A stretch of DNA of 64,000 nucleotides, taken from contig JAHPZH010000007.1 of NCBI GenBank assembly GCA_019058315.1, forward strand, positions 190,989 through 254,988, given 5' to 3'. This stretch comes from Candidatus Helarchaeota archaeon (GTDB lineage Archaea; Asgardarchaeota; Lokiarchaeia; Helarchaeales; RDOG01). Under the pieces are notes generated by a model. It saw nothing but the letters and a program-made list of their open reading frames with translations. It was not told the origin of the DNA and did not search any database. This document shows positions 1 to 64,000 of this stretch, piece after piece. Numbering within the stretch: position 1 is the first letter of the stretch; the number at the start of each line of letters is the position of its first letter. A program made the position numbers and the translations under genes.

Positions 1-143
1 GAACCCATTCTTTCCGCTCCAAATTTTGGTTGTGCTCGTCCAGGACCATCAAAGCTTTCTACGGCTAATTGTGCAGCAGTAACACCGCCTTGTCCACCTC
101 TTGCATGGAATCGTATAAAAACAACTCTATCTTCTTTAGACAT
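1..143 (-). CDS. porG: 2-oxoacid (pyruvate):ferredoxin oxidoreductase gamma subunit, 5' part (truncated by window edge)
   Basis: Manual translation from ATG at 143: MSKEDRVVFIRFHARGGQGGVTAAQLAVESFDGPGRAQPKFGAERMG; RGGQG and FGAERxG are PorG motifs. Confidence 0.85.
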   Translation of the reverse strand, partial: MSKEDRVVFIRFHARGGQGGVTAAQLAVESFDGPGRAQPKFGAERMG

Positions 144-335
144 TTTAATTTCTCCTGAAACTTTTAAATTATGTATGTAATGCACATTTTAATTACATTT
201 AAAAATTCATATTGTTTGATCTTCTTAAAACATAGCAAACTTAGTATTATTAAAATTATTGATTTTAAAGTAAGGAGAAATAATAAATCTAATTTGAGGG
301 AAGAAAATTTTAAAATAGGAAAAAATTTTATCCAG

Positions 336-728
336 TTATTTAATTTTACTATATAATTCTTTTAAAATTTCTTTGTGTACAACTAGACCAACTAGTTTGT
401 TATCTTCTACAACAGCAATACGCCTTAGACGTTTTTCTAACATAATTTCAAGTATTTTCTTTAAAGAGGTCTCTGGAGAGACGGATTCTATATTTTTTTT
501 CATAATATCCTCAACTTTCATGCCCCCAACTGAAATATTAAATCTAGAAAGCATGATGTCACGCATTGAAATCTCCCCAATAAAATTTCCTTCTAAATCG
601 ATAACTGGTAGCCCACCAATACTATTTCGAGTCATTAATAGATCAGCTGCAGCAACTTGTTCTGTTGGAGGTATTGAAATTGGATTCTTTACCATAACAT
701 CTTTGGCTTTAATATCTTTTATCGACAT
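336..728 (-). CDS. CBS domain pair protein
   Basis: Two CBS repeats (DVMVKNPISI...GLPVID...GEIS; DIMKKNIESV...RIAVVED...GLV). Confidence 0.9.
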   Translation of the reverse strand: MSIKDIKAKDVMVKNPISIPPTEQVAAADLLMTRNSIGGLPVIDLEGNFIGEISMRDIMLSRFNISVGGMKVEDIMKKNIESVSPETSLKKILEIMLEKRLRRIAVVEDNKLVGLVVHKEILKELYSKIK

Positions 729-851
729 TATTATACATTCCAGTTCCTAAATTAATAAAATATTAATTTTTGTTTTTAATAAAATTTATCATTTGTCCTT
801 GAATTTAAAAATTAATAAAATCATTTCATATATGAATGAGTTTGATCAGAC

Positions 852-974
852 GGGTAGGTAGTCTAGCTACTTGCAGATGTAAATGCGAGCTATAATGGCT
901 ATGATTCCGGTTTCGGGACGAATTAAAAGCGAAATAATCGGAGGTCGTGGGTTCAAATCCCACCCTGCCCACCA
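852..974 (+). tRNA. tRNA-Pro(CGG) with two introns (D-loop ~869-895; canonical 37/38 at 918-935) and encoded CCA
   Basis: Acceptor stem GGGTAGG(852-858)/CCTGCCC(964-970)+ACCA; T arm GTGGG-TTCAAAT-CCCAC; anticodon stem CCGGT/ATCGG with loop TT-CGG-G^A; intron CGAA pairs with TTCG forming a BHB. Confidence 0.92.
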
Positions 975-1009
975 AATAAATTTCAATATATAAAATAAAT
1001 AGATTTAAA

Positions 1010-1834
1010 ATGCAAATAAAATTTATTGATAAAACTCCTGCAATTATGGTAAAAAAAAATCGAAAAAAGATTTTAATCGTATGTGATCTTCATTTAGGAA
1101 TTGAAAGTTCACAGAATGGAATGAATGTACCTTCTCAAACTACTTCTATTACAGATGAATTAATTAATTTGGTTAAAAAAGTTAAAGCTTCAGAATTAAT
1201 ATTATTGGGCGATATAAAACATAGTATTCCTCAAATAGCCCCTAAAGAATGGTTAAATATACCAAAATTTTTCAAAAGACTAGTTGATATTGTCCCTGTA
1301 TCAATAATTCGGGGAAATCATGATGGAGATATTGATGCTTTAATTACACCCGATATAAAGATATACAATGAGTTAATTCTTTCGGTTAATGATCATAAAA
1401 TTGGCTTGATCCACGGTCATATGATGATTCCATTATCCTTTTTTCAAACAGATACAATAATTGTTGGACATACTCATCCGGCAATTGAATTTCGTGATGA
1501 ATTAGGAGTTAAATCTTATAAAAACGTATGGATCAGAGTTAAATGGAATAAAAGAAAAATTGCTAAAGTATACCTCCAATTTCGAAATTTAAAACCCCAA
1601 AAAAATCCTTTAATTCAATTTGAAAAAAAGTTCAATTTAAAAATTAAAGATCCAGATATTATTGTAATGCCTGTTTTTAATAAACTTATAAAAGGATATC
1701 CAATCAATTACAAACCATTAAAACTTTTAGGTCCCATATTTCAATCTGGAGCAGTTAAGTTAGATGAGGCTGAAGTAATATTACTTGATGGAACATATTT
1801 AGGTAAATTAGGTGAATTAATTATTCGGAAGTGA
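1010..1834 (+). CDS. Calcineurin-like metallophosphoesterase (COG1407-type)
   Basis: DLHLG, LLGDIKH, RGNHD, HGH and GHTHP motifs. Confidence 0.9.
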   Translation: MQIKFIDKTPAIMVKKNRKKILIVCDLHLGIESSQNGMNVPSQTTSITDELINLVKKVKASELILLGDIKHSIPQIAPKEWLNIPKFFKRLVDIVPVSIIRGNHDGDIDALITPDIKIYNELILSVNDHKIGLIHGHMMIPLSFFQTDTIIVGHTHPAIEFRDELGVKSYKNVWIRVKWNKRKIAKVYLQFRNLKPQKNPLIQFEKKFNLKIKDPDIIVMPVFNKLIKGYPINYKPLKLLGPIFQSGAVKLDEAEVILLDGTYLGKLGELIIRK

Positions 1835-1838
1835 AAAA

Positions 1839-2231
1839 ATGTCTAGAAAAATCGATGAGATAGTCAGCGATATTGAAAAAAAAGGAGCGATAAGTGGAAA
1901 AAATTTAGAATTATTAGTCAAGGAATACGGTGAAAGATTTTGGAGAGCTCTTAGAGCTGTAAGTGAACGGGTTGTAAATAAATATACATTTACACCAAGT
2001 GGTCAGATCGTCTGGATTGTTGCAGGTAAAAATAGGGAGTATCTAATATCATTGAAGGATAAATATTGTACATGTGATGATTTTCACGTTAATGTAGTGT
2101 TGAAAAAAAATTCTGACGTTTGTTATCATATCCTAGCAAAAATGCTTGCTGAAATTTTAAATTTATATAATACATACTCCATTGAGGATGAAAATTATCC
2201 AGAAATGATGGAGGAATGGAAGCAAATATAA
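1839..2231 (+). CDS. SWIM zinc finger protein
   Basis: CTCDDF...CYH (CxC-xn-CxH) motif. Confidence 0.85.
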   Translation: MSRKIDEIVSDIEKKGAISGKNLELLVKEYGERFWRALRAVSERVVNKYTFTPSGQIVWIVAGKNREYLISLKDKYCTCDDFHVNVVLKKNSDVCYHILAKMLAEILNLYNTYSIEDENYPEMMEEWKQI

Positions 2232-2256
2232 TAATATATCAATTGAGATTCACGAT

Positions 2257-3357
2257 ATGGATTCAAATTCATTTAGAAAAAAAGAAATATTAGTAATTGG
2301 ATTTTTTATTATCCTAATCAACCTATTTTTACTCGATTTCGGTTGGGAAATCCCTTTAGATGGATCAATTAGTGTTGGTGCGACACCTATAACGGGTATT
2401 CCCATATTACCTACACTTCTATCATTTTTATTGTTAATACCTCTATATTTTTGGGTCTATCAAATACCTCATAACGGGCTTAAAAATTATGAAAAAGAAG
2501 AATCAAAATCAATAATTAAAGTATTTCTATTAATTTTTTCAATCATTATAATTTTTAGAACATTTGTTTTACTAAGATACGGTTTGCCTTATGAAAAAAC
2601 ACCCATGATTTTCTTTATTGTACTTCAAATCATTTTTGTTGAATGTTATTATCTTAAAGATTTTGGATTTCATAAGGATAATATCTGGAAAAATATCGCA
2701 TTCACATTTATCCTTTTATTTATTGTTGGAATCATATTTGTTGGAATTTTGGGTATTATCGTTTTAGGACTTTCTTCTGTTAGATTGATAGATCTAAATT
2801 TAATATTAGGAACACCAATATCAATCAACTGGTATGGTTTGGCATCATTCCCCTTTCAACTAATTTGTGTGGGAGTTTCCGAAGAATTACTATTCAGAGG
2901 GTATTTTTTTACAAAACTTCGTTCTACAAACTTAGGATACATTCGTTCAATTTTAGTATCTTCAGTATTTTTTGGACTTTTTCACGTGTGCTGGTATATT
3001 TCTCCTCAATCACCATGGTTTATTTCCGATTTTGAACAAATGGTCTCTCATGTAGGGTTCACATTTATTTTTGGAATAATGATGTGTATAATTTTTGAAC
3101 GGACACGAAGCCTTGTCGCCCCAATAATTATCCATGGTCTAAGTAATTCTCTAGGATCTTCAATATCTATTTCTAATTTATTTGAATTTTCTTTTGGTGA
3201 AATAACGTTTAGTGGAATATCAATCAGTGGTTTAACACCAAGTGCCGAAATATGGCTTATTATATTAACTGCAGTCACTATTATACCGATGTTTTTCTTC
3301 TTCGTAATTTCGATTTTACCTCGTTTAACAAAATGGATTGGTGTGGAAGTTAATTAA
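2257..3357 (+). CDS. CPBP family intramembrane glutamic endopeptidase (CAAX/Abi)
   Basis: EELLFRG, FGLFH and HGLSN motifs; multiple TM helices. Confidence 0.9.
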   Translation: MDSNSFRKKEILVIGFFIILINLFLLDFGWEIPLDGSISVGATPITGIPILPTLLSFLLLIPLYFWVYQIPHNGLKNYEKEESKSIIKVFLLIFSIIIIFRTFVLLRYGLPYEKTPMIFFIVLQIIFVECYYLKDFGFHKDNIWKNIAFTFILLFIVGIIFVGILGIIVLGLSSVRLIDLNLILGTPISINWYGLASFPFQLICVGVSEELLFRGYFFTKLRSTNLGYIRSILVSSVFFGLFHVCWYISPQSPWFISDFEQMVSHVGFTFIFGIMMCIIFERTRSLVAPIIIHGLSNSLGSSISISNLFEFSFGEITFSGISISGLTPSAEIWLIILTAVTIIPMFFFFVISILPRLTKWIGVEVN

Positions 3358-3419
3358 AATCTGAGTTGAATTTACCAAAAAAAATATTTATAATAATTAT
3401 TTTATAAGAAAATGTTAGT

Positions 3420-3629
3420 GTGAGGTTTATGAAAAGTCTTCAATATCCCGGATTACCAGATTACTGGAATGATATATTAAATCAACAACCGATTACGCCA
3501 GGTCTTTCAACTGAAATGTATTCAACTTTTTATTATATTGTAATGATAATAGGAGTAGTTGCTTTAATTCTTATAGTGATATATGCTCTAACTGGCGAGG
3601 AAAAAGAAGAACAAGTGGGATATGAATAA
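3420..3629 (+). CDS. Small single-TM membrane protein
   Basis: One hydrophobic helix plus acidic tail; co-oriented with neighbours; ATG at 3429 is a likely start. Confidence 0.55.
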   Translation: MRFMKSLQYPGLPDYWNDILNQQPITPGLSTEMYSTFYYIVMIIGVVALILIVIYALTGEEKEEQVGYE

Positions 3630-3718
3630 ATAATACAAGTTGATATGAATTATTCTCTATTTTTTTAATTAATTTATCTATTTAAACTTTTAAATACTTG
3701 AATTCATTTAGGAGAAAT

Positions 3719-4468
3719 ATGGTTCTTGAAATATTAGAAAAGATTAAGAAAGAGCTGGGACCGGTTTTAAAACACTCGGCAATAATTTATACAGATGGCA
3801 CTGTCTTACAAAGTACATTTCCTGATAATGTTAATGTTAGAGGAATTGGAGATAATCTTGCTGAAGCATTAAGTCATCTTAATACGATAAGTGAATTTTT
3901 ACAGTATGAATCAAGTGAATTCTTTAATGAATTAATTTTTCGTACTCCAAATTATTATATTCTTGCAATTCGAACTCATGCTGTAATAGTTGTATTAATT
4001 TTGGATTTATCAAAAGCTAGAGTTTGGGAACTTGATGATATTTATGAGACCATCAGCAATTATTTAGATGAAATTAAAAGCTTAGCTGATTGGGACAAGT
4101 CAGAATTCGAAATTGAGGAAATAAAACAAGAGACTGAAAAAGTAGAGAAAGAAATAGAAAAAATAAAGGAAACTGGAAAAAAAATAAAAGAAAAAGATAT
4201 TGAATTAAGAGAAGAAAAGAAAAAAATAAGGGATGAAAAAAAGGAAATTCGAGAAATAGAAAAAATTGCCCCAGAAGAAGAAGTAGACAAAATACAAAAA
4301 GATTTGGAAAAATTAAAGAAAAAAGAGGAAAAAATTAGAAAGGAAGAAAAGAAAATTTTAAAAGAAACACAAAAACTTCGTGAAAAAAGTGAAGAAATAA
4401 TACAAAAGAAAGAGGAACTTGAAGAAAAAGAGAAAGAAATTATCAAAAAGAAAGAAGAATCTGAATAA
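3719..4468 (+). CDS. Roadblock/LC7 (profilin-like fold) domain protein with long K/E coiled-coil tail
   Basis: N-terminal helix + SAIIYTDGTVLQSTFP + helix + three strands; about 120 aa of K/E-rich coiled coil; AGGAG upstream of ATG 3719. Confidence 0.75.
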   Translation: MVLEILEKIKKELGPVLKHSAIIYTDGTVLQSTFPDNVNVRGIGDNLAEALSHLNTISEFLQYESSEFFNELIFRTPNYYILAIRTHAVIVVLILDLSKARVWELDDIYETISNYLDEIKSLADWDKSEFEIEEIKQETEKVEKEIEKIKETGKKIKEKDIELREEKKKIRDEKKEIREIEKIAPEEEVDKIQKDLEKLKKKEEKIRKEEKKILKETQKLREKSEEIIQKKEELEEKEKEIIKKKEESE

Positions 4469-4530
4469 AAAGCTAAAGATTTCAAAATTTTCTTAAAAAT
4501 AAAATGTTCAAAAAAAATATATAAAATAGA

Positions 4531-5973
4531 TTGAAAATGATTGCAATATTACTCACATTAATAGTGTTTATAGTTGTTATTGTTACAATAGCAACAGAAA
4601 AGATGAATAGGGCAGTTATCTCTTTACTTGGTGCCATTTTTCTGTTTTTATTCCTATTTTTTTACACCCAAAACATTAGCAATACATTAGCATTTCCTTG
4701 GAAGTTCAATTTTGAAAACCTTAGCAATTTATTGATATTAATACTAGATATTAAACCCTTTGAAAAATTGTCCTTATTATTATTTCAGAATGATTATCTT
4801 TCTCCGTTTCAATTCTTTAATATAATTGATTTCATGGTTGGAACAAGAGAAGATAATTTTAATAATCTACATTCCATCATCTTAATTTTAGGCATCATGA
4901 TTCAAGTAGGTATTTGCCATGAAGCAGGCGTATTTCAATTTGTAGCACTAAATCTTGTTAAAAGTTCAAAAGGTGATCCTAACAGATTACTTCTTATCTG
5001 CTGTCTTCTTTCAGTATTTCTTTCTTCCATTATTAATAATATTTTAACTGTTATTGTCTTAATACCTCTAACAATTATGATTTGTAGAATGCTTAGTATC
5101 AATCCAGTACCTTACATATTGAGTGAAGCTATTTTAGTAAACATTGGTGGCATCATATTTCCCATTAGTTCTGTTCCGAATGTGCTAATTAGTGAATCAG
5201 GTGGATTAAATTTTATACATTATTTAATTTATATTGCTTGGTTCGCCATAATTCTTTTATTGGTTACTTTTTTGATATTCCAATTATATTTTAAGAAAAA
5301 ATTAAAAGTCCCGGAAAGCAGATTAGTCAGAGTCCTAGAAGAATTTAATCCATGGAATTTCGTTCCTAATAAACAACTTTTTTATAGTTCAATATTTAGC
5401 TTGATTATTACTTTTATATTAATAATTGCTATTCCAACTTTCACTGATATAATTGCTTTGACTTTAGGGTTATTACTAATAATTATTAGTAAGATAAATG
5501 CTAGTGATGCTATAAAAACCATTGATTTTGAATTAATCCTTTATCTATTGGGTATTTTTATAATCACTGGTTGTATGGATTATGTTGGTATAATTGATTC
5601 AATTGGCTTCGCATTAAAGCACATTACAGGAGGTTCACCGCAAATTACTGCTCAAGTATCACTTTGGATACCTGCATTTCTAAGTAGTTCAATAGATAAT
5701 ATTCCTATTACCAGTGCTTTAATTCCTATCATGCCAATTTTAACATTTAATTTTAATACTTATCAATCTCAAGTTTCATATTTTGCTCTTGGATTCGGAA
5801 CAAACCTTGGCGATAATCTCACACCTATGGGAGACAACATTCTAGTGATGAATTTAACAAAACAACATGGAATAGAATTAAAATTTAAGCAATTTTTTAA
5901 AATTGGATTTTTAAGCACTATAATTCAACTTTCAGTAACCAGCTTTTATCTTGCCATTTTAATGTCTTTTTAA
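4531..5973 (+). CDS. SLC13/ArsB/NhaD-family ion transporter, paralog 1
   Basis: SSIINN, NIGG...PNV, SSSIDNIP and GTNLGDNLTPMG motifs. Confidence 0.85.
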   Translation: MKMIAILLTLIVFIVVIVTIATEKMNRAVISLLGAIFLFLFLFFYTQNISNTLAFPWKFNFENLSNLLILILDIKPFEKLSLLLFQNDYLSPFQFFNIIDFMVGTREDNFNNLHSIILILGIMIQVGICHEAGVFQFVALNLVKSSKGDPNRLLLICCLLSVFLSSIINNILTVIVLIPLTIMICRMLSINPVPYILSEAILVNIGGIIFPISSVPNVLISESGGLNFIHYLIYIAWFAIILLLVTFLIFQLYFKKKLKVPESRLVRVLEEFNPWNFVPNKQLFYSSIFSLIITFILIIAIPTFTDIIALTLGLLLIIISKINASDAIKTIDFELILYLLGIFIITGCMDYVGIIDSIGFALKHITGGSPQITAQVSLWIPAFLSSSIDNIPITSALIPIMPILTFNFNTYQSQVSYFALGFGTNLGDNLTPMGDNILVMNLTKQHGIELKFKQFFKIGFLSTIIQLSVTSFYLAILMSF

Positions 5974-6055
5974 TGGCTGTAAAAGAAATTAAATTGTATT
6001 GATGAATAAAAATATAAAATCTTCAACTACACTTTTTATTACAGATTGATGAAAA

Positions 6056-7495
6056 ATGATCCAAATTATATTCACTTTAATCGTATTTATTATTGTAATT
6101 CTACTAATTGCAACCGAAAAGATGAATAAAACAATTGCAGCCTTATTCGGAGGCATTATTCTTTTTATATTTCTGAGTTATTATACTCAAAATGTCTTAA
6201 ATACGATTTCCTTACCCTTAAAATTTGACTTGGAAAATATCAATAATTTGTTAATATTATCATCAGGTGATATTCCATTATTTGAAAAATTTATTTTACT
6301 ATTATTCCAAAATGGTTACTTAACGCCAATCCAATTCTCAGATTTTGTTAATTTCATGATAGGAACAGAAGAAAATAATTTTAATAATTTACGTACAATT
6401 ATTTTACTTTTAGGTATCATGATTCAAGTGGAAATTTATCATGATGCTGGAGTATTCCAATTTATTGCACTTAAACTTGTTAAAAATTCACACGGAAACC
6501 CTGAAAAATTACTACTAATTTGTTGTCTTCTTTCTGTTTTTATGTCCTCTATTATTAGTAATAGATTAACGATAATTCTTCTCATACCTCTAACAATTAT
6601 GATTTGCCGGATATTGAATATTAATCCAATTCCCTATATTTTAAGTGAAGCCATTCTAGTTAATATTGGCGGAATCATGTTTTTAATTAGTTCTGGTCCA
6701 AATATTTTAATCAGTCAAGCAGCTGGTTTAAATTTCGTTGATTACTTAATTCATGTTTCTTGGATCGCTCCGATTCTACTAATTATTACTTATTTTATAT
6801 TTAGATTTTATTTTAAAAAACAATTCAGAATGCCAGAGCAGAATTTAATTGAAGTCTTAGAGGAATTCAACCCATGGAATTTTGTTCCTAATCGACAGCT
6901 TTTTTATAAATCTATAATTTCTTTAATCGCTACTTTTACTTTAATAATTCTATTACCTGATTATCTTGATGTTGTGGCTATGACTATAAGTGTTATTTTA
7001 ATTATTTTTAGTAAACTCAAAGTTGAAGAACTTATTAAAAAAATTGACTTTGGTTTAATTCTTTACCTTCTAGCTGTTTTTATAATTACTGGGTGCTTAT
7101 CATATGTAGGAATAGTGGATTCAATCGGTTATGCACTAAGAGGTATTACAGGAGGAAATTCTATAATAACCACACAAGTAGTTTTATGGGTATCTGCAAT
7201 TCTAAGTAGTTCAATAGATAATCTTCCTATTATTAGCGCAATACTTCCCTTAATGCCAATTTTAACCTTTGGTTTTACTAATCATCAATATAAATTATCA
7301 TATTTTGCTCTTGGTGTGGGGTCTAATCTTGGAGATAATTTAACTCCTATGGGAGATAATATATTAGTGATGAATTTATCTGAACAACATGGAGCAAAAT
7401 TAAATTTTAAGGATTTTTTTAAGATTGGATTCTTAACAACGGTAATTCAATTGTTAATTAGTAACATAATATTAGGAATTCAAGCTGCTTTTTAG
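6056..7495 (+). CDS. SLC13/ArsB/NhaD-family ion transporter, paralog 2
   Basis: Colinear with paralog 1; SSSIDNLP and GSNLGDNLTPMG motifs. Confidence 0.85.
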   Translation: MIQIIFTLIVFIIVILLIATEKMNKTIAALFGGIILFIFLSYYTQNVLNTISLPLKFDLENINNLLILSSGDIPLFEKFILLLFQNGYLTPIQFSDFVNFMIGTEENNFNNLRTIILLLGIMIQVEIYHDAGVFQFIALKLVKNSHGNPEKLLLICCLLSVFMSSIISNRLTIILLIPLTIMICRILNINPIPYILSEAILVNIGGIMFLISSGPNILISQAAGLNFVDYLIHVSWIAPILLIITYFIFRFYFKKQFRMPEQNLIEVLEEFNPWNFVPNRQLFYKSIISLIATFTLIILLPDYLDVVAMTISVILIIFSKLKVEELIKKIDFGLILYLLAVFIITGCLSYVGIVDSIGYALRGITGGNSIITTQVVLWVSAILSSSIDNLPIISAILPLMPILTFGFTNHQYKLSYFALGVGSNLGDNLTPMGDNILVMNLSEQHGAKLNFKDFFKIGFLTTVIQLLISNIILGIQAAF

Positions 7496-7583
7496 ATAAT
7501 TGTTCGAAAAACGTTAATGATAAATTGAAATAAAATATAAATTATTTTAAATAGTAATCTATTTTTAAAATATTTGATTTCCA

Positions 7584-10457
7584 ATGACTGTAACGATATT
7601 TGATCGATTTTTACCTAAATTAAAGGAAGTAATAACGAAACAAGGTTTTTTAACACCTACTAAAACTCAGTCTGCTGTTTTTAATCACATAATGAATAAA
7701 AAAAATTTATTATTGGTTGCACCAACAGGCTCTGGCAAAACTGAAGCTGTTATTTTTCCAGTTTTTGATTATTTTCTTCGTCATCGTCAAAAGAAAACTG
7801 GAATCAATATTTTATATATTACTCCTTTACGAGCATTAAATAGAGATATTTTTAGACGAATAATAGATTTAGGAAATGAAAAAGAAATTAAAATCAAAAT
7901 AAACATTAGACATGGAGATACATCACAATATGAAAGAAGAAAACAATTATTAAAACCACCAGATATGCTCATTATAACTCCTGAAACACTTCAAGCAATT
8001 CTTCCTGCACCAAAATTTAAAGAACATCTTAAAACAATCGAATGGGTAATTATTGATGAAATTCATGAATTAGTGGATTCGAAAAGAGGTAGTCAATTAT
8101 CTGTTGCATTAGAGCGATTAAAAGATCTTACTAAAAGAGAATTCACAAGAATTGGTCTTTCCGCCACGATTGGAAGCCCACAAAAAATTGCAAATTTTTT
8201 AGTAGGAAATCGAGAGGTAGAAATAGTTAATTTAGAGTTTGAAAAACAATATGAATTTAAAATAGAATATCCTAAAATTTTGGAATCAGATAAAAAAATA
8301 GCTCAAAATTTAAAATGTAAAGCAGAAATGGCTTCTAGAATTAGAAGATTGGTAGAATTAATTGAAACCCATAAATCTACTTTAATATTTGTCAACACAC
8401 GACAAGAAGCAGAAGTTTTAGCTTCTTTAATGACCATTCTTAATCCTAACTTTAAATTTGGAGTACATCATGGTTCACTTTCGAAATCGGTTAGAATTGA
8501 AGCTGAAAATAGATTTAAGAAAAATGAAATAAAAGCACTAATTGCAACAAGTTCAATGGAATTGGGAATAGATGTTGGATCTATAGACCTTGTTGTTCAA
8601 TTTCGCTCACCCAAACAAGTTACTAGATTAATTCAAAGAGTAGGACGTTCTGGACATAAAATTGGCAAGATTTCAAAAGGTATTTTATTAACAACAAATG
8701 TGGATGATATATGTGAATCTTACATAATAGTTAAAAAAGCCTTAAACCATGAATTAGAGGAAATAAAAATTCATGAAAATGCTTTAGATGTTCTAGCTCA
8801 TCAAATTGTTGGAATTTTAAGAGATAAAGGAAGTACAACAGCAAAGGATATTTTTTCAATTGTAAAACGTTCATATATTTTTAGAAATTTGAGCGTAACT
8901 AAATTTAAAGAACTTTTAGAATTTTTAAAATCTCAAAATGTAATATGGGAAGAAAATGATTTTAATTTAATAAAGCCGAGAAGAGGTATTTTTCAATACT
9001 ATTTTAATTCTCTTTCGATGATTCCAGATATTCGAAATTTTAAAATTATTAATGCGACCACAAAAAAAATAATTGGAACTTTGGATGATAAATATGTGGC
9101 GGTATCTGGAAAGGTTGGTTCTCTCTTTATAATGCGTGGAAAATCTTGGAAAATACTTTCTGTAGATGATGAGGAAGAAAAAATCATTGTTGGTGAAAAA
9201 TATAAAGAAAGTTCAGAGATTCCTCGATGGCTTGGAGAACAGATTCCAGTCCCTTTTTCAATTGCGAATGAAGTTGGAAAACTAAGAAATAAAATTCAAA
9301 CTGGTTTGAAAAGTAATGGGAACATAAATCAATTGTTTGAAGATTCAATTATAGATTCAGATGCAATTTCAGAGATTAAATCCCTATTTCAAAAACAAAT
9401 TTCCGAAAAATTGGATATTGGGACCGATCAAACAATTGTAACAGAATGTTTTGATAATTACTTAATAATTCATGCATGCTTTGGTTTAAAAGAAAATGAG
9501 ACTTTGGCTAGGGTAATTGGAGCCTTATTAGAAACTAGGTTTCGAGTCAATATTGGATTGAGAGTTGATCCATATCGAATAATTTTAATATTTCCTTTCG
9601 AATTCGCTCATCCAAAAATTATCGAAGAATCAATTTTGGAAACTAATCCAGAACATCTTGATTCAATTTTAGAAATAACTTTAAAAAATACAAATCTATT
9701 TCGCTATAAATTCTATCAAATTGCTAGAAAATTTAATGTTATTGCTAAAAAGGTTTCATTTAACTCTTTAAATATGAAAGGACTTGTTAAAATATTTCGA
9801 AATACACCTTTATATGAAGAAACAATGCGTGATTTAGGGTTGGAAAAAATTAACTTAGCAATTACTAAAAAGATTTTTCGTAAAATTCATGATGGAGAAA
9901 TTAGATTCAAAAATATTATTAGACCTAAATCCAAAGGACCGACTCCCTTTGGACTAGCGGGTTTAGAATGGTTGATACCCAAGGATTTTATTCTAACAAA
10001 AAATACAAAGGGAATTATTTTAGATACGATCAAAAAGAGATTATTGAACACACAAGTAAAATTATTCTGTATGTATTGTTATAGATGGGAGAGAATAAAT
10101 ACTATATCTCTACTTCCTGAAAAACCCGAATGTCCAAAATGTAATTCCCGTTTCTTAGCAGTATTGCATTTTGCAAATACAGAATTAAAAAAAGCAATTA
10201 ATTTAAAACAAAGAAATCAAAAATTATCCAAAGAAGAAAAAAAGATGATTCAGACTGCTCAAAAATCTGCTAATCTAGTACTGAATTACGGTAAAATAGC
10301 TATTATTGTATTAGCTGCAAGAGGAATAGGACCTACAACAACCGTCAGAATTTTAGAAAAAAATTATGATTCAAAGAATGAAGAAGAATTATTCTTAGAT
10401 ATTTTAGAAGCTGAACGTCGATTTGAAAGAACAAGACAGTTTTGGGATTCCAAATAA
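7584..10457 (+). CDS. lhr: Lhr-family SF2 ATP-dependent helicase
   Basis: APTGSGKT, DEIH, SAT, HHGSLS, ELGIDVG, QRVGRSGH; C-terminal CxxC...CPKC zinc site. Confidence 0.92.
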   Translation: MTVTIFDRFLPKLKEVITKQGFLTPTKTQSAVFNHIMNKKNLLLVAPTGSGKTEAVIFPVFDYFLRHRQKKTGINILYITPLRALNRDIFRRIIDLGNEKEIKIKINIRHGDTSQYERRKQLLKPPDMLIITPETLQAILPAPKFKEHLKTIEWVIIDEIHELVDSKRGSQLSVALERLKDLTKREFTRIGLSATIGSPQKIANFLVGNREVEIVNLEFEKQYEFKIEYPKILESDKKIAQNLKCKAEMASRIRRLVELIETHKSTLIFVNTRQEAEVLASLMTILNPNFKFGVHHGSLSKSVRIEAENRFKKNEIKALIATSSMELGIDVGSIDLVVQFRSPKQVTRLIQRVGRSGHKIGKISKGILLTTNVDDICESYIIVKKALNHELEEIKIHENALDVLAHQIVGILRDKGSTTAKDIFSIVKRSYIFRNLSVTKFKELLEFLKSQNVIWEENDFNLIKPRRGIFQYYFNSLSMIPDIRNFKIINATTKKIIGTLDDKYVAVSGKVGSLFIMRGKSWKILSVDDEEEKIIVGEKYKESSEIPRWLGEQIPVPFSIANEVGKLRNKIQTGLKSNGNINQLFEDSIIDSDAISEIKSLFQKQISEKLDIGTDQTIVTECFDNYLIIHACFGLKENETLARVIGALLETRFRVNIGLRVDPYRIILIFPFEFAHPKIIEESILETNPEHLDSILEITLKNTNLFRYKFYQIARKFNVIAKKVSFNSLNMKGLVKIFRNTPLYEETMRDLGLEKINLAITKKIFRKIHDGEIRFKNIIRPKSKGPTPFGLAGLEWLIPKDFILTKNTKGIILDTIKKRLLNTQVKLFCMYCYRWERINTISLLPEKPECPKCNSRFLAVLHFANTELKKAINLKQRNQKLSKEEKKMIQTAQKSANLVLNYGKIAIIVLAARGIGPTTTVRILEKNYDSKNEEELFLDILEAERRFERTRQFWDSK

Positions 10458-10492
10458 ACAATATAATTCTATAAATAAAATATAAAAAAAGA

Positions 10493-10888
10493 TTATATTA
10501 TTGCAACACAATCAATCTCGATTAACATATTATCTACTGGTAAATTAGATACTTCTACAGTTGTTCTAGCTGGGAATTTATCTTTAACACCATTATCCTT
10601 AAAAAATTTCTTATATTCAAGGTTCATTTTCGAAAAATCTTTGATATTTTTCAAAAAGACGGTTGTTTTTACAATATTAGAAACATTTGCACCTGCTGAT
10701 TCGAGTATTTTTTTTATATTTTCAAAAACCGCCTTTGTTTGACCTTTAATTTCGTTTGATGCTAAAGTATGAGTTTTTGGATCCATTGGGGCTTGACCAG
10801 AAACATAAATCATATTTCCTGCTTTAATCCCAGAATTATAAGGACCAGCTCTTGGAAGTCCAGCATCTACTATTTCTATTTCTACCAA
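10493..10888 (-). CDS. ridA: RidA/YjgF family enamine/imine deaminase
   Basis: GPYN...YVSGQ, NIVKTTVFL, PARTTVEV, IEID motifs. Confidence 0.9.
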   Translation of the reverse strand: MVEIEIVDAGLPRAGPYNSGIKAGNMIYVSGQAPMDPKTHTLASNEIKGQTKAVFENIKKILESAGANVSNIVKTTVFLKNIKDFSKMNLEYKKFFKDNGVKDKFPARTTVEVSNLPVDNMLIEIDCVAII

Positions 10889-11007
10889 ATTTTAATCACT
10901 CCTTTGAAATTTTTTCTTAGAAATATTTGTAAAAATTATTTTAATTAATAATTGAAATTATCATTATCTCATAATAAAAAATTTATAAATCTATAGAGAA
11001 GAGAAAG

Positions 11008-12048
11008 ATGATTAAATCACCAGATGAAATATTAAAATTATCAATTGATAATCAAGAAATAAATTTTTATCAATTTAATTCTCCTTCTCCAAATAAGGGA
11101 GTTAAAGCAGGTTTAATAGGATCTGTTGGTCGCATTATTGAGTGTAATCTTCAACCTTCTGATTTGAATCTTATTTCTCCTGAAAAAATTCCACAAGGTA
11201 ACTTGGGCTTCGGGGCCGGTGCCAAACCTAACAAAGAACCACTATCAGAAATAGGTGAAGCTTTTGGAATGAATAAACGATTTTTTCTAGCACATCCTTC
11301 TAAAGTAGGACCAAATGATCCTTTTATTTCAGTACGAACTAATATACTTTCACCATTCTTTTTCCATGCCGATCTAAATTTTGGTTCCAATATTCCAAGA
11401 TTTATAAACACTGATGATGGAATAAAGCTAGAAGGAGAAGTTCGTTCTGGAACAATTTTTAAATTTGAAACCTCAAAAGCCGCACAAATGGCATCATTTT
11501 TGAAAAAACTTATTCCTAATGGTCTTAGTGTTATATATTTCAGAGGTAAAACCAATGCTAAGGATGTAGTTGATAAACTTCTCAAAAAATCTCCATTAAT
11601 CGAATATAAAAAAAGATATGGAAGCATAACTTCGCCTAATGGATTAAAAGATTTTTTTGTAATGCAAACAATTCCTAAAGGTTTTAATGGTTTAATCGAA
11701 ATAATTGCATTTGGTGTGGCATTTAAAATTCAAAATGGCTTAGATTCCCATGAAGATGTTGGTATTTCAAATGAAATTTTTAAACATCTTTTTTATTTCA
11801 CACCAGGAACGGTGAAGAGTTCAGCTTGGAATAGTCATATGCATGGTCTTATCCTTGGATCTGAAGATTCTGCAATAATATCTCCTGAAGATTCAATAGA
11901 TCTTAACCAGATTCCATTAAGTAAAATAGATTCTGAAAAAAATCGTAATATTCCTCGTTCCGGTAGGGTTGTTCACATTGAAAATACCACAAAAATAAAT
12001 TCAGGTGCATTCAAAATTATACCGATTTCAGATATAGAACTTCATTAA
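11008..12048 (+). CDS. Hypothetical protein, possibly PTD012/DUF1907-like zinc enzyme
   Basis: Long ORF; GLIG..RI, GAGA and C-terminal HMH...H resemble DUF1907 motifs (weak). Confidence 0.4.
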   Translation: MIKSPDEILKLSIDNQEINFYQFNSPSPNKGVKAGLIGSVGRIIECNLQPSDLNLISPEKIPQGNLGFGAGAKPNKEPLSEIGEAFGMNKRFFLAHPSKVGPNDPFISVRTNILSPFFFHADLNFGSNIPRFINTDDGIKLEGEVRSGTIFKFETSKAAQMASFLKKLIPNGLSVIYFRGKTNAKDVVDKLLKKSPLIEYKKRYGSITSPNGLKDFFVMQTIPKGFNGLIEIIAFGVAFKIQNGLDSHEDVGISNEIFKHLFYFTPGTVKSSAWNSHMHGLILGSEDSAIISPEDSIDLNQIPLSKIDSEKNRNIPRSGRVVHIENTTKINSGAFKIIPISDIELH

Positions 12049-12115
12049 TATTTTTTATACAAGTTAAGTAATGAGCAATTTGTTCCAAGTCCATAAATTC
12101 ATTTGGTGATTAACT

Positions 12116-12667
12116 TTGAAAGATTCTCAAAATATTGAAGAGTTATTTAAAAATGATTATAAAGAGCCAATAATAGAGGATATAACTCCTTCTAGCCCAG
12201 AATGGACGCCTGAATTTAAAGTATTACAAATTTATGAAAAAGAATGGGCATGTGAAGATCCTCTCATTCCAGATTATTGGATAGTTTCTTCAGAAAATCA
12301 GAAATTCCGAGCAGATGACATACAAAATGTATTAAAAAAATTAAATATCATTCCAAAATCAGAAGAAGAAGCTCTTGGATTAGCCATATTGATGATTAAT
12401 TTATTGAATCCATATTGTGAAATTTTCTTAAATGAAATTGAAGAATATAAGAAGCTTTCTAATAAATATACAAAGGAAATAGGGAAACCTGTAATTAAAA
12501 AATTAGAGAATTATTATGAAATTTTGCTTTTTGTTTTTATCAATAGATTTGGACCATTTGGTTTTGAGGTTGCGGAATCTGATTCTTTAGAGCAATGGAA
12601 AGTTAAGATAGGAAATGGAATTTATGATATATCCCCAGAAAAGGTGCTTTGGAGAAATAAAGAATAA
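12116..12667 (+). CDS. Hypothetical protein
   Basis: 183-aa ORF, TTG start after GGTGAT; no recognised motif. Confidence 0.6.
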   Translation: MKDSQNIEELFKNDYKEPIIEDITPSSPEWTPEFKVLQIYEKEWACEDPLIPDYWIVSSENQKFRADDIQNVLKKLNIIPKSEEEALGLAILMINLLNPYCEIFLNEIEEYKKLSNKYTKEIGKPVIKKLENYYEILLFVFINRFGPFGFEVAESDSLEQWKVKIGNGIYDISPEKVLWRNKE

Positions 12668-12817
12668 AATTAGTGATTATTCTTTTATAAAAAATATGAT
12701 AAAACCCCAAAATCCGAAAAAGATTCAATTAACCTTTCATTTCTTAAATGAAATATTATGTTTTTTCCTTTTTAGTTTATGAAAAGTTATTTGATGCTTT
12801 CAAGCTTGATTAATATA

Positions 12818-13951
12818 TTATCTACCCATTAATCCATCTTCTATTTGCTTTCCTACTCCTCCCATTTCGGGAGTAGGGTTTTTCCGGACTTTGACCAGTG
12901 ATATTGCTTCTTTTGGACAATTAACAGCACAAACTCCACATCCAAGACAATTTTGTAACTTGAAAACCATCTTATCATCTTCATCCTTTATTGCATGTTG
13001 ATGAAGAATTACTTCCATTGGACATAATTTTACGCATTTATCACAGAAGATACAAAGATCTTGGTTCCATCTTGGTTCAAAATTAGAGCGACCATAATCT
13101 GCAGCTCCTAGTTTTGCCATGCCAGCCAGACCACAACAATGACAACGGCAACAATTACAAATAAATGTAATTGCCCCTATATTCATTCCAAAATGAACTA
13201 AACCTGCTTTTTCACATTTTTTTGCATATTCAATGGCTTCTTCTTTTGTTGGAATTTCTGTTGCCCAACCCGCATCAATGCCGACTTTTGCGGTAACTCC
13301 ACAAAGCAAGCACCCCAAATCCTCTGGTGTATTGCATGGATTTCCCGTCAATTTTCCGATTTCCCGACATTGACAATAAACCTTAGCAAAAATTGAATTA
13401 TTATCGATTAATTCTCTCAACATTTCACCTGTAAATATTTTTTGGTCTGCTATTGGAATCGATTCATCAATTTCAATTAATCTTTCTTCAGCTTCATATG
13501 GAAGCTTGGGTAACCAGATAGGATACTCCAAACCGTTAAACATTTGTGGAGTTAAATTCAGAAAAGCCCAGCGGAAATATTCGGCTACTTTTAAAGTATT
13601 CTCTTCAGTATCTCCTCTTGTAAGAACATAATGTTCAAATAACCCAGGTACTAAATTTATTAACATATACTGAGTTCCCAGCTTGAAAATCGCCCCTCTT
13701 TTTCCAAGTCTTACCAAAATCTCTTTAACTCTACTTTTTTCCCAACCAGATTTCTTTGCAAGTTTTGTTATAGAAAGTAATTGGTAACCCTTGTCAAAAT
13801 GATCAAGAAGCTCAATTTCTTCTTCATTATAAAGAATCTTTAAAAATTCAATAGTCTTTTTATGTCTTGGCGTTCCTAATTGTCCTATACTCATTTTTTG
13901 CCTTACACTTTCATAATGATCGGCTTCAGTCATGAAAAAAACCTCAATCAT
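12818..13951 (-). CDS. HTH-containing 4Fe-4S dicluster protein
   Basis: N-terminal HTH-like region, CQCR, ICNCCRCHCC, two CxxCxxCxxxCP motifs. Confidence 0.85.
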   Translation of the reverse strand: MIEVFFMTEADHYESVRQKMSIGQLGTPRHKKTIEFLKILYNEEEIELLDHFDKGYQLLSITKLAKKSGWEKSRVKEILVRLGKRGAIFKLGTQYMLINLVPGLFEHYVLTRGDTEENTLKVAEYFRWAFLNLTPQMFNGLEYPIWLPKLPYEAEERLIEIDESIPIADQKIFTGEMLRELIDNNSIFAKVYCQCREIGKLTGNPCNTPEDLGCLLCGVTAKVGIDAGWATEIPTKEEAIEYAKKCEKAGLVHFGMNIGAITFICNCCRCHCCGLAGMAKLGAADYGRSNFEPRWNQDLCIFCDKCVKLCPMEVILHQHAIKDEDDKMVFKLQNCLGCGVCAVNCPKEAISLVKVRKNPTPEMGGVGKQIEDGLMGR

Positions 13952-14059
13952 ATCTCTAATTTTTTTTTAATAAACAACCTTATAAAAATAATTAAAATTA
14001 TCAATTATATACCAATTATCTTCTTGAGATTAGATTGTTTTTAGATGGAAGAATATTTA

Positions 14060-14794
14060 CTACCACATCGAACTTGCTATTTCTAAATGTTTTTTACCAT
14101 TTTTTAATACGGGATTCATATGACCAGGCAATAAAATCTCAACATCTTCTAAATCCGCCAATTTTTTCAAAGATTTTTGTAATAATTCTGCACTGCCGCC
14201 AATAAAATCAACTCGACCAAAACTCCCATGTGTAAATACGGTATCACCAGTGAATAAAATTTTCTTTTGTTTATCATGCAGGCATATTCCGCCTGGTGTA
14301 TGTCCTGGTGTGTGAATTACTTTAAGGGATAAACTACCCCATTTTATTATATCATCTTCTTTAAGCTTAATATCCACTTTGGTTGGTTCTGGATTAATCC
14401 CAAATACTTTTGCAATGGGTTCTATAACCGACTGGAGAGGTCCTGTGAACATATTAGCCATAGGATTAATATATCTATTATCACCTGCTTCTATTACTTT
14501 AGCTTCTATTTCATGTGCGTATACCTTTATGTCAGGAAATTTCTTTTTGAATTGGTATAAACCCAATATATGATCAATATGGTAATGTGTTTGTAAAATC
14601 GCTTGAATTTCATCTGTACCATATTGGTTCTTAATAAGGCTTAAAATGCGATTTGTAGCCATTCCATTTCCTGAATCTATCAACATCAAATTACCAGCCG
14701 TTCCAATAACATATAAATTAGAATCTAACATCGAACCTTCTGGAATGATAGCGATATCTTCAGTTATCATATGAATGGTCTTACGTTGAAACAT
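14060..14794 (-). CDS. MBL-fold metallo-hydrolase (glyoxalase II-like)
   Basis: THYHIDH, HTPGHT, TGD and PGH motifs. Confidence 0.9.
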   Translation of the reverse strand: MFQRKTIHMITEDIAIIPEGSMLDSNLYVIGTAGNLMLIDSGNGMATNRILSLIKNQYGTDEIQAILQTHYHIDHILGLYQFKKKFPDIKVYAHEIEAKVIEAGDNRYINPMANMFTGPLQSVIEPIAKVFGINPEPTKVDIKLKEDDIIKWGSLSLKVIHTPGHTPGGICLHDKQKKILFTGDTVFTHGSFGRVDFIGGSAELLQKSLKKLADLEDVEILLPGHMNPVLKNGKKHLEIASSMW

Positions 14795-14835
14795 ATAAAT
14801 TCCATTAAAAAAAGTTTAAAATAAAATAAATGCCC

Positions 14836-15288
14836 TTATTTAACTAAATAGGCTGTTACAACCCCGTATCGGTCTTTGGTAGCTCTGACCTTAACATTTC
14901 GGGGAGGTTTTTGAATCCCTCTACTCCAAATAAATTCATTTAATTCAGGTTCAATCCTGAGAATATCAGGTTTGAAATGGCGCATTAAGAATTCTTTAAC
15001 CAGAGTAATTGCCCTTTTTGCTCTTTTATATCTTTTAGCAATTTTGGTACGTCCTAAAGGAATTGTATAGAAACGTTCTTCTAAAATCTCTTCTTCTTCT
15101 TCCACTTTTTTTAAGGGTAAAATTTTTGGAATTTTTTCCTCTTCGGGTGTAATAATTTCTTCTTCGACTAATTGGTCTTTTTCTTCCTCGATAGATTTTA
15201 AATCTTCTTGGATCTCACTAATTTTTTCTTCACCTTCGATATCTTCTTCCTCTTCGACATCGTCATCCTTAGTTTTTTTCTTACTCAA
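14836..15288 (-). CDS. rpl31e: 50S ribosomal protein L31e with acidic N-terminal extension
   Basis: ERFYTIPL...RAKRAI...LNEFIWSRGIQKPP; probable TTG start at 15288 after AAGGTG (ORF track extends to 15342). Confidence 0.9.
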   Translation of the reverse strand: MSKKKTKDDDVEEEEDIEGEEKISEIQEDLKSIEEEKDQLVEEEIITPEEEKIPKILPLKKVEEEEEILEERFYTIPLGRTKIAKRYKRAKRAITLVKEFLMRHFKPDILRIEPELNEFIWSRGIQKPPRNVKVRATKDRYGVVTAYLVK

Positions 15289-15432
15289 TTTCAACACCTT
15301 AAGAATTAAAAAATAGTAATCTAATAATAATAATAATTTCAATCATGCAATTTTAATTTCATTGAAAAAGATAAAAAGTTCAATAAAAATATTTACTTTC
15401 TCTTCTTAATTAAAAATAGGAGTGAAAAAAAA

Positions 15433-16971
15433 TTGCCTCGTAGTAAAAAATCTACCAGTACAACTACAAAAAAAGCTAAAATTAAAAAAGATGATAAAGA
15501 GGAAGAAGAACTTCTATCAACGGAATCCCCAGAATCAGAAGAAGAATTATTATTGGGAACTGAAGAGTCTACAGAAACAGAAGGTGAATTATTATTAGGC
15601 GGGTCAGATTTATTAATGGATACTAGTGATAAAGGAATTTTATTAAAAGGTATCTCAGAAAAGGACTTAACCGAACAATCTGGTTTATTATTTGGGACTG
15701 AGAAAAAACTCGAAAGTGAAGATGGGGAGTTATTATTAGGTGAAATAACTGAAGAAGAAGAAGGTGATGAACTTCTAACAAGTACTCACTTGACAGCTCC
15801 AATTGAACAATTACCTGAAACCAAAGAAGCCGAAACAATAACAGGGCGTAAACCCGAAGAAATCCTTGTAGCTTTCGATGGGAATCTAAACGAAAGGGGA
15901 AAAATATCAGAATCATTTCTTGATCTAAAGAATTTTTTAGAGAGTAATAATGTTAAATGCTCTAACTATACTGACGTCTTTAAACTGATAAATCTGGCTA
16001 AATATGACTGTTTGGTTTTTGCATGTCCTGATGCTTCTCGTATGAATAAATTTGAGATTAATGAGCTTAAGCGCTTTGTAGAAAGCGGGGGAAGTTTACT
16101 CTTATTGAGTCATGCAGGAGGAGATCGTGGCAGAGCAACTAATTTAAATGAACTATCTCAAAATTTTGGAATTCAATTTATTAATGATCAAGTTTTTGAT
16201 GAAGTACATAACATAGGATTAAATAGTCTTCCAATAATTGACGATTTTGCCGACCATCCTATCTTAAAAAATATTAAAAATTTTTGCTATCGCGCTGGAT
16301 GTAGTATAGAGGTTACTGGAAATACAAAAATAATAGCTGATGCTGATGCTATCGCAGAACCTACAAATGCTGGATGTTGTGCTGCCGCAACTATAAAAAT
16401 GGGAAGGGTAGTTGCTCTAGGCTCGTATGAGATGTTTAGAAATCAAATGCCAGGTGGAATAATATACGAGACCCACACACTTCTATTTTTAAATATAATT
16501 GATTGGCTAACAGAAAAAAAAGATGAGACCCGACTTGTTCAAAGCCTTGAAAGGTTTGGTTTAGCAATAAAAAGACATCTAGACAAGTTAAAAATTGGTA
16601 AAGCCATTAGAAAAGAAACTAAAAAATCTACCTTTAAATTACCAGTCCTCACAGCAAAACCCACTGGTGATATTGTTGATATGGATGGCATGATTTTTGC
16701 TTTTAAAGAACTGGGAGGAAATTTCGAAAATCTACAAGAAGAAGTTCAAAATAACTTAAAAGAAATGAATTCAATTGTTAAAGGAATTAGTATGGGAACT
16801 GTGAGGGAAATAGAAAAATTAAAAGAGGAAATTAAAAATTTAAGAGAAGATAGAAAAGATACCGAAGAAGCCATGAACACTTTCTTTATGGAAATGGGAA
16901 AAGAAGTTGAAACATTAAATAAAAAAGTTGATAAGGTAATTAAAATTTTAAGTGGGAAGAAAAAAACCTAA
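15433..16971 (+). CDS. GIFT (GldG/IFT52-like, DUF4350) domain protein with acidic repeat N-terminus and C-terminal coiled coil
   Basis: EINELKRFVESGGSLLLL..GG....NLNELSQNFGIQF..D.VFD, HPI, GRVVALGS, LFLNIIDWL. Confidence 0.7.
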   Translation: MPRSKKSTSTTTKKAKIKKDDKEEEELLSTESPESEEELLLGTEESTETEGELLLGGSDLLMDTSDKGILLKGISEKDLTEQSGLLFGTEKKLESEDGELLLGEITEEEEGDELLTSTHLTAPIEQLPETKEAETITGRKPEEILVAFDGNLNERGKISESFLDLKNFLESNNVKCSNYTDVFKLINLAKYDCLVFACPDASRMNKFEINELKRFVESGGSLLLLSHAGGDRGRATNLNELSQNFGIQFINDQVFDEVHNIGLNSLPIIDDFADHPILKNIKNFCYRAGCSIEVTGNTKIIADADAIAEPTNAGCCAAATIKMGRVVALGSYEMFRNQMPGGIIYETHTLLFLNIIDWLTEKKDETRLVQSLERFGLAIKRHLDKLKIGKAIRKETKKSTFKLPVLTAKPTGDIVDMDGMIFAFKELGGNFENLQEEVQNNLKEMNSIVKGISMGTVREIEKLKEEIKNLREDRKDTEEAMNTFFMEMGKEVETLNKKVDKVIKILSGKKKT

Positions 16972-17029
16972 TCTGTAAATGGAGTAATGAAATAATTAAT
17001 TTTTATTATTTAGAATTAAAATGCATTTT

Positions 17030-17188
17030 TTATGGTTTAATTCTTTGAGTTCTCCATCTTCTATTTCTTTTCGGATGGGTGCGAACTTTACCTCGAGTTC
17101 TGACAATAATCCATGCAGGTACAGATTTTTTTTGTTTCTCTGCTTTTATTAATCTTAGTTTCTTACCAATGGGTTTATTTCGTGCCAT
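17030..17188 (-). CDS. rpl39e: 50S ribosomal protein L39e (not in ORF track)
   Basis: Manual translation [52 protein letters not shown]; position downstream of PDCD5. Confidence 0.93.
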
Positions 17189-17198
17189 AATATTCAAC

Positions 17199-17534
17199 TT
17201 AAATACGTCTTATTTTAGGTTCTCTCTTCCCCTTTTGTGCTTTATCAAGAATTTGTTTAAGTACTTCATCAGATATAGGAATTTGATAGCCGGCTCTTGC
17301 TAATTGACCCGTTTGTGCGAGTTGAATTAATTGAACTTCAATAGCTTGAACAAAGTCAGGTCTTACCATTCTTAAATTCGCAAGACGTCCCCTAGCTTTG
17401 GGGGAGAGAATTTTTCTTAAAATAGCATCTTTTTGAGCCTCAAACTCTTTTTCCATTTGTTCCTTCTTTTGGGCTTCTGCTTGCATTTCAAGCATCTTAC
17501 GCCTTCTAATCTGTTCTAATTCCTCATCAGACAT
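17199..17534 (-). CDS. PDCD5-like DNA-binding protein
   Basis: ELEQIRRRK...[18 protein letters not shown]...[10 protein letters not shown]. Confidence 0.92.
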
Positions 17535-17573
17535 TTTTTAACACACAAATTTCTATAATATCTACAATATTAA

Positions 17574-18029
17574 TTAATATTTGACAAGACCAGGAATTTC
17601 ACTTTTTTGTAATTTCATTTTAATCTTAAGTGCTGTTCGATCTAATAAAGATTGTCCCTCTGAAGTTAATTTTCTGCCTTTTTTTTCAATAATCTCTACT
17701 AGTCCGGCGCTTTCTAATTGTTTTAAAGCATTTCGTACGATCGATCCAGATCCCTTCATAAATATATTGGGTTTAGGGCCTCTTCTCATTCTTCCTCCAT
17801 ATAAATTTCGTAATTTACTAATGCCCATAGGTTTAATATATAATTTACGTAGGATGGAAGCACATCTAATATACCACCAATCTTCTACTTGGGGAGGATT
17901 TTCTCTATGTACTCCCGCTTTTACTGCAGAAATCCAATCTAATTCAGTAACTTGTTCATAATCATTTTTTAGAATTTCTGCTACTTCTTCTATTAAATCA
18001 GCCGCTGGAACATCATAAATTGTTGTCAA
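17574..18029 (-). CDS. rps19e: 30S ribosomal protein S19e
   Basis: DWWYIRCASILRKLY, LYGGR, GSGSIVR, QLESAGLV. Confidence 0.95.
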   Translation of the reverse strand: MTTIYDVPAADLIEEVAEILKNDYEQVTELDWISAVKAGVHRENPPQVEDWWYIRCASILRKLYIKPMGISKLRNLYGGRMRRGPKPNIFMKGSGSIVRNALKQLESAGLVEIIEKKGRKLTSEGQSLLDRTALKIKMKLQKSEIPGLVKY

Positions 18030-18523
18030 AATATCAAACCTAAAGTTATGTATTTCTAATATATAATGATAAAAAAATAAATATTAATTTTAAAAAATTT
18101 GTTACAACTTTTTTTTTAGATTAATTTTATTATTTATCTCATACAGCGAATCAAATTATATAATTGTAACGTTATTTTAATTTTGATTCTTATGTTTTAT
18201 AACGTTAAAATAAAAAAATGGGAGCAGGACCATAACTATTATGCTAAAATTTGTGTATATGATACAAATGATGAAATCGAATATCTCATTAAATCAAACT
18301 CCAAAAATGATTTTAATAAAAAAATCTACCAAATATTGAAAAATAGTCTTACCATGAAAAATTAGTAATCTAAACCGCTTTTTGTTCCTTTTTTTATCTT
18401 TTCTTTCCTTGTTGCTTGAAATTGTTTTTCTAGTAAATAAAACATAAATAGTAAAAAAACATAAAAAATTCATAATAAAACATAAAAATATCACTAATTT
18501 TTTCAACTATTTCTTAATAAGGG

Positions 18524-19540
18524 TTGATTGTTTTGAGTAATAAAATCAGTGAAACTCGTAAATTGGTGAAATGGGGAAGTTCTAAAACATTGATAATGTC
18601 ATTACCACGTAATTGGACTAAAAAACATAATTTAAGTGAAAAAAATGAAGTTCAAGTATTCGAAAATTCTGATGGATCTTTATTAATTATGCCATTTCTT
18701 ATGGGCGATTCGCAAAGCAAACTCGTTACAACTATTGGTGCAGATAAATATCCTGATATCTCAACACTTTCATATATAATTCAAACTGCATATCTTGATG
18801 GTAATGATGTTATCCGAATAGAAACTAAAGCTCCTTTTTCCCAAGATAAATATATGAGAATTTCACAATTAGTCTCCAACTTATTAGGGTTTGAAATACT
18901 CTCTAAAACTCCCAATGTAATCATTATAAAGGATATTATGGATTTAAAAAACCAAAGTCTAAATGAACTTATTAAAATGGTAAGTAGAAATGTTTTAGAA
19001 TTAATGGAGAATCTGATTTATTCAATTGAACATAACGATAACTCAATAATAGATGCAATAATAAGTTCAAAAGATCATATACAAAAATATTATCTGCGTG
19101 TGCACCGTCAATTAAGAAAAGGACTTATTCAACCCAGTATTTTAATGAAAATGGACATAAATTCTCAAGATGCTGTAGATTTCGCTTTTTTCATTGTGCA
19201 TATTAATGATATTGCGGGTTATTTAACTAGCATGGGTAAAGCAATGATGAAATCTCCTAGTTCTAAACATATTGAATTAACTCTAATTGTTCTTAAAGAA
19301 ACCTATGATTTATTAAAGTCCGGTGTAGTCTCTTTTCTCTTCAGAAAGACTACAGATGCAATTGAAGTTCTAGATAAAGCAGAATCTATTAAAACGCATA
19401 AAAGAGAAGTTGAAAATCAACTAGATTCTATCACTTCGGATGAACCCGCAACATCCTCCCAGATCATTCTGGATAACTCAGAAAAAATTATAGAATTTTC
19501 TAGATTAATTGCTTTGGCTGCTTTAAGGCGAGCTTTATAA
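18524..19540 (+). CDS. phoU: Archaeal phosphate uptake regulator (AbrB-type N-terminus + PhoU domains)
   Basis: ETRKLVKWGSSKTLIMSLPRNW, AYLDG.D.I.I, LGFEI; helical PhoU repeats. Confidence 0.85.
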   Translation: MIVLSNKISETRKLVKWGSSKTLIMSLPRNWTKKHNLSEKNEVQVFENSDGSLLIMPFLMGDSQSKLVTTIGADKYPDISTLSYIIQTAYLDGNDVIRIETKAPFSQDKYMRISQLVSNLLGFEILSKTPNVIIIKDIMDLKNQSLNELIKMVSRNVLELMENLIYSIEHNDNSIIDAIISSKDHIQKYYLRVHRQLRKGLIQPSILMKMDINSQDAVDFAFFIVHINDIAGYLTSMGKAMMKSPSSKHIELTLIVLKETYDLLKSGVVSFLFRKTTDAIEVLDKAESIKTHKREVENQLDSITSDEPATSSQIILDNSEKIIEFSRLIALAALRRAL

Positions 19541-19595
19541 AATCATAATCGGATATATGTATATAATCTCGTATTTTATATTAGGAGAATGATAC

Positions 19596-21083
19596 TTGCA
19601 TTTTGGCTTAGTAGGAATAGCATTTTTATTCAAACTTAAATTTAAGAAAGTTTCAATAGGTCTGATAATCTTATTTTTATTTATACCGGAATTTATTTAT
19701 TTAATTCTATTAGTTCTTGAGGGGTATTATCTTTCCCAATTTCCACCTATAATTTCACCATCACCTGCTTATTGGAGTCATAGTATTGTTACCAATGGAG
19801 TTATATCAGCTATAGCCATAGCAATTACACTTATTAATAAATACGATAAATCTAATTTAATCCTTGGAATTTTGCCAATTGTAAATATATTATCCAATAC
19901 TTATTCAATTTTTTATTCGGTTTATTATTTTTATCCCCTCATAGCAAATATTAACACAGAATTTATTAAAGTCCACATAGAATATGCAAATTATTTGAAA
20001 TCTGCATGGGGGAAATATACAGCGTCTGCGATAATTTTCTGGCCTTGGGAAACTATTTATTGGAGCATTGATCTCATTACTTTACTTCTTTGTATAATAA
20101 TCAGTATGTGGAGAATTGTAAAAAGTGAATTCGAAGAAAAAATTATTTTAAAAACAGATGATGGGGCAATAATTCCACCTGATTATTCATTAATTCGTAA
20201 TTATCCACGAATTGAAGAAATATCTATCGATGAGACTAGGATTTTTACTCAGGAAGAATGGGAAAAAACAACAAAAGCAATCAGAGATCAAATTAGCAAT
20301 TATAGAATTATTAAAGGAGAAAAAATGAATTTTGAATATAAATATCCAGATTTTGGAGGAGATATTTCAAAATTTGAGAAACCAAAACTTATCAGTTATG
20401 AAAAAAAAATAAAAAATATATATTATCAACTTAATTATGACGAAAATTTCGATGATAAAGAGTTATTTGTTCATAGACTTAAAATTCCTCTAATTAAAAA
20501 CGGAAAATTGTTCTTAATCCAAGTAAGAAAATATGATCAAGTATTACGAAGAGAATTGTTATATCTCTCTAAAGAAGGGATTCCTGTTTTTTTAAACCGA
20601 GGTAAAGATTTCTTTCTGGAGTTTGACTATACAAAATTCAATTATATTATAAAATTTGAGAATTTAGGACTAAATAGTATTATTGAATTTAATTACGACG
20701 AAAAAAGTGAAACAACGAAGCAAAGAATAAATACACAACTTATTAACATCGTTAAATTATTCATTATACTTTTTGGATGTTTTAGAGAACGTATTTTATA
20801 TTCCAGAGAGGAAATTGAACGTTGGAAAGTTTATGATTATAAAAATCCAGATCGAGATTATAAAATTGATATGTTACCCATTAATCTAATTGAAGTGTAT
20901 AAACTTAAAAAATCATTAGGAATTAATTTTTGGACATGGGCCGATTATTATTCAAAATGGGCATTATTTTTATATCAATTTCAACTTTTTGAAGATGGTT
21001 TCCATCCTAAAATATTTAGACTTTATAGAATACCGGTATATACTGGGGCAACTTCTATGGATGAAAAATTACTCCAAATCTAA
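19596..21083 (+). CDS. Membrane protein: metal-dependent hydrolase-like TM N-terminus fused to unknown soluble domain
   Basis: N-terminal H, IPE and WSHS motifs among TM helices; about 320-aa soluble C-terminus. Confidence 0.5.
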   Translation: MHFGLVGIAFLFKLKFKKVSIGLIILFLFIPEFIYLILLVLEGYYLSQFPPIISPSPAYWSHSIVTNGVISAIAIAITLINKYDKSNLILGILPIVNILSNTYSIFYSVYYFYPLIANINTEFIKVHIEYANYLKSAWGKYTASAIIFWPWETIYWSIDLITLLLCIIISMWRIVKSEFEEKIILKTDDGAIIPPDYSLIRNYPRIEEISIDETRIFTQEEWEKTTKAIRDQISNYRIIKGEKMNFEYKYPDFGGDISKFEKPKLISYEKKIKNIYYQLNYDENFDDKELFVHRLKIPLIKNGKLFLIQVRKYDQVLRRELLYLSKEGIPVFLNRGKDFFLEFDYTKFNYIIKFENLGLNSIIEFNYDEKSETTKQRINTQLINIVKLFIILFGCFRERILYSREEIERWKVYDYKNPDRDYKIDMLPINLIEVYKLKKSLGINFWTWADYYSKWALFLYQFQLFEDGFHPKIFRLYRIPVYTGATSMDEKLLQI

Positions 21084-22253
21084 TGCTTTTATTAACAATT
21101 CATGTAAATCTAAAATTTCAATATCTTCCCCTGATATTTCTAAAGCATCTATTAAATTTTGGTAACAAGCGGGACAACATGTTAATATCATATCAATATC
21201 ATTTTCAAGAAAATCCTTAAGTTTCTTAGATCCTACTCCTAGTGAAATCTGATTATCTGTTACTTTTGCAAGCCCTCCTCCTCCACAACATAAAGAATCT
21301 TTCCTATTTTCTTTTAATTCTTTGAAAATAATTCCCGGTATCTTTTTTATTATGGTCCGGGGCTCTTCATAAATTTTACAATGTCTCCCTAACTCGCATG
21401 GGTCTTGATATCCAACTTTCTTTTTTATTTCTTTATTAAATTTGATTTTTCCTTCCTTTATCAATTTTTTAATGAATTCAGTTGAATGATATAGTTCGAA
21501 AGGTAATTCTTTACCATATAAATCTGGATAAACATGTTTCCATACGCGATAGCAACCTGGGCAAGTAAAAATAATTTTTTTCACGCCAAATTCTAACATT
21601 TTTTCAATATTATGAATTGCAAATTCTCTGGCGGTTTCAGAGTCATCACCAACGAGATAAAATGGGCTTCCACAACACCATTCCTCTTCCCCCAGAATAG
21701 TATAATCGATTTTTAAATTTTCTAATAATAAAACTACTGCTTCAGGAATTCCAAAAAGAGAACCACGAAATGAACCTTGACATCCAACAAAGAAAGCAAC
21801 TTCAGCTTTTTTTAAAATTCTATCCTCAATAATATCCTCAACATTCATTTCTGTCCATAATAAACGATCTTCTTGATCCAAACCGTAAATATTTTTATTT
21901 TTTTCAAGTATTTCGTGTAATTTCGAAAGTTCAATAGGAACTGCGTTTTGATCTAGTAGATCCTTCCTTGAAGCTTGTATTATTTTTGTAGTATCTACTC
22001 CACTTGGACAAATTTCAACACAGCGGTTGCATATTAAACAATTAAAGATATCTTGAACCATCTTTTTGCTTGGTTTTAATTTATTTTGTTGTAAACCATA
22101 TGACATTAAGATGCGACCACGAGGTCCTGTAGTTTCCCACGTTGGTCCATCTTCACCCCATGCATCATTTAAAGTAGGACAAATTGATCTACAAGTTCCA
22201 CAACGAGCACATTTTAAAATATCAATTTTTAAATCTTTTAATTTACTTGCCAC
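21069..22253 (-). CDS. GlcF/HdrD-like Fe-S oxidoreductase (2x4Fe-4S + 2 CCG domains)
   Basis: CARCGTCRSICP, CLICNRCVEICP, WCCG, DPCELGR, CCGGGG. Confidence 0.9.
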   Translation of the reverse strand: MASKLKDLKIDILKCARCGTCRSICPTLNDAWGEDGPTWETTGPRGRILMSYGLQQNKLKPSKKMVQDIFNCLICNRCVEICPSGVDTTKIIQASRKDLLDQNAVPIELSKLHEILEKNKNIYGLDQEDRLLWTEMNVEDIIEDRILKKAEVAFFVGCQGSFRGSLFGIPEAVVLLLENLKIDYTILGEEEWCCGSPFYLVGDDSETAREFAIHNIEKMLEFGVKKIIFTCPGCYRVWKHVYPDLYGKELPFELYHSTEFIKKLIKEGKIKFNKEIKKKVGYQDPCELGRHCKIYEEPRTIIKKIPGIIFKELKENRKDSLCCGGGGLAKVTDNQISLGVGSKKLKDFLENDIDMILTCCPACYQNLIDALEISGEDIEILDLHELLIKALDLE

Positions 22254-22256
22254 GAA

Positions 22257-23669
22257 CTATTCCTCAAGATAAATTTTGTCTAGGTCTATTTTACCAGGAT
22301 TTATAATGTTTTTGGGGTCAATAATTTTCTTAATTTTTCTCATTAATTTCAATTCTTCAGGTCTCTCAATTTCTAAATATTTTGATCTTGCAAGACCAAT
22401 TCCGTGTTCTCCTGTAACAACTCCCCCTTCATTAATTGCTAAAAGATGAATTTCATCCATTAATTTTTCAAGTTTTTGTAAATGTGAGGGATTGTCTTTT
22501 TCAATCGTGATGGCAGGGTGGAGATTTGAATCTCCAATATGACCAAAAACGATAATAGGCAAATCATAATTAATTGAAAGATCTCTTAATTTTATTAAAA
22601 TAATCGGTAGTTTTAAAAGTGGGACTGTAATATCTTCACCTACATATACTCGACTATATCCATCACGGAATCTGGTTGCAGCAACTCCCGCTGAGCTTCT
22701 TGCTTCCCAGATTTCTATGCTTTCAGCTTTATTTTTAGCCTTTTGAATTTTAACACTTCCCGAATCCTCACAAATTTTATTAATTTTTTCAATTTCTGAT
22801 TCAACATTCTCAAAGGTTCCATCAACTTCAAAGAGTAAGATTGCTTCAGCATCTTCAGGAAGTTTAATGTCAGGTCGATCTTTGTTTATCGCAATAATTG
22901 CGCTTTTATCAAGGATTTCAATAGCACTAGGTAGTACCCCAGCTTTAAAAACTTCGGGAACGGTTTTTGCTGATTTTTCTAAATCGTCATAAATAGCCAT
23001 AATAACTCGAATTTCTTGTGGAATGGGTAAAATTTCCAAAGTCATTTCGGTTATAATTCCTAATGTCCCTTCGGCTCCAATAAAAAGATTAGAAATGTCA
23101 AAATATGAATTGTTTATCTTTCTTAAACCAGTATCAAGAACATTTCCATCAGGTAGAACAATTTTTATTTTTTTTACGTAATTTCTTGTAACCCTATACT
23201 TAACTGCCCTGAGACCTCCTCCATTATTTGAAATCGTCCCTCCAATTGTAGCCATCTTACTACTACCCAAATCTATTGGATAGAATAGATTAAATGTGGA
23301 AAGATATTCATTCAAATTCGCAAGAACCACTCCAGGTTCTACGATTACTTCTAAATTTTCTATATCTAACTTCATGATATTATGCATACGAGTAAAATCA
23401 ATTAAAATTCCCCCTTTTACTGGAACTGCACCTCCTGTAGTTCCTGATCCAGCTCCACGTGGTGTAACTGGAATTTGATAATTATGAGCAAATTTAACAA
23501 TATCCACAACTTCTTTAGTTGATGATGGTCTTACAACAATATCTGGAGAATGTTCAAATTGAGAGACATCAAATGAATAAGTAAAAAGAACGGCATCGTC
23601 TATAGAAATATTGTTTTCCCCGACTATCGGTTTAAGTTTATCAAATAACTCTTGCCTATTCATGTTCAA
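22257..23669 (-). CDS. GlcD/D-lactate dehydrogenase-type FAD-linked oxidase
   Basis: PRGAGSG, ATIGG, GAEGTLG, GHIGDSNLH, GEHGIG, DPKNIINPGK. Confidence 0.9.
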   Translation of the reverse strand: MNMNRQELFDKLKPIVGENNISIDDAVLFTYSFDVSQFEHSPDIVVRPSSTKEVVDIVKFAHNYQIPVTPRGAGSGTTGGAVPVKGGILIDFTRMHNIMKLDIENLEVIVEPGVVLANLNEYLSTFNLFYPIDLGSSKMATIGGTISNNGGGLRAVKYRVTRNYVKKIKIVLPDGNVLDTGLRKINNSYFDISNLFIGAEGTLGIITEMTLEILPIPQEIRVIMAIYDDLEKSAKTVPEVFKAGVLPSAIEILDKSAIIAINKDRPDIKLPEDAEAILLFEVDGTFENVESEIEKINKICEDSGSVKIQKAKNKAESIEIWEARSSAGVAATRFRDGYSRVYVGEDITVPLLKLPIILIKLRDLSINYDLPIIVFGHIGDSNLHPAITIEKDNPSHLQKLEKLMDEIHLLAINEGGVVTGEHGIGLARSKYLEIERPEELKLMRKIKKIIDPKNIINPGKIDLDKIYLEE

Positions 23670-23796
23670 ACTCCAAATAAATTTAATGAAATTATTCTTA
23701 AAATGATTCTCATTTTAATAAAATTTAGTTGAGAAAGTGCAGTTTAACAGATATATTATTTAAGGAATAAGAATATAATATCTATATTCCCAAAAA

Positions 23797-24531
23797 GTGA
23801 ATTTTAATATGTACCGAAGAAAAGATTCTCCAGTAGAACAACTTTTCAACGAATTAAAATACGAAGGGGAAAGGATAGACCAAGACACTATCCAATTTGT
23901 CTCCGAAAGTGGCAATCAAGTTACAAATCTGTATTTTGATCGATTTGAAAATAAATTAGTATTTAGAGCCATGTTTTATCATGCAGATAGAATGATAGAA
24001 GGCAATATTTACTTATTTGCTAGAATATTAGAAGAAATTTACAATGATACAGAAATTAGAGATATAATTGAAGATATTTCTCTACAAACTAAATATTTAT
24101 CTATTAAACCTACAATGGATAAACCTGAATTTGGATTTGAGCAAGTTTTATCGACAGATGAATCAACTTTTTTTGCGTATGAATTAAGCTATGAAAATAA
24201 GACCCTTGATGAATTAAAAAAGGAAGTTGAAGAGAAACTTAATAATTCCTATGAATTGGTTGCTAATATGCAATCAAATATTGGTATGTATATTGAAAAA
24301 GCCATAAATTATTATCTTAATCGTCCTGAAATAGAGAGAAAATTGTTAGAAATTCGAAAATTAATTTTCAAATCACAATTTTTTGGTAGTATGACCGGTA
24401 GATTTGCTCAAGAACAAAAATATAAAGCTGCAGAATTTAAAAAAGAAGCTAAAGAAAAATTTGAATTATTCAAAGAAGAAAACCCTGATGTTGATTGTGA
24501 ATCGATAGAAGAGCTTTTTAAAATGGTTTAA
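23797..24531 (+). CDS. Hypothetical protein
   Basis: 244-aa ORF with normal composition; no recognised motif. Confidence 0.6.
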   Translation: MNFNMYRRKDSPVEQLFNELKYEGERIDQDTIQFVSESGNQVTNLYFDRFENKLVFRAMFYHADRMIEGNIYLFARILEEIYNDTEIRDIIEDISLQTKYLSIKPTMDKPEFGFEQVLSTDESTFFAYELSYENKTLDELKKEVEEKLNNSYELVANMQSNIGMYIEKAINYYLNRPEIERKLLEIRKLIFKSQFFGSMTGRFAQEQKYKAAEFKKEAKEKFELFKEENPDVDCESIEELFKMV

Positions 24532-25016
24532 AGATTTAATACCATTTCTAGTGCATCTTCACCATCAGAATAATAACTAATCTTGGTTTTGACTGGTTTA
24601 AAATTAAATTTTTCATAAAAGGATATTGCTGATTTATTTCCTACTCGTGCTTCTAATTTTAATTTAGTAATTTTTTTTTCATGTAATTTTTCAATAGTTT
24701 TTTTTAGTAAAATTGATCCAAATCCCCTTCTACGATAATCTTTATCTATTACAATTGAAATAATGTGAGCTTCGTTAGCACGCAAGGATGTTATAATCTG
24801 TCCTACAATAAATTGCTTTATTTCAGCCACTAAATAAATAATATTTGGTATTTGGGCTAATTTTGATAAGGTTTCCATTGAAAAAGGAGATTTAAAGGAG
24901 TGAATTTCAATATAATATAGTCTATTCATATCTGATAAAGAAACTGTTCTGATTTTTAAGTCGCCAATTTGATTTTGGTTTGAATCGTCTTGTAAATCCA
25001 TTTCTATATTTTCCAA
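24528..25016 (-). CDS. rimI: RimI/Ard1-type N-acetyltransferase
   Basis: AHIISIVI..YRRRGFG, LEARVGN..AI.FY, YYSDGEDA. Confidence 0.88.
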   Translation of the reverse strand: MENIEMDLQDDSNQNQIGDLKIRTVSLSDMNRLYYIEIHSFKSPFSMETLSKLAQIPNIIYLVAEIKQFIVGQIITSLRANEAHIISIVIDKDYRRRGFGSILLKKTIEKLHEKKITKLKLEARVGNKSAISFYEKFNFKPVKTKISYYSDGEDALEMVLNL

Positions 25017-25194
25017 ATTCTTTATTGAATAAAGACTGTATTTTTAAAAAACAAATATACATTTTTATTTTATATATCTTTTATTGCTTTCTTTGATATC
25101 TTATAATTGCATTTCTTCCCTAACCCAAAACCATTACAAATAATTTATCCAAAATGTATAAATATTACAAATCTCAATCCAAATCAAAGAATTA

Positions 25195-26151
25195 ATGAGG
25201 ACTATTAGGATGTTTTGTTTAAGTCCACTAGATTTTATTGGGAGTCAACTAGAATTTTTTCTTCAAACACCAGCTGCAATTGCATTAATGATTGGAACTG
25301 TAATGATAATAATTACGCTATTAATTTTGAAATTTCCTAAGATAAGACCATACTTCAAACCTTTATTTTGGATTTATTACATAATAGTTTTGATTCCTTA
25401 TTATGCAATAGCAGGAATAATCTATGCTGTTACTTTGAGTAAAGTAGATCTCTTTAAATTTTTGAAAGAAAAAAATTTTTTGGAAAAATTTAAGGAAGTA
25501 TTCACAAATCCAAAATCAATATTTAATGATATGCGTGTTAATCCACAAAAATATTATATGTGGGTGGCCGTTTATATTAATATCGTCATTATAACAATCG
25601 ATATGTTCTTAATTTCATTTTTAACTCAAAAATTCTATTGTGGTAGAGACTCTATTATTTTTGGAATTTTATCAACTACTCCAACACCAATTGCAGATCC
25701 CGTTCAGAGATGGATTATGAGATCAATTGCAGGCGTCTTCATTTGGTTTCCAACAAAATTCATGATTCATGGACTTGTAATGTTAGTTCATAAGTATGAC
25801 AATTCAGATGAACCACAAAATAGACCATGGTATGATAAAGTTAGGCTACTTTATATTTCATGGGGGTATATCCTGACTGCCGATGGTATTTGGTGTCTTG
25901 GGATGGTGATCTCGTTGCTTTTACCAACTTGGCATGGTATGATATTCACATGGCTCCTTGTTATTCCTTGTGGATTAATCGAATTGGTTTATCAGCAATA
26001 TACAATTCATTGTTTATACAAGTTCAAAGATAAATTAACCAGCTGGTTAATTGGATTTATTATTTGGGGTTTGTCAATGCTTCCATTTGCAATATGTACA
26101 TTTTTACTCAATGATTTACTAAGCCCTTTTATAGTTGGTTTATTTAATTGA
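25195..26151 (+). CDS. Multi-pass membrane protein, YIP1-like
   Basis: VFTNPKSIFNDM amphipathic segment followed by about 5 TM helices, with extra N-terminal TMs. Confidence 0.55.
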   Translation: MRTIRMFCLSPLDFIGSQLEFFLQTPAAIALMIGTVMIIITLLILKFPKIRPYFKPLFWIYYIIVLIPYYAIAGIIYAVTLSKVDLFKFLKEKNFLEKFKEVFTNPKSIFNDMRVNPQKYYMWVAVYINIVIITIDMFLISFLTQKFYCGRDSIIFGILSTTPTPIADPVQRWIMRSIAGVFIWFPTKFMIHGLVMLVHKYDNSDEPQNRPWYDKVRLLYISWGYILTADGIWCLGMVISLLLPTWHGMIFTWLLVIPCGLIELVYQQYTIHCLYKFKDKLTSWLIGFIIWGLSMLPFAICTFLLNDLLSPFIVGLFN

Positions 26152-26309
26152 AAATTATTATTATGAATTTTTTATCAAAAATTGAAGTATTTATTTAAAT
26201 TTTTTAAATTAAATTTTAACTTTATTCATGAAGTATTAATACTAGGAAGAAATTTTAAAGATAAAAGAATTAAACAAATAATTTATGTTGAATTTGTAAG
26301 GAAAAACCA

Positions 26310-27392
26310 ATGAAAATCGTTGAAAAAGATTTAAAGAAAGGAGAAATAACTCTTATAATAGAGAATTTAAATGATCTTTGGCATCTTTATAACATAATTC
26401 GACCAGATGATATTATATATGCAAAAACATTGAGAAGATTCCGAGGAGACGAAGATTCTTTAAGATCCGATCGCGGAGAACGAATACCAGTTTATTTAGG
26501 GATAAAAGTTGAAGAATTTAATTTTCATCCCTTTTCAAATCGTTTGAGAATCAAAGGAATTATTATCGATGGACCCGATGATCTTGTTTCCCTTCATTCT
26601 TATCACACTCTTAATGTGGAAGTGCATACAGAACTTCGGATTATAAAAGGGTATTGGGAAAGTTTTGTTTTAAAGCGGATTGAAATGGCTGAAACTTCAT
26701 CAACCCAGCCAGAGATTTTAATCTTAATACTTGATAAAGGTGATGCCTATTTTGCCAAAGCAACAGAAATAGGTTATAAAAAAATCGCCACAATAACTGC
26801 AAATATACCTGGAAAAAGATTCAAAGTCGACTATTATGATAAAGCTGTAGAAGATTTTTTTATTTCATTACTAAAATTAATTAATGAAAATATATCCAAT
26901 GGAAATATTGATGCAATAATTATTGCAGGACCTGGTTTTACTAAAGATCATTTCATAAAATTCTTAAAAGAAAAAGATCCAAAACTTGCGTCTACTGTAC
27001 AAGTTGTTGATGCGAGTAATTCGGGGAAAAATGGGGTAATAGAAGTCATACGGAAGGGAGACACTATAAAATCTATCAAAGAAATGCGAATCACAAAGGA
27101 AGCCGAACTAGTTCAAGAATTTTTAAAAAGATTAGGTAAAAATAAGCGAAATATTGCTTATGGAATAGAAGAGATTGAGAATGCAAAAAATTATGGAGCA
27201 ATTGAAACACTTCTAATAACGGATAAATTGTTAAGAATTGATAATGTAGAAAAAAGGAAAGAATTGGATGCTCTATTAAAAGAAATTGAAAAATTAGGTG
27301 GAAAAATTGTCATAATAAGTTCATTACATTCTGCTGGTGAACAATTAGAATCGTTTAATTCTATGGCTGCCCTATTACGTTTCGAAATATAA
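26310..27392 (+). CDS. pelA: mRNA surveillance protein pelota
   Basis: DLWHLYNII, RLRIKG, YHTL, AGPGF, AYG, L..F..MAALLRF. Confidence 0.95.
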   Translation: MKIVEKDLKKGEITLIIENLNDLWHLYNIIRPDDIIYAKTLRRFRGDEDSLRSDRGERIPVYLGIKVEEFNFHPFSNRLRIKGIIIDGPDDLVSLHSYHTLNVEVHTELRIIKGYWESFVLKRIEMAETSSTQPEILILILDKGDAYFAKATEIGYKKIATITANIPGKRFKVDYYDKAVEDFFISLLKLINENISNGNIDAIIIAGPGFTKDHFIKFLKEKDPKLASTVQVVDASNSGKNGVIEVIRKGDTIKSIKEMRITKEAELVQEFLKRLGKNKRNIAYGIEEIENAKNYGAIETLLITDKLLRIDNVEKRKELDALLKEIEKLGGKIVIISSLHSAGEQLESFNSMAALLRFEI

Positions 27393-27430
27393 GAATTTTT
27401 ATTATTTAATTTAAATCTAGGTTATTTTAT

Positions 27431-28738
27431 ATGGAAAAAAGTCTTGTTCTTAACATTTCAAATTTTCTTCCCATTTTTGGTCAAATTAAAGATCAAATGA
27501 AATTCATAATTCAAGATTTATTAGAAGGTAGTATACAAACTAAAGACTTTGTTAATTATCTTAAGAAAAGATTTCAACAAAAAAATTTGCAAATTGAGGT
27601 ATTATCAAACGAGAAAAATGAAATTTTGGTAAAAATTGAGTCAATATATGATTTACCAGAAAAAGATGAAATTAAAAGACATATAAAAAACTATTTTTCT
27701 TTCGAAATAGGTGAAACTCTAATTAATAAATATACAGGGAGGAAAATCATATATATAACAAAACAATCTGGAATCCCTTTAATTGGAAATTTAGCTTTTG
27801 GTATCTTACTTCATAATACAAACATCATTGAAATACGTCCAGTAACTGGATGTCCCCTACAATGTATTTTTTGCTCTGTAGATGAGGGAAAGAATTCTAA
27901 AATGGTTATCGATTATATCGTTGAACCAAACTACCTAATTGAGCAAATGCAAAAAATCATTAAATTTCTAGGTCAAAATCAATTAGAAGCTCATATTTCT
28001 GCTCAGGGTGAACCTACGATTTATCCTCATTTAGTTGAATTAATTTCAAAATTATCCAAACTTCCTGGAATCCAAACTATATCAATTCAGACCAATGGAG
28101 TACCACTAACTGAAACTTATGTAGATAAACTTGAAAAAGCAGGTCTAACTCGAATTAATCTCTCAATTAATTCTTTGGATCCAAAAAAATCAAAATTATT
28201 AGCAAATTCGGCCAGTTATGATATAGAACACATAAAAAAGATTGCGGAATATATCGCAAAAAGTAAGATTGATTTAATTTTAACTCCCATTTTAGTTCCT
28301 GGTAAAAATGAAGAAGATATTGATGAAATTATAAGATTTTCTAAAAAAATTGGAGCTGGTAAAAATTGTCCACCCTTAGGCATTCAAAATTACTTGATTT
28401 ATCAATTTGGAAGAAAAGTGCCAAAATGTAAACCGTTAAGCTGGAAAGAATTTTATGATTATCTGAGAAAGTTGGAAAATAAACATAATTTAAAACATTT
28501 AGTTTTAAATAAGAAGGATTTTAACATTCATAGGCGAAAAAATCCTCAAAAACCTTTTTCTAAAGGTCAAATTATAGATCTTAAAATCATCACACAAGGA
28601 AGACGAAAAAATCAAATGTTGGGCATAAAAGCGGGAAGAACAATTCAAATTATTAAGACAAATAAAAAAATTGGAGAAAAAATTAAAGTAAGAATAATTA
28701 AGACTGAAAGAAATATTATTGTGGCTGAGCCTATTTAA
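27431..28738 (+). CDS. Radical SAM protein with C-terminal TRAM domain (COG2100-type)
   Basis: IPLIG..AFG, RPVTGCPLQCIFCSVDEG, QGEP, QTNG; TRAM-like C-terminus. Confidence 0.88.
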   Translation: MEKSLVLNISNFLPIFGQIKDQMKFIIQDLLEGSIQTKDFVNYLKKRFQQKNLQIEVLSNEKNEILVKIESIYDLPEKDEIKRHIKNYFSFEIGETLINKYTGRKIIYITKQSGIPLIGNLAFGILLHNTNIIEIRPVTGCPLQCIFCSVDEGKNSKMVIDYIVEPNYLIEQMQKIIKFLGQNQLEAHISAQGEPTIYPHLVELISKLSKLPGIQTISIQTNGVPLTETYVDKLEKAGLTRINLSINSLDPKKSKLLANSASYDIEHIKKIAEYIAKSKIDLILTPILVPGKNEEDIDEIIRFSKKIGAGKNCPPLGIQNYLIYQFGRKVPKCKPLSWKEFYDYLRKLENKHNLKHLVLNKKDFNIHRRKNPQKPFSKGQIIDLKIITQGRRKNQMLGIKAGRTIQIIKTNKKIGEKIKVRIIKTERNIIVAEPI

Positions 28739-28935
28739 TATATAAAATAAGAAAAAATTCATTTTTTTATTTCATTATTTTAAATTACAATAGTTTTAAT
28801 AATAATAATATACATTTATATGTCTATACAATAAACATGTTAAATTTTTTAATTTATTACTCAATTACATTTATTTCTATTTTATTGCGCATTGGAGATG
28901 AAATTAAAAAAGATTTAAAAATATGAGGCAAGATA

Positions 28936-29682
28936 ATGATGAGTCAAACACATATGGAAGATATAAGGTTCAGATTAAGAGCAATTGAGCTTTTAAAGCT
29001 ATTAAAGAAAAAATATACTTATGAAGAATTGAGTAAGCTTACTAATTTACCAATTACTGTATTAAATAGATATGTGCGAGGTCATGTTATTCCGAGTACT
29101 GATCGTGCAAATAAATTGTTAAAGATTTTTGAAAAAAAGTATAATTTACCAAAAGAAATTCAAGCAAGAATTAAAATCAATGATGACGGTTCCTTTGATA
29201 ATTCTAACATTCTAACAGATATTTTACTCTTGCGAATGATTTCTAGATTAATAGTACAAAAATTTAGTAATTTAAAAGTAAATAAAATTTTAACTGCTGC
29301 TGTTGATGGGATTCCATTAGCAGCTTTAGTTGCTAATGAATTAGGAGTAGATTTAATAGTTGCGAAATCTAATAAAGAAGTTGGAATCACGAAATATATT
29401 GAAGAAAGTTATTCTCCAAGTAGTTCCCGTGTATTAACCACTTTATTTCTGCCTAAACAAGCAGTTTCTAATAAAGACAAAGTATTAATAATAGATGATG
29501 TTATCAGGACTGGCAGAACTGAACTAGCTCTAGTTAATTTATGTCGAAAAGGAGGGGCGGATGTTATGGGTCTATTTAATATAATCGCAATAGGCAAGAA
29601 ATGGGAAAAAAATTTGAAATTTGATAAAAGTGAAAATATTATAGTTGATACATTAATAAAAATACCAGAACCATCTAGCTAA
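28936..29682 (+). CDS. HTH + phosphoribosyltransferase (archaeal PurR/APRT-like)
   Basis: TYEELS..TNLPITVLNRYVRGHVIP HTH; VLIIDDVIRTG PRPP loop. Confidence 0.88.
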   Translation: MMSQTHMEDIRFRLRAIELLKLLKKKYTYEELSKLTNLPITVLNRYVRGHVIPSTDRANKLLKIFEKKYNLPKEIQARIKINDDGSFDNSNILTDILLLRMISRLIVQKFSNLKVNKILTAAVDGIPLAALVANELGVDLIVAKSNKEVGITKYIEESYSPSSSRVLTTLFLPKQAVSNKDKVLIIDDVIRTGRTELALVNLCRKGGADVMGLFNIIAIGKKWEKNLKFDKSENIIVDTLIKIPEPSS

Positions 29683-30721
29683 AAAGTTTAGGAATATTTT
29701 CTATATATGGTGGATAAATCACTTTTTTTTCCGTTATTATCGCTGTAACTAATTCGGGAGGGGTCATATCAAATGCTATATTCTCTACTTGGACTCCTTC
29801 GGGAACTATTCGGGTTTTACCACAATAAGTGACTTCCTTTGCGTCTCTATTTTCAATAATTACCTCTTGATAAGATTTTTCCATATCAATTGTCGATAAG
29901 GGTGCTGCAACATAAAATGGGATTTTATGATAGTTTGCTAAGACAGCCACTGAATATGTCCCAATTTTATTAAAAACATGACCAGTTTTAACAATTCGAT
30001 CTGCTCCCACAACTATTTTATTAATTTTTTGTTGAGACATCAAAAATCCTGCTGTATTATCAGAAATAACTTTTACTGGAATACCTTCATAATTTAACTC
30101 AAAGGCTGTAAGTTTTGCACCTTGTAATCTAGGTCTTGTCTCATCAGCAATAACTTGTATTTTTTTATTATTTTCCCAAGCAGCTCGGATTACTCCTAAT
30201 GCTGTTCCATATTCCACAGTAGCTAAACCTCCAGCGTTACAGTGAGTTAATACTGTATCGCCAACATCAATTAATTTTTCCCCATTTGCCCCCATTTTCT
30301 TATTAATTTCAATATCTTCCTCCCTAATCTTTAGAGCTTCTTGAATAATTTTATCCCTTTTTTGATCGTATGGTAAATCTGATTGAGTAATTTTTCCGAT
30401 TCTTTTTATGGCCCAGAATAAGTTAACTGCTGTAGGTCGTGTTTTAGCTAAACGATCTGATGCTGTCTTCATAACTTCCATAAAATTTTTTTCTGTTGTG
30501 GATTGAGCGGCTAAAGCTAAACCAAGAGCTGCAGCGGCTCCAATAGCAGGCGCACCTCGAATTGTCATAATTTCTATAGCAACTGCTACTTTCTCATAGG
30601 TATCGTATTCCTTGTATACTAATTCATTAGGGAGAGCATTCTGATCAATCATAATCACTTTTCCATCTTTCCAATCAATAGTAACCAGCCTTTTTTTCAT
30701 AATATTCAACTCAATATTCAA
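29675..30721 (-). CDS. mtnA: S-methyl-5-thioribose-1-phosphate isomerase (eIF2B-like family)
   Basis: IRGAPAIG, RPTAVNL, THCNAG.LAT, ETRP.LQGA.LT, NKIGTY. Confidence 0.9.
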   Translation of the reverse strand: MNIELNIMKKRLVTIDWKDGKVIMIDQNALPNELVYKEYDTYEKVAVAIEIMTIRGAPAIGAAAALGLALAAQSTTEKNFMEVMKTASDRLAKTRPTAVNLFWAIKRIGKITQSDLPYDQKRDKIIQEALKIREEDIEINKKMGANGEKLIDVGDTVLTHCNAGGLATVEYGTALGVIRAAWENNKKIQVIADETRPRLQGAKLTAFELNYEGIPVKVISDNTAGFLMSQQKINKIVVGADRIVKTGHVFNKIGTYSVAVLANYHKIPFYVAAPLSTIDMEKSYQEVIIENRDAKEVTYCGKTRIVPEGVQVENIAFDMTPPELVTAIITEKKVIYPPYIENIPKLFS

Positions 30722-30757
30722 AGAATTTTTGTAGAGGATATAACTCTTTAAAATTTA

Positions 30758-31657
30758 TTGATCTTAAATATTTTTATGAAATTAATTGAACAAAAATCAA
30801 TTGACATACCCACAGAGAATATCGACTTAAAAATTCCTTCTGATACCATAGGAATAGATATGGGGCAAACACTTACAAAAATCGCATATATAAAAGAGAA
30901 TCAACTTAATCTGATTTTAATATCGACTCCATCCGATGATACCACAATAAAAGATTGGTTAAAATCTAAAATAGGAATTTTTAAAAAATATAATTTTACA
31001 GGTGGTAGGGCATTCAATATTTATAAGGATTTTTCGCAGAATTTTGAAGCAAATTTAATAAAAGAATTTGAAATAAATGGAAAAGGCATTGAAATTTTAT
31101 TTTTATTAAATAAAAAACAATCATTATCACGTTCTCTTATTATATCAATAGGAACAGGGACATCAATCACATTAAAAAAAGAAAATAATGTAAAGCATTT
31201 AGGAGGTTCTGCTTTAGGAGGAGGGCTCTTTATGGGTTTAATTAAGTTTTTTTATAATATAGATGATTATCAAGAAGCTATAAAACTCTCAAAATTTGGT
31301 AATAGATATAATGTTGATTTAAAAGTTTCTGATATTTACGATCCAGAAGATAATAGAGTTGATTATATTTTTAGAGAATTTACTGCTGCATCTTTAGCGA
31401 AATTAGAAAAAAAATCAGCTTTAAAGGAGGATGTCATTAATTCAATAATATGCTTAATAGGGGAAAATCTTGGAATAATCACAAATTTAATAGCTGATAA
31501 TAATAATATCAAAAATCTTGTTTTTAGTGGGGGTTTTCTTAAAAATAATAAAGTATTAAGAAATATTTTACTAACCCTTTGTCAATTTAATAAAAAAAAG
31601 GCGATTTTTTTAAAAAATTCGGAATTTTGTGGTGCAATTGGAGCTTTATTCAACTAA
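30758..31657 (+). CDS. coaW: Type II pantothenate kinase (fumble/CoaW family)
   Basis: GIDMGQTLTK, TGGRA, EFE, SIGTGTSI, GGSALGGG, DL.V.DIY, GAIGA; ATG at 30776 is a likely start. Confidence 0.85.
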   Translation: MILNIFMKLIEQKSIDIPTENIDLKIPSDTIGIDMGQTLTKIAYIKENQLNLILISTPSDDTTIKDWLKSKIGIFKKYNFTGGRAFNIYKDFSQNFEANLIKEFEINGKGIEILFLLNKKQSLSRSLIISIGTGTSITLKKENNVKHLGGSALGGGLFMGLIKFFYNIDDYQEAIKLSKFGNRYNVDLKVSDIYDPEDNRVDYIFREFTAASLAKLEKKSALKEDVINSIICLIGENLGIITNLIADNNNIKNLVFSGGFLKNNKVLRNILLTLCQFNKKKAIFLKNSEFCGAIGALFN

Positions 31658-31810
31658 TATTTCAGCGTAATATATTCCTTGTAAAATTAGAATTCAAGAT
31701 TTTCTTAATTATTCATAAAGAGTTATAAAGCTTTAAATTAGACCTAATTTTTAATATCTAATACCTTTTTTTTCTTATAATATATTGACAAGAGTTTGGG
31801 ATGATAATGA

Positions 31811-33517
31811 ATGGAAGTCTCTGACTCCCTAAAAGATGTAAAAATTAGAAAAACCAAGCTTATTAAAAAATTAACAAGGGAAGAACGTCGAAAAATTCGG
31901 GAAAAAAAAAGAGCTGAAGAAGGATTTTCCATAAAAATGAATAGATATCTTTGGTTTGTTCTTTTTTTCTCTAGTATTGTGTCTTTTTTCGATGGTTGGG
32001 GTACAGTAGCAATCATGTTAGCGATATCAGGAGGGGGTCAAGCCGATATTTTGCGTTTTATTCAACAAGTCGGAAATCCAGATTTATTCACATATTTTGG
32101 TATCTCAAACAACCCAATTCTTTTAGGGATAATATTAAGTATTGCAGGAACTGGAGTTGTTGCAGCAGTTTCTTTCAAGTATTTAGTTGATAAATTTGGT
32201 CGTCGCCCTCTAACTCTTGTTACTTCTATGGGATTTATAATGTTCGCAATTTTAACTGCTTTTTCTCCTCCTGGTCCTGAAGGATTGATTATTTTTCTAA
32301 TTTTCCGAATTTTTGCAAATTATTTTCTCTCAGCAGACATAGTTGTAATAATAATGGCGGAGGAAGCTCCAGATCATTTAAGAGGAAATCTAATTGGCAT
32401 CATATTAGCATTTAGTGCATTTGGAGGAGTAGCCTGTGGAGTTATTCAAATGTTGAGTATTCGAGTTCCAATCGCTGGTCCTTGGGGATCGTTTATGACA
32501 GTTTGGCAGAGTTTATACTTCTTAAACATTTTAGGATTAATATTTATTATTCCTTTATTTTTCTTCCTTAAGGAAACAAAGCGATTTAAAGCAATGAAAA
32601 AGTATGAACAATGGCGAAAGAAAAAAGGTTTAAAATCAAAAACTGGATGGGCAGTTCCTTTGCAAAAACAATATGCTCGTCCAATGGTATTAGGTTGTGT
32701 TGCTGGATTTTTAATGAATTTAATTTATTTTGGTCAAGTAACATTTTTTGGATTATATTTCGCTAAGGAATTGAAAATGTCTCCACAAACAATTGGTTTA
32801 GCAACGCTTCCAATTATGGGGGCAGCAACTATTGCAGCGCTTATTACCGGTCCCATATTAGACCGATGGGGCAGAATACGCTCAATAGAAGCCGGATGCT
32901 ATATTTTAATAGTCGGGATTGCCTTATATTCATTTCCCACTATATTTGTCTCTGGTGACATGCCGAATCCCCTTCTACAACTTATTGTTGTTATTGGCGG
33001 CGTGCTAGGTGCGATTTCTGTTGTCGTAGCAATGGGTGGAGTAGTCTTAATGCCTTTAGAAATGCTTCCGACTCACATTAGAAGCACTGCCATGGGCTGG
33101 ATTTCTGCCATGAATAGGGCCTCAGTAATAATTGCTCCATTTTTAATAATGTATGGAGCTGAAGAATTAGGTGGTCTAGGCCTTTCTTATCAGTATATAT
33201 TTATTTTAATGTTAATAGCTGCTTTAACAGCAATGTATACAATTTACATGTTGGCACCAGAGGGTAAAGGTAGAACTTTAGAAGAAATAGTTGCAACTGA
33301 AGTTTACACTAAATTAGAAAGAGAAAGAGACGAGAAATATAAACAAAAATATTATATATTTCTAATTGGTTTATTATCATTTATAGGAATGGGATTTATA
33401 TACGGACAGACGACCGATGCACCTTCCATAAATGTAATAATAATGCTGGGATTTTATAGTTTAATGTCGCTCATTTGTTTTGCATTAATATACTATGTAC
33501 GAGAAAAAATCATGTAA
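31811..33517 (+). CDS. MFS transporter
   Basis: DKFGRR and DRWGR motif A; EEAP..LRG; EMLPTHIRS; PEGKGRTLEE. Confidence 0.9.
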   Translation: MEVSDSLKDVKIRKTKLIKKLTREERRKIREKKRAEEGFSIKMNRYLWFVLFFSSIVSFFDGWGTVAIMLAISGGGQADILRFIQQVGNPDLFTYFGISNNPILLGIILSIAGTGVVAAVSFKYLVDKFGRRPLTLVTSMGFIMFAILTAFSPPGPEGLIIFLIFRIFANYFLSADIVVIIMAEEAPDHLRGNLIGIILAFSAFGGVACGVIQMLSIRVPIAGPWGSFMTVWQSLYFLNILGLIFIIPLFFFLKETKRFKAMKKYEQWRKKKGLKSKTGWAVPLQKQYARPMVLGCVAGFLMNLIYFGQVTFFGLYFAKELKMSPQTIGLATLPIMGAATIAALITGPILDRWGRIRSIEAGCYILIVGIALYSFPTIFVSGDMPNPLLQLIVVIGGVLGAISVVVAMGGVVLMPLEMLPTHIRSTAMGWISAMNRASVIIAPFLIMYGAEELGGLGLSYQYIFILMLIAALTAMYTIYMLAPEGKGRTLEEIVATEVYTKLERERDEKYKQKYYIFLIGLLSFIGMGFIYGQTTDAPSINVIIMLGFYSLMSLICFALIYYVREKIM

Positions 33518-33567
33518 GCGATAGAAAAGACCATCCATACTTTTTTAAGTAAACCATTTTACCTAAA

Positions 33568-34683
33568 TCATAAATCGGTTGAAGGATAATATATTATTTC
33601 TTTCCCAGAGTCATCAATTTTTTTAATATATTCTTTACCATCCTCATCTAAAAATAACTTGCCGGATTTTATCAGTAATTTGTACAGCTCTGCTCTCTTC
33701 TTTGGCTCTGCTATACAAATCGCATTACAAAAGCCACATCTTGGATTTGTATCTTCTAATGGTCGTAATCCTACATTTTCCTTTACTCCAACTTTAGCAA
33801 AGGAATTTAATATTTTTCTATTAAATTTCTTTATTAATTTTGGAGTTTCTTTAGAAGTAAAAAGTTTAGCCATAAATTTTTTTATATAATCTGCATCACT
33901 TATTGTTTCTTCAGGAATTTTCCTCAATGTTATATGTCCAGGAGTCCATGTAGACCAAGATTCATCTTCTGATAATCCCGTCCATCCGGCACAACCAATT
34001 GCACACCTTATAAAATTATTTTTTTTCGCAATGATTTCTTCAGAACCACCAATAATTACTGGTTCTTGTGATTCATCCAAAGAAAAAAGTCCAGTTGTAC
34101 AAGCTCTTACACATATTTTACATTTATTACAATTATTCTCACCAGCCATCGGGTCTGGTTCAAAGGGTGCTGTAGTTAAAGCTCCAGCTAAATATAAGGA
34201 ACCACCATATTCTTTTGTAACTAAATTTCCAGACCAACCAAGATGTCCTAAACCTGCAGCAACTGCCCCATATCGTAATGAAAAATCGGGATATGTTTGG
34301 CTACCCATAAAAAGGTTCGAAAAGCTCCCAACTCTCCTGTATTTACCATTAGGAATGACCGGATGAGCTTTGAATTTTGAATTTTCTTCTATAAAATCTG
34401 CAATCTTTTGTGCTGTTTTCCAACCCGTTGAATAAGCAAAAAATTGGTGTTTCTTAAAACTCATTCTCTCTTTTTTAGAAAAGTAATTTACCAAAGTTTC
34501 ATATTCATTGGGATATGCCCAAATGATACAACTTTGTGCTCCTTCCAAACAATAATCCATATTAGCAGATGGAGGACCCGTTGATAACCTTTCACGACTC
34601 CCAATTCCTACTAATTTGGCACCAGAATCTAACGCGATTTTTTTAATTTCTTGTTTTAATTCTTTTAAATCCAAACAAATCAA
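33568..34683 (-). CDS. QueG/reductive dehalogenase-like cobalamin Fe-S reductase, paralog A
   Basis: GAKLVGI, SLRYGAVAAGLG..GWSG, CNKCKICVRAC, CGFCNAIC. Confidence 0.8.
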   Translation of the reverse strand: MICLDLKELKQEIKKIALDSGAKLVGIGSRERLSTGPPSANMDYCLEGAQSCIIWAYPNEYETLVNYFSKKERMSFKKHQFFAYSTGWKTAQKIADFIEENSKFKAHPVIPNGKYRRVGSFSNLFMGSQTYPDFSLRYGAVAAGLGHLGWSGNLVTKEYGGSLYLAGALTTAPFEPDPMAGENNCNKCKICVRACTTGLFSLDESQEPVIIGGSEEIIAKKNNFIRCAIGCAGWTGLSEDESWSTWTPGHITLRKIPEETISDADYIKKFMAKLFTSKETPKLIKKFNRKILNSFAKVGVKENVGLRPLEDTNPRCGFCNAICIAEPKKRAELYKLLIKSGKLFLDEDGKEYIKKIDDSGKEIIYYPSTDL

Positions 34684-34780
34684 ACTCCAGTTTGATGGAT
34701 ATATTTTTCACCAAAAGTTCAATAAAATAATTGATAAAAAAATTAACCATTATCTCTTTATAAAATATCATTTGATTAAA

Positions 34781-35854
34781 ATGACTAAACAAAAATTATC
34801 AACACTTAATGGTGAAATTGAAGAGTTCTTACGTAAAAAAGGTGCGATAAGAGTAGGCTTCGCTACACTTGAAACTTTAGCTGGTGGTCCACCAAGTACT
34901 GATCTTAAATACGTACTTCCCAAAGCAAAATCAGCAATAAGTTATGCACTACTATTCGATCGTAAAAAAATACGTGATTATCTAAGTAAAAAAAGTTTTA
35001 TTGACCATGAGAGAGATAGATTGGCTCTTAATATTAAATCTGTTGAAATTTCGAGAGCACTCGCAAAAATGCTTAGGAAAAAAGGTTTTAAATCAACTGC
35101 TGTTCTATCAAACAATGAATATAGGAAGGAAATACCAGGTTGGCAATTAAAAATGCCTCCAGATCTCTCACATCGTTATATTGCGGTGCGCTCTGGAGTT
35201 GGATCATTCGGCTGGTCTGGTAATGTAGGTATAAAAGGTATTGGTACTACGATCCTTCTTGGAACAGTAGTTACTGAAGCAGAGCTTGAACCCACTGATC
35301 CCCTTCCACCTGAAGAGTCTTTCTGCACTAAGTGTAAGTTGTGTATTAAAGCTTGTACTGCAAGTTTATTTGACAAGGAGAAAGAAACTACTGTTACTAT
35401 GGGCGGTGAAAAATTTTCTTATAGCGAGCGTAAGAATTACGTGCGCTGTCAATATGTGTGTGGAGGATTTACTGGACTGAATAAAAAAGGAGATAAACAA
35501 TGGTCAACTTGGTCTCCTGGTCGTTTTGATGTGCCAGAAGAAGATAGAAAAATTATGAACATAATGTTTCATGCGATGAATAAATATAAAAAATGGCCAG
35601 AGAGGACTGATGGAACTGGTGGTTATGTAAGTGAAGCTGCGCCAGGATTGAGTATTAGACTTACTTGTGGTATTTGCCAGAATATTTGCTGGGGTAACCC
35701 AGAAGATACACGTAAAAATTATCAATTGTTAATAAATTCTGGATGCGTTCTTCAAAAACCAAACGGAGATATTATAGTACTTCCACCAGATGAGGCACAA
35801 AAGGTATTTGATAGTTTTCCTCCAGAACATCGAAAATTATATTGTAAAAAATAA
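34781..35854 (+). CDS. QueG/reductive dehalogenase-like cobalamin Fe-S reductase, paralog B
   Basis: GAIRVGF, SHRYIAVRSGVGSFGWSG, CTKCKLCIKAC, CGICQNIC; start reassigned to ATG 34781. Confidence 0.8.
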   Translation: MTKQKLSTLNGEIEEFLRKKGAIRVGFATLETLAGGPPSTDLKYVLPKAKSAISYALLFDRKKIRDYLSKKSFIDHERDRLALNIKSVEISRALAKMLRKKGFKSTAVLSNNEYRKEIPGWQLKMPPDLSHRYIAVRSGVGSFGWSGNVGIKGIGTTILLGTVVTEAELEPTDPLPPEESFCTKCKLCIKACTASLFDKEKETTVTMGGEKFSYSERKNYVRCQYVCGGFTGLNKKGDKQWSTWSPGRFDVPEEDRKIMNIMFHAMNKYKKWPERTDGTGGYVSEAAPGLSIRLTCGICQNICWGNPEDTRKNYQLLINSGCVLQKPNGDIIVLPPDEAQKVFDSFPPEHRKLYCKK

Positions 35855-35900
35855 TTTTTTAATTAATATAAAAAAAAATTCTGATAATCAAGATGATAAG

Positions 35901-36755
35901 ATGTCTGAATTAGAAAAATATCAACAAGAAGGTAAGGATTTATACAACAAATTACGTCTTTTAACTTCCCCAGTAGCAATTAAATTCATAAGAGATTTCT
36001 CTGAAATTCCAGATAATGCCCATCGTCCCTCTAAAATGGGAGAAAAGATTAGTTTATGCCAATCTTTTACACTCGCAAGACGGTGGGGGCTTAATGTTGC
36101 AATGACTTTTGAAGATAATATCTGCATTACTTCTAGCTTGGTCCATCAATGGGAGAAAGTCCCTGTTGAAGATATTTTCATTTCACAAGTTAAATCAGGA
36201 TATCATAAGGATTCAGATGCTGAATTAAAAATTCAAATGGGATATCGAGATTTTCTTAATGAAGAATCGTTTAATATGATAAAAGATCACAAAGGTTTTA
36301 TTGCGTCACCACTTATAAAAACAGTTGTGATTCCAGATGTTATTCTGCTGTATGGTGACCCTGCACAAATGCTCCATATTATTCATTCATTGAGTTATGA
36401 AGGAAAATATATTGTAGAATCAAAATTCATTGGTTATGGAGAATCCTGTATTAAAGGTGTTTTACTCCCTTATGTATCCAAAAAACCTCAATTAGTGCTT
36501 CCAGGGACGGGAGACAGATTATTATCAGTAACAAAAGAGGAAGAGATGGCTATTGGATTTCCTGCATCATTATTATTTTACATATCTGAAAATTTATTTA
36601 AATCAGCAGGAGCTTTAAACCCAGGTCATCCATCTAGATTTATTCTAGGAACACCACCAGTTGGTCCTGCAGCTTGGAGTTATCTTAGAAGAAAATTAAA
36701 GAAATATAAAAGAAAAAAAGAAAAGAAGATAAAAATGGTTAGTAAAAGTGAGTAA
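35901..36755 (+). CDS. DUF169 family protein
   Basis: L.L..SPVAIKF, CQ....ARR.G, PDVILLYG.PAQM, C, PGTGDR; start reassigned to ATG 35901. Confidence 0.8.
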   Translation: MSELEKYQQEGKDLYNKLRLLTSPVAIKFIRDFSEIPDNAHRPSKMGEKISLCQSFTLARRWGLNVAMTFEDNICITSSLVHQWEKVPVEDIFISQVKSGYHKDSDAELKIQMGYRDFLNEESFNMIKDHKGFIASPLIKTVVIPDVILLYGDPAQMLHIIHSLSYEGKYIVESKFIGYGESCIKGVLLPYVSKKPQLVLPGTGDRLLSVTKEEEMAIGFPASLLFYISENLFKSAGALNPGHPSRFILGTPPVGPAAWSYLRRKLKKYKRKKEKKIKMVSKSE

Positions 36756-37848
36756 TATGATTAAAAATAGAGAAGCATTAGAGAGAATTGCTAAAAAGCT
36801 AAGTAAAGTTCAACAAGGTGTTGCAAAAGATGGAAAAGGAAATATAACTGATACCTATCTCAAATATTTAAGCTTGTTATATGGTCCAGAAGAGGCAGAA
36901 ATTGTTCAACATCTCGAAATAATGCCTAATGCAATCCGAATTTCAAAGTTAGCTAAACAACTAGGAAAAGAAAAAAAAGAGCTAAAAGAAATTTTAGATA
37001 AGCTGGCAAATAAAGGATTTATTATGAAGATGGGAACCAGCTATGCTCTACCAAACCCATTAATGATTTATGATGCACCCTTTATATTAAAAACTAATTA
37101 TGAAGATGATAAAGAAAAAACAGCAGAACTAGCTAGACTGAGCAGAAAATTTTTTGAGAAGGAGCAATATTATAGGAGCTGGGAAACAAGTATACATGGT
37201 ACCCCAAGGTCGAGAATTTTAACGGTTAGCGAAAAGATTGAATCAGAAAAAGATATTGTTCCTATTGAAGAAGTATATAATATAATAGATCAAAACAGCT
37301 CATTTGCCTTAATTCCTTGTCCATGTCGTATAAGATCAGAAGCTGAAGGTATTAGAAAATGCAAGGATAAATATCCCATACATAATTGTCTATTATTAGG
37401 CGCAATGGCAGAAGGCGTTCTTCAAATGGGTGATCCTGTAGTTAGAAGAATTGATAAAGAAGAAGCTAAAAAAATCACAGCGGAAGCTGCTAAGCTTGGT
37501 TTAGTTCATACTACTGATAATTATGCTAAAAATAGCAATATATTATGTGCTTGTTGTGAATGTTGCTGCGGTTTATTAGCAGGTTTGACTAGAACGGGAC
37601 TTGAAAATCCTAGAGCAATCGCAAAAGCTAATTATATTGCTAATGTCGATTCTGAGATATGTACCGCTTGCCAAACATGCTTGGACCGTTGTAAATTTGG
37701 CGCAATTGAAGTAAATGAATATGCAATTATCAACGAAAATAAATGTATGGGTTGCGGTCTATGCGCTGTGACTTGTCCTAACGATGCAATATCACTGAAA
37801 AGAGTAGAAAGAGAAGAAATTCCGGGTGTTCAAGCTTCACTTATTTAA
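36748..37848 (+). CDS. HTH-containing 4Fe-4S dicluster protein (paralog of 12818..13951)
   Basis: PCPCR, LCACCECCCG, CTACQTCLDRC, CMGCGLCAVTCP. Confidence 0.85.
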   Translation: MSNMIKNREALERIAKKLSKVQQGVAKDGKGNITDTYLKYLSLLYGPEEAEIVQHLEIMPNAIRISKLAKQLGKEKKELKEILDKLANKGFIMKMGTSYALPNPLMIYDAPFILKTNYEDDKEKTAELARLSRKFFEKEQYYRSWETSIHGTPRSRILTVSEKIESEKDIVPIEEVYNIIDQNSSFALIPCPCRIRSEAEGIRKCKDKYPIHNCLLLGAMAEGVLQMGDPVVRRIDKEEAKKITAEAAKLGLVHTTDNYAKNSNILCACCECCCGLLAGLTRTGLENPRAIAKANYIANVDSEICTACQTCLDRCKFGAIEVNEYAIINENKCMGCGLCAVTCPNDAISLKRVEREEIPGVQASLI

Positions 37849-38037
37849 TTTATAATTATATATTAAAATTAAAATAGTGGCTCCTAAACATCGTAAATTG
37901 TATTTCCAAAAATCAAGGAAATTACGCATGAAATCCATAGCTTAATTTTTTCTTAATTTCACATTAATTTAGATAATACTTTTTTATACGAATTTTTTAC
38001 ATATATTTTTGTATTAAGATCAAAGTATTAAATCAAT

Positions 38038-38484
38038 TTGTGGAATTTTATAATGATTCTTTGTCAATTTAATGGCGGTTGTATGGGCTGCTGTGGATAT
38101 CGTATTAAAAATGTTGAATTAGCTGAAAAGGCAATTTATGAGAATACTTTAGAATTCAAAAAATATAAAAATTTGGAAGTATTTAGGGATAGAAATTTTA
38201 AAAGCGCTTTACGTTATGGCGTTTGTCTAAATGTGGTAAGGATTAATGGCAATATTTTTTGCCCCTTGCATCCTAAACGAAATAATGGTATAGATTTTCG
38301 TAAGGGATATTGTCTTGTTAACCATTTCTGTAAAACTGCTAAAAAGTTTAGTAAATGGAATGAAAAAAAGCAGAATAAATTTCTGAATTTTATTAAGAGT
38401 AAAAATTTAGATGCAATTGAATATAGCCTTATGATTGATAGGGGGATTTTACTGAAAGAATTCCAAAAAACTATTAATGGCTAA
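38038..38484 (+). CDS. Cys-rich putative Zn/Fe-binding protein
   Basis: LCQ...CMGCCG, VC, CPLHP, C....C. Confidence 0.6.
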   Translation: MWNFIMILCQFNGGCMGCCGYRIKNVELAEKAIYENTLEFKKYKNLEVFRDRNFKSALRYGVCLNVVRINGNIFCPLHPKRNNGIDFRKGYCLVNHFCKTAKKFSKWNEKKQNKFLNFIKSKNLDAIEYSLMIDRGILLKEFQKTING

Positions 38485-39235
38485 TTAATTTCATAATTTC
38501 GTCCCAAGTACCAATAATCTGCTGAACTTGTGGATCGTTTAATGCATCTATAGGATCGCCTTTGAAAGATACTTTTCCATTATCTAAAATTAATACATAA
38601 TCTGCCCAATTTTCGATGAAAAAGTGATTATGTGTTGTAAAAAGAATAGTTATTTCATTTTCAGAAATTAATCTATTTAAAATCAAAATCAATTCTTTTA
38701 TTGTAGGAATGTCTAAATTAGCAAATGGTTCATCTAAAAATAATATCTCAGGCTTCATAGCTAAGACTCCCGCTAAAGCTGCTCTTTTCATTTGTCCCCA
38801 ACTCAAATTATTAGGTGAGGCATCTCGAAACTCTAACATATTAACCGAATTTAATGCCCATTCTACCCTTTCTTCTACTTCCTCTTTGGATAATTTTATA
38901 TTTCTTGGACCAAATGCTACATCTTCCCACAGTGTAGGAGCAAATAATTGATCATCAGGATTTTGAAATAAAAAACCTATTTTTTTTCTAACTTGCCAAG
39001 CAGTCTTTCTATTTACTTCAATATTACTGATTTTTATAGATCCTGATTTTGGTTTGATTAAATTAACCATTAACCTGAAAATAGTAGTCTTACCTGAGCC
39101 ATTCGGTCCTGAAATAGCAAATTTTTGGCCCTTCTTAACATTAAATGAAATATCTTGTATTTCAAAAGCTCTCGATTTATTTTTTATCTTGTAATTCAAA
39201 TCTTTAACTTCAATTATAATATCTGATTCACTCAT
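38474..39235 (-). CDS. cbiO: ECF transporter ATPase (CbiO/NikO)
   Basis: GPNGSGKTT, FQNPDDQLF, DVAFGP, LSWGQ, LDEP. Confidence 0.9.
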   Translation of the reverse strand: MSESDIIIEVKDLNYKIKNKSRAFEIQDISFNVKKGQKFAISGPNGSGKTTIFRLMVNLIKPKSGSIKISNIEVNRKTAWQVRKKIGFLFQNPDDQLFAPTLWEDVAFGPRNIKLSKEEVEERVEWALNSVNMLEFRDASPNNLSWGQMKRAALAGVLAMKPEILFLDEPFANLDIPTIKELILILNRLISENEITILFTTHNHFFIENWADYVLILDNGKVSFKGDPIDALNDPQVQQIIGTWDEIMKLISH

Positions 39236-39241
39236 TTTTAA

Positions 39242-40042
39242 TCACACATAATATTGGCTAAACTCTACATACATAAATAAATAAAGCATGAATAAAATTA
39301 TCAAACCTAAAAAAATAAAATCATAAAATTTTACTGGCTTTCTAGTTATTGTAATTTTTCCTGAAAAACCTCTCAATCTCATACTCTCGTACAATTTGCC
39401 GCTCTTTTCAAATGTTTTAACTAATCTAGATCCTATTATATATCCTGCTAACTGAATCCGACTTCGTGTTGATTTAACAATGTCCAGACCTCGTAATTTT
39501 TGTGCTTCTGCTAATTTCTTATTTCTTAATAAAAATTCAGGTATATATCGAACCATTATAACTAGTGAAGAAGCTATACTTTTCGGCAAAATTCGAAGAG
39601 TTACGAATTCAGTAAAGGATAAACTAGAAAGATAAATCATGAACACAAAAAAAATAGTAACCATCCTTAAAAAAACCAAATAAGCATATTCTAATCTGTC
39701 TGAATAAACATAAAGTGTTGTAAAACCCAAATTCCATTGATATTTAATCTTAAACCAGATAAATGGATCAAATTCATCAGTATTTCTAAAAAATGGAATG
39801 AAAATTATGAAAAATATGAAAACTGGTAATACCAATATAAGACGTTTAAAAATTCTCTTTAAATTAGACCAAGTCACTAATGCTAAAAATAAATGAAAAC
39901 CTAATATTATATAAAATACATAATGTTTAGTCATAAATGCTAAACTAACCGCTATTATTAATGAAGTTATAAATCTAACTTCGGAGTTAATTTTTGCTAA
40001 ATAATTTTTTTCTCCAATAAGACGAAAGGGAATAAAACTCAT
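39242..40042 (-). CDS. cbiQ: ECF transporter T component (CbiQ/NikQ)
   Basis: RYIP, AQKLRG and SMRLRGF motifs; TM helices. Confidence 0.88.
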   Translation of the reverse strand: MSFIPFRLIGEKNYLAKINSEVRFITSLIIAVSLAFMTKHYVFYIILGFHLFLALVTWSNLKRIFKRLILVLPVFIFFIIFIPFFRNTDEFDPFIWFKIKYQWNLGFTTLYVYSDRLEYAYLVFLRMVTIFFVFMIYLSSLSFTEFVTLRILPKSIASSLVIMVRYIPEFLLRNKKLAEAQKLRGLDIVKSTRSRIQLAGYIIGSRLVKTFEKSGKLYESMRLRGFSGKITITRKPVKFYDFIFLGLIILFMLYLFMYVEFSQYYV

Positions 40043-40182
40043 GTATTATTGAATCCTTTTTTTTGGATAATACTATAAATCAATTGGATAATATCCTATT
40101 TGTATTTAAAATATTCATTGAGAAATTAAAAAAAGGCTTAAAATAGTAAAGTATGAACCCGCTAAGCGCAAATCGGGAAATT

Positions 40183-40998
40183 TTAACTTTCTAAGGGGAA
40201 CGAATAATAAAGAATCGCCGACATAATTGCGGAAGCTAGAGCAGATAGACCAAAAAACAAAAATACATTAATTTTTATAATATCTATCAAATTAACAACA
40301 ATAAAATTCGCAGTTCCAGTTACACTATTAGCTATACATGGCCAATAAACACTATTGGATTTTTCTCTAAACCAACTATAAAGAAATCTTGTTGGGATTA
40401 AATAGATTAAAAAAATTATGAGCAAAATAATGGTTTTTTCAAAATTTAAAGCTATATTTGAAAACCATAAGAAATATGGAATATACCAAATAAACCAAGA
40501 TAGAGTTATCATTAAATTTTTATAAATAAAATTTTCTTCAGGAATGAACTTATAATACAGACCTGACCAAGCCAATTCTTCATAAAACGCCAAAACAAGC
40601 ATATAGAAAAACATCGGGAGTGCAAGAAATAGAATTGTACCAATATTATTGATAAATGGTAGGTTTAATATGAAAAAATCTACATAAATGTTAATTACTA
40701 ACATAATTAGAAAATAAATCGTTAACATTCCCAATATAAGAGAATTTGGAGCTTTTTTTAAATCTGATAAATTTATAATCCCAATCTCCCTCCCTGATAA
40801 ATTATTTATGAGCGTAAAGATTAAAGTTATTATAAAAGGTCCTAAAAATAAAATTATTGATATATCAAACAAAATAAAATTCTTCAAATAATTAACCCAA
40901 ATAAAACCAAAAATCCATGACCATGCCCAAATAAGTGCTATATAGATATATATTACTTTATTTGAGATTTGATGTTCAATAGCATGATCTGTATTCAA
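40183..40998 (-). CDS. CPBP-family membrane protein with degenerate catalytic motifs
   Basis: EELAWSG present; the two later His motifs are replaced (WYIPY; ANSVTG). Confidence 0.65.
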   Translation of the reverse strand: MNTDHAIEHQISNKVIYIYIALIWAWSWIFGFIWVNYLKNFILFDISIILFLGPFIITLIFTLINNLSGREIGIINLSDLKKAPNSLILGMLTIYFLIMLVINIYVDFFILNLPFINNIGTILFLALPMFFYMLVLAFYEELAWSGLYYKFIPEENFIYKNLMITLSWFIWYIPYFLWFSNIALNFEKTIILLIIFLIYLIPTRFLYSWFREKSNSVYWPCIANSVTGTANFIVVNLIDIIKINVFLFFGLSALASAIMSAILYYSFPLES

Positions 40999-41096
40999 TT
41001 TTTCACCTTCAGCTTAATAAAAAAAATCTAAAAAAACTATTAATGATTTTCTTAAAAAAAAAGAAATGAAGGAATTGACTCTCCTTTTTTGACTTT

Positions 41097-41888
41097 TTAT
41101 AAAGACATTGTAATAGAAGAAATGATTTCAGTTCCTGTTTGTTCTACTGCAAAAGTGAGGGTATCCATAGCAATCTCTGCGGTAAATGTAAATCCATCTT
41201 CAACTATTTCGAAAGTATAAGTCTCTTCTTCAGTTGGTGCTAATTCAATACTTAGTACTGTTTCATCTTCAGCAAATGATAAAGTATAACTCGGACCTGC
41301 GGCAGTATAATAAGTTATAGAAGCGGTATAACCTATTTCACTAGAACTTGAATTCAATTCAAATGAATGAACCAATCCAAATGCTGAAAATTCTATCGTT
41401 AGAATTGTTAATCCTTCTGAAGTTTCCAGACCATAATATGTTCTATCAAGAGTAGCCGTTTCCATACTAAAAGTCCAAGTTTCTTCTTGATCTACTGAAA
41501 TAGAACTTTGCCATTGTAACTTACCAGAAGCGATTGCAAAGGGAATTATCAATAGACAAATGAGAATTATTGCAAAAATGGCAAAAACTATAAATTTTGG
41601 CTTATCTATTATCTCAGGCATCCTTTTTATCAAGTAAAATAGACCAATTGTGAGTGCAAAAGCTAGAATAATTCCTAATGGTCCTAATATAAAATCTCCA
41701 AATTTCCCTAGATCTATTCCTGGTAATACACCTACTTCAGGTTCACCTACTCGAGAATCTTCGAAGGTTGCCTTTTCAAATCCATCAGGATTTCCACTAG
41801 GAAAAGGTATTCCAAGAAATGCTAGAGGTATAATGGCCACAAGACACCCAGTTATTAAAAGTAATGCAAAAATTATTTTCTTATTCAT
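41097..41888 (-). CDS. PDGLE-domain (NikN-like) protein with extra C-terminal domain
   Basis: SGNPDGFE between two TMs, then a third TM and an acidic S/T/E-rich domain; 4-bp overlap with cbiM. Confidence 0.75.
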   Translation of the reverse strand: MNKKIIFALLLITGCLVAIIPLAFLGIPFPSGNPDGFEKATFEDSRVGEPEVGVLPGIDLGKFGDFILGPLGIILAFALTIGLFYLIKRMPEIIDKPKFIVFAIFAIILICLLIIPFAIASGKLQWQSSISVDQEETWTFSMETATLDRTYYGLETSEGLTILTIEFSAFGLVHSFELNSSSSEIGYTASITYYTAAGPSYTLSFAEDETVLSIELAPTEEETYTFEIVEDGFTFTAEIAMDTLTFAVEQTGTEIISSITMSL

Positions 41889-42550
41889 TCTATAGCCTCC
41901 AGACCTAAGTTATCGATGGTTGTTATTAATTCAGGTTTAGCTTTTGTGATATATGCTATGACAGCAGCGGTTATCGCAGCTTCACCAATTCCAATTATCA
42001 AATGATAAATTAACATTGGTGGAAGGGACACTTCCCACGATACAACACCAGATAATTGAAGTTCTATTGGAACCATTAGAGCTGCCACAACAATTGATAT
42101 AAAACTTGCAATTGCTGAACTAATTATAAGATTCTTCCTGGTATCCAGTTTTCTTCCAAGTATTTTTACAAATAAAGCAAGTAAAACATATCCAAACATT
42201 CCACCTATTATTCCCATATTAAATACATTTACACCGATAGCCGTAATACCTCCATCACCCATAATAGCTTGTATTAATAAGACTAAAATCATTATTATGG
42301 GTGCTGCCCAAGGACCGAGTATTGCGGCAATCATAGTTCCTCCTACTAAATGTCCAGAAGTACCACCAGGAACAGGAAAATTTACAAATTGTGCTGCAAA
42401 AATAAACGCTGCTAATACACCAATATAAGGTACAAATTCTTCATCAAGCTCTTTTTCAAGTTTATAGAAACAAATTGCCAGTATTATCAATGAAATAACA
42501 AAAAAAGTTATCCATAGCCACGGTGCTAAAATACCATCTGGTATATGCAA
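41885..42550 (-). CDS. cbiM: ECF Co/Ni transporter S component (CbiM/NikM)
   Basis: N-terminal MHIPDG (TTG start), NFPVPGGTSGHLVGG, GDGGITA.G.N, IGIGEA. Confidence 0.93.
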   Translation of the reverse strand: MHIPDGILAPWLWITFFVISLIILAICFYKLEKELDEEFVPYIGVLAAFIFAAQFVNFPVPGGTSGHLVGGTMIAAILGPWAAPIIMILVLLIQAIMGDGGITAIGVNVFNMGIIGGMFGYVLLALFVKILGRKLDTRKNLIISSAIASFISIVVAALMVPIELQLSGVVSWEVSLPPMLIYHLIIGIGEAAITAAVIAYITKAKPELITTIDNLGLEAIE

Positions 42551-42587
42551 ATTATATTACTCCTTTTATATTTTTCAAAATAAGTGA

Positions 42588-42667
42588 GTATTACTAATTT
42601 TCAAAATAGTATTATCCTAAGAAAAAAATTTGTATAAAAATATTACCTAATCATGTTTGAGTATTAC
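42588..42667. promoter_or_regulatory. Two NikR-like operators
   Basis: GTATTAC-N14-GTATTAT (42588-42615) and ATATTAC-N14-GTATTAC (42640-42667), both 28 bp, directly upstream of cbiM. Confidence 0.6.
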
Positions 42668-42729
42668 CCATTATATTTTATTAAAAAAAGAATTATGCTG
42701 ATTTTATATTAACGATTTTAATTGAGTGT

Positions 42730-43437
42730 GTGTTTATGAAAAAATATGATGCAAGAGGTTTGATGGCATTTTGGACTAATATTGATGATGAACACTTGCT
42801 AGAAGTACAAAAATGGCATAATTGTGAACATGTGACTGAACGAGTCACTATTCCAGGTTTTCTCGTTGGTCGGCGCTATCGAGGTGTCGATAAGGCGCAT
42901 ACTTATTTGATGTACTATGAAACAACAGATACAAGTATCTTACAAAGCGAACCATACCTTCATGCATTAAATAATTCTACACCTTGGACTAAAAAATCCT
43001 TAAAATATTTTAAAAATAATATTCGCAATATTTACGAATTGATTACAATAGAAGGAACCTCGGCGATCACTGAAGCTCCCTATCTCTACATCATCCGCTT
43101 TAATATTGCGTCTGAAAAGGAGAATGAAGTTGTTAATTGGCTCAAAACATATTATCTATCCAAAATATCTGCACTATCCAACGTTTATCGCTGTTGCCTT
43201 TATCAGATCGATGAAAAAATCTCTAATATAATGACTGGTGAACGTGAGATATATGGTGGCGGACCGGGACAGCAGAAGTATTTACTAATGTTTGAGCTAG
43301 CTTCGCAATATTTACCAAAAAATCAAGAATGGCAAAGTATAAATGAAGAAAATTTAGATAAAATCAAATATTTTAAAAACAAATTCGAGGAATATTCTTT
43401 CCTAGAATTTTTTTTATATGCCCCAGAAAAAAATTAA
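42730..43437 (+). CDS. Dimeric alpha/beta barrel protein (EthD/DUF4286-like, two domains)
   Basis: WHNCEH..ERV.IPGF..GRRY, YL..YE, S..Y; degenerate second repeat. Confidence 0.7.
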   Translation: MFMKKYDARGLMAFWTNIDDEHLLEVQKWHNCEHVTERVTIPGFLVGRRYRGVDKAHTYLMYYETTDTSILQSEPYLHALNNSTPWTKKSLKYFKNNIRNIYELITIEGTSAITEAPYLYIIRFNIASEKENEVVNWLKTYYLSKISALSNVYRCCLYQIDEKISNIMTGEREIYGGGPGQQKYLLMFELASQYLPKNQEWQSINEENLDKIKYFKNKFEEYSFLEFFLYAPEKN

Positions 43438-44804
43438 ATATATTGGGAATCTCTAAGGACACATCCTGTTGCTTTTCCTAGCTTCATTAATTCGGAACAT
43501 TTTGAACAGGTTACACACGTCTTTTTTTTCTCAATTTTTCCTTGTTGAAAAATTTGTCGTGGAAAATTTGGATTTGCAAACGCCATTCTACCAAATCCAC
43601 AAATATCCACGTTTCTACCTTGGATTAACCCCGCTGCTACATATCCTGCATATTGCCGCAGAAAAGAATAGCATGAACCAACTACTATCATATCTTTAGG
43701 AATATGTTGTTTAACTACTGATGTTAAATTCATTATTCTGCTCACACCATATAAAGGATGTTCAGCAGGTAAATGACCGTCTTTTACGGAAGTGTTATAA
43801 GGTCTCGTTATATGTGGTGTATAGTGGGGATTTCCTGCTGAGATGTTGATTAATCGCACACCTAATTGATATAACTGTTTTGCTAATTCTATAGGTTCTG
43901 TTAGATCAACTGACGCTGGAAAGGTTTGGTTTTTTTGTGCCTTTACACCAAAGCCATTTGGGTAAGGGATGCCATCATAAATACCTAACCGCGAAGTTAT
44001 AAAAAAGTTTGAATCATTTTTAACTTTATTTTTTAATTTTTTGATAATATTTAGAAAGAATTTTGTTCTATTCTCTAAATTTTTTCCTCCATATTCCGAA
44101 TCTTCTCTAATTCGAGCAGACAACAATTCGCTAATTAAATATCCATGACAAGCTTTAATGTCAACCCCATCAAAACCCGCTTCCTTTACTAATATCGCCT
44201 TCTTCACCCAAATATCTTCTAACTCTTTTAATTCAATATCAGAAATAATTATTCCATCTTGTCTATTGACGTTAAGAGCTGCATCTAAATCTGAATTGTT
44301 ATATACTCTTATTGGGAATCTCTTTCCACCACTTTTAGAATATCTACCCGAATGATTTAATTGTAAAATTAGAACACATTCATTGCTAAATCCTAATTCC
44401 TTAAGTGTTTGATTGCAAATCTCCCTGATTTTTATTACTAATTCTTTAAAATGCTTTAAATTTTCCTCCGTTATCATTAATTGGTGTTTATTTGAACGGG
44501 AATTCTCTGTTATCGCACATGCTTCAAACCAGATTAACCCTACTCCACCTTTTGCATACCTAATATATCTTCTATAGGTTAGTTTACCTGGTGTTCCATC
44601 TTTATCTGAATCGAATCCCTCCATAGGATTTATAGATAACCGGTTTGGAATATATATGTCTTCTAGTTTAACTGCTGTTTTCAAAATTTCTGTTTCATAA
44701 GAGATTGGAATAGTTAACTCCAATTTTTTTATTTTATCCTCAAATTCTGATATGGATTTGAAAGTAAAAGGCTCAAATTTTTTTATAGATGAGGTCGGAT
44801 TCAT
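43434..44804 (-). CDS. NADH:flavin oxidoreductase (Old Yellow Enzyme family)
   Basis: NRL.INPMEG, QLNHSGR, AGFDGVDIKACHGYL, YGG..ENR, GFGR, C-terminal CVTCSKC. Confidence 0.9.
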   Translation of the reverse strand: MNPTSSIKKFEPFTFKSISEFEDKIKKLELTIPISYETEILKTAVKLEDIYIPNRLSINPMEGFDSDKDGTPGKLTYRRYIRYAKGGVGLIWFEACAITENSRSNKHQLMITEENLKHFKELVIKIREICNQTLKELGFSNECVLILQLNHSGRYSKSGGKRFPIRVYNNSDLDAALNVNRQDGIIISDIELKELEDIWVKKAILVKEAGFDGVDIKACHGYLISELLSARIREDSEYGGKNLENRTKFFLNIIKKLKNKVKNDSNFFITSRLGIYDGIPYPNGFGVKAQKNQTFPASVDLTEPIELAKQLYQLGVRLINISAGNPHYTPHITRPYNTSVKDGHLPAEHPLYGVSRIMNLTSVVKQHIPKDMIVVGSCYSFLRQYAGYVAAGLIQGRNVDICGFGRMAFANPNFPRQIFQQGKIEKKKTCVTCSKCSELMKLGKATGCVLRDSQYI

Positions 44805-45039
44805 CAGTATAAACTGTAAAATATGATCTTTAAAGAGTTTGTTAGGATACTTAATTAAAAATTAAACCAAAAAGTAGCTATATTTTTTCAATATTTTTTC
44901 TCATTTTTCTAGATTTTTCATTTAGTTCATAAAGAAACTGTTGAATTTGCAGATCAATTAATGAAGGTTTTTTATTATGTTCTGTTTCTTTATTATTTTT
45001 TATTTCATTAGTCATTTACTCTAAACCCAATAAAAAAAA

Positions 45040-46914
45040 TTAGATATGATATGAAGTTCTTAATTTAAATTCTGCCTTCTTAGCGGGGTTCCACCGTTCT
45101 ACTGGTCTATAATATCCTGTAACACGACTCCATATTATAGTCTGACTATTACAAATCGGACAAGAGGGAAAATTTCCTATTAGTGTTTTCTGGCAATTTT
45201 GGCATACAGAGAGGGTTGGAGTTATGCTAAAATAAGATAAATCCGAATTTTCAGCCGTATTCTTTATGAATTTGGTGAGACCTTCTACGTTAGAAATTTC
45301 ATCCATAAATAGATGCGTTATACATCCACCAGTAAATTCCCTATGAAATTCTCCCTCAATTTTTATTTTGTCAACTATACCTTTATAATCTACAGGCAGA
45401 TGAGTGCTATTTGTATATTCTAGAACACCATTATCATTAATTGAATAATACGCCGCATCCCCAAAATCTTGATAGTCGTGAAATGCAAATCTTCCGGCTG
45501 TTTTTTCAGCTGGTGTCTGTTCTAAATTATATAACATTCTGTCTTCTCGTTGAAATTCGGCAATTCTTTCACGTATATATCTTAAGACTTTTTTTGTTAG
45601 CGCACGCCCAGCTATTGAATATATGGGTTGTCCAATATAATTCATACAAAAATCATGAAAACCGACAACTCCAATAGTATTAAAATGATTCATGAATCCA
45701 CTACAAAGGGTTCGTTGAGTCGTGGGTAATAATCCGTTATTTAAACTATGAGTTATAACTTTTCGTTTATGTTTTAATTGTTTTCGGGCAATTTCTAAAA
45801 TTTTATCTAGATTTCCGAATAAATCTCCATTTTTACGTGATATAAATCCAATTCTAGGCATATTTAAAGAAACTACTCCAATGGATCCAGTATTTTCACC
45901 AATAGCCCAAAGTCCCCCAGAATGTTTTTCTATTTCATTATAATCAATTCTTAATCGGCAACACATACTTAAGTTAGAATCGGGCTGTAGATAATCAACA
46001 TTATAATTTAGGAAATAGGGTGATCCTTTTTTAGCTGTGAGCTCCATAAGAAGTCTACCTATCTCGGAATCATATTCGAAATCTTTATCTAAAGCTATTG
46101 TAGGAATCGGAAATGTAAATGGATTACCTTTTGCATCCCCCTCTTGAATTACTTCAATGAAAGCTCTATTAACCAGAGCCATGTCTTCTTTTAATTGATC
46201 ATATGTAAAGGATTGTTCTTTGCCTCCTAATAACGCAGGCACTCCTTTATATCGTTCAGGAAGTGTCAAATCTAATGTTATATTGATAAATGGAGGTTGA
46301 TCACCATATCTTGTTGGAAAATTTAAATTGAAAACAAAATTTTGTATGTGCTGTTTTACTTGTTTATAGTCTAAATGATCTATCCTAACAAATGGGGCCA
46401 GTAGAACATCTACATCAGAAAATGCTAGTGCCCCTGCCCATTCTCGCTGAACAGTGACTATAAAATTTATCATATGGTTTAAAATTGTTTGTAGATGTTT
46501 TGCGGGTTTTGCACTTATAACTAAATCTAAACCATCCCTAATTAATTGGCGTAAATCCCATCCTGAACAATAACCACAAAATCTACTTGTCCATAGATCA
46601 TGAAGGTGAATTAATCCTACCTCATGTGCTCTTACGGCGTCTGGAGCATTTTTATATAAATCTTTTAATGCATTTCTCTTAAAATCATATTGGCTAACTG
46701 AATTCACTAGTCCGCTAAAAGATTTTCTCGTATTTGCATTATCATTTTGTACAAAAGAATCTTGAAGATATTTCTTAATCTGACTTTCGATCATATTATC
46801 AAAATTTGCTAAATCAACATGAACTGTCCTTCTAGTCGGGACTAATTCAATCTCTTCTCTTCTTAATGCCTCCACTTCAAGAATCCTATCAGGTTCTACA
46901 CTTTTATCCATCAT
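45040..46914 (-). CDS. nrdD: Class III anaerobic ribonucleoside-triphosphate reductase, no ATP cone
   Basis: HLHDL, GYC, FTFPIPT, MCCRL, TPAE, YTNS, CQNC..CPIC zinc site, SRVTGY glycyl-radical loop. Confidence 0.93.
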   Translation of the reverse strand: MMDKSVEPDRILEVEALRREEIELVPTRRTVHVDLANFDNMIESQIKKYLQDSFVQNDNANTRKSFSGLVNSVSQYDFKRNALKDLYKNAPDAVRAHEVGLIHLHDLWTSRFCGYCSGWDLRQLIRDGLDLVISAKPAKHLQTILNHMINFIVTVQREWAGALAFSDVDVLLAPFVRIDHLDYKQVKQHIQNFVFNLNFPTRYGDQPPFINITLDLTLPERYKGVPALLGGKEQSFTYDQLKEDMALVNRAFIEVIQEGDAKGNPFTFPIPTIALDKDFEYDSEIGRLLMELTAKKGSPYFLNYNVDYLQPDSNLSMCCRLRIDYNEIEKHSGGLWAIGENTGSIGVVSLNMPRIGFISRKNGDLFGNLDKILEIARKQLKHKRKVITHSLNNGLLPTTQRTLCSGFMNHFNTIGVVGFHDFCMNYIGQPIYSIAGRALTKKVLRYIRERIAEFQREDRMLYNLEQTPAEKTAGRFAFHDYQDFGDAAYYSINDNGVLEYTNSTHLPVDYKGIVDKIKIEGEFHREFTGGCITHLFMDEISNVEGLTKFIKNTAENSDLSYFSITPTLSVCQNCQKTLIGNFPSCPICNSQTIIWSRVTGYYRPVERWNPAKKAEFKLRTSYHI

Positions 46915-47281
46915 CCAACGCCTCTTTTCTGTCCATTAATTATAATTTTTTTGATTTTCCCTCTAGAGTTTTTTATCGATAAACTTACCTTTTAGCCTAA
47001 AAAACCATTATCAAAAAAATTTGATAATTTTATAAAATAAATTTGAATAAATTATTTAAACCCCACTTTATTATAAAAATATTTTTGGATAGTACTATGA
47101 AAAAAATTTTAGTGGAAAATTAGTGATTTTTGCTATATTTGTGTTAAATTAGGATCAATCAATATACATGTTTTTTCATATTTAAATCAAATTTTGATTT
47201 AATTAGTATTAATATTGAATAAAGATACACTTAATTAAATAAATAAATATTAAATTCTTCTTGTAGAGAAAAATATACAAT

Positions 47282-47428
47282 AGTTTTTTCTTTGTCATTG
47301 ACAGAATTGATGGATCCGGATTTACTACATATGGTAAATTATTAGGGGATCATTTAAAACAAAAGAGAGATGTATTTATAACTCAATAACCATCCACTAA
47401 TGAAATTGGTAATCTAATTAGAAAATGA
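47282..47428 (+). pseudogene. tmk 5' fragment 1
   Basis: Reads SFFFVIDRIDGSGFTTYGKLLGDHLKQKRDVFITQ*PSTNEIGNLIRK*, matching the first ~50 codons of tmk (52572); no start codon, internal stop. Confidence 0.88.
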
Positions 47429-47605
47429 AGAAACCTAAATCAAGAAATTTAACTTCGATATTACTTTTTCATAATCTTCAATTTCCACATATTTAAAAGC
47501 TCAACTTAAACTCCTAATTTCTTTAAATTTTTTAAATAAAATGTAATTTACTTAATGTTTTATATAAAATGGTTAATTTTTTTGATAAAAAAGGAAGTCA
47601 AAAAT
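47429..47605 (+). promoter_or_regulatory. Repeated upstream/promoter segment of 7TM genes (copies at ~49034-49211 and, partial, ~50021-50118)
   Basis: Near-identical DNA in each copy, with palindrome GTAATTTAC (47543, 49148, 50055), a TTTATA TATA-like box and AAGGAA before the ATG. Confidence 0.7.
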
Positions 47606-48322
47606 ATGTTTCCATTTGAACCTGACTATTATTTGATATTATATATTCAAGCAATAATTTGGTTTATTTTAGTTGGATTTTTAATTTATTTAATTTTTAG
47701 AAACAAATTAACCTATATTGATGAATTTAGACAGAGGATTGTTTCAGGAATTTTTTTCTTTATAATCATTATGAGTTGTATTCTAGTTTTTCAGGTTAGT
47801 CTTCAAATTCCTCAGGAAATTCTTATTATGGTATATTTAATTATGTTTATAGGTTATATAATTTTTATAGCATTAACTCTACATGGAATATCCAAACTTA
47901 TTAATTATGTCTCTTCAATTATTGATTTTGAAACAAAGAATAAAAAGAAGTTTGCTATTATATTTTCGACAATTTTAACCGCTATTCTTTCTATCATATA
48001 TGCTATCCCTAGATTAAATGATGTTATATTGCTTACTGGATTATCTTTTCAAATAATATCATGGTTAATTGTTTATTTTGCTGCTATATACACATTATTT
48101 TTACATCAAGAGATGAGAAAGATTGATTTAAATATCTTGTTATATTTTGGACTTTGTTATTTATGTATTGCTTCTAGTCAATTGCTTTCACTATTTCTGG
48201 ATTCTAGAACCGATATGTTATTTTGGGTATTTACCCTCTTATTTTTTACAGTATTAAATATCTTTTTAATCATTGGGTATTTAGATTTTAAAAATAAAGT
48301 AAATAAGGGATTAGTAAAATGA
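47606..48322 (+). CDS. 7TM membrane protein, array copy 1
   Basis: Seven hydrophobic segments; start set to ATG 47606 by alignment with paralogs (MFPFE...). Confidence 0.85.
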   Translation: MFPFEPDYYLILYIQAIIWFILVGFLIYLIFRNKLTYIDEFRQRIVSGIFFFIIIMSCILVFQVSLQIPQEILIMVYLIMFIGYIIFIALTLHGISKLINYVSSIIDFETKNKKKFAIIFSTILTAILSIIYAIPRLNDVILLTGLSFQIISWLIVYFAAIYTLFLHQEMRKIDLNILLYFGLCYLCIASSQLLSLFLDSRTDMLFWVFTLLFFTVLNIFLIIGYLDFKNKVNKGLVK

Positions 48323-48726
48323 GTAAAGATTTAATACAAGCGTATAAATTTCTACTGGATAATACTCTTTCTAGAAGTCAGGAAATACTTGGTAAAAAAT
48401 TTATCATAAAGTTAATTAAAAAAGCTGAAAATATTACCACTAAGGAGGGAATGTCATTATTAAAGGGACTAGAATATAGTAAAAAAGAGTTACAACTCGA
48501 TATACTATATAAAAACTACAATGAAAATGAAGCTGGCTATACAAAGGAAATTATTGTTGACACTTTTAATACACTCATAAAGCTAATCGATAAAGCGTTA
48601 TCTATGCTTGTGGGGAAAGATAACGCAGTAAAAATAATTAATGATGGAGTGCAAGACACTAAACTTAATCAAAAAGCTCTTTTTGAAAAAGAAAATATTG
48701 AAGAATATTTGCGTTACAAAGTATAA
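48319..48726 (+). CDS. Soluble helical partner protein, copy 1 (intact)
   Basis: ATGA overlap with 7TM copy 1; 135 aa; 114/135 identical to copy 3 by manual count. Confidence 0.85.
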   Translation: MSKDLIQAYKFLLDNTLSRSQEILGKKFIIKLIKKAENITTKEGMSLLKGLEYSKKELQLDILYKNYNENEAGYTKEIIVDTFNTLIKLIDKALSMLVGKDNAVKIINDGVQDTKLNQKALFEKENIEEYLRYKV

Positions 48727-48878
48727 AAACTGAATTGCGTAATAAGTGAATAACTCAAATATATTATTAATTCTTATTCATAAATTCATTTTAATTGTTT
48801 TCTTTAAAATTATTTTTAATTAAAATATTACATATTATTGTACAATTTAATTGATAATCAAATTTTTTGGAGAAATGA

Positions 48879-49033
48879 ATAAATATATCCTTTTTCATTG
48901 TCATTGATGGAATTGATGGATCTGGGACTACAACTTATTGTAAATTATTAGGGATCATTTAAAATAAAAGAGAGATGTATTTTTAGCTGAAGAACCATCC
49001 ACTAATGAAATTGGTAATTTAATTAGAAAATAA
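48879..49033 (+). pseudogene. tmk 5' fragment 2
   Basis: DNA near-identical to the start of tmk; ATG changed to ATA, 1-bp deletion, CAA changed to TAA; ends at the same junction as fragment 1. Confidence 0.9.
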
Positions 49034-49211
49034 AGAAACCCTAATCAAGAATTTTAACTTTAATATTACTTGTTCATAATTTTTAATTTCTAAATATTTA
49101 AAAGCTCAATTTAAACTCCTAATTCCTTTGAATTTTTTAAATAAAATGTAATTTACTTAATAGTTTATAAAAGAAGATTGATTTTTTTGATTAAAAAAGG
49201 AAGTCAAAAAA

Positions 49212-49940
49212 ATGTTTACATCAGGAACTAATTATGATTTCTTATTATATATCCAAGCAATAATTTGGTTTATATTAGCTGGATTTTTAATTTATTTAAT
49301 TAATAAAAACAAATTAACCTATGTTGATGAATTTAGACGAAAATTCGTTTCAGGAATTTACTTATTAATATTTTCCAATATTCTTACTATATTTTTTCAA
49401 GTCATCATAAAAATTCCACAAGAATTCTATTTAATATTATATAGCTTTGTGACTTTCTTAGGTGTTGGGTTTATGATATTAACACTTATTGGAATATCCC
49501 AATTAATTGATCATATTTCTTCGATAATTGATTTTGAAACAAAAAATAAAAAAAAGTACGCTATTTTAATTTCCGCAATTATAACAATAATTATTTCTAT
49601 CTTATTTGGAATAAGCAGATTAAATGATGCTACTCAGATTTCATTTATATTTGCAATTCCAATAGTTACTTTATTTTACTTTTATACTAGTACATATACG
49701 TTTTTATTACATCAAGAGATGAAAAAAATCGATCTAAATTTTCTCTTATATATATCCCTTAGTTTTTTTACTTTTGGTATAAATTTAATTCCTGGAATAT
49801 TTTTAGATATGACATCTGACGCTTTTTATTGGGTGATTATTTACTTTATAAATATTGGATTCATTCTAATTTTAATCATTGGCTATTTGGATTTTAAGAA
49901 AAAAATAAATAGAGGTTTAAATAAGAGCTCAACAAAATAA
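49212..49940 (+). CDS. 7TM membrane protein, array copy 2
   Basis: Colinear with copy 1; conserved NKLTY.DEFR, SSIIDFETKNKKK, HQEM.KIDL, IIGYLDFK. Confidence 0.85.
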   Translation: MFTSGTNYDFLLYIQAIIWFILAGFLIYLINKNKLTYVDEFRRKFVSGIYLLIFSNILTIFFQVIIKIPQEFYLILYSFVTFLGVGFMILTLIGISQLIDHISSIIDFETKNKKKYAILISAIITIIISILFGISRLNDATQISFIFAIPIVTLFYFYTSTYTFLLHQEMKKIDLNFLLYISLSFFTFGINLIPGIFLDMTSDAFYWVIIYFINIGFILILIIGYLDFKKKINRGLNKSSTK

Positions 49941-50020
49941 GTAAAGATTTAATATAAGCGTATAAATTTTTACTGGATAATACTCTTTCTAGAAGTCAGG
50001 AAATACTTGGTAAAAAGTTT
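49937..50020 (+). pseudogene. Partner protein copy 2 remnant
   Basis: ATGA changed to ATAA (start lost, upstream stop kept); CAA changed to TAA at 49955; truncated after ~28 codons and joined to the promoter segment. Confidence 0.88.
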
Positions 50021-50118
50021 GAACTCCTAATCCTTTAAATTTTTTAGATAAAATGTAATTTACTTAATGTTTTATATAAGATGGGTAATTTCGTTTATAA
50101 AAAAAGGAAATCAAAAAT

Positions 50119-50850
50119 ATGTTCCCATTTGAAGCAAATATTAGTATAATAGATATAATATTATATATCCAAGCAATTGTTTGGTTTATTTCAGCAGGAT
50201 TTTTAGTATATCTAATTAGAAAAAATAAGTTAACTTATATTGATGAATTTAGACAGAAGTTTATTCTCGCTGTTTACGTTTTACTATTAATTGGAGCTAT
50301 AAATGTAATTTTTAATATATTTATTAAAATCCCTCAACAATTCAGTTTATTATTATATCTAATTATGTTTTTATCTGATGTATTTTTTATTGCATTAACA
50401 CTAATCGGAACATCCAAATTAATGGAGTATGTTTCTTCAATAATTGACCTTGAAACAAAAAATAAGAAAAAGATTGCTTTTATAATTTCCATAATTGTAA
50501 CAATTTTTGTTTCCATTATTCATATTATTGTTAAAATAAGCTCATCTGCTACATTGGTAGCAGAAGATTATATTTTGTTTTCAATAGCTATTCTGTTTTT
50601 CTCATTTGCTGCTATCTATTTTCTATTCCTTGATCAGGAGCTGAAAAAAATCGATATAAATATTTTGAGATATTTTGGAATTAGTGTATTATTTCTCCTT
50701 TCTATTTCTTTTTCCTCAATATTTATAGATGTAGAAAGCGGTATTTTTTATTGGGTAATCGTATTCTTTGGTCTAATTGGATTAAATTTCTCTTTAATTC
50801 TGGGGTATTTGGAATTTAAAAACAAAATAAGGAAAGGATTAGCAAAATGA
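50119..50850 (+). CDS. 7TM membrane protein, array copy 3
   Basis: Same conserved loops; seven hydrophobic segments. Confidence 0.85.
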   Translation: MFPFEANISIIDIILYIQAIVWFISAGFLVYLIRKNKLTYIDEFRQKFILAVYVLLLIGAINVIFNIFIKIPQQFSLLLYLIMFLSDVFFIALTLIGTSKLMEYVSSIIDLETKNKKKIAFIISIIVTIFVSIIHIIVKISSSATLVAEDYILFSIAILFFSFAAIYFLFLDQELKKIDINILRYFGISVLFLLSISFSSIFIDVESGIFYWVIVFFGLIGLNFSLILGYLEFKNKIRKGLAK

Positions 50851-51254
50851 GTAAAGATTTAATACAAGCGTATAAATTTCTACTGGATAATACTCTTTCT
50901 AGAAGTCAGGAAATACTTGGTAAAAAATTTATCGAAAAGTTAATTAAAAAAGCGGAAAAAATTACCACTAAAGGGGGAAAATCTTTATTAAAGGGACTAG
51001 ACTACAGTAAAAAAGTGTTACAACTCGATTTATTAAATAAAAACTACGATGAAAATGAAGCTGGTTATACAAAGGAAATTATTGTTGAAACTTTTAATAC
51101 ACTCATAAAGCTAATCGATAAAGCTTTATCTATGCTTGTGGGGAAAGAATACGCCATAAAAATAATTAATGATGGAGTTCAAGACACTAAACTTAATCAA
51201 AAAGATATCTTTGAAAAAGAAAATATCGAAGACTTAATTCAAAGAATTGTATAA
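50847..51254 (+). CDS. Soluble helical partner protein, copy 3 (intact)
   Basis: ATGA overlap; 135 aa; C-terminus EDLIQRIV versus EEYLRYKV in copies 1 and 4. Confidence 0.85.
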   Translation: MSKDLIQAYKFLLDNTLSRSQEILGKKFIEKLIKKAEKITTKGGKSLLKGLDYSKKVLQLDLLNKNYDENEAGYTKEIIVETFNTLIKLIDKALSMLVGKEYAIKIINDGVQDTKLNQKDIFEKENIEDLIQRIV

Positions 51255-51300
51255 TAAGTCTTGAAAAAGAATTATCCACATAAAAGAGAAGGTAAGAAAC

Positions 51301-52017
51301 ATGTTTATTCTTGAAACTGACTATTATTTGATATTATATATTCAATCAATAATTTTATTTATTTTAGTTGGATTTTTAATTTATTTAATTACTAAAAACA
51401 AATTAACCTATGTAGATGAATTTAGACAAAAATTCGTTTTAGGAATTTACTTATATTTGTGTGGTGTGGTTATTTTGATAATATTTCAAATCATTCTCAA
51501 AATTCCACAAGAATTTTATTTAATTTTATATGGGGTTATAGTTTTATCTGAAATTGGATTCATGGCATTAACACTCCTTGGAACATCAAAATTAATTGAT
51601 TATATCTCTTCAATAATTGATTTGGAAACAAAAAATAAAAGAAACTATGCACTTTTAATTTCTGCAATTATATCAACAATCTATACCATTTTATATGGAA
51701 TATTTAATGCAAGTAATGCATCAAAACTAACTCTAATACTTTTAGTCCCATGGACTGTTTTTTTCTACTTTTTATCTTGTATATATACGCTATTCTTACA
51801 TCAAGAGATGAAAAAAATCGATTTAAAATTTCTTCTATATATCGGACTTAGTTTTTTTTGTTTGTGCTTATCTGTATTTCCTGCAATATTTTTAGATCCA
51901 AGGTCTGATCTATTTCATTTAGTGCTTAATTTATTCTTGTTGATAGGGGCAAATGTATTTTTAATCATTGGTTATTTAGATTTTAAAAATAGAATAAGTC
52001 GGGGATTAGTAAAATGA
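51301..52017 (+). CDS. 7TM membrane protein, array copy 4
   Basis: Same conserved loops; seven hydrophobic segments. Confidence 0.85.
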   Translation: MFILETDYYLILYIQSIILFILVGFLIYLITKNKLTYVDEFRQKFVLGIYLYLCGVVILIIFQIILKIPQEFYLILYGVIVLSEIGFMALTLLGTSKLIDYISSIIDLETKNKRNYALLISAIISTIYTILYGIFNASNASKLTLILLVPWTVFFYFLSCIYTLFLHQEMKKIDLKFLLYIGLSFFCLCLSVFPAIFLDPRSDLFHLVLNLFLLIGANVFLIIGYLDFKNRISRGLVK

Positions 52018-52420
52018 ATAAAGATTTAATACAAGCGTATAAATTTTTACTGGATAATACTCTTTCTAGAAGTCAGGAAATACTTGGTAAAAAATTTATC
52101 ACAAAGTTAATTAAAAAAGCTGAAAATATTACCACAAAGGGGGGAAAATCATTATTAAAGGGACTAGAATATAGTAAAAAAGAGTTACAACTCGATTTAC
52201 TATATAAAACTACAATGAAAATGAAGCTAACTATACAAAGGAAATTATTGTTGACACTTCTAATATACTCCTAAAACTGTTCGATAAAGCTTTATCCATG
52301 CTTGTGGGGAAAGAAAATGCCATAAAAATAATTAATGATGTAGTACAAGACACTAAACTTAATTAAAAAAATATCTTTGAAAAAGAAAATATCGAAGAAT
52401 ATTTGCGTTATAAGGTTTAA
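52014..52420 (+). pseudogene. Partner protein copy 4 (frameshift plus nonsense)
   Basis: A5 to A4 deletion near 52206 and CAA to TAA near 52364; homology continues to EEYLRYKV* at 52420. Confidence 0.85.
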
Positions 52421-52571
52421 AAAATTAAATTGCGAATTAAGTGAATAACTCATACGAATTCGTTATTATTATTCATAAATTCATCTTAATTGTTTTCTTT
52501 AAAATTATTTTTAATTAAAATGTTATATTATTGTATAGACTAATTGATAATCAAATTTTTTGGAGAAATGA

Positions 52572-53147
52572 ATGAATAAATCCTTTTTCATTGTTATTGA
52601 TGGAATTGATGGATCTGGGACTACAACTCATTGTAAATTATTATTAGATTGGTTAAAACAAAAAAGAGATGTTTTTTTAACTGAAGAACCATCCACTAAT
52701 GAAATTGGTAATTTAATTAAAAAATTTTTGAAAACTGCTCTTCCAGCAGCAGTGGACGCATTATTATTTGCCGCAGATAGGGTTTTACATACCATTGAGA
52801 TTAAGAAAGCATTAGAAGAAGGGAAAATAGTTATTTCTGATAGATACATAGAATCAAGTACCTGTTATCAAGGAGTGGAATTAGATGAAGAATGGATAAT
52901 AACACTTAATAAATTTGCAATTTTTCCTGATCTTACAATCATATTAGACATTAATCCTGAAATTGGATTAAAGAGAAAGGATGATACTTCAGCAAAATTT
53001 GAAAATATTCCTTTCTTAACAAAAGTAAGGGAGCTTTTTTTAAAAAGAGCTAAAAAAATGAAGTATCCTGTAATAAATACTTCCAAACCGATTGAGGAAG
53101 TTCAAACAGAGATAAGAAATCACGTTAAATCATTAATAAAAATCTGA
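52572..53147 (+). CDS. tmk: Thymidylate kinase
   Basis: GIDGSGTTT P-loop, TEEP, LLFAADR..H, ISDRY..SS..YQG, PDLTIILD. Confidence 0.92.
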   Translation: MNKSFFIVIDGIDGSGTTTHCKLLLDWLKQKRDVFLTEEPSTNEIGNLIKKFLKTALPAAVDALLFAADRVLHTIEIKKALEEGKIVISDRYIESSTCYQGVELDEEWIITLNKFAIFPDLTIILDINPEIGLKRKDDTSAKFENIPFLTKVRELFLKRAKKMKYPVINTSKPIEEVQTEIRNHVKSLIKI

Positions 53148-53262
53148 TTAAAAGAATTATTACTATTAATATAATAATAAAAAAATTTTCATAGTATTAC
53201 CGAATCTGCCTATTAAAAAATGGATAGAAAGCGAGTTTTCATCGATTCTAAAAGAAGAAAAT

Positions 53263-54111
53263 TCAAGTACCGATTATTAAGCTTGCATATCCAACGACCG
53301 AATTATAATCTCCGGAAGTTTCTCCAGAATTTGCATATTTTAGAAGCTCTGCTTTAGTCGCTCCCAATATTTTCGAAGCGATTAAAGCTACCGAAGTCGA
53401 AGCGTAACCACACATAGAAATAGCATTTTTCTTAACAGTATTGAAAAGAAGTTCTCCATCAATTTTTTTTATCGCACCAATAGCTTTTTGATCTTGCTCT
53501 TTTGCATCATCGGCATGTTCGAAATGAGTAAAATCGGTAGAAGCGATGATAACAGCATTTTTCCCAGTAATAGCATCAGCTAGAGCTTCCCCAATTTTTA
53601 AAAAATCTTTAAAATTCGAAGAACTCATCATAATTGGAACAATTTTTATTTCTGGGCCATAAATATATTGTAAGAATGGCAATTGAAGCTCTAGAGAATG
53701 TTCCCCTTTGTGTATTTGAGAATTTTCAAAAATTACCTTACTTAAGCAAATCCTTTTTGCTACTTCAGAATCGATAATTGCTTGACCTAAAGGGGTTTCC
53801 CAAGCACCATCTGCTTGTACTGAAGCAGGTTCAGTTGTATATGAGCGATGATTGACTCCAATAATAATAAAAAGGTCAGGCTTACCATCCTCTGCTAAAA
53901 CTGCAAAGCCATTGGCTGCAACTGCTCCAGAATAAACATAACCAGCATGTGGTGATACAACAGCAATAATCTTACGAGGACCATTTCCATTTACAATAGG
54001 TTTCTTTTTAGGACCCAATTTATGAGTTTCAAAATATGCTTGTAAATCATTATTTAACCCATCGCGAGTTCCGGAATACCAACCACCTGCATAAGCTGCT
54101 TTTCTAATCAT
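53263..54111 (-). CDS. amrB: MEMO1 family / AmmeMemoRadiSam protein B
   Basis: IRKAAYAGGWY, PHAGYVYSG, EHSLELQLPFLQ, ASTDFTH, SMCG, SVVGYAS; start set to ATG 54111. Confidence 0.9.
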   Translation of the reverse strand: MIRKAAYAGGWYSGTRDGLNNDLQAYFETHKLGPKKKPIVNGNGPRKIIAVVSPHAGYVYSGAVAANGFAVLAEDGKPDLFIIIGVNHRSYTTEPASVQADGAWETPLGQAIIDSEVAKRICLSKVIFENSQIHKGEHSLELQLPFLQYIYGPEIKIVPIMMSSSNFKDFLKIGEALADAITGKNAVIIASTDFTHFEHADDAKEQDQKAIGAIKKIDGELLFNTVKKNAISMCGYASTSVALIASKILGATKAELLKYANSGETSGDYNSVVGYASLIIGT

Positions 54112-54251
54112 TTTTAACCAATCCATTATTCCCAATTTAATTATCAAATAAATAGAATTTCTATTAATTGTAAAGTAATAATATTGATATTAATAGAAGT
54201 TGATAATTATTTAAAACTTATTTAAAATGTGTAAATGAATAAGGTGGTTTT

Positions 54252-54428
54252 ATGGATAAATTCATATCAGAACACCTATTACATAAAAAAATTGATGTTT
54301 TTATAGAAGAAAACCAAGTATTAACAGGAGTAGTAGTAGCTTCGGCGGATAAAGTGCTAACGATCCAAGTTGATGGGAAATATATATACATTAACATCAA
54401 TCAAGTAAAATACATTATGGAGAGATAA
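54252..54428 (+). CDS. Small Sm/LSm-fold-like protein (MM0924-like; not in ORF track)
   Basis: MDKFISEHLLHKKIDVFIEENQVLTGVVVASADKVLTIQVDGKYIYININQVKYIMER, preceded by AAGGTGG. Confidence 0.75.
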   Translation: MDKFISEHLLHKKIDVFIEENQVLTGVVVASADKVLTIQVDGKYIYININQVKYIMER

Positions 54429-54502
54429 ACTAATATCCAAAATTCTTTCTATTTTTTATTAATATCAAAAATATTTCTTATAATTAATATATGGTTATTT
54501 AA

Positions 54503-55915
54503 ATGGTAAAAGAAAAATTAATTGCAATTTTAGGAGAAAATAATGTTTCAGATTTAGAAACTGATAAAATTGCTTACTCAAGAGACTGTTTTCCCCTAAA
54601 AATTATGCAATATAAGGAAGGAAATATGGAACCTCTTCCTGATTATATTTTGTGGCCTGAAAGTGCACAACAAATTTCAGAAATTTTAAAAATTGCTAAT
54701 GAAAATAAAATCCCAGTTATCCCTTATGGTGGAGGTGGAGGAGTTAATGGTGGTGTAATTCCTATTACAGGGGGAATCTTACTTGATGTACAAAAAATGG
54801 ATAAGATTATTGAAATAAATGAAGAATCTTTATTTATTACTGCACAAGCTGGAATTTTGGGGCAACATTTAGAAGACGTTTTGAATCAAAGAGGATATAC
54901 TTATGGACATCTTCCCAGTTCTTTACAGTGCAGTACATTGGGAGGATTTGCAGCTAATCGTTCAGCAGGGGCTCTTTCTTCAAAATATGGTAAAATTGAA
55001 GATATGGTAATAGACCTAGAAGTTGTATTACCAAATGGGGATATTATTCATACTAATCCTATTAAAACTCCTCGTTCCGCTACAGGACCAGATTTAACGC
55101 AATTCTTTATCGGATCGGAAGGATGTTTAGGAGTTATTACAGAAATAACCTTAAAAATCCATCCAGTTCCAGATATTCGAAAATTCATTGGTTTTTTGTT
55201 TGACGATCTTCATTCTGGTTTAGAAGTGGTTAAAAAAATATTCCGAACAAGTATAAGACCATCAATAGTTCGCCTCTATGACGATGTTGAAGCTAGAATG
55301 GTCTATCATATTTCGGATATTCAAAAAGGTCAAAGTTATTTAACACTTGCATTTGATGGTTATGAAAATACAAAGGTATTGATGGAAAAAGAATATCAAA
55401 TTTGTTATGATATATGTAAAAAAGGGGGAGGAAAAGATATGGGGGAAGAAGGGGGAAAAATTTGGTTTCAAAATCGATTAAATATGTATTATCCAAATCG
55501 ACAATATCATGATGCACATGTGCTTGCAGATACTATCGATGTTGCAACAACTTTTGATAATATTGAAAATCTATATTATAAGATGAAAGAGGCAATAAAA
55601 CGAAGAAAAATCAATGTTATGGCACATTGGTCTCATTTTTATCCAAATGGAGGTTCAATGTATATGATTTTTGTTATGATAGAGAAAAATAAAGAACATA
55701 GAGCCGAAAGATTATATGAAGAAGCTTGGCGCGATGGTTTGGATGCATGTGTAGCAAATGGAGGCACTTTAAGTCATCATCACGGTGTTGGGATATTTAA
55801 AGGAGACTGGATGCCTAAACAATTAGGACTTGCATTTGAATTATTAAAGAAATTGAAAAAAACTATAGATCCAAATAATATAATGAATCCTGGTAAATTA
55901 GGCTTTCCTAAATGA
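54503..55915 (+). CDS. FAD-binding oxidoreductase, alkyl-DHAP-synthase-like subfamily
   Basis: PYGGGGGV.GG, GHLPSS...STLGG, SSKYGKIEDMV, PRSATGPD, HWSHFY..G, SHHHGVG. Confidence 0.85.
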   Translation: MVKEKLIAILGENNVSDLETDKIAYSRDCFPLKIMQYKEGNMEPLPDYILWPESAQQISEILKIANENKIPVIPYGGGGGVNGGVIPITGGILLDVQKMDKIIEINEESLFITAQAGILGQHLEDVLNQRGYTYGHLPSSLQCSTLGGFAANRSAGALSSKYGKIEDMVIDLEVVLPNGDIIHTNPIKTPRSATGPDLTQFFIGSEGCLGVITEITLKIHPVPDIRKFIGFLFDDLHSGLEVVKKIFRTSIRPSIVRLYDDVEARMVYHISDIQKGQSYLTLAFDGYENTKVLMEKEYQICYDICKKGGGKDMGEEGGKIWFQNRLNMYYPNRQYHDAHVLADTIDVATTFDNIENLYYKMKEAIKRRKINVMAHWSHFYPNGGSMYMIFVMIEKNKEHRAERLYEEAWRDGLDACVANGGTLSHHHGVGIFKGDWMPKQLGLAFELLKKLKKTIDPNNIMNPGKLGFPK

Positions 55916-55924
55916 GGTGCGAAC

Positions 55925-57067
55925 TTGATAGAGACTAAAAAATTTGATAAAAATATGATAACTTTACTTGAAATGTGTTCAACTTGCATGAAAATGTGTA
56001 AAGATCAGTGTCCAACTGCTTGGGCAACTAAATCTGAAAGAATCACACCTTATACTAGAAGTCTAATGATAATTTTGAATGAAAAAGGTATAAAAGAGTA
56101 TGATCAAGCCGCAATTGAAGCAGAATATAAATGCACAGCTTGTTGGGCGTGTGAAGAAGCTTGTCTACCTAAAGTAGGGCTTCCTAATATGATTGAAATT
56201 GCCCGTTCTGATATTATAGCTAAAAATCCCGATTTAAAACCAATGAATGAAATAGCTAATAGAGTCGAAACACTTCATAACCCTCTCAATGAACCGGCTG
56301 AGGAGCGATTTAACCGATTAAAAAATATAATCCCAGAGAAAAAGAAAGCGGAATATGTATATTTTATTGGATGTATGGCATGTTATCGTCATCCTGAAAT
56401 AGCAACATCTATCATTAAATTATTAAAACAAACTGAAGTCGACTTTACAGCTATGATAGGCGATGAATGGTGTTGTGGGTCACCAATTATCCGAAATGGC
56501 TTTACAAATTTAGCTCAAAAACTTGCACAACATAATATAGAACAATTTGAAAAATTTAAGTGTAAAAAAATTATAACTGGATGTTCTGCATGTTATAGCA
56601 CAATCAAAAAGGATTATGCAGAGTTGGGATTGACTTTAAATCAAGAAATTCAACATTTTACTGAATTTTTTGATGAATTAAGGATTAAAAATAAAATTAG
56701 CCCCAATAAAAATTTAGATAAGATAATCTCCTACCATGATCCTTGTCATCTTGGACGAAGGATGGGTGTTTATGATCCACCTCGAAACCTTTTGAAAGCT
56801 ATAGGCGGTAAAAAATTTATTGAATTACAGTTCAATCGTGAAAAAGCAAGATGTTGCGGAGCTGGTGGTGGTGTAAAATATAATTATTCAGATATTGCTA
56901 AATCAATAGGGATTAGAAGACTAGAAGAAGCTCAACTTTTAAATGTTGATATGTTGGTGTCTGCTTGTCCTTTATGTAAAAATCACTTTATGGCAATACA
57001 AAATGATAAAAGCAAAACAGAAATAAAGGACATCACAGAATTAATTGCTTATGTATATTTAGACTGA
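55925..57067 (+). CDS. GlcF/GlpC-like Fe-S oxidoreductase (CCG domains)
   Basis: CSTCMKMCKDQCP, CTACWACEEAC, WCCG, HDPCHLGR, CCGAGGG. Confidence 0.88.
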   Translation: MIETKKFDKNMITLLEMCSTCMKMCKDQCPTAWATKSERITPYTRSLMIILNEKGIKEYDQAAIEAEYKCTACWACEEACLPKVGLPNMIEIARSDIIAKNPDLKPMNEIANRVETLHNPLNEPAEERFNRLKNIIPEKKKAEYVYFIGCMACYRHPEIATSIIKLLKQTEVDFTAMIGDEWCCGSPIIRNGFTNLAQKLAQHNIEQFEKFKCKKIITGCSACYSTIKKDYAELGLTLNQEIQHFTEFFDELRIKNKISPNKNLDKIISYHDPCHLGRRMGVYDPPRNLLKAIGGKKFIELQFNREKARCCGAGGGVKYNYSDIAKSIGIRRLEEAQLLNVDMLVSACPLCKNHFMAIQNDKSKTEIKDITELIAYVYLD

Positions 57068-57129
57068 TTTAAAAATTAGGAATTATTAATTAAATTTAGT
57101 AATTTTTTCATATTCGAGGTTGAACATTA

Positions 57130-59190
57130 ATGGAAAAAACTGCACAAAAAATCCTAAAACTGCTTCAAAAAGGAAAAGTTGACGAAGCGGTTGAATCAAT
57201 CTCGAATACACTTGCTGATAGATTTAATCAACTACAACCAAATGATGTTATTGCAGCTTATCATTTATTTCATCAATGTTATGTTCTTCGAGATTTTAAA
57301 GAAGCACATAAGTCATTAAATACAGCAGCACAATATCTTGCCGAAGAAGGCAAAAAGAAAGTTCAATATAATCTAGAGGGAGCCATTGAAAATATATCAG
57401 GAGCTGTAATTAGATATTCCTTTGGAGAGGATTTGGAAAAAGCCGAATTAAATATGAAAGAATTAGATTCTATTCCAAAAGTAGATAGATTTGAAATTTA
57501 TCACCTTGCTAAAGAAATTTTTGAAACATTAAAATCTAAAAAAATGGAAAATTTATTTAAAATTAATAAAAAATATAAAAAATTCTTTGCAGAGAAAGAA
57601 AATAATTGGGCATTACTGGAAATAGATTATTATACAACTCCTTTGATTAAAGTTGATTATGTTTTTCCTGAGAGAATTCTTGCTGGAGCAGATTTTGATT
57701 TAGAAATAATTGTTAAAAATATATCTCCAAATATCGCTAGAAAATTGGAATCTAGAATAATTCCACCCAAAAATTTTCGATTTCGTAATCCGAGTCAGCG
57801 AACTATAAGAATGAAGAAACTTGAACCAGATAGACAATTTAGACATCATGTAAAGTTTTACATAGACGAAAAGGAATACGGAGAAAAAGCCATTGCCTAT
57901 GATTCGTTAATATATGAAGATATAAGGGGAAACAGATATAGTTACGAAATGCCCGCAACAAAAATTCAAATTGGAACTCAATCAGGAGTTTTAGCAGGAA
58001 CTCTAATACAAAAAGCTCCTAGGGTCAAACCTGCGCTCAAATTAGGAGTTGCTGATATTACTGAGGAAGAAAAAAAATCAGTTGATAAATTAATAGCAAA
58101 AAGAAAGATTTTAAAGGATTTATTAAGGAAAAATGAAGAAAATTTAAACAAAAAAATCATAACAAATGAACAATATATGGCAATTTATATCCAATATAGA
58201 GAAAAATTGGAAGATATTGATCGTTATTTAAAAGATTTGGGATATCAAGAGAGAGAGGGCTATACAGAAATAACTTGTATTTATGATGGTTCTAAATTTT
58301 ATGTCGAAGATGGTCAATGCCCTAGGTGTGGGGATCTCTATACTGTATTTTTTGATGAAATAGCATCAATCTTTTATTTTATGATTATACATCAATCAGG
58401 CGTTTGTATATTTGATAAAGGATTCGGAAAAGAGCTAAATGCTGATCTTACATCAGGGTTAATTACTGCGGTTCAAAGTTTCTTAGGTGAATTAACAGGT
58501 CGAGATAAAACTAGATTTACAGAATTTAGTCAAAGTGGATTTAATATCCTCACTTGTAACAGTAAATATATAACTTCAGCTATTGTTATGTCGAAGAGAG
58601 CTTCCGATCGATTAAAAGACAGACTTATTCAATTTCTGGAATTGTTTGAAAATAAGTATGGAGAAAAATTAACAATATTTTCTGGTAATTTGGATGATTT
58701 CGTCGGAAGTTTTGAAATTTTAGCCCAATTTATTCCTATCGATTTACTTCGTCCCCATAAATTTAATTATAATTTACTCGAAGATATTAAGCTTAGTTCG
58801 ATATCCAGAAAAATTATTAATAATGTCCCTGAAATAAAAGAAAAAAAAATTGAAACAGTATTCTTAGATGATCTAGTAACTATAATCCGAAAAGATCTTC
58901 GCCGTATAGATTATGAAAAATTAATTGCAGGAATTTTAGAGTTAAAAGAAAAAGGTATTTTATCATTAGAGGATGTTTCAGTTGAAGAACCAATTCCAGA
59001 GCCAATTATGGAACCAGTTTCAGAACCAATCATAAATTCAGTTAATTCTGCAATTGAACCATTTATTGAACCTGAAGGGGAACAATCACAAGAACAACTA
59101 AGATTTTGTGTCGAATGTGGTGCTAAATTACCATTAGAAAAGGAAAAAATACAATTTTGTATCAATTGTGGTGCTAAACAACCAGATTAA
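57130..59190 (+). CDS. Multidomain longin protein (helical repeat, Ig-like, coiled coil, Zn ribbon, longin, double Zn ribbon)
   Basis: FMIIHQSGVCIF...DLTSGLITAVQSF..E longin pattern; CIYD...CPRCG; FCVECG...FCINCG. Confidence 0.75.
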   Translation: MEKTAQKILKLLQKGKVDEAVESISNTLADRFNQLQPNDVIAAYHLFHQCYVLRDFKEAHKSLNTAAQYLAEEGKKKVQYNLEGAIENISGAVIRYSFGEDLEKAELNMKELDSIPKVDRFEIYHLAKEIFETLKSKKMENLFKINKKYKKFFAEKENNWALLEIDYYTTPLIKVDYVFPERILAGADFDLEIIVKNISPNIARKLESRIIPPKNFRFRNPSQRTIRMKKLEPDRQFRHHVKFYIDEKEYGEKAIAYDSLIYEDIRGNRYSYEMPATKIQIGTQSGVLAGTLIQKAPRVKPALKLGVADITEEEKKSVDKLIAKRKILKDLLRKNEENLNKKIITNEQYMAIYIQYREKLEDIDRYLKDLGYQEREGYTEITCIYDGSKFYVEDGQCPRCGDLYTVFFDEIASIFYFMIIHQSGVCIFDKGFGKELNADLTSGLITAVQSFLGELTGRDKTRFTEFSQSGFNILTCNSKYITSAIVMSKRASDRLKDRLIQFLELFENKYGEKLTIFSGNLDDFVGSFEILAQFIPIDLLRPHKFNYNLLEDIKLSSISRKIINNVPEIKEKKIETVFLDDLVTIIRKDLRRIDYEKLIAGILELKEKGILSLEDVSVEEPIPEPIMEPVSEPIINSVNSAIEPFIEPEGEQSQEQLRFCVECGAKLPLEKEKIQFCINCGAKQPD

Positions 59191-59705
59191 AACATTCCAC
59201 CCTTTGGTTTTATTTTCATAAAGGGCATTTTCAATATTTCTTTTGCAACATCTTCTTGATTAATTTTTCTAACATTTTCTGCTCCATCCATTGCTATTCT
59301 CTTTGCTATTCTTTGTCCTAAGTCTTTTAATTCTGGATTATTCCAAAGTAATACATAATGAATTATACCAGCTTTGTAGATTTCTTTGATCGAAGATCCT
59401 GCATCATTCCCAAATTTGTCAGTGAGAAATTTAAATGCAGAATTAGCTATCGTTCTTATTTGATTCGCACTTTTTTTCGGAGTTTTAGGAACTTCTTTTT
59501 CAAAAGCACCAATTGCTTGAATAAATAGTTTTCCAATTGCTTCAAGAATCCCTGTTTCATCCGGATATTTTTCTAAAAGCGCCTCAGCTCCCGTAATAGT
59601 TGTATCCAATATTTTTTCAGCCTTACTACCTTTAACTTTTCGTAATAAGCGTAAATAACGTGTTTGAAATGGGCTTATTGCTTTCATTCGTGGTTCTTCA
59701 CTCAA
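59187..59705 (-). CDS. Hypothetical alpha-helical protein
   Basis: 172-aa ORF, TTG start preceded by GGGAG. Confidence 0.65.
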   Translation of the reverse strand: MSEEPRMKAISPFQTRYLRLLRKVKGSKAEKILDTTITGAEALLEKYPDETGILEAIGKLFIQAIGAFEKEVPKTPKKSANQIRTIANSAFKFLTDKFGNDAGSSIKEIYKAGIIHYVLLWNNPELKDLGQRIAKRIAMDGAENVRKINQEDVAKEILKMPFMKIKPKGGMF

Positions 59706-60002
59706 TTAAATGACTCCCAATTTTTTTGTTAAACTAATGTTTTTTTTAAGTTTTTTATATGTTCTTATTGACAAAGGGATTTTCAAAGCAAAAAGAGAGG
59801 TAGAGTGAATTTTATTTAATAAGTTTAAGTTTTTTACTTAAAAAGAATAATTTTACTTAAACTGTCTTAAATATTATAAATGACAAAAAAAATTTATATT
59901 AATCTTCACTTAAATCTAAAATCAGTTAGAATGTATTATTATTCTTGAAATATATTACATAATTTTACAAGATAATTTTTTAATATTGGTGGTTTTTACT
60001 AA

Positions 60003-61622
60003 ATGTCTGAAAATGAAGATTGGTTTTTGAAGGTAGAAGGTTTAGCAAAAGAGTTCGTACGTGGTGAACCAGCCTATAACGATATCAATTTTACATTAAA
60101 GGAGGGTCATTCTTTTGGCATTCTTGGGAAAAGTGGTTGTGGGAAAAGCGCATTAATGCACGCAATCCGGGGAACTAAAGATTATGATCCTACCCGTGGA
60201 AAAATCTATTATCGTCTAGCTGTATGTAAAAATTGTAAGGCCGTAGAATACCCTAGCACGGCAGGCGAAGCTTGTACTAAATGTGGAGATAAAACAGAAC
60301 TTCGAACTATTGATTATTGGGATATTTTCGAAAAAGATCCTGACTTATTTTATTCGATCTATGAACGAATTGCAATAATGCTTCAACGTACTTTTGCACT
60401 TTTTGGAGAACATCCAGTAATAATGAATATCCGAAATACTCTAGATAAATACGGATATCCAAAAAGAAAAATTGACGGTAGATCTATAATGCTTCTATCA
60501 AAAGTTAAATTGACACATAGAGCAATGCATCTAGCACGAGATTTATCAGGAGGAGAAAAACAGCGTGCAGCATTTGCAACTTGTCTTGCAAAAAATCCAT
60601 TATTATTCCTTGCAGACGAACCTACTGGAACATTGGATCCAATTACAGCAGAATATGTCCATGATGTTATGAAAAAAGCTGTTAGTGATGAAAATCTCAC
60701 CCTAATAGTTACTTCTCACTGGCCACATGCCGTTGCTGCCCTTTCTGAGGAATCGGTTCTTTTGGAGCGGGGTAAAGTAGTCAAACAAGGAGATCCTGAT
60801 GAAGTATCTAAAGCGTTTATGGACATGCTCGAAGAAGTAGAAATAGAAAGACGCAAAATTGATAATCCAATTATTAAAATTAAAGATGCTAGAAAATATT
60901 ACTGGACATTTGATAGGGGTATAATAAAAGCATGTGATGGAATTGATCTTATCATAAATGAAGGAGAAATATTTGGGCTTTTGGGTGTTTCTGGTTCTGG
61001 AAAAACCTCATTGGCACACATGATAATTGGGTTAAGAACGATCACAAGTGGAGATATTAATATTCGTGTTGGTGAAGAATGGATTGACATGAGCAGTCCT
61101 GGTCCACATGAAAGAGGAAGAGCATCCAAATACATGTCTATTTTACATCAAGAATATTGTCTATATCCGCATAGAACAGTTCTAGAGAATATTACAGGAG
61201 CAGTTAGACATAGAATACCAGAGGAAATAAAAACAAATAAAGCATATGATGCTCTGAGAGCAGTTAATTTTACTAATGAAGAGATCGACAATATTTTATA
61301 CCAATTTCCAGATAATATAAGCGAAGGGGAACGACATAGAGTAGCGATTGCTAGAATTCTAATTCAAGAACCCAAAATTGTACTACTTGATGAACCTACA
61401 GGTACGGCGGATCCACTGACAAGAATGGAAATTGTGAGATCAATTAAAAAATCTAGAGATGATCTACAACAGACTTATTTAATCATTTCACATGATATTG
61501 ACTTTATTGAAACTGTATGTGATAGAGCTGCTTTAATGAAGGGTGGTAAGATACTACAAGTTGGAGATCCTAACAAAATAATCGAAGTAATGAAAGTTGA
61601 AGAAGCAAAAGAAGCAGTATAA
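60003..61622 (+). CDS. atwA: Methyl-coenzyme M reductase system component A2-like double ABC ATPase
   Basis: Two ABC domains and no TM; zinc insert CKNC...CTKC; RIAIMLQRTFAL, ARDLSGGEKQR, TSHWP, GEEWIDM..PG...RGRA, LHQEY.LYPHR. Confidence 0.88.
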   Translation: MSENEDWFLKVEGLAKEFVRGEPAYNDINFTLKEGHSFGILGKSGCGKSALMHAIRGTKDYDPTRGKIYYRLAVCKNCKAVEYPSTAGEACTKCGDKTELRTIDYWDIFEKDPDLFYSIYERIAIMLQRTFALFGEHPVIMNIRNTLDKYGYPKRKIDGRSIMLLSKVKLTHRAMHLARDLSGGEKQRAAFATCLAKNPLLFLADEPTGTLDPITAEYVHDVMKKAVSDENLTLIVTSHWPHAVAALSEESVLLERGKVVKQGDPDEVSKAFMDMLEEVEIERRKIDNPIIKIKDARKYYWTFDRGIIKACDGIDLIINEGEIFGLLGVSGSGKTSLAHMIIGLRTITSGDINIRVGEEWIDMSSPGPHERGRASKYMSILHQEYCLYPHRTVLENITGAVRHRIPEEIKTNKAYDALRAVNFTNEEIDNILYQFPDNISEGERHRVAIARILIQEPKIVLLDEPTGTADPLTRMEIVRSIKKSRDDLQQTYLIISHDIDFIETVCDRAALMKGGKILQVGDPNKIIEVMKVEEAKEAV

Positions 61623-61954
61623 TCTATTTTTTTATTTTTTTTAAATATTGACTACTTTTATAGAAAGAAAAAATTGACTCAATAAAATTTCGATTTTTAA
61701 ACCAATTGTGAAATTTATAATTTTGAGAATAACATGTCTAGGATTAAATTAAAAATGAAGTTGGTTCATATATCCAATTTATAGCGAAAATTCGTCCATT
61801 TTCAACCCATAAACAATCAGAAAAAAAAAATTTGGATTTTGCCAAGATATATACATTTAAATAGCTTTAATTTTTTCAATATTAAAATCACTGGAAAAAA
61901 AATTTCTAAGTAAATCTTCAATTTACTAAAGGAATTTCAAAGTTGGGATGATTT

Positions 61955-64000
61955 TTGAAACTTAAAAAGAGAAATAAAATTCAAGTCTTACTATTGTTTG
62001 CTATATTTTCTATATTAATGACTTCTTCAATAATTAGAACTGATATAATATTACCAAGTTGTTTTTATAAAGATTCTAACCAAGAAACTATAATTCCATC
62101 AATTCCTTTAGAGCTTCAACCTGCAAAAGCGGTGCTAGGATATTATGACACACCAGGATATGCCTGGGGAGTAGCAGTCTCAGGAGATGTGGCATATGTT
62201 GCTGATCGGGATTCGGGTTTGCGGTGCATTGATATAAGTGACCCAACCAATCCCGCTGAAATAGGATATAACAACACCCCAGGAAATGCATACGGAGTGG
62301 CAGTCTCGGGAGACGTGGCATATGTTGCCGATTATGACCAAGGCTTGCGGTGCATTGATATAAGTGACCCAACCAGCCCCTCTGAAATAGGCTTTTATAA
62401 TACCCCAGGATATGCATACGGAGTAGCAGTCTCAGGAGATGTTGCATACGTGGTTGATTATTATGAACTGCTTTGTATTGATATCAGCGACCCAACCAGC
62501 CCCTCTGAAATAGGTTCTTACAATATAACGTCATTTGCATGGAGCGTGGCAGTCTCTGGAGACGTGGCTTACGTTGCAAACGATTTTCGGGGTTTGCGGT
62601 GCATTAATATAAGCGATCCGACCAATCCCTCTCAAATAGTCCTTTATGTTACCTCAGGAAATGCAATGGAAGTAGCAATCTCGGGAGATGTGGCGTACGT
62701 TGCGGATAATTATCAGGGCTTGCGGTGTATTGATATAAGTGACCCGACTAGCCCCTCTGAAATAGGTTCTTACAACACACCAGGATCTGCACGTGGAGTG
62801 GCAATCTCTGGAGACATGGCGTATGTTACAGATTATGATCAAGGCTTGAGGTGTATTAATATTTCAGACCCGACCGACCCCTCTGAAATTGGTTCTTACA
62901 ACACCTTGGATTTTACACGTGGAGTGGCAATCTCGGGAGACGTGGCATATGTTACTGATTTGAATCAGGGTTTGTGGTGTTTTGATATAAGCGACTTTAT
63001 CGACCCCATTGAAATAGGTTTTTATAATACATCAAAATCTGCATATGCAGTAGCAATCTCGGGAGACGTGGCATACATTGCTGATTATGATGGAGGCTTG
63101 GTGTGCATTGATATAAGTGATCCAACCAATCCCTCTGAAATAGGTTCTTACGACACCGGGGGATATATATATGATCTTAAAGTCTCGGGAGATGTGGCAT
63201 ATGCTGTAGCACTTACGCAAGGCTTCTGGTGTTTTGATATAAGCGACCCGACTAGTCCTTCTCCAATAGGATATTACGACACAGATAACCAAGCACGAGG
63301 ATTAGCAGTTTCTGGAGACGTGGCATATGTAGCAGATCTTGGTGGTTTACTGTGCATAAATATCAGTGATCCTACTAATCCCTATGAAATAGGTGATATC
63401 GATACAGTAGGATGGGCAAGTGATGTAGCAGTCTCGGGAGACGTGGCATACATTGCTGATGATTCAGGAAACTTTGTGTGCGTTGATATAAGCGATCCAA
63501 CAAACCCATCTAAAATTGGCAACTGTTCTGCTGTAGGAGGGCAGGATGTAGTAGTCTCAGGAGACGTGGCATACCTTGCCGATTTTTTCGGTTTACGGTG
63601 TATCAATATAACTGATCCGACCAATCCCTTTCAAATAGAATCTTACACTACTTCAGGAGACGAAAATGGAGTAGCTGTATCGGGAGACGTGGCATGCGTT
63701 GCATGTACTTATCAGGGCTTCCGATGTGTAAACATAAGTAATCCGACTAGTATCTCTGAAATAGGTTCTTTCAACACTTCTGGAACTGTTTATGGAGTGG
63801 CAATCTCTGGAGACGTGGCATATGTTGCCGATGGAGAACAAGGCTTGCGGTGTATCAAGATTAGGCAATGTGGAGAGGATGATTTAGATTCGGATAATCT
63901 AACGTTTATTCAGGAAGTTTGGAATCATGATACTAATCCATCAATTAACGACACAGATGATGATGGGTTGAATGATGGTGCTGAAATTCAGGTGTATCAA
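61955..64000 (+). CDS. Secreted LVIVD-repeat beta-propeller protein with Ca-binding DxDxDG repeats (runs off window; not in ORF track)
   Basis: TTG 61955: MKLKKRNKIQVLLLFAIFSILM signal-like; 14 in-frame SGDVAY...LxCIDISDP repeats; ends DTDDDGLNDGAEIQVYQ with no stop. Confidence 0.88.
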   Translation, partial: MKLKKRNKIQVLLLFAIFSILMTSSIIRTDIILPSCFYKDSNQETIIPSIPLELQPAKAVLGYYDTPGYAWGVAVSGDVAYVADRDSGLRCIDISDPTNPAEIGYNNTPGNAYGVAVSGDVAYVADYDQGLRCIDISDPTSPSEIGFYNTPGYAYGVAVSGDVAYVVDYYELLCIDISDPTSPSEIGSYNITSFAWSVAVSGDVAYVANDFRGLRCINISDPTNPSQIVLYVTSGNAMEVAISGDVAYVADNYQGLRCIDISDPTSPSEIGSYNTPGSARGVAISGDMAYVTDYDQGLRCINISDPTDPSEIGSYNTLDFTRGVAISGDVAYVTDLNQGLWCFDISDFIDPIEIGFYNTSKSAYAVAISGDVAYIADYDGGLVCIDISDPTNPSEIGSYDTGGYIYDLKVSGDVAYAVALTQGFWCFDISDPTSPSPIGYYDTDNQARGLAVSGDVAYVADLGGLLCINISDPTNPYEIGDIDTVGWASDVAVSGDVAYIADDSGNFVCVDISDPTNPSKIGNCSAVGGQDVVVSGDVAYLADFFGLRCINITDPTNPFQIESYTTSGDENGVAVSGDVACVACTYQGFRCVNISNPTSISEIGSFNTSGTVYGVAISGDVAYVADGEQGLRCIKIRQCGEDDLDSDNLTFIQEVWNHDTNPSINDTDDDGLNDGAEIQVYQ
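62140..63860 (+). repeat. 14 tandem coding repeats of 123-126 bp
   Basis: GGAGA(C/T)(G/A)T(G/T)GC cores at 62183, 62309, 62435, 62558, 62684, 62810, 62936, 63062, 63188, 63314, 63437, 63560, 63683, 63809, all in one frame. Confidence 0.92.

Follow-up and report, generated by a model that had tools for sequence, protein, structure and literature searches.

A tandem array of GPCR-shaped 7TM proteins and a conserved Rab-like GTPase operon point to an undescribed membrane-to-small-GTPase signalling system in a Helarchaeota-like lineage

Organization of the array

The window, that is, the whole 64,000-nucleotide stretch of Candidatus Helarchaeota archaeon DNA that was analysed, contains four intact paralogous ORFs for seven-transmembrane (7TM) proteins of 238, 242, 243 and 238 aa, all within positions 47606-52017 (Table 1). 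The ORFs and their alignment bear out the original prediction of four intact copies in the 238-243 aa range, and the other array copies are 49-53% identical to copy 1. The paralog alignment also led us to choose ATG 47606 over ATG 47555 as the start of copy 1. It had further been proposed that every 7TM gene is followed, via a 4-bp stop/start overlap, by a gene for a 135-aa partner. This holds fully for units 1 and 3, whose partners are intact, whereas the partner of unit 2 is truncated and has lost its start codon (ATG to ATA) and that of unit 4 is frameshifted; the ATGA overlap itself is retained in units 1, 3 and 4. Both lesions lie within Logan contigs of the source run, which cover 49482-49985 and 52167-52515 with 0 differences each. 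The gene structure of the array is established.

Table 1. Genes and gene remnants of the array and its borders (window positions)
Feature	Position	Strand	Evidence and remarks
tmk 5' fragment, pseudogene remnant, upstream of unit 1	47267..47389	+	stop-to-stop frame with tmk P-loop motif; direct repeats D10/D13 common with intact tmk
7TM paralog 1, 238 aa, intact	47606..48322	+	ORF, alignment, AF2 model
Partner 1, 135 aa, helical, intact	48319..48726	+	ATGA 4-bp overlap with 7TM stop; model pLDDT 87.7
tmk 5' fragment no. 2, decayed, two frames, between units 1 and 2	48879..49033	+	repeats D10, D13
7TM paralog 2, 242 aa, intact	49212..49940	+	ORF, alignment
Partner remnant, unit 2	49937..50038	+	start is ATA; ~30 codons left, then deletion joining upstream region of unit 3
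7TM paralog 3, 243 aa, intact	50119..50850	+	ORF, alignment
Partner 3, 135 aa, intact	50847..51254	+	4-bp overlap; dS 0.18 vs partner 1
7TM paralog 4, 238 aa, intact	51301..52017	+	ORF, alignment; 46 nt downstream of partner 3
Partner 4, frameshifted pseudogene, 86-aa ORF	52014..52420	+	frame lost after ~codon 65 (52014-52274); rest in other frame, 52208-52366
Thymidylate kinase (tmk), intact	52572..53147	+	Pfam Thymidylate_kin E 1.8e-44

The array is far beyond what chance would produce. It arose by segmental duplication, 5' pieces of the tmk gene downstream having been copied along with it, and the intact tmk marks where the duplicated unit originally ended on the right.

Topology, fold and distribution of the 7TM proteins

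Each 7TM protein displays seven hydrophobic segments, and seven helices are present in the AF2 model (pLDDT 85, pTM 0.83). Lysine plus arginine counts are 15 for the loops and tail predicted to lie inside versus 2 outside, which indicates an N-out/C-in topology. Structure comparisons (VIA) recovered GPCR 7TM domains as nearly all of the best 50 matches at Z 13.2-10.3, although helical bundles without kinship also reach Z ~13 and the Foldseek E-value for the model is only ~0.5. The leading matches included GABAB (9jqx; Z 13.2, rmsd 4.4, 199 aligned), GPRC5D (9ima; Z 13.0, rmsd 3.4, 190 aligned) and GPR156 (Z 12.6), while rhodopsins were weak fold matches (TM ~0.5; KR2 Z 10.5). Thus the predicted seven-helix, N-out/C-in architecture with a GPCR/rhodopsin-like helix arrangement is upheld by the segments, the charge counts and the fold matches of the model; we read the GPCR match of this model as shared architecture and do not claim homology.

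Sequence profiles place the proteins outside the described 7TM classes. None of the four copies matched a 7tm family in Pfam or NCBIfam at E-values up to 10, and Pfam likewise returned no match to 7TMR-DISM, HisKA_7TM, 5TMR-LYT or PAQR/hemolysin III. The proteins are stand-alone, as had been anticipated: Pfam and NCBIfam revealed no fused domain, an exhaustive search gave no fused form, and the true relatives are all stand-alone proteins of ~240 aa. A microbial (type I) rhodopsin identity was considered and rejected, as no copy has a Lys in TM7 (residues 204-226), in agreement with the predicted absence of a Schiff-base Lys, and no copy matched the Pfam Bac_rhodopsin profile.

The family is tiny. 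A profile search of 1.84 billion representative proteins yielded 26 matches, all from the family itself, and none was found in 399 other Asgard genomes; the source genome encodes 13 intact paralogs. Relatives come from Helarchaeota, Lokiarchaeota or Promethearchaeota MAGs, and the source genome contains 103 Ras-family matches, both of which support the Asgard origin suggested for the system; the genome also has 23 roadblock matches.

One alternative casts the 7TM protein as a small transporter or channel and the 135-aa protein as its cytoplasmic regulatory or gating subunit, any GTPase link being regulatory at most. Translational coupling of the two genes through the ATGA overlap would suit such a complex, as would the metabolic genes NrdD and tmk that neighbour the array and the occurrence of the transporter Ost-alpha (Z 11.3) among the fold matches. 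However, apart from one Aa_trans match at E 0.18, no transporter family was detected in Pfam or NCBIfam at E-values up to 10, and the alignment shows no conserved polar residue in the membrane core. Invariant cytoplasmic loops combined with a wholly variable outer half would be unexpected in a transporter, and the ancestral context of the partner is a GTPase operon found at seven or more loci (see below). We therefore regard this explanation as very unlikely.

The partner protein and its predicted docking on the inner face

The partner, hereafter the adaptor, is a 135-aa four-helix protein with two conserved helix-Gly-helix motifs, ILGxxF..KLIKKAE and KALxMLVGK. On the 7TM side, nearly invariant motifs mark each intracellular loop (ICL) and the tail: KLT[YH]xDEFR in ICL1, YxSSIID in ICL2, KKID in ICL3 and GYLDFKNK in the C-tail. 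Complex prediction for 7TM protein and adaptor gave ipSAE values of 0.72, 0.72 and 0.68 against 0.01 for the best of 3 controls, the score being a measure of model confidence obtained from unpaired, shallow alignments. In calibration, 58 of 80 solved complexes but only 2 of 110 mismatched pairs attained the mark applied in this test. Between runs, at least 96% of the predicted contacts recur, with adaptor pLDDT of at least 81. In these models the contacts are confined to residues 36-38, 101-107, 172-174 and 231-236 of the 7TM protein (ICL1, ICL2, ICL3 and C-tail) and to residues 22-38 and 89-102 of the adaptor, stretches that are the invariant motifs of the two families. No covariation, charge-swap or other, was seen across the predicted interface. 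The 7TM inner face is thus predicted to bind the adaptor, and the earlier suggestion of a fixed cytoplasmic face that docks the partner passes the complex prediction.

Substitution rates of the adaptor differ by context. Array and C1 operon adaptors (dN 0.24, dS 2.3, omega 0.11) represent an old divergence under constraint, judging from the high dS and low omega. Within the array, adaptors 1 and 3 differ by dS 0.18 with omega 0.5, which, along with the death of two of the four copies, is what redundancy of the array copies would lead one to expect.

A Rab-like GTPase/longin operon as the home of the adaptor

The ancestral home of the adaptor is a Rab-like GTPase/longin operon, in which a longin-like protein of 279 aa, the adaptor, a Rab-like GTPase and a 214-aa protein follow one another. 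This operon was found at seven loci in at least five other assemblies. Its synteny is conserved: the adaptor directly precedes the GTPase, with gaps of 1-23 nt, in seven of the eight non-array loci (L023, L028, L047, L051, L053, L054 and L055, but not L027). The operon core is often followed by a 361-aa longin+wHTH protein and by 7TM paralogs, the latter lying downstream on the same strand in L023, L047 and L053, which belong to three genomes. The module has no nearby 7TM gene at L051, L054, L055 and L027, and 6 of the 13 7TM paralogs of the source genome have no adaptor gene or remnant nearby, so that coupling of 7TM proteins to the module may be facultative. These unpaired paralogs, together with the two dead array adaptors, overturn the one-to-one pairing that had been envisaged.

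The operon GTPase has complete G1-G5 motifs, and in the PDB it most closely matches Rab35, Rab2A and Rab8A (E 1e-37 to 1e-35), alongside a Thorarchaeota Rab (7ezb, E 1.8e-32). The GTPase at L023:6509-7024 matches Pfam Ras at E 1.1e-48 and is of the Rab type rather than the MglA/CvnD type. The 279-aa family was compared with longin-domain Rab GEF subunits of the Mon1/Ccz1/Fuz type. Its profile evidence consists of sub-threshold Pfam matches to Fuz_longin_1, seen in 11 of 13 members with a best E of 0.002 (below the gathering score), and to Clat_adaptor_s in 3 of 13, and of an Atlas lead scoring 0.78; no Robl_LC7 match was found in the operon core genes. The 361-aa protein matches HTH_47 in all five members and DUF742 only at E 0.19. 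The N-terminal domain of the 279-aa protein aligns with the C-terminal domain of a separate 7TM fusion family of the same genome (hhalign probability 91%, E 1e-6, 120 columns), and this homology means that the combination of a 7TM region with this domain recurs as a fusion. As a side observation, such direct fusions to a longin-like domain in the source genome would follow the same receptor-to-GTPase logic.

Could unstable tandem amplification around tmk have produced the array incidentally, with hitch-hiking adjacency, decaying passenger adaptors and a false-positive interface? The tmk fragments, deletions and dead adaptors do attest to a turbulent locus, the within-array adaptor omega is 0.5, a sister 7TM gene in another MAG (L048) has no adjoining adaptor and mismatched pairs occasionally pass the complex test. 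Against this, the inner half of the 7TM protein is under purifying selection (see below), in three genomes the GTPase operon carries members of the 7TM and adaptor families on a single strand, the predicted contacts fall on the invariant motifs of both families, and the ATGA overlap has been kept in three units. We consequently attach little probability to such an origin.

Constrained inner half and variable outer half

The two halves of the 7TM protein evolve at clearly different rates: omega is ~0.34 in the inner half and ~0.85 in the outer half, with equal dS in both. The alignment and these values substantiate the claim of fixed inner loops and variable outer halves. Because all four array copies are intact and the inner-half omega is low, the 7TM genes are evidently under purifying selection. 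The outer half evolves almost neutrally, a rate equally compatible with relaxed constraint and with positive selection. Hence the diversifying ligand pockets that had been proposed did not find confirmation, as an outer omega of this size is no proof of ligand-driven diversification, and the likeness to a chemoreceptor repertoire stands as an analogy only.

These rates bear on the possibility that the 7TM proteins are not ligand receptors but passive membrane anchors or landmarks, which tether the adaptor and the Rab-like GTPase module to the membrane while their outer halves drift unconstrained. Eukaryotic multi-pass proteins that recruit Rab or Rag machinery offer a parallel. Such a role would accommodate the near-neutral outer half, where no polar residue is conserved across 15 aligned sequences, as well as predicted docking on the inner face only and a GTPase devoid of a C-terminal (lipid-anchor) Cys. 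On the other hand, the persistence of 13 intact paralogs, and of the array 7TM genes while their adaptors die, suggests selection for 7TM diversity, and outer-half omega exceeds 1 in two pairs (1.38 and 1.18). On balance, we consider passive anchoring unlikely.

Proposed mechanism

We favour, at a probability of about one half, a reading in which the array supplies interchangeable 7TM inputs that share one common adaptor to a Rab-like GTPase/longin module in one Helarchaeota-like lineage. The 7TM protein would sit N-out/C-in in the cytoplasmic membrane with a GPCR-like helix arrangement, and its inner face (ICL1-3 and C-tail) would hold the adaptor through the two helix-Gly-helix motifs of the latter. 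The adaptor would in turn tie the 7TM protein to the GTPase-regulatory module, and the 7TM protein might either draw the machinery of the Rab-like GTPase, which has no lipid anchor of its own, to the membrane or gate the nucleotide state of this GTPase. The input would be whatever the variable outer half meets, if that half is indeed a sensor. One or a few adaptor copies may serve many 7TM variants in trans, as suggested by a docking face that all 7TM paralogs have kept; this would account for decaying adaptor copies beside intact 7TM copies. The fuller proposal of a prokaryotic receptor-to-small-GTPase pathway, in which diversifying GPCR-fold 7TM receptors would act via a dedicated helical adaptor on a Rab-like GTPase together with a GEF/GAP module of longin type, is a tentative and somewhat doubtful one.

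Comparison with known systems

A close organizational parallel is offered by the actinobacterial conservons (cvn/mfp operons), which have been described as GPCR-like regulatory systems and combine a membrane sensor, a small Ras-superfamily GTPase, roadblock/longin-fold regulators and the wHTH-type CvnC/MfpC (GEF) (PMC13343842, PMC13621833, PMC11343762). The present operon similarly joins a membrane protein, a Ras-superfamily GTPase, small candidate regulators of the roadblock/longin fold class and a wHTH-type protein. However, its membrane protein is a stand-alone 7TM protein of a new family without a kinase domain, in place of the histidine-kinase-like CvnA; its GTPase is Rab-like, not MglA/CvnD-like; its regulators give longin-type rather than roadblock matches; and the helical adaptor before the GTPase has no conservon counterpart.

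With eukaryotic class C GPCRs (GABAB, GPRC5D, GPR156 and mGlu) the modelled 7TM proteins share seven helices, the N-out/C-in orientation and, in the AF2 model, the helix arrangement (Z 13.2-11.4, 190-200 aligned, rmsd 3.4-4.4 Å), and the transducer is predicted to dock on their cytoplasmic loops and tail. Unlike GPCRs, they resemble no 7tm Pfam family, the alignment contains no DRY or NPxxY-type motifs, and the predicted transducer is a helical adaptor tied to a Rab-like GTPase instead of a heterotrimeric G protein. According to the available text of a recent preprint, structural clustering uncovered four GPCR clusters, "a class C GPCR" and "7TM proteins" common to Asgard archaea and eukaryotes (bioRxiv 10.64898/2026.10.28.762692). 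The family reported here also has 7TM domains of class C GPCRs as its best structural matches, whereas a partner protein, an array and a GTPase operon do not figure in that text.

The archaeal pair SRII-HtrII likewise consists of a stand-alone 7TM protein and a separately encoded, adjoining partner, signalling being proposed in the present case. The differences lie in the absence of a retinal Lys in TM7 and of a Bac_rhodopsin match, and in a partner that is soluble and predicted to occupy the cytoplasmic face, while HtrII is a 2-TM MCP-like transducer at the membrane-embedded side. As for the Asgard small GTPase repertoire (Rab-, Arf- and Rag-like, including the Thor-Rab matched above), the operon GTPase is of the Asgard Rab-like kind, but is set apart by its place in a conserved operon that also encodes membrane proteins and putative regulators.

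Implications

Asgard archaea carry many small GTPases, of which the source genome has about a hundred. To our knowledge, almost nothing is known of the switches that act on them, and published work notes that gene order does not reveal their regulators. The conserved operon with its 7TM paralogs points to an undescribed membrane-to-small-GTPase signalling system, since it brings a Rab-like GTPase together with a new adaptor, membrane proteins shaped like GPCRs and putative regulators of longin type. As the 7TM and adaptor families occur only within one narrow Helarchaeota-like clade, the system appears to be a lineage-specific invention and no ancestor of eukaryotic GPCR signalling. The question of how a membrane protein might be linked to a Rab-like switch nonetheless bears on the origin of receptor and trafficking GTPase systems, and the predicted adaptor-receptor interface provides a concrete, mutable entry to this link in an Asgard cell. 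If true, the proposed scheme would give archaea an equivalent of the switching of small GTPases by receptors, assembled from previously undescribed families.

Organization of the array and state of its genes

Four co-directional units lie between the genes for NrdD and thymidylate kinase (tmk), each opening with an intact 7TM ORF of 238-243 aa, and the products of copies 2-4 share 49-51% protein identity with that of copy 1. The original prediction placed a 135-aa partner gene behind every one of these ORFs. Such a gene is intact in units 1 and 3, whereas in unit 2 its start has changed from ATG to ATA, thereby turning the overlapping 7TM stop codon TGA into TAA, with only ~30 codons left, and in unit 4 it is frameshifted past about codon 65. 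The arrangement is thus real, but was overstated as to the partners. Independently assembled Logan contigs span both lesions with 0 differences, so that an error of this assembly can be ruled out; the run from which they were built contains 93% of the stretch's words and is probably the source sample, and thus does not represent independent biology.

Coordinates of the array, its neighbors and related loci (unprefixed positions refer to the window; C, contigs of this genome; L, loci in this genome or other assemblies)
Feature	Position	Strand	Remark
NrdD	45040-46914	minus	left neighbor of array
tmk 5' fragment	47267-47389		decayed
7TM copy 1	47606-48322		intact
Partner 1	48319-48726		intact; ATGA overlap with 7TM stop
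tmk 5' fragment	48879-49033		decayed
7TM copy 2	49212-49940		intact
7TM copy 3	50119-50850		intact
Partner 3	50847-51254		intact; ATGA overlap with 7TM stop
7TM copy 4	51301-52017		intact
Thymidylate kinase	52572-53147		right neighbor of array
Partner remnant	L020:6850-6960 (C7:99846-99953)		behind dispersed 7TM C7:99133
Response regulator-DUF835-DUF7347	L023:3822-4955	minus	divergent operon neighbor
Second 7TM copy behind operon	L047:8832-9487		another Helarchaeota MAG; split in two frames, probably pseudogene
Fusion protein	C5:719491-720558		
Fusion protein	C5:1284350-1285447		
Fusion protein	C5:1288232-1289305		
Fusion protein	C11:127611-128732		
Fusion protein	C5:987481-988488		
Fusion protein	C3:187345-188517		
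Fusion protein	C10:168091-169149		
Multi-pass membrane protein	L026:342-2057		
Multi-pass membrane protein	L025:4014-5117		
Multi-pass membrane protein	L025:8422-9510		member of fusion family
Ras-family/Fuz_longin_1 cluster	C11:382684-385908		Ras-family genes at 382684, 383693, 385050; weak Fuz_longin_1 ORFs at 384224, 385633

The two tmk 5' fragments show that the amplified unit once covered sequence ahead of the 7TM gene and reached into tmk, the array having been reshaped afterwards by deletions. DNA identity along the units (window 47500-52500) is 85-100% in the partner and the 5' flank with TM1, as against 41-70% in the 7TM interior; the units are therefore mosaics. The partner copies in the array likewise have a dS of 0.18 versus 0.6-1.0 in the adjoining 7TM genes. 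These sequence comparisons suggest gene conversion of the partner and its flanks as the simplest explanation.

The G+C content falls to 23-24% at window positions 48001-52000, compared to 27-33% in the window flanks and the genome, for which the richness of membrane proteins in Ile, Phe, Lys and Asn may be a simple cause. A second sediment metagenome (run X2) contains contigs ~94% identical to unit 1 (window 47782-48351), as well as a joint 48275->49891 and a back-joint 52632->47334, each found in one contig with short sides and not relied on here; the former may reflect a related population with a different array structure. No RNA family of Rfam was detected within the window, and a promoter scan with a bacterial model, which does not apply to archaea, gave fewer sites than in shuffled sequences. 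A look through public runs for expression turned up no RNA data set that contains the stretch.

Topology and fold of the 7TM proteins

Averaged hydropathy delineates seven hydrophobic segments, and an AF2 model derived from 15 family members contains seven helices (mean pLDDT 85.1, pTM 0.83). Lys and Arg number 15 on the predicted cytoplasmic loops and tail versus 2 on the outer segments, which indicates an N-out/C-in orientation. The originally proposed topology is accordingly borne out, as is the absence of a Schiff-base Lys, there being no Lys in TM7. Neither the 7TM protein nor the partner recovered a match in Pfam, NCBIfam or PADLOC, and the former matched none of the 7tm, rhodopsin, 7TMR-DISM, HisKA_7TM and PAQR profiles. 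Foldseek searches of the PDB with the 7TM model returned only weak rows of microbial rhodopsins and GPCRs (E ~0.5, TM ~0.5). In an exhaustive VIA comparison nearly the whole top 50 consists of GPCR 7TM domains, class C first, with the best matches being GABAB (9jqx, Z 13.2, rmsd 4.4, 199 aligned), GPRC5D (9ima, Z 13.0, rmsd 3.4, 190 aligned) and GPR156 (Z 12.6). Since helical bundles without kinship can also reach Z ~13 in the calibration of VIA itself, the model points to a GPCR/rhodopsin-like arrangement, as had been proposed, without implying homology.

Family sizes and phyletic spread

This genome (5.8 Mb in 12 contigs, GC 29-33% per contig) codes for 13 7TM paralogs and only three intact partners, of which the array holds two and contig C1 the third. 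Four additional partner copies are broken, namely three remnant loci and the frameshifted copy of unit 4, which matches as two pieces. When 1.84 billion representative proteins were searched with a 7TM profile, 26 matched, of which ~23 are true relatives; all of these are stand-alone proteins of ~240 aa, consistent with the earlier claim that no output domain is fused to them. Two of the remaining matches were rejected as spurious: P0037 (2235 aa) is an LRR protein, and P0035 is matched over its first 100 residues only and possesses TSP3 repeats.

Those relatives that carry a name belong to MAGs designated Helarchaeota or Promethearchaeota. Searches of 399 further Asgard species genomes, six of them from the same order, detected neither the 7TM nor the partner family; two pattern scans of the genome collection recovered no relative, and the sole match in two scans of metagenome contigs was a 42-residue fragment. 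Such a restricted taxonomic distribution favors a lineage-specific invention. In the tree, the four array copies form one clade (100/99 support) with the dispersed paralogs C7:99133 and C5:1154800 and one metagenomic sequence, and the sister of this clade sits in another MAG with no adjacent partner. Hence, the array is a recent, lineage-specific expansion.

Predicted docking of the partner on the cytoplasmic face

The partner is modeled as four long helices and a short hairpin (pLDDT 87.7). Searches for structural neighbors, namely Foldseek against the PDB, wide VIA (best Z 7.2, generic helical pieces) and Atlas (unnamed clusters only in the shape search; feature-search scores of at most 0.89), offered no informative relative and hence no fold assignment. 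The Foldseek rows were confined to poor, ferritin-like ones (TM ~0.2).

Prediction of the 7TM-partner complex with both alignments gave ipSAE values of 0.72, 0.72 and 0.68, versus 0.01 for the best of three controls; in calibration, the ipSAE mark was reached in 58 of 80 cases among solved complexes and in 2 of 110 among mismatched pairs. Between runs, at least 96% of contacts are held in common, and the partner's pLDDT is no lower than 81. All confident contacts on the 7TM side fall within the predicted cytoplasmic loops ICL1 (36-38), ICL2 (101-107) and ICL3 (172-174) and the C-tail (231-236), and those on the partner side within residues 22-38 and 89-102. These segments are the invariant or nearly invariant ones of both families, across paralogs and genomes. 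The modeling thus supports a predicted docking of the partner on the conserved cytoplasmic face of the 7TM protein, much as the original prediction had it. We found no compensatory changes across the predicted interface; a possible charge-swap covariation of partner residues 26-27 with ICL2 showed no consistent pattern across loci.

Evolutionary rates and decay of the partner

Among six close 7TM paralogs dS ranges from 0.35 to 1.08 and omega (dN/dS) from 0.35 to 0.71. When split by topology, median omega is ~0.85 in the outer half (range 0.40-1.38) and ~0.34 in the inner half, with similar dS. The outer half contains runs of over 20 adjacent residues without any conserved position, and is variable on all helix faces rather than merely along a lipid-facing stripe. 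The proposed contrast between a fixed inner face and diversifying outer pockets therefore stands as regards the inner face, but the outer rates, which do not amount to a test of positive selection, fit diversification and weak constraint equally well.

Comparison of the array partner with the C1 copy gives an omega of 0.11 with dS saturated; among the array copies, omega is 0.5 and half of them are dead. The partner remnant behind the dispersed paralog C7:99133 has the same ATG to ATA start change as unit 2, so inactivation of the partner probably preceded the dispersal of this copy. Taken together, the in-array omega, the dead copies and this remnant indicate that a partner copy becomes dispensable when another one is present.

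An operon linking the partner to a Rab-like GTPase

The third intact partner, on contig C1 and 57% identical, is embedded in a tight same-strand cluster with the order 279-aa protein, partner, 171-aa Ras-family GTPase (Pfam Ras, 1.1e-48), 214-aa protein, 361-aa protein with an HTH_47 match, two 7TM paralogs, 240-aa protein and 182-aa protein. Gaps are 1-23 nt as far as the 361-aa gene and 91 nt ahead of the first 7TM gene. The core of 279-aa protein, partner, GTPase and 214-aa protein recurs in six loci of other assemblies (L028, L047, L051, L053, L054 and L055), with L054 coming from a MAG named Lokiarchaeota; L027 retains only a 278-aa protein, the partner and the 361-aa protein. Same-strand 7TM members lie downstream in L047 (one intact, one frameshifted) and L053, and are absent near L051, L054 and L055. 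With ~100 Ras-family genes in 5.8 Mb, a single GTPase adjacency would by itself say little; the gene order conserved in seven loci is not due to chance. Two divergent neighbors of the operon are conserved in the same four assemblies (at the C1 locus L023 and at L047, L051 and L053): the response regulator-DUF835-DUF7347 gene and one for a giant multi-PAS protein of 1560-2543 aa.

By sequence the operon GTPase is Rab-like: in the PDB it best matches Rab35, Rab2A and Rab8A, with Thor-Rab (7ezb) at E 1.8e-32. All G motifs are present in this GTPase, and its C-terminus has no Cys, so that an obvious lipid anchor is absent. The 279-aa family shows sub-threshold longin matches in 11 of 13 members; the 361-aa protein, which has a wHTH, aligns weakly with the 279-aa protein across the N-terminal domain, and one 214-aa member matches Sedlin_N (E 0.0016). 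We regard the longin assignments for these three proteins as leads. A second copy of the partner domain at the 279-aa C-terminus could not be confirmed (hhalign E 0.097 over 28 columns).

A 7TM fusion family with a longin-like domain

A screen of the genome for ORFs combining six to eight hydrophobic segments with a soluble tail led to a family of which nine members were aligned. These fusion proteins (335-390 aa, ~seven TM segments; loci L083-L090) share a C-terminal region of ~125 residues that is homologous to the 279-aa N-terminal domain (hhalign probability 91%, E 1e-6, 120 columns), and in two of them it has sub-threshold Fuz_longin_1 matches. A Ras-family gene occurs within ~2.5 kb of four of the nine. 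Kinship of their membrane part with the array 7TM family is not demonstrable (hhalign E 0.0076, probability 5%). In this organism, the longin-like domain thus occurs in two settings, as a fusion to a 7TM region and as part of a protein whose gene adjoins those for the partner and stand-alone 7TM proteins, a pattern expected if the partner is an adaptor that replaces the covalent link. Multi-pass membrane protein genes, tandem or flanking, also occur beside the 7TM paralogs C1:275550 and C5:958826, and on contig C11 Ras-family genes alternate with weak Fuz_longin_1 ORFs.

Functional implications

We found no paper on an operon combining 7TM protein, adaptor and Rab-like GTPase. A 2026 preprint describes Asgard 7TM/GPCR-like structural clusters, one of them a class C GPCR (10.64898/2026.10.28.762692). 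In MK-D1, GTPases and their regulators are generally not in operons (PMC10933270), which lends value to the operon seen here. Among described systems, the one nearest to it in logic is the actinobacterial conservon, also called a "G protein system", which combines a sensor kinase in the membrane with a roadblock protein, the GEF CvnC/MfpC and a Ras-like GTPase (PMC13343842, PMC13621833, PMC11343762); in contrast to it, the parts of the module described here are drawn from other families and the adaptor has no conservon counterpart. The original reading of receptor and transducer thus finds partial support and can be made more specific, in that the "transducer" would belong to a small-GTPase module, with ligand sensing, GTPase coupling and even binding being predictions. 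In the best-supported reading, the 7TM proteins would act as exchangeable membrane inputs with one common docking face, and the 135-aa protein as the adaptor that ties them to the Rab-like GTPase/longin module.
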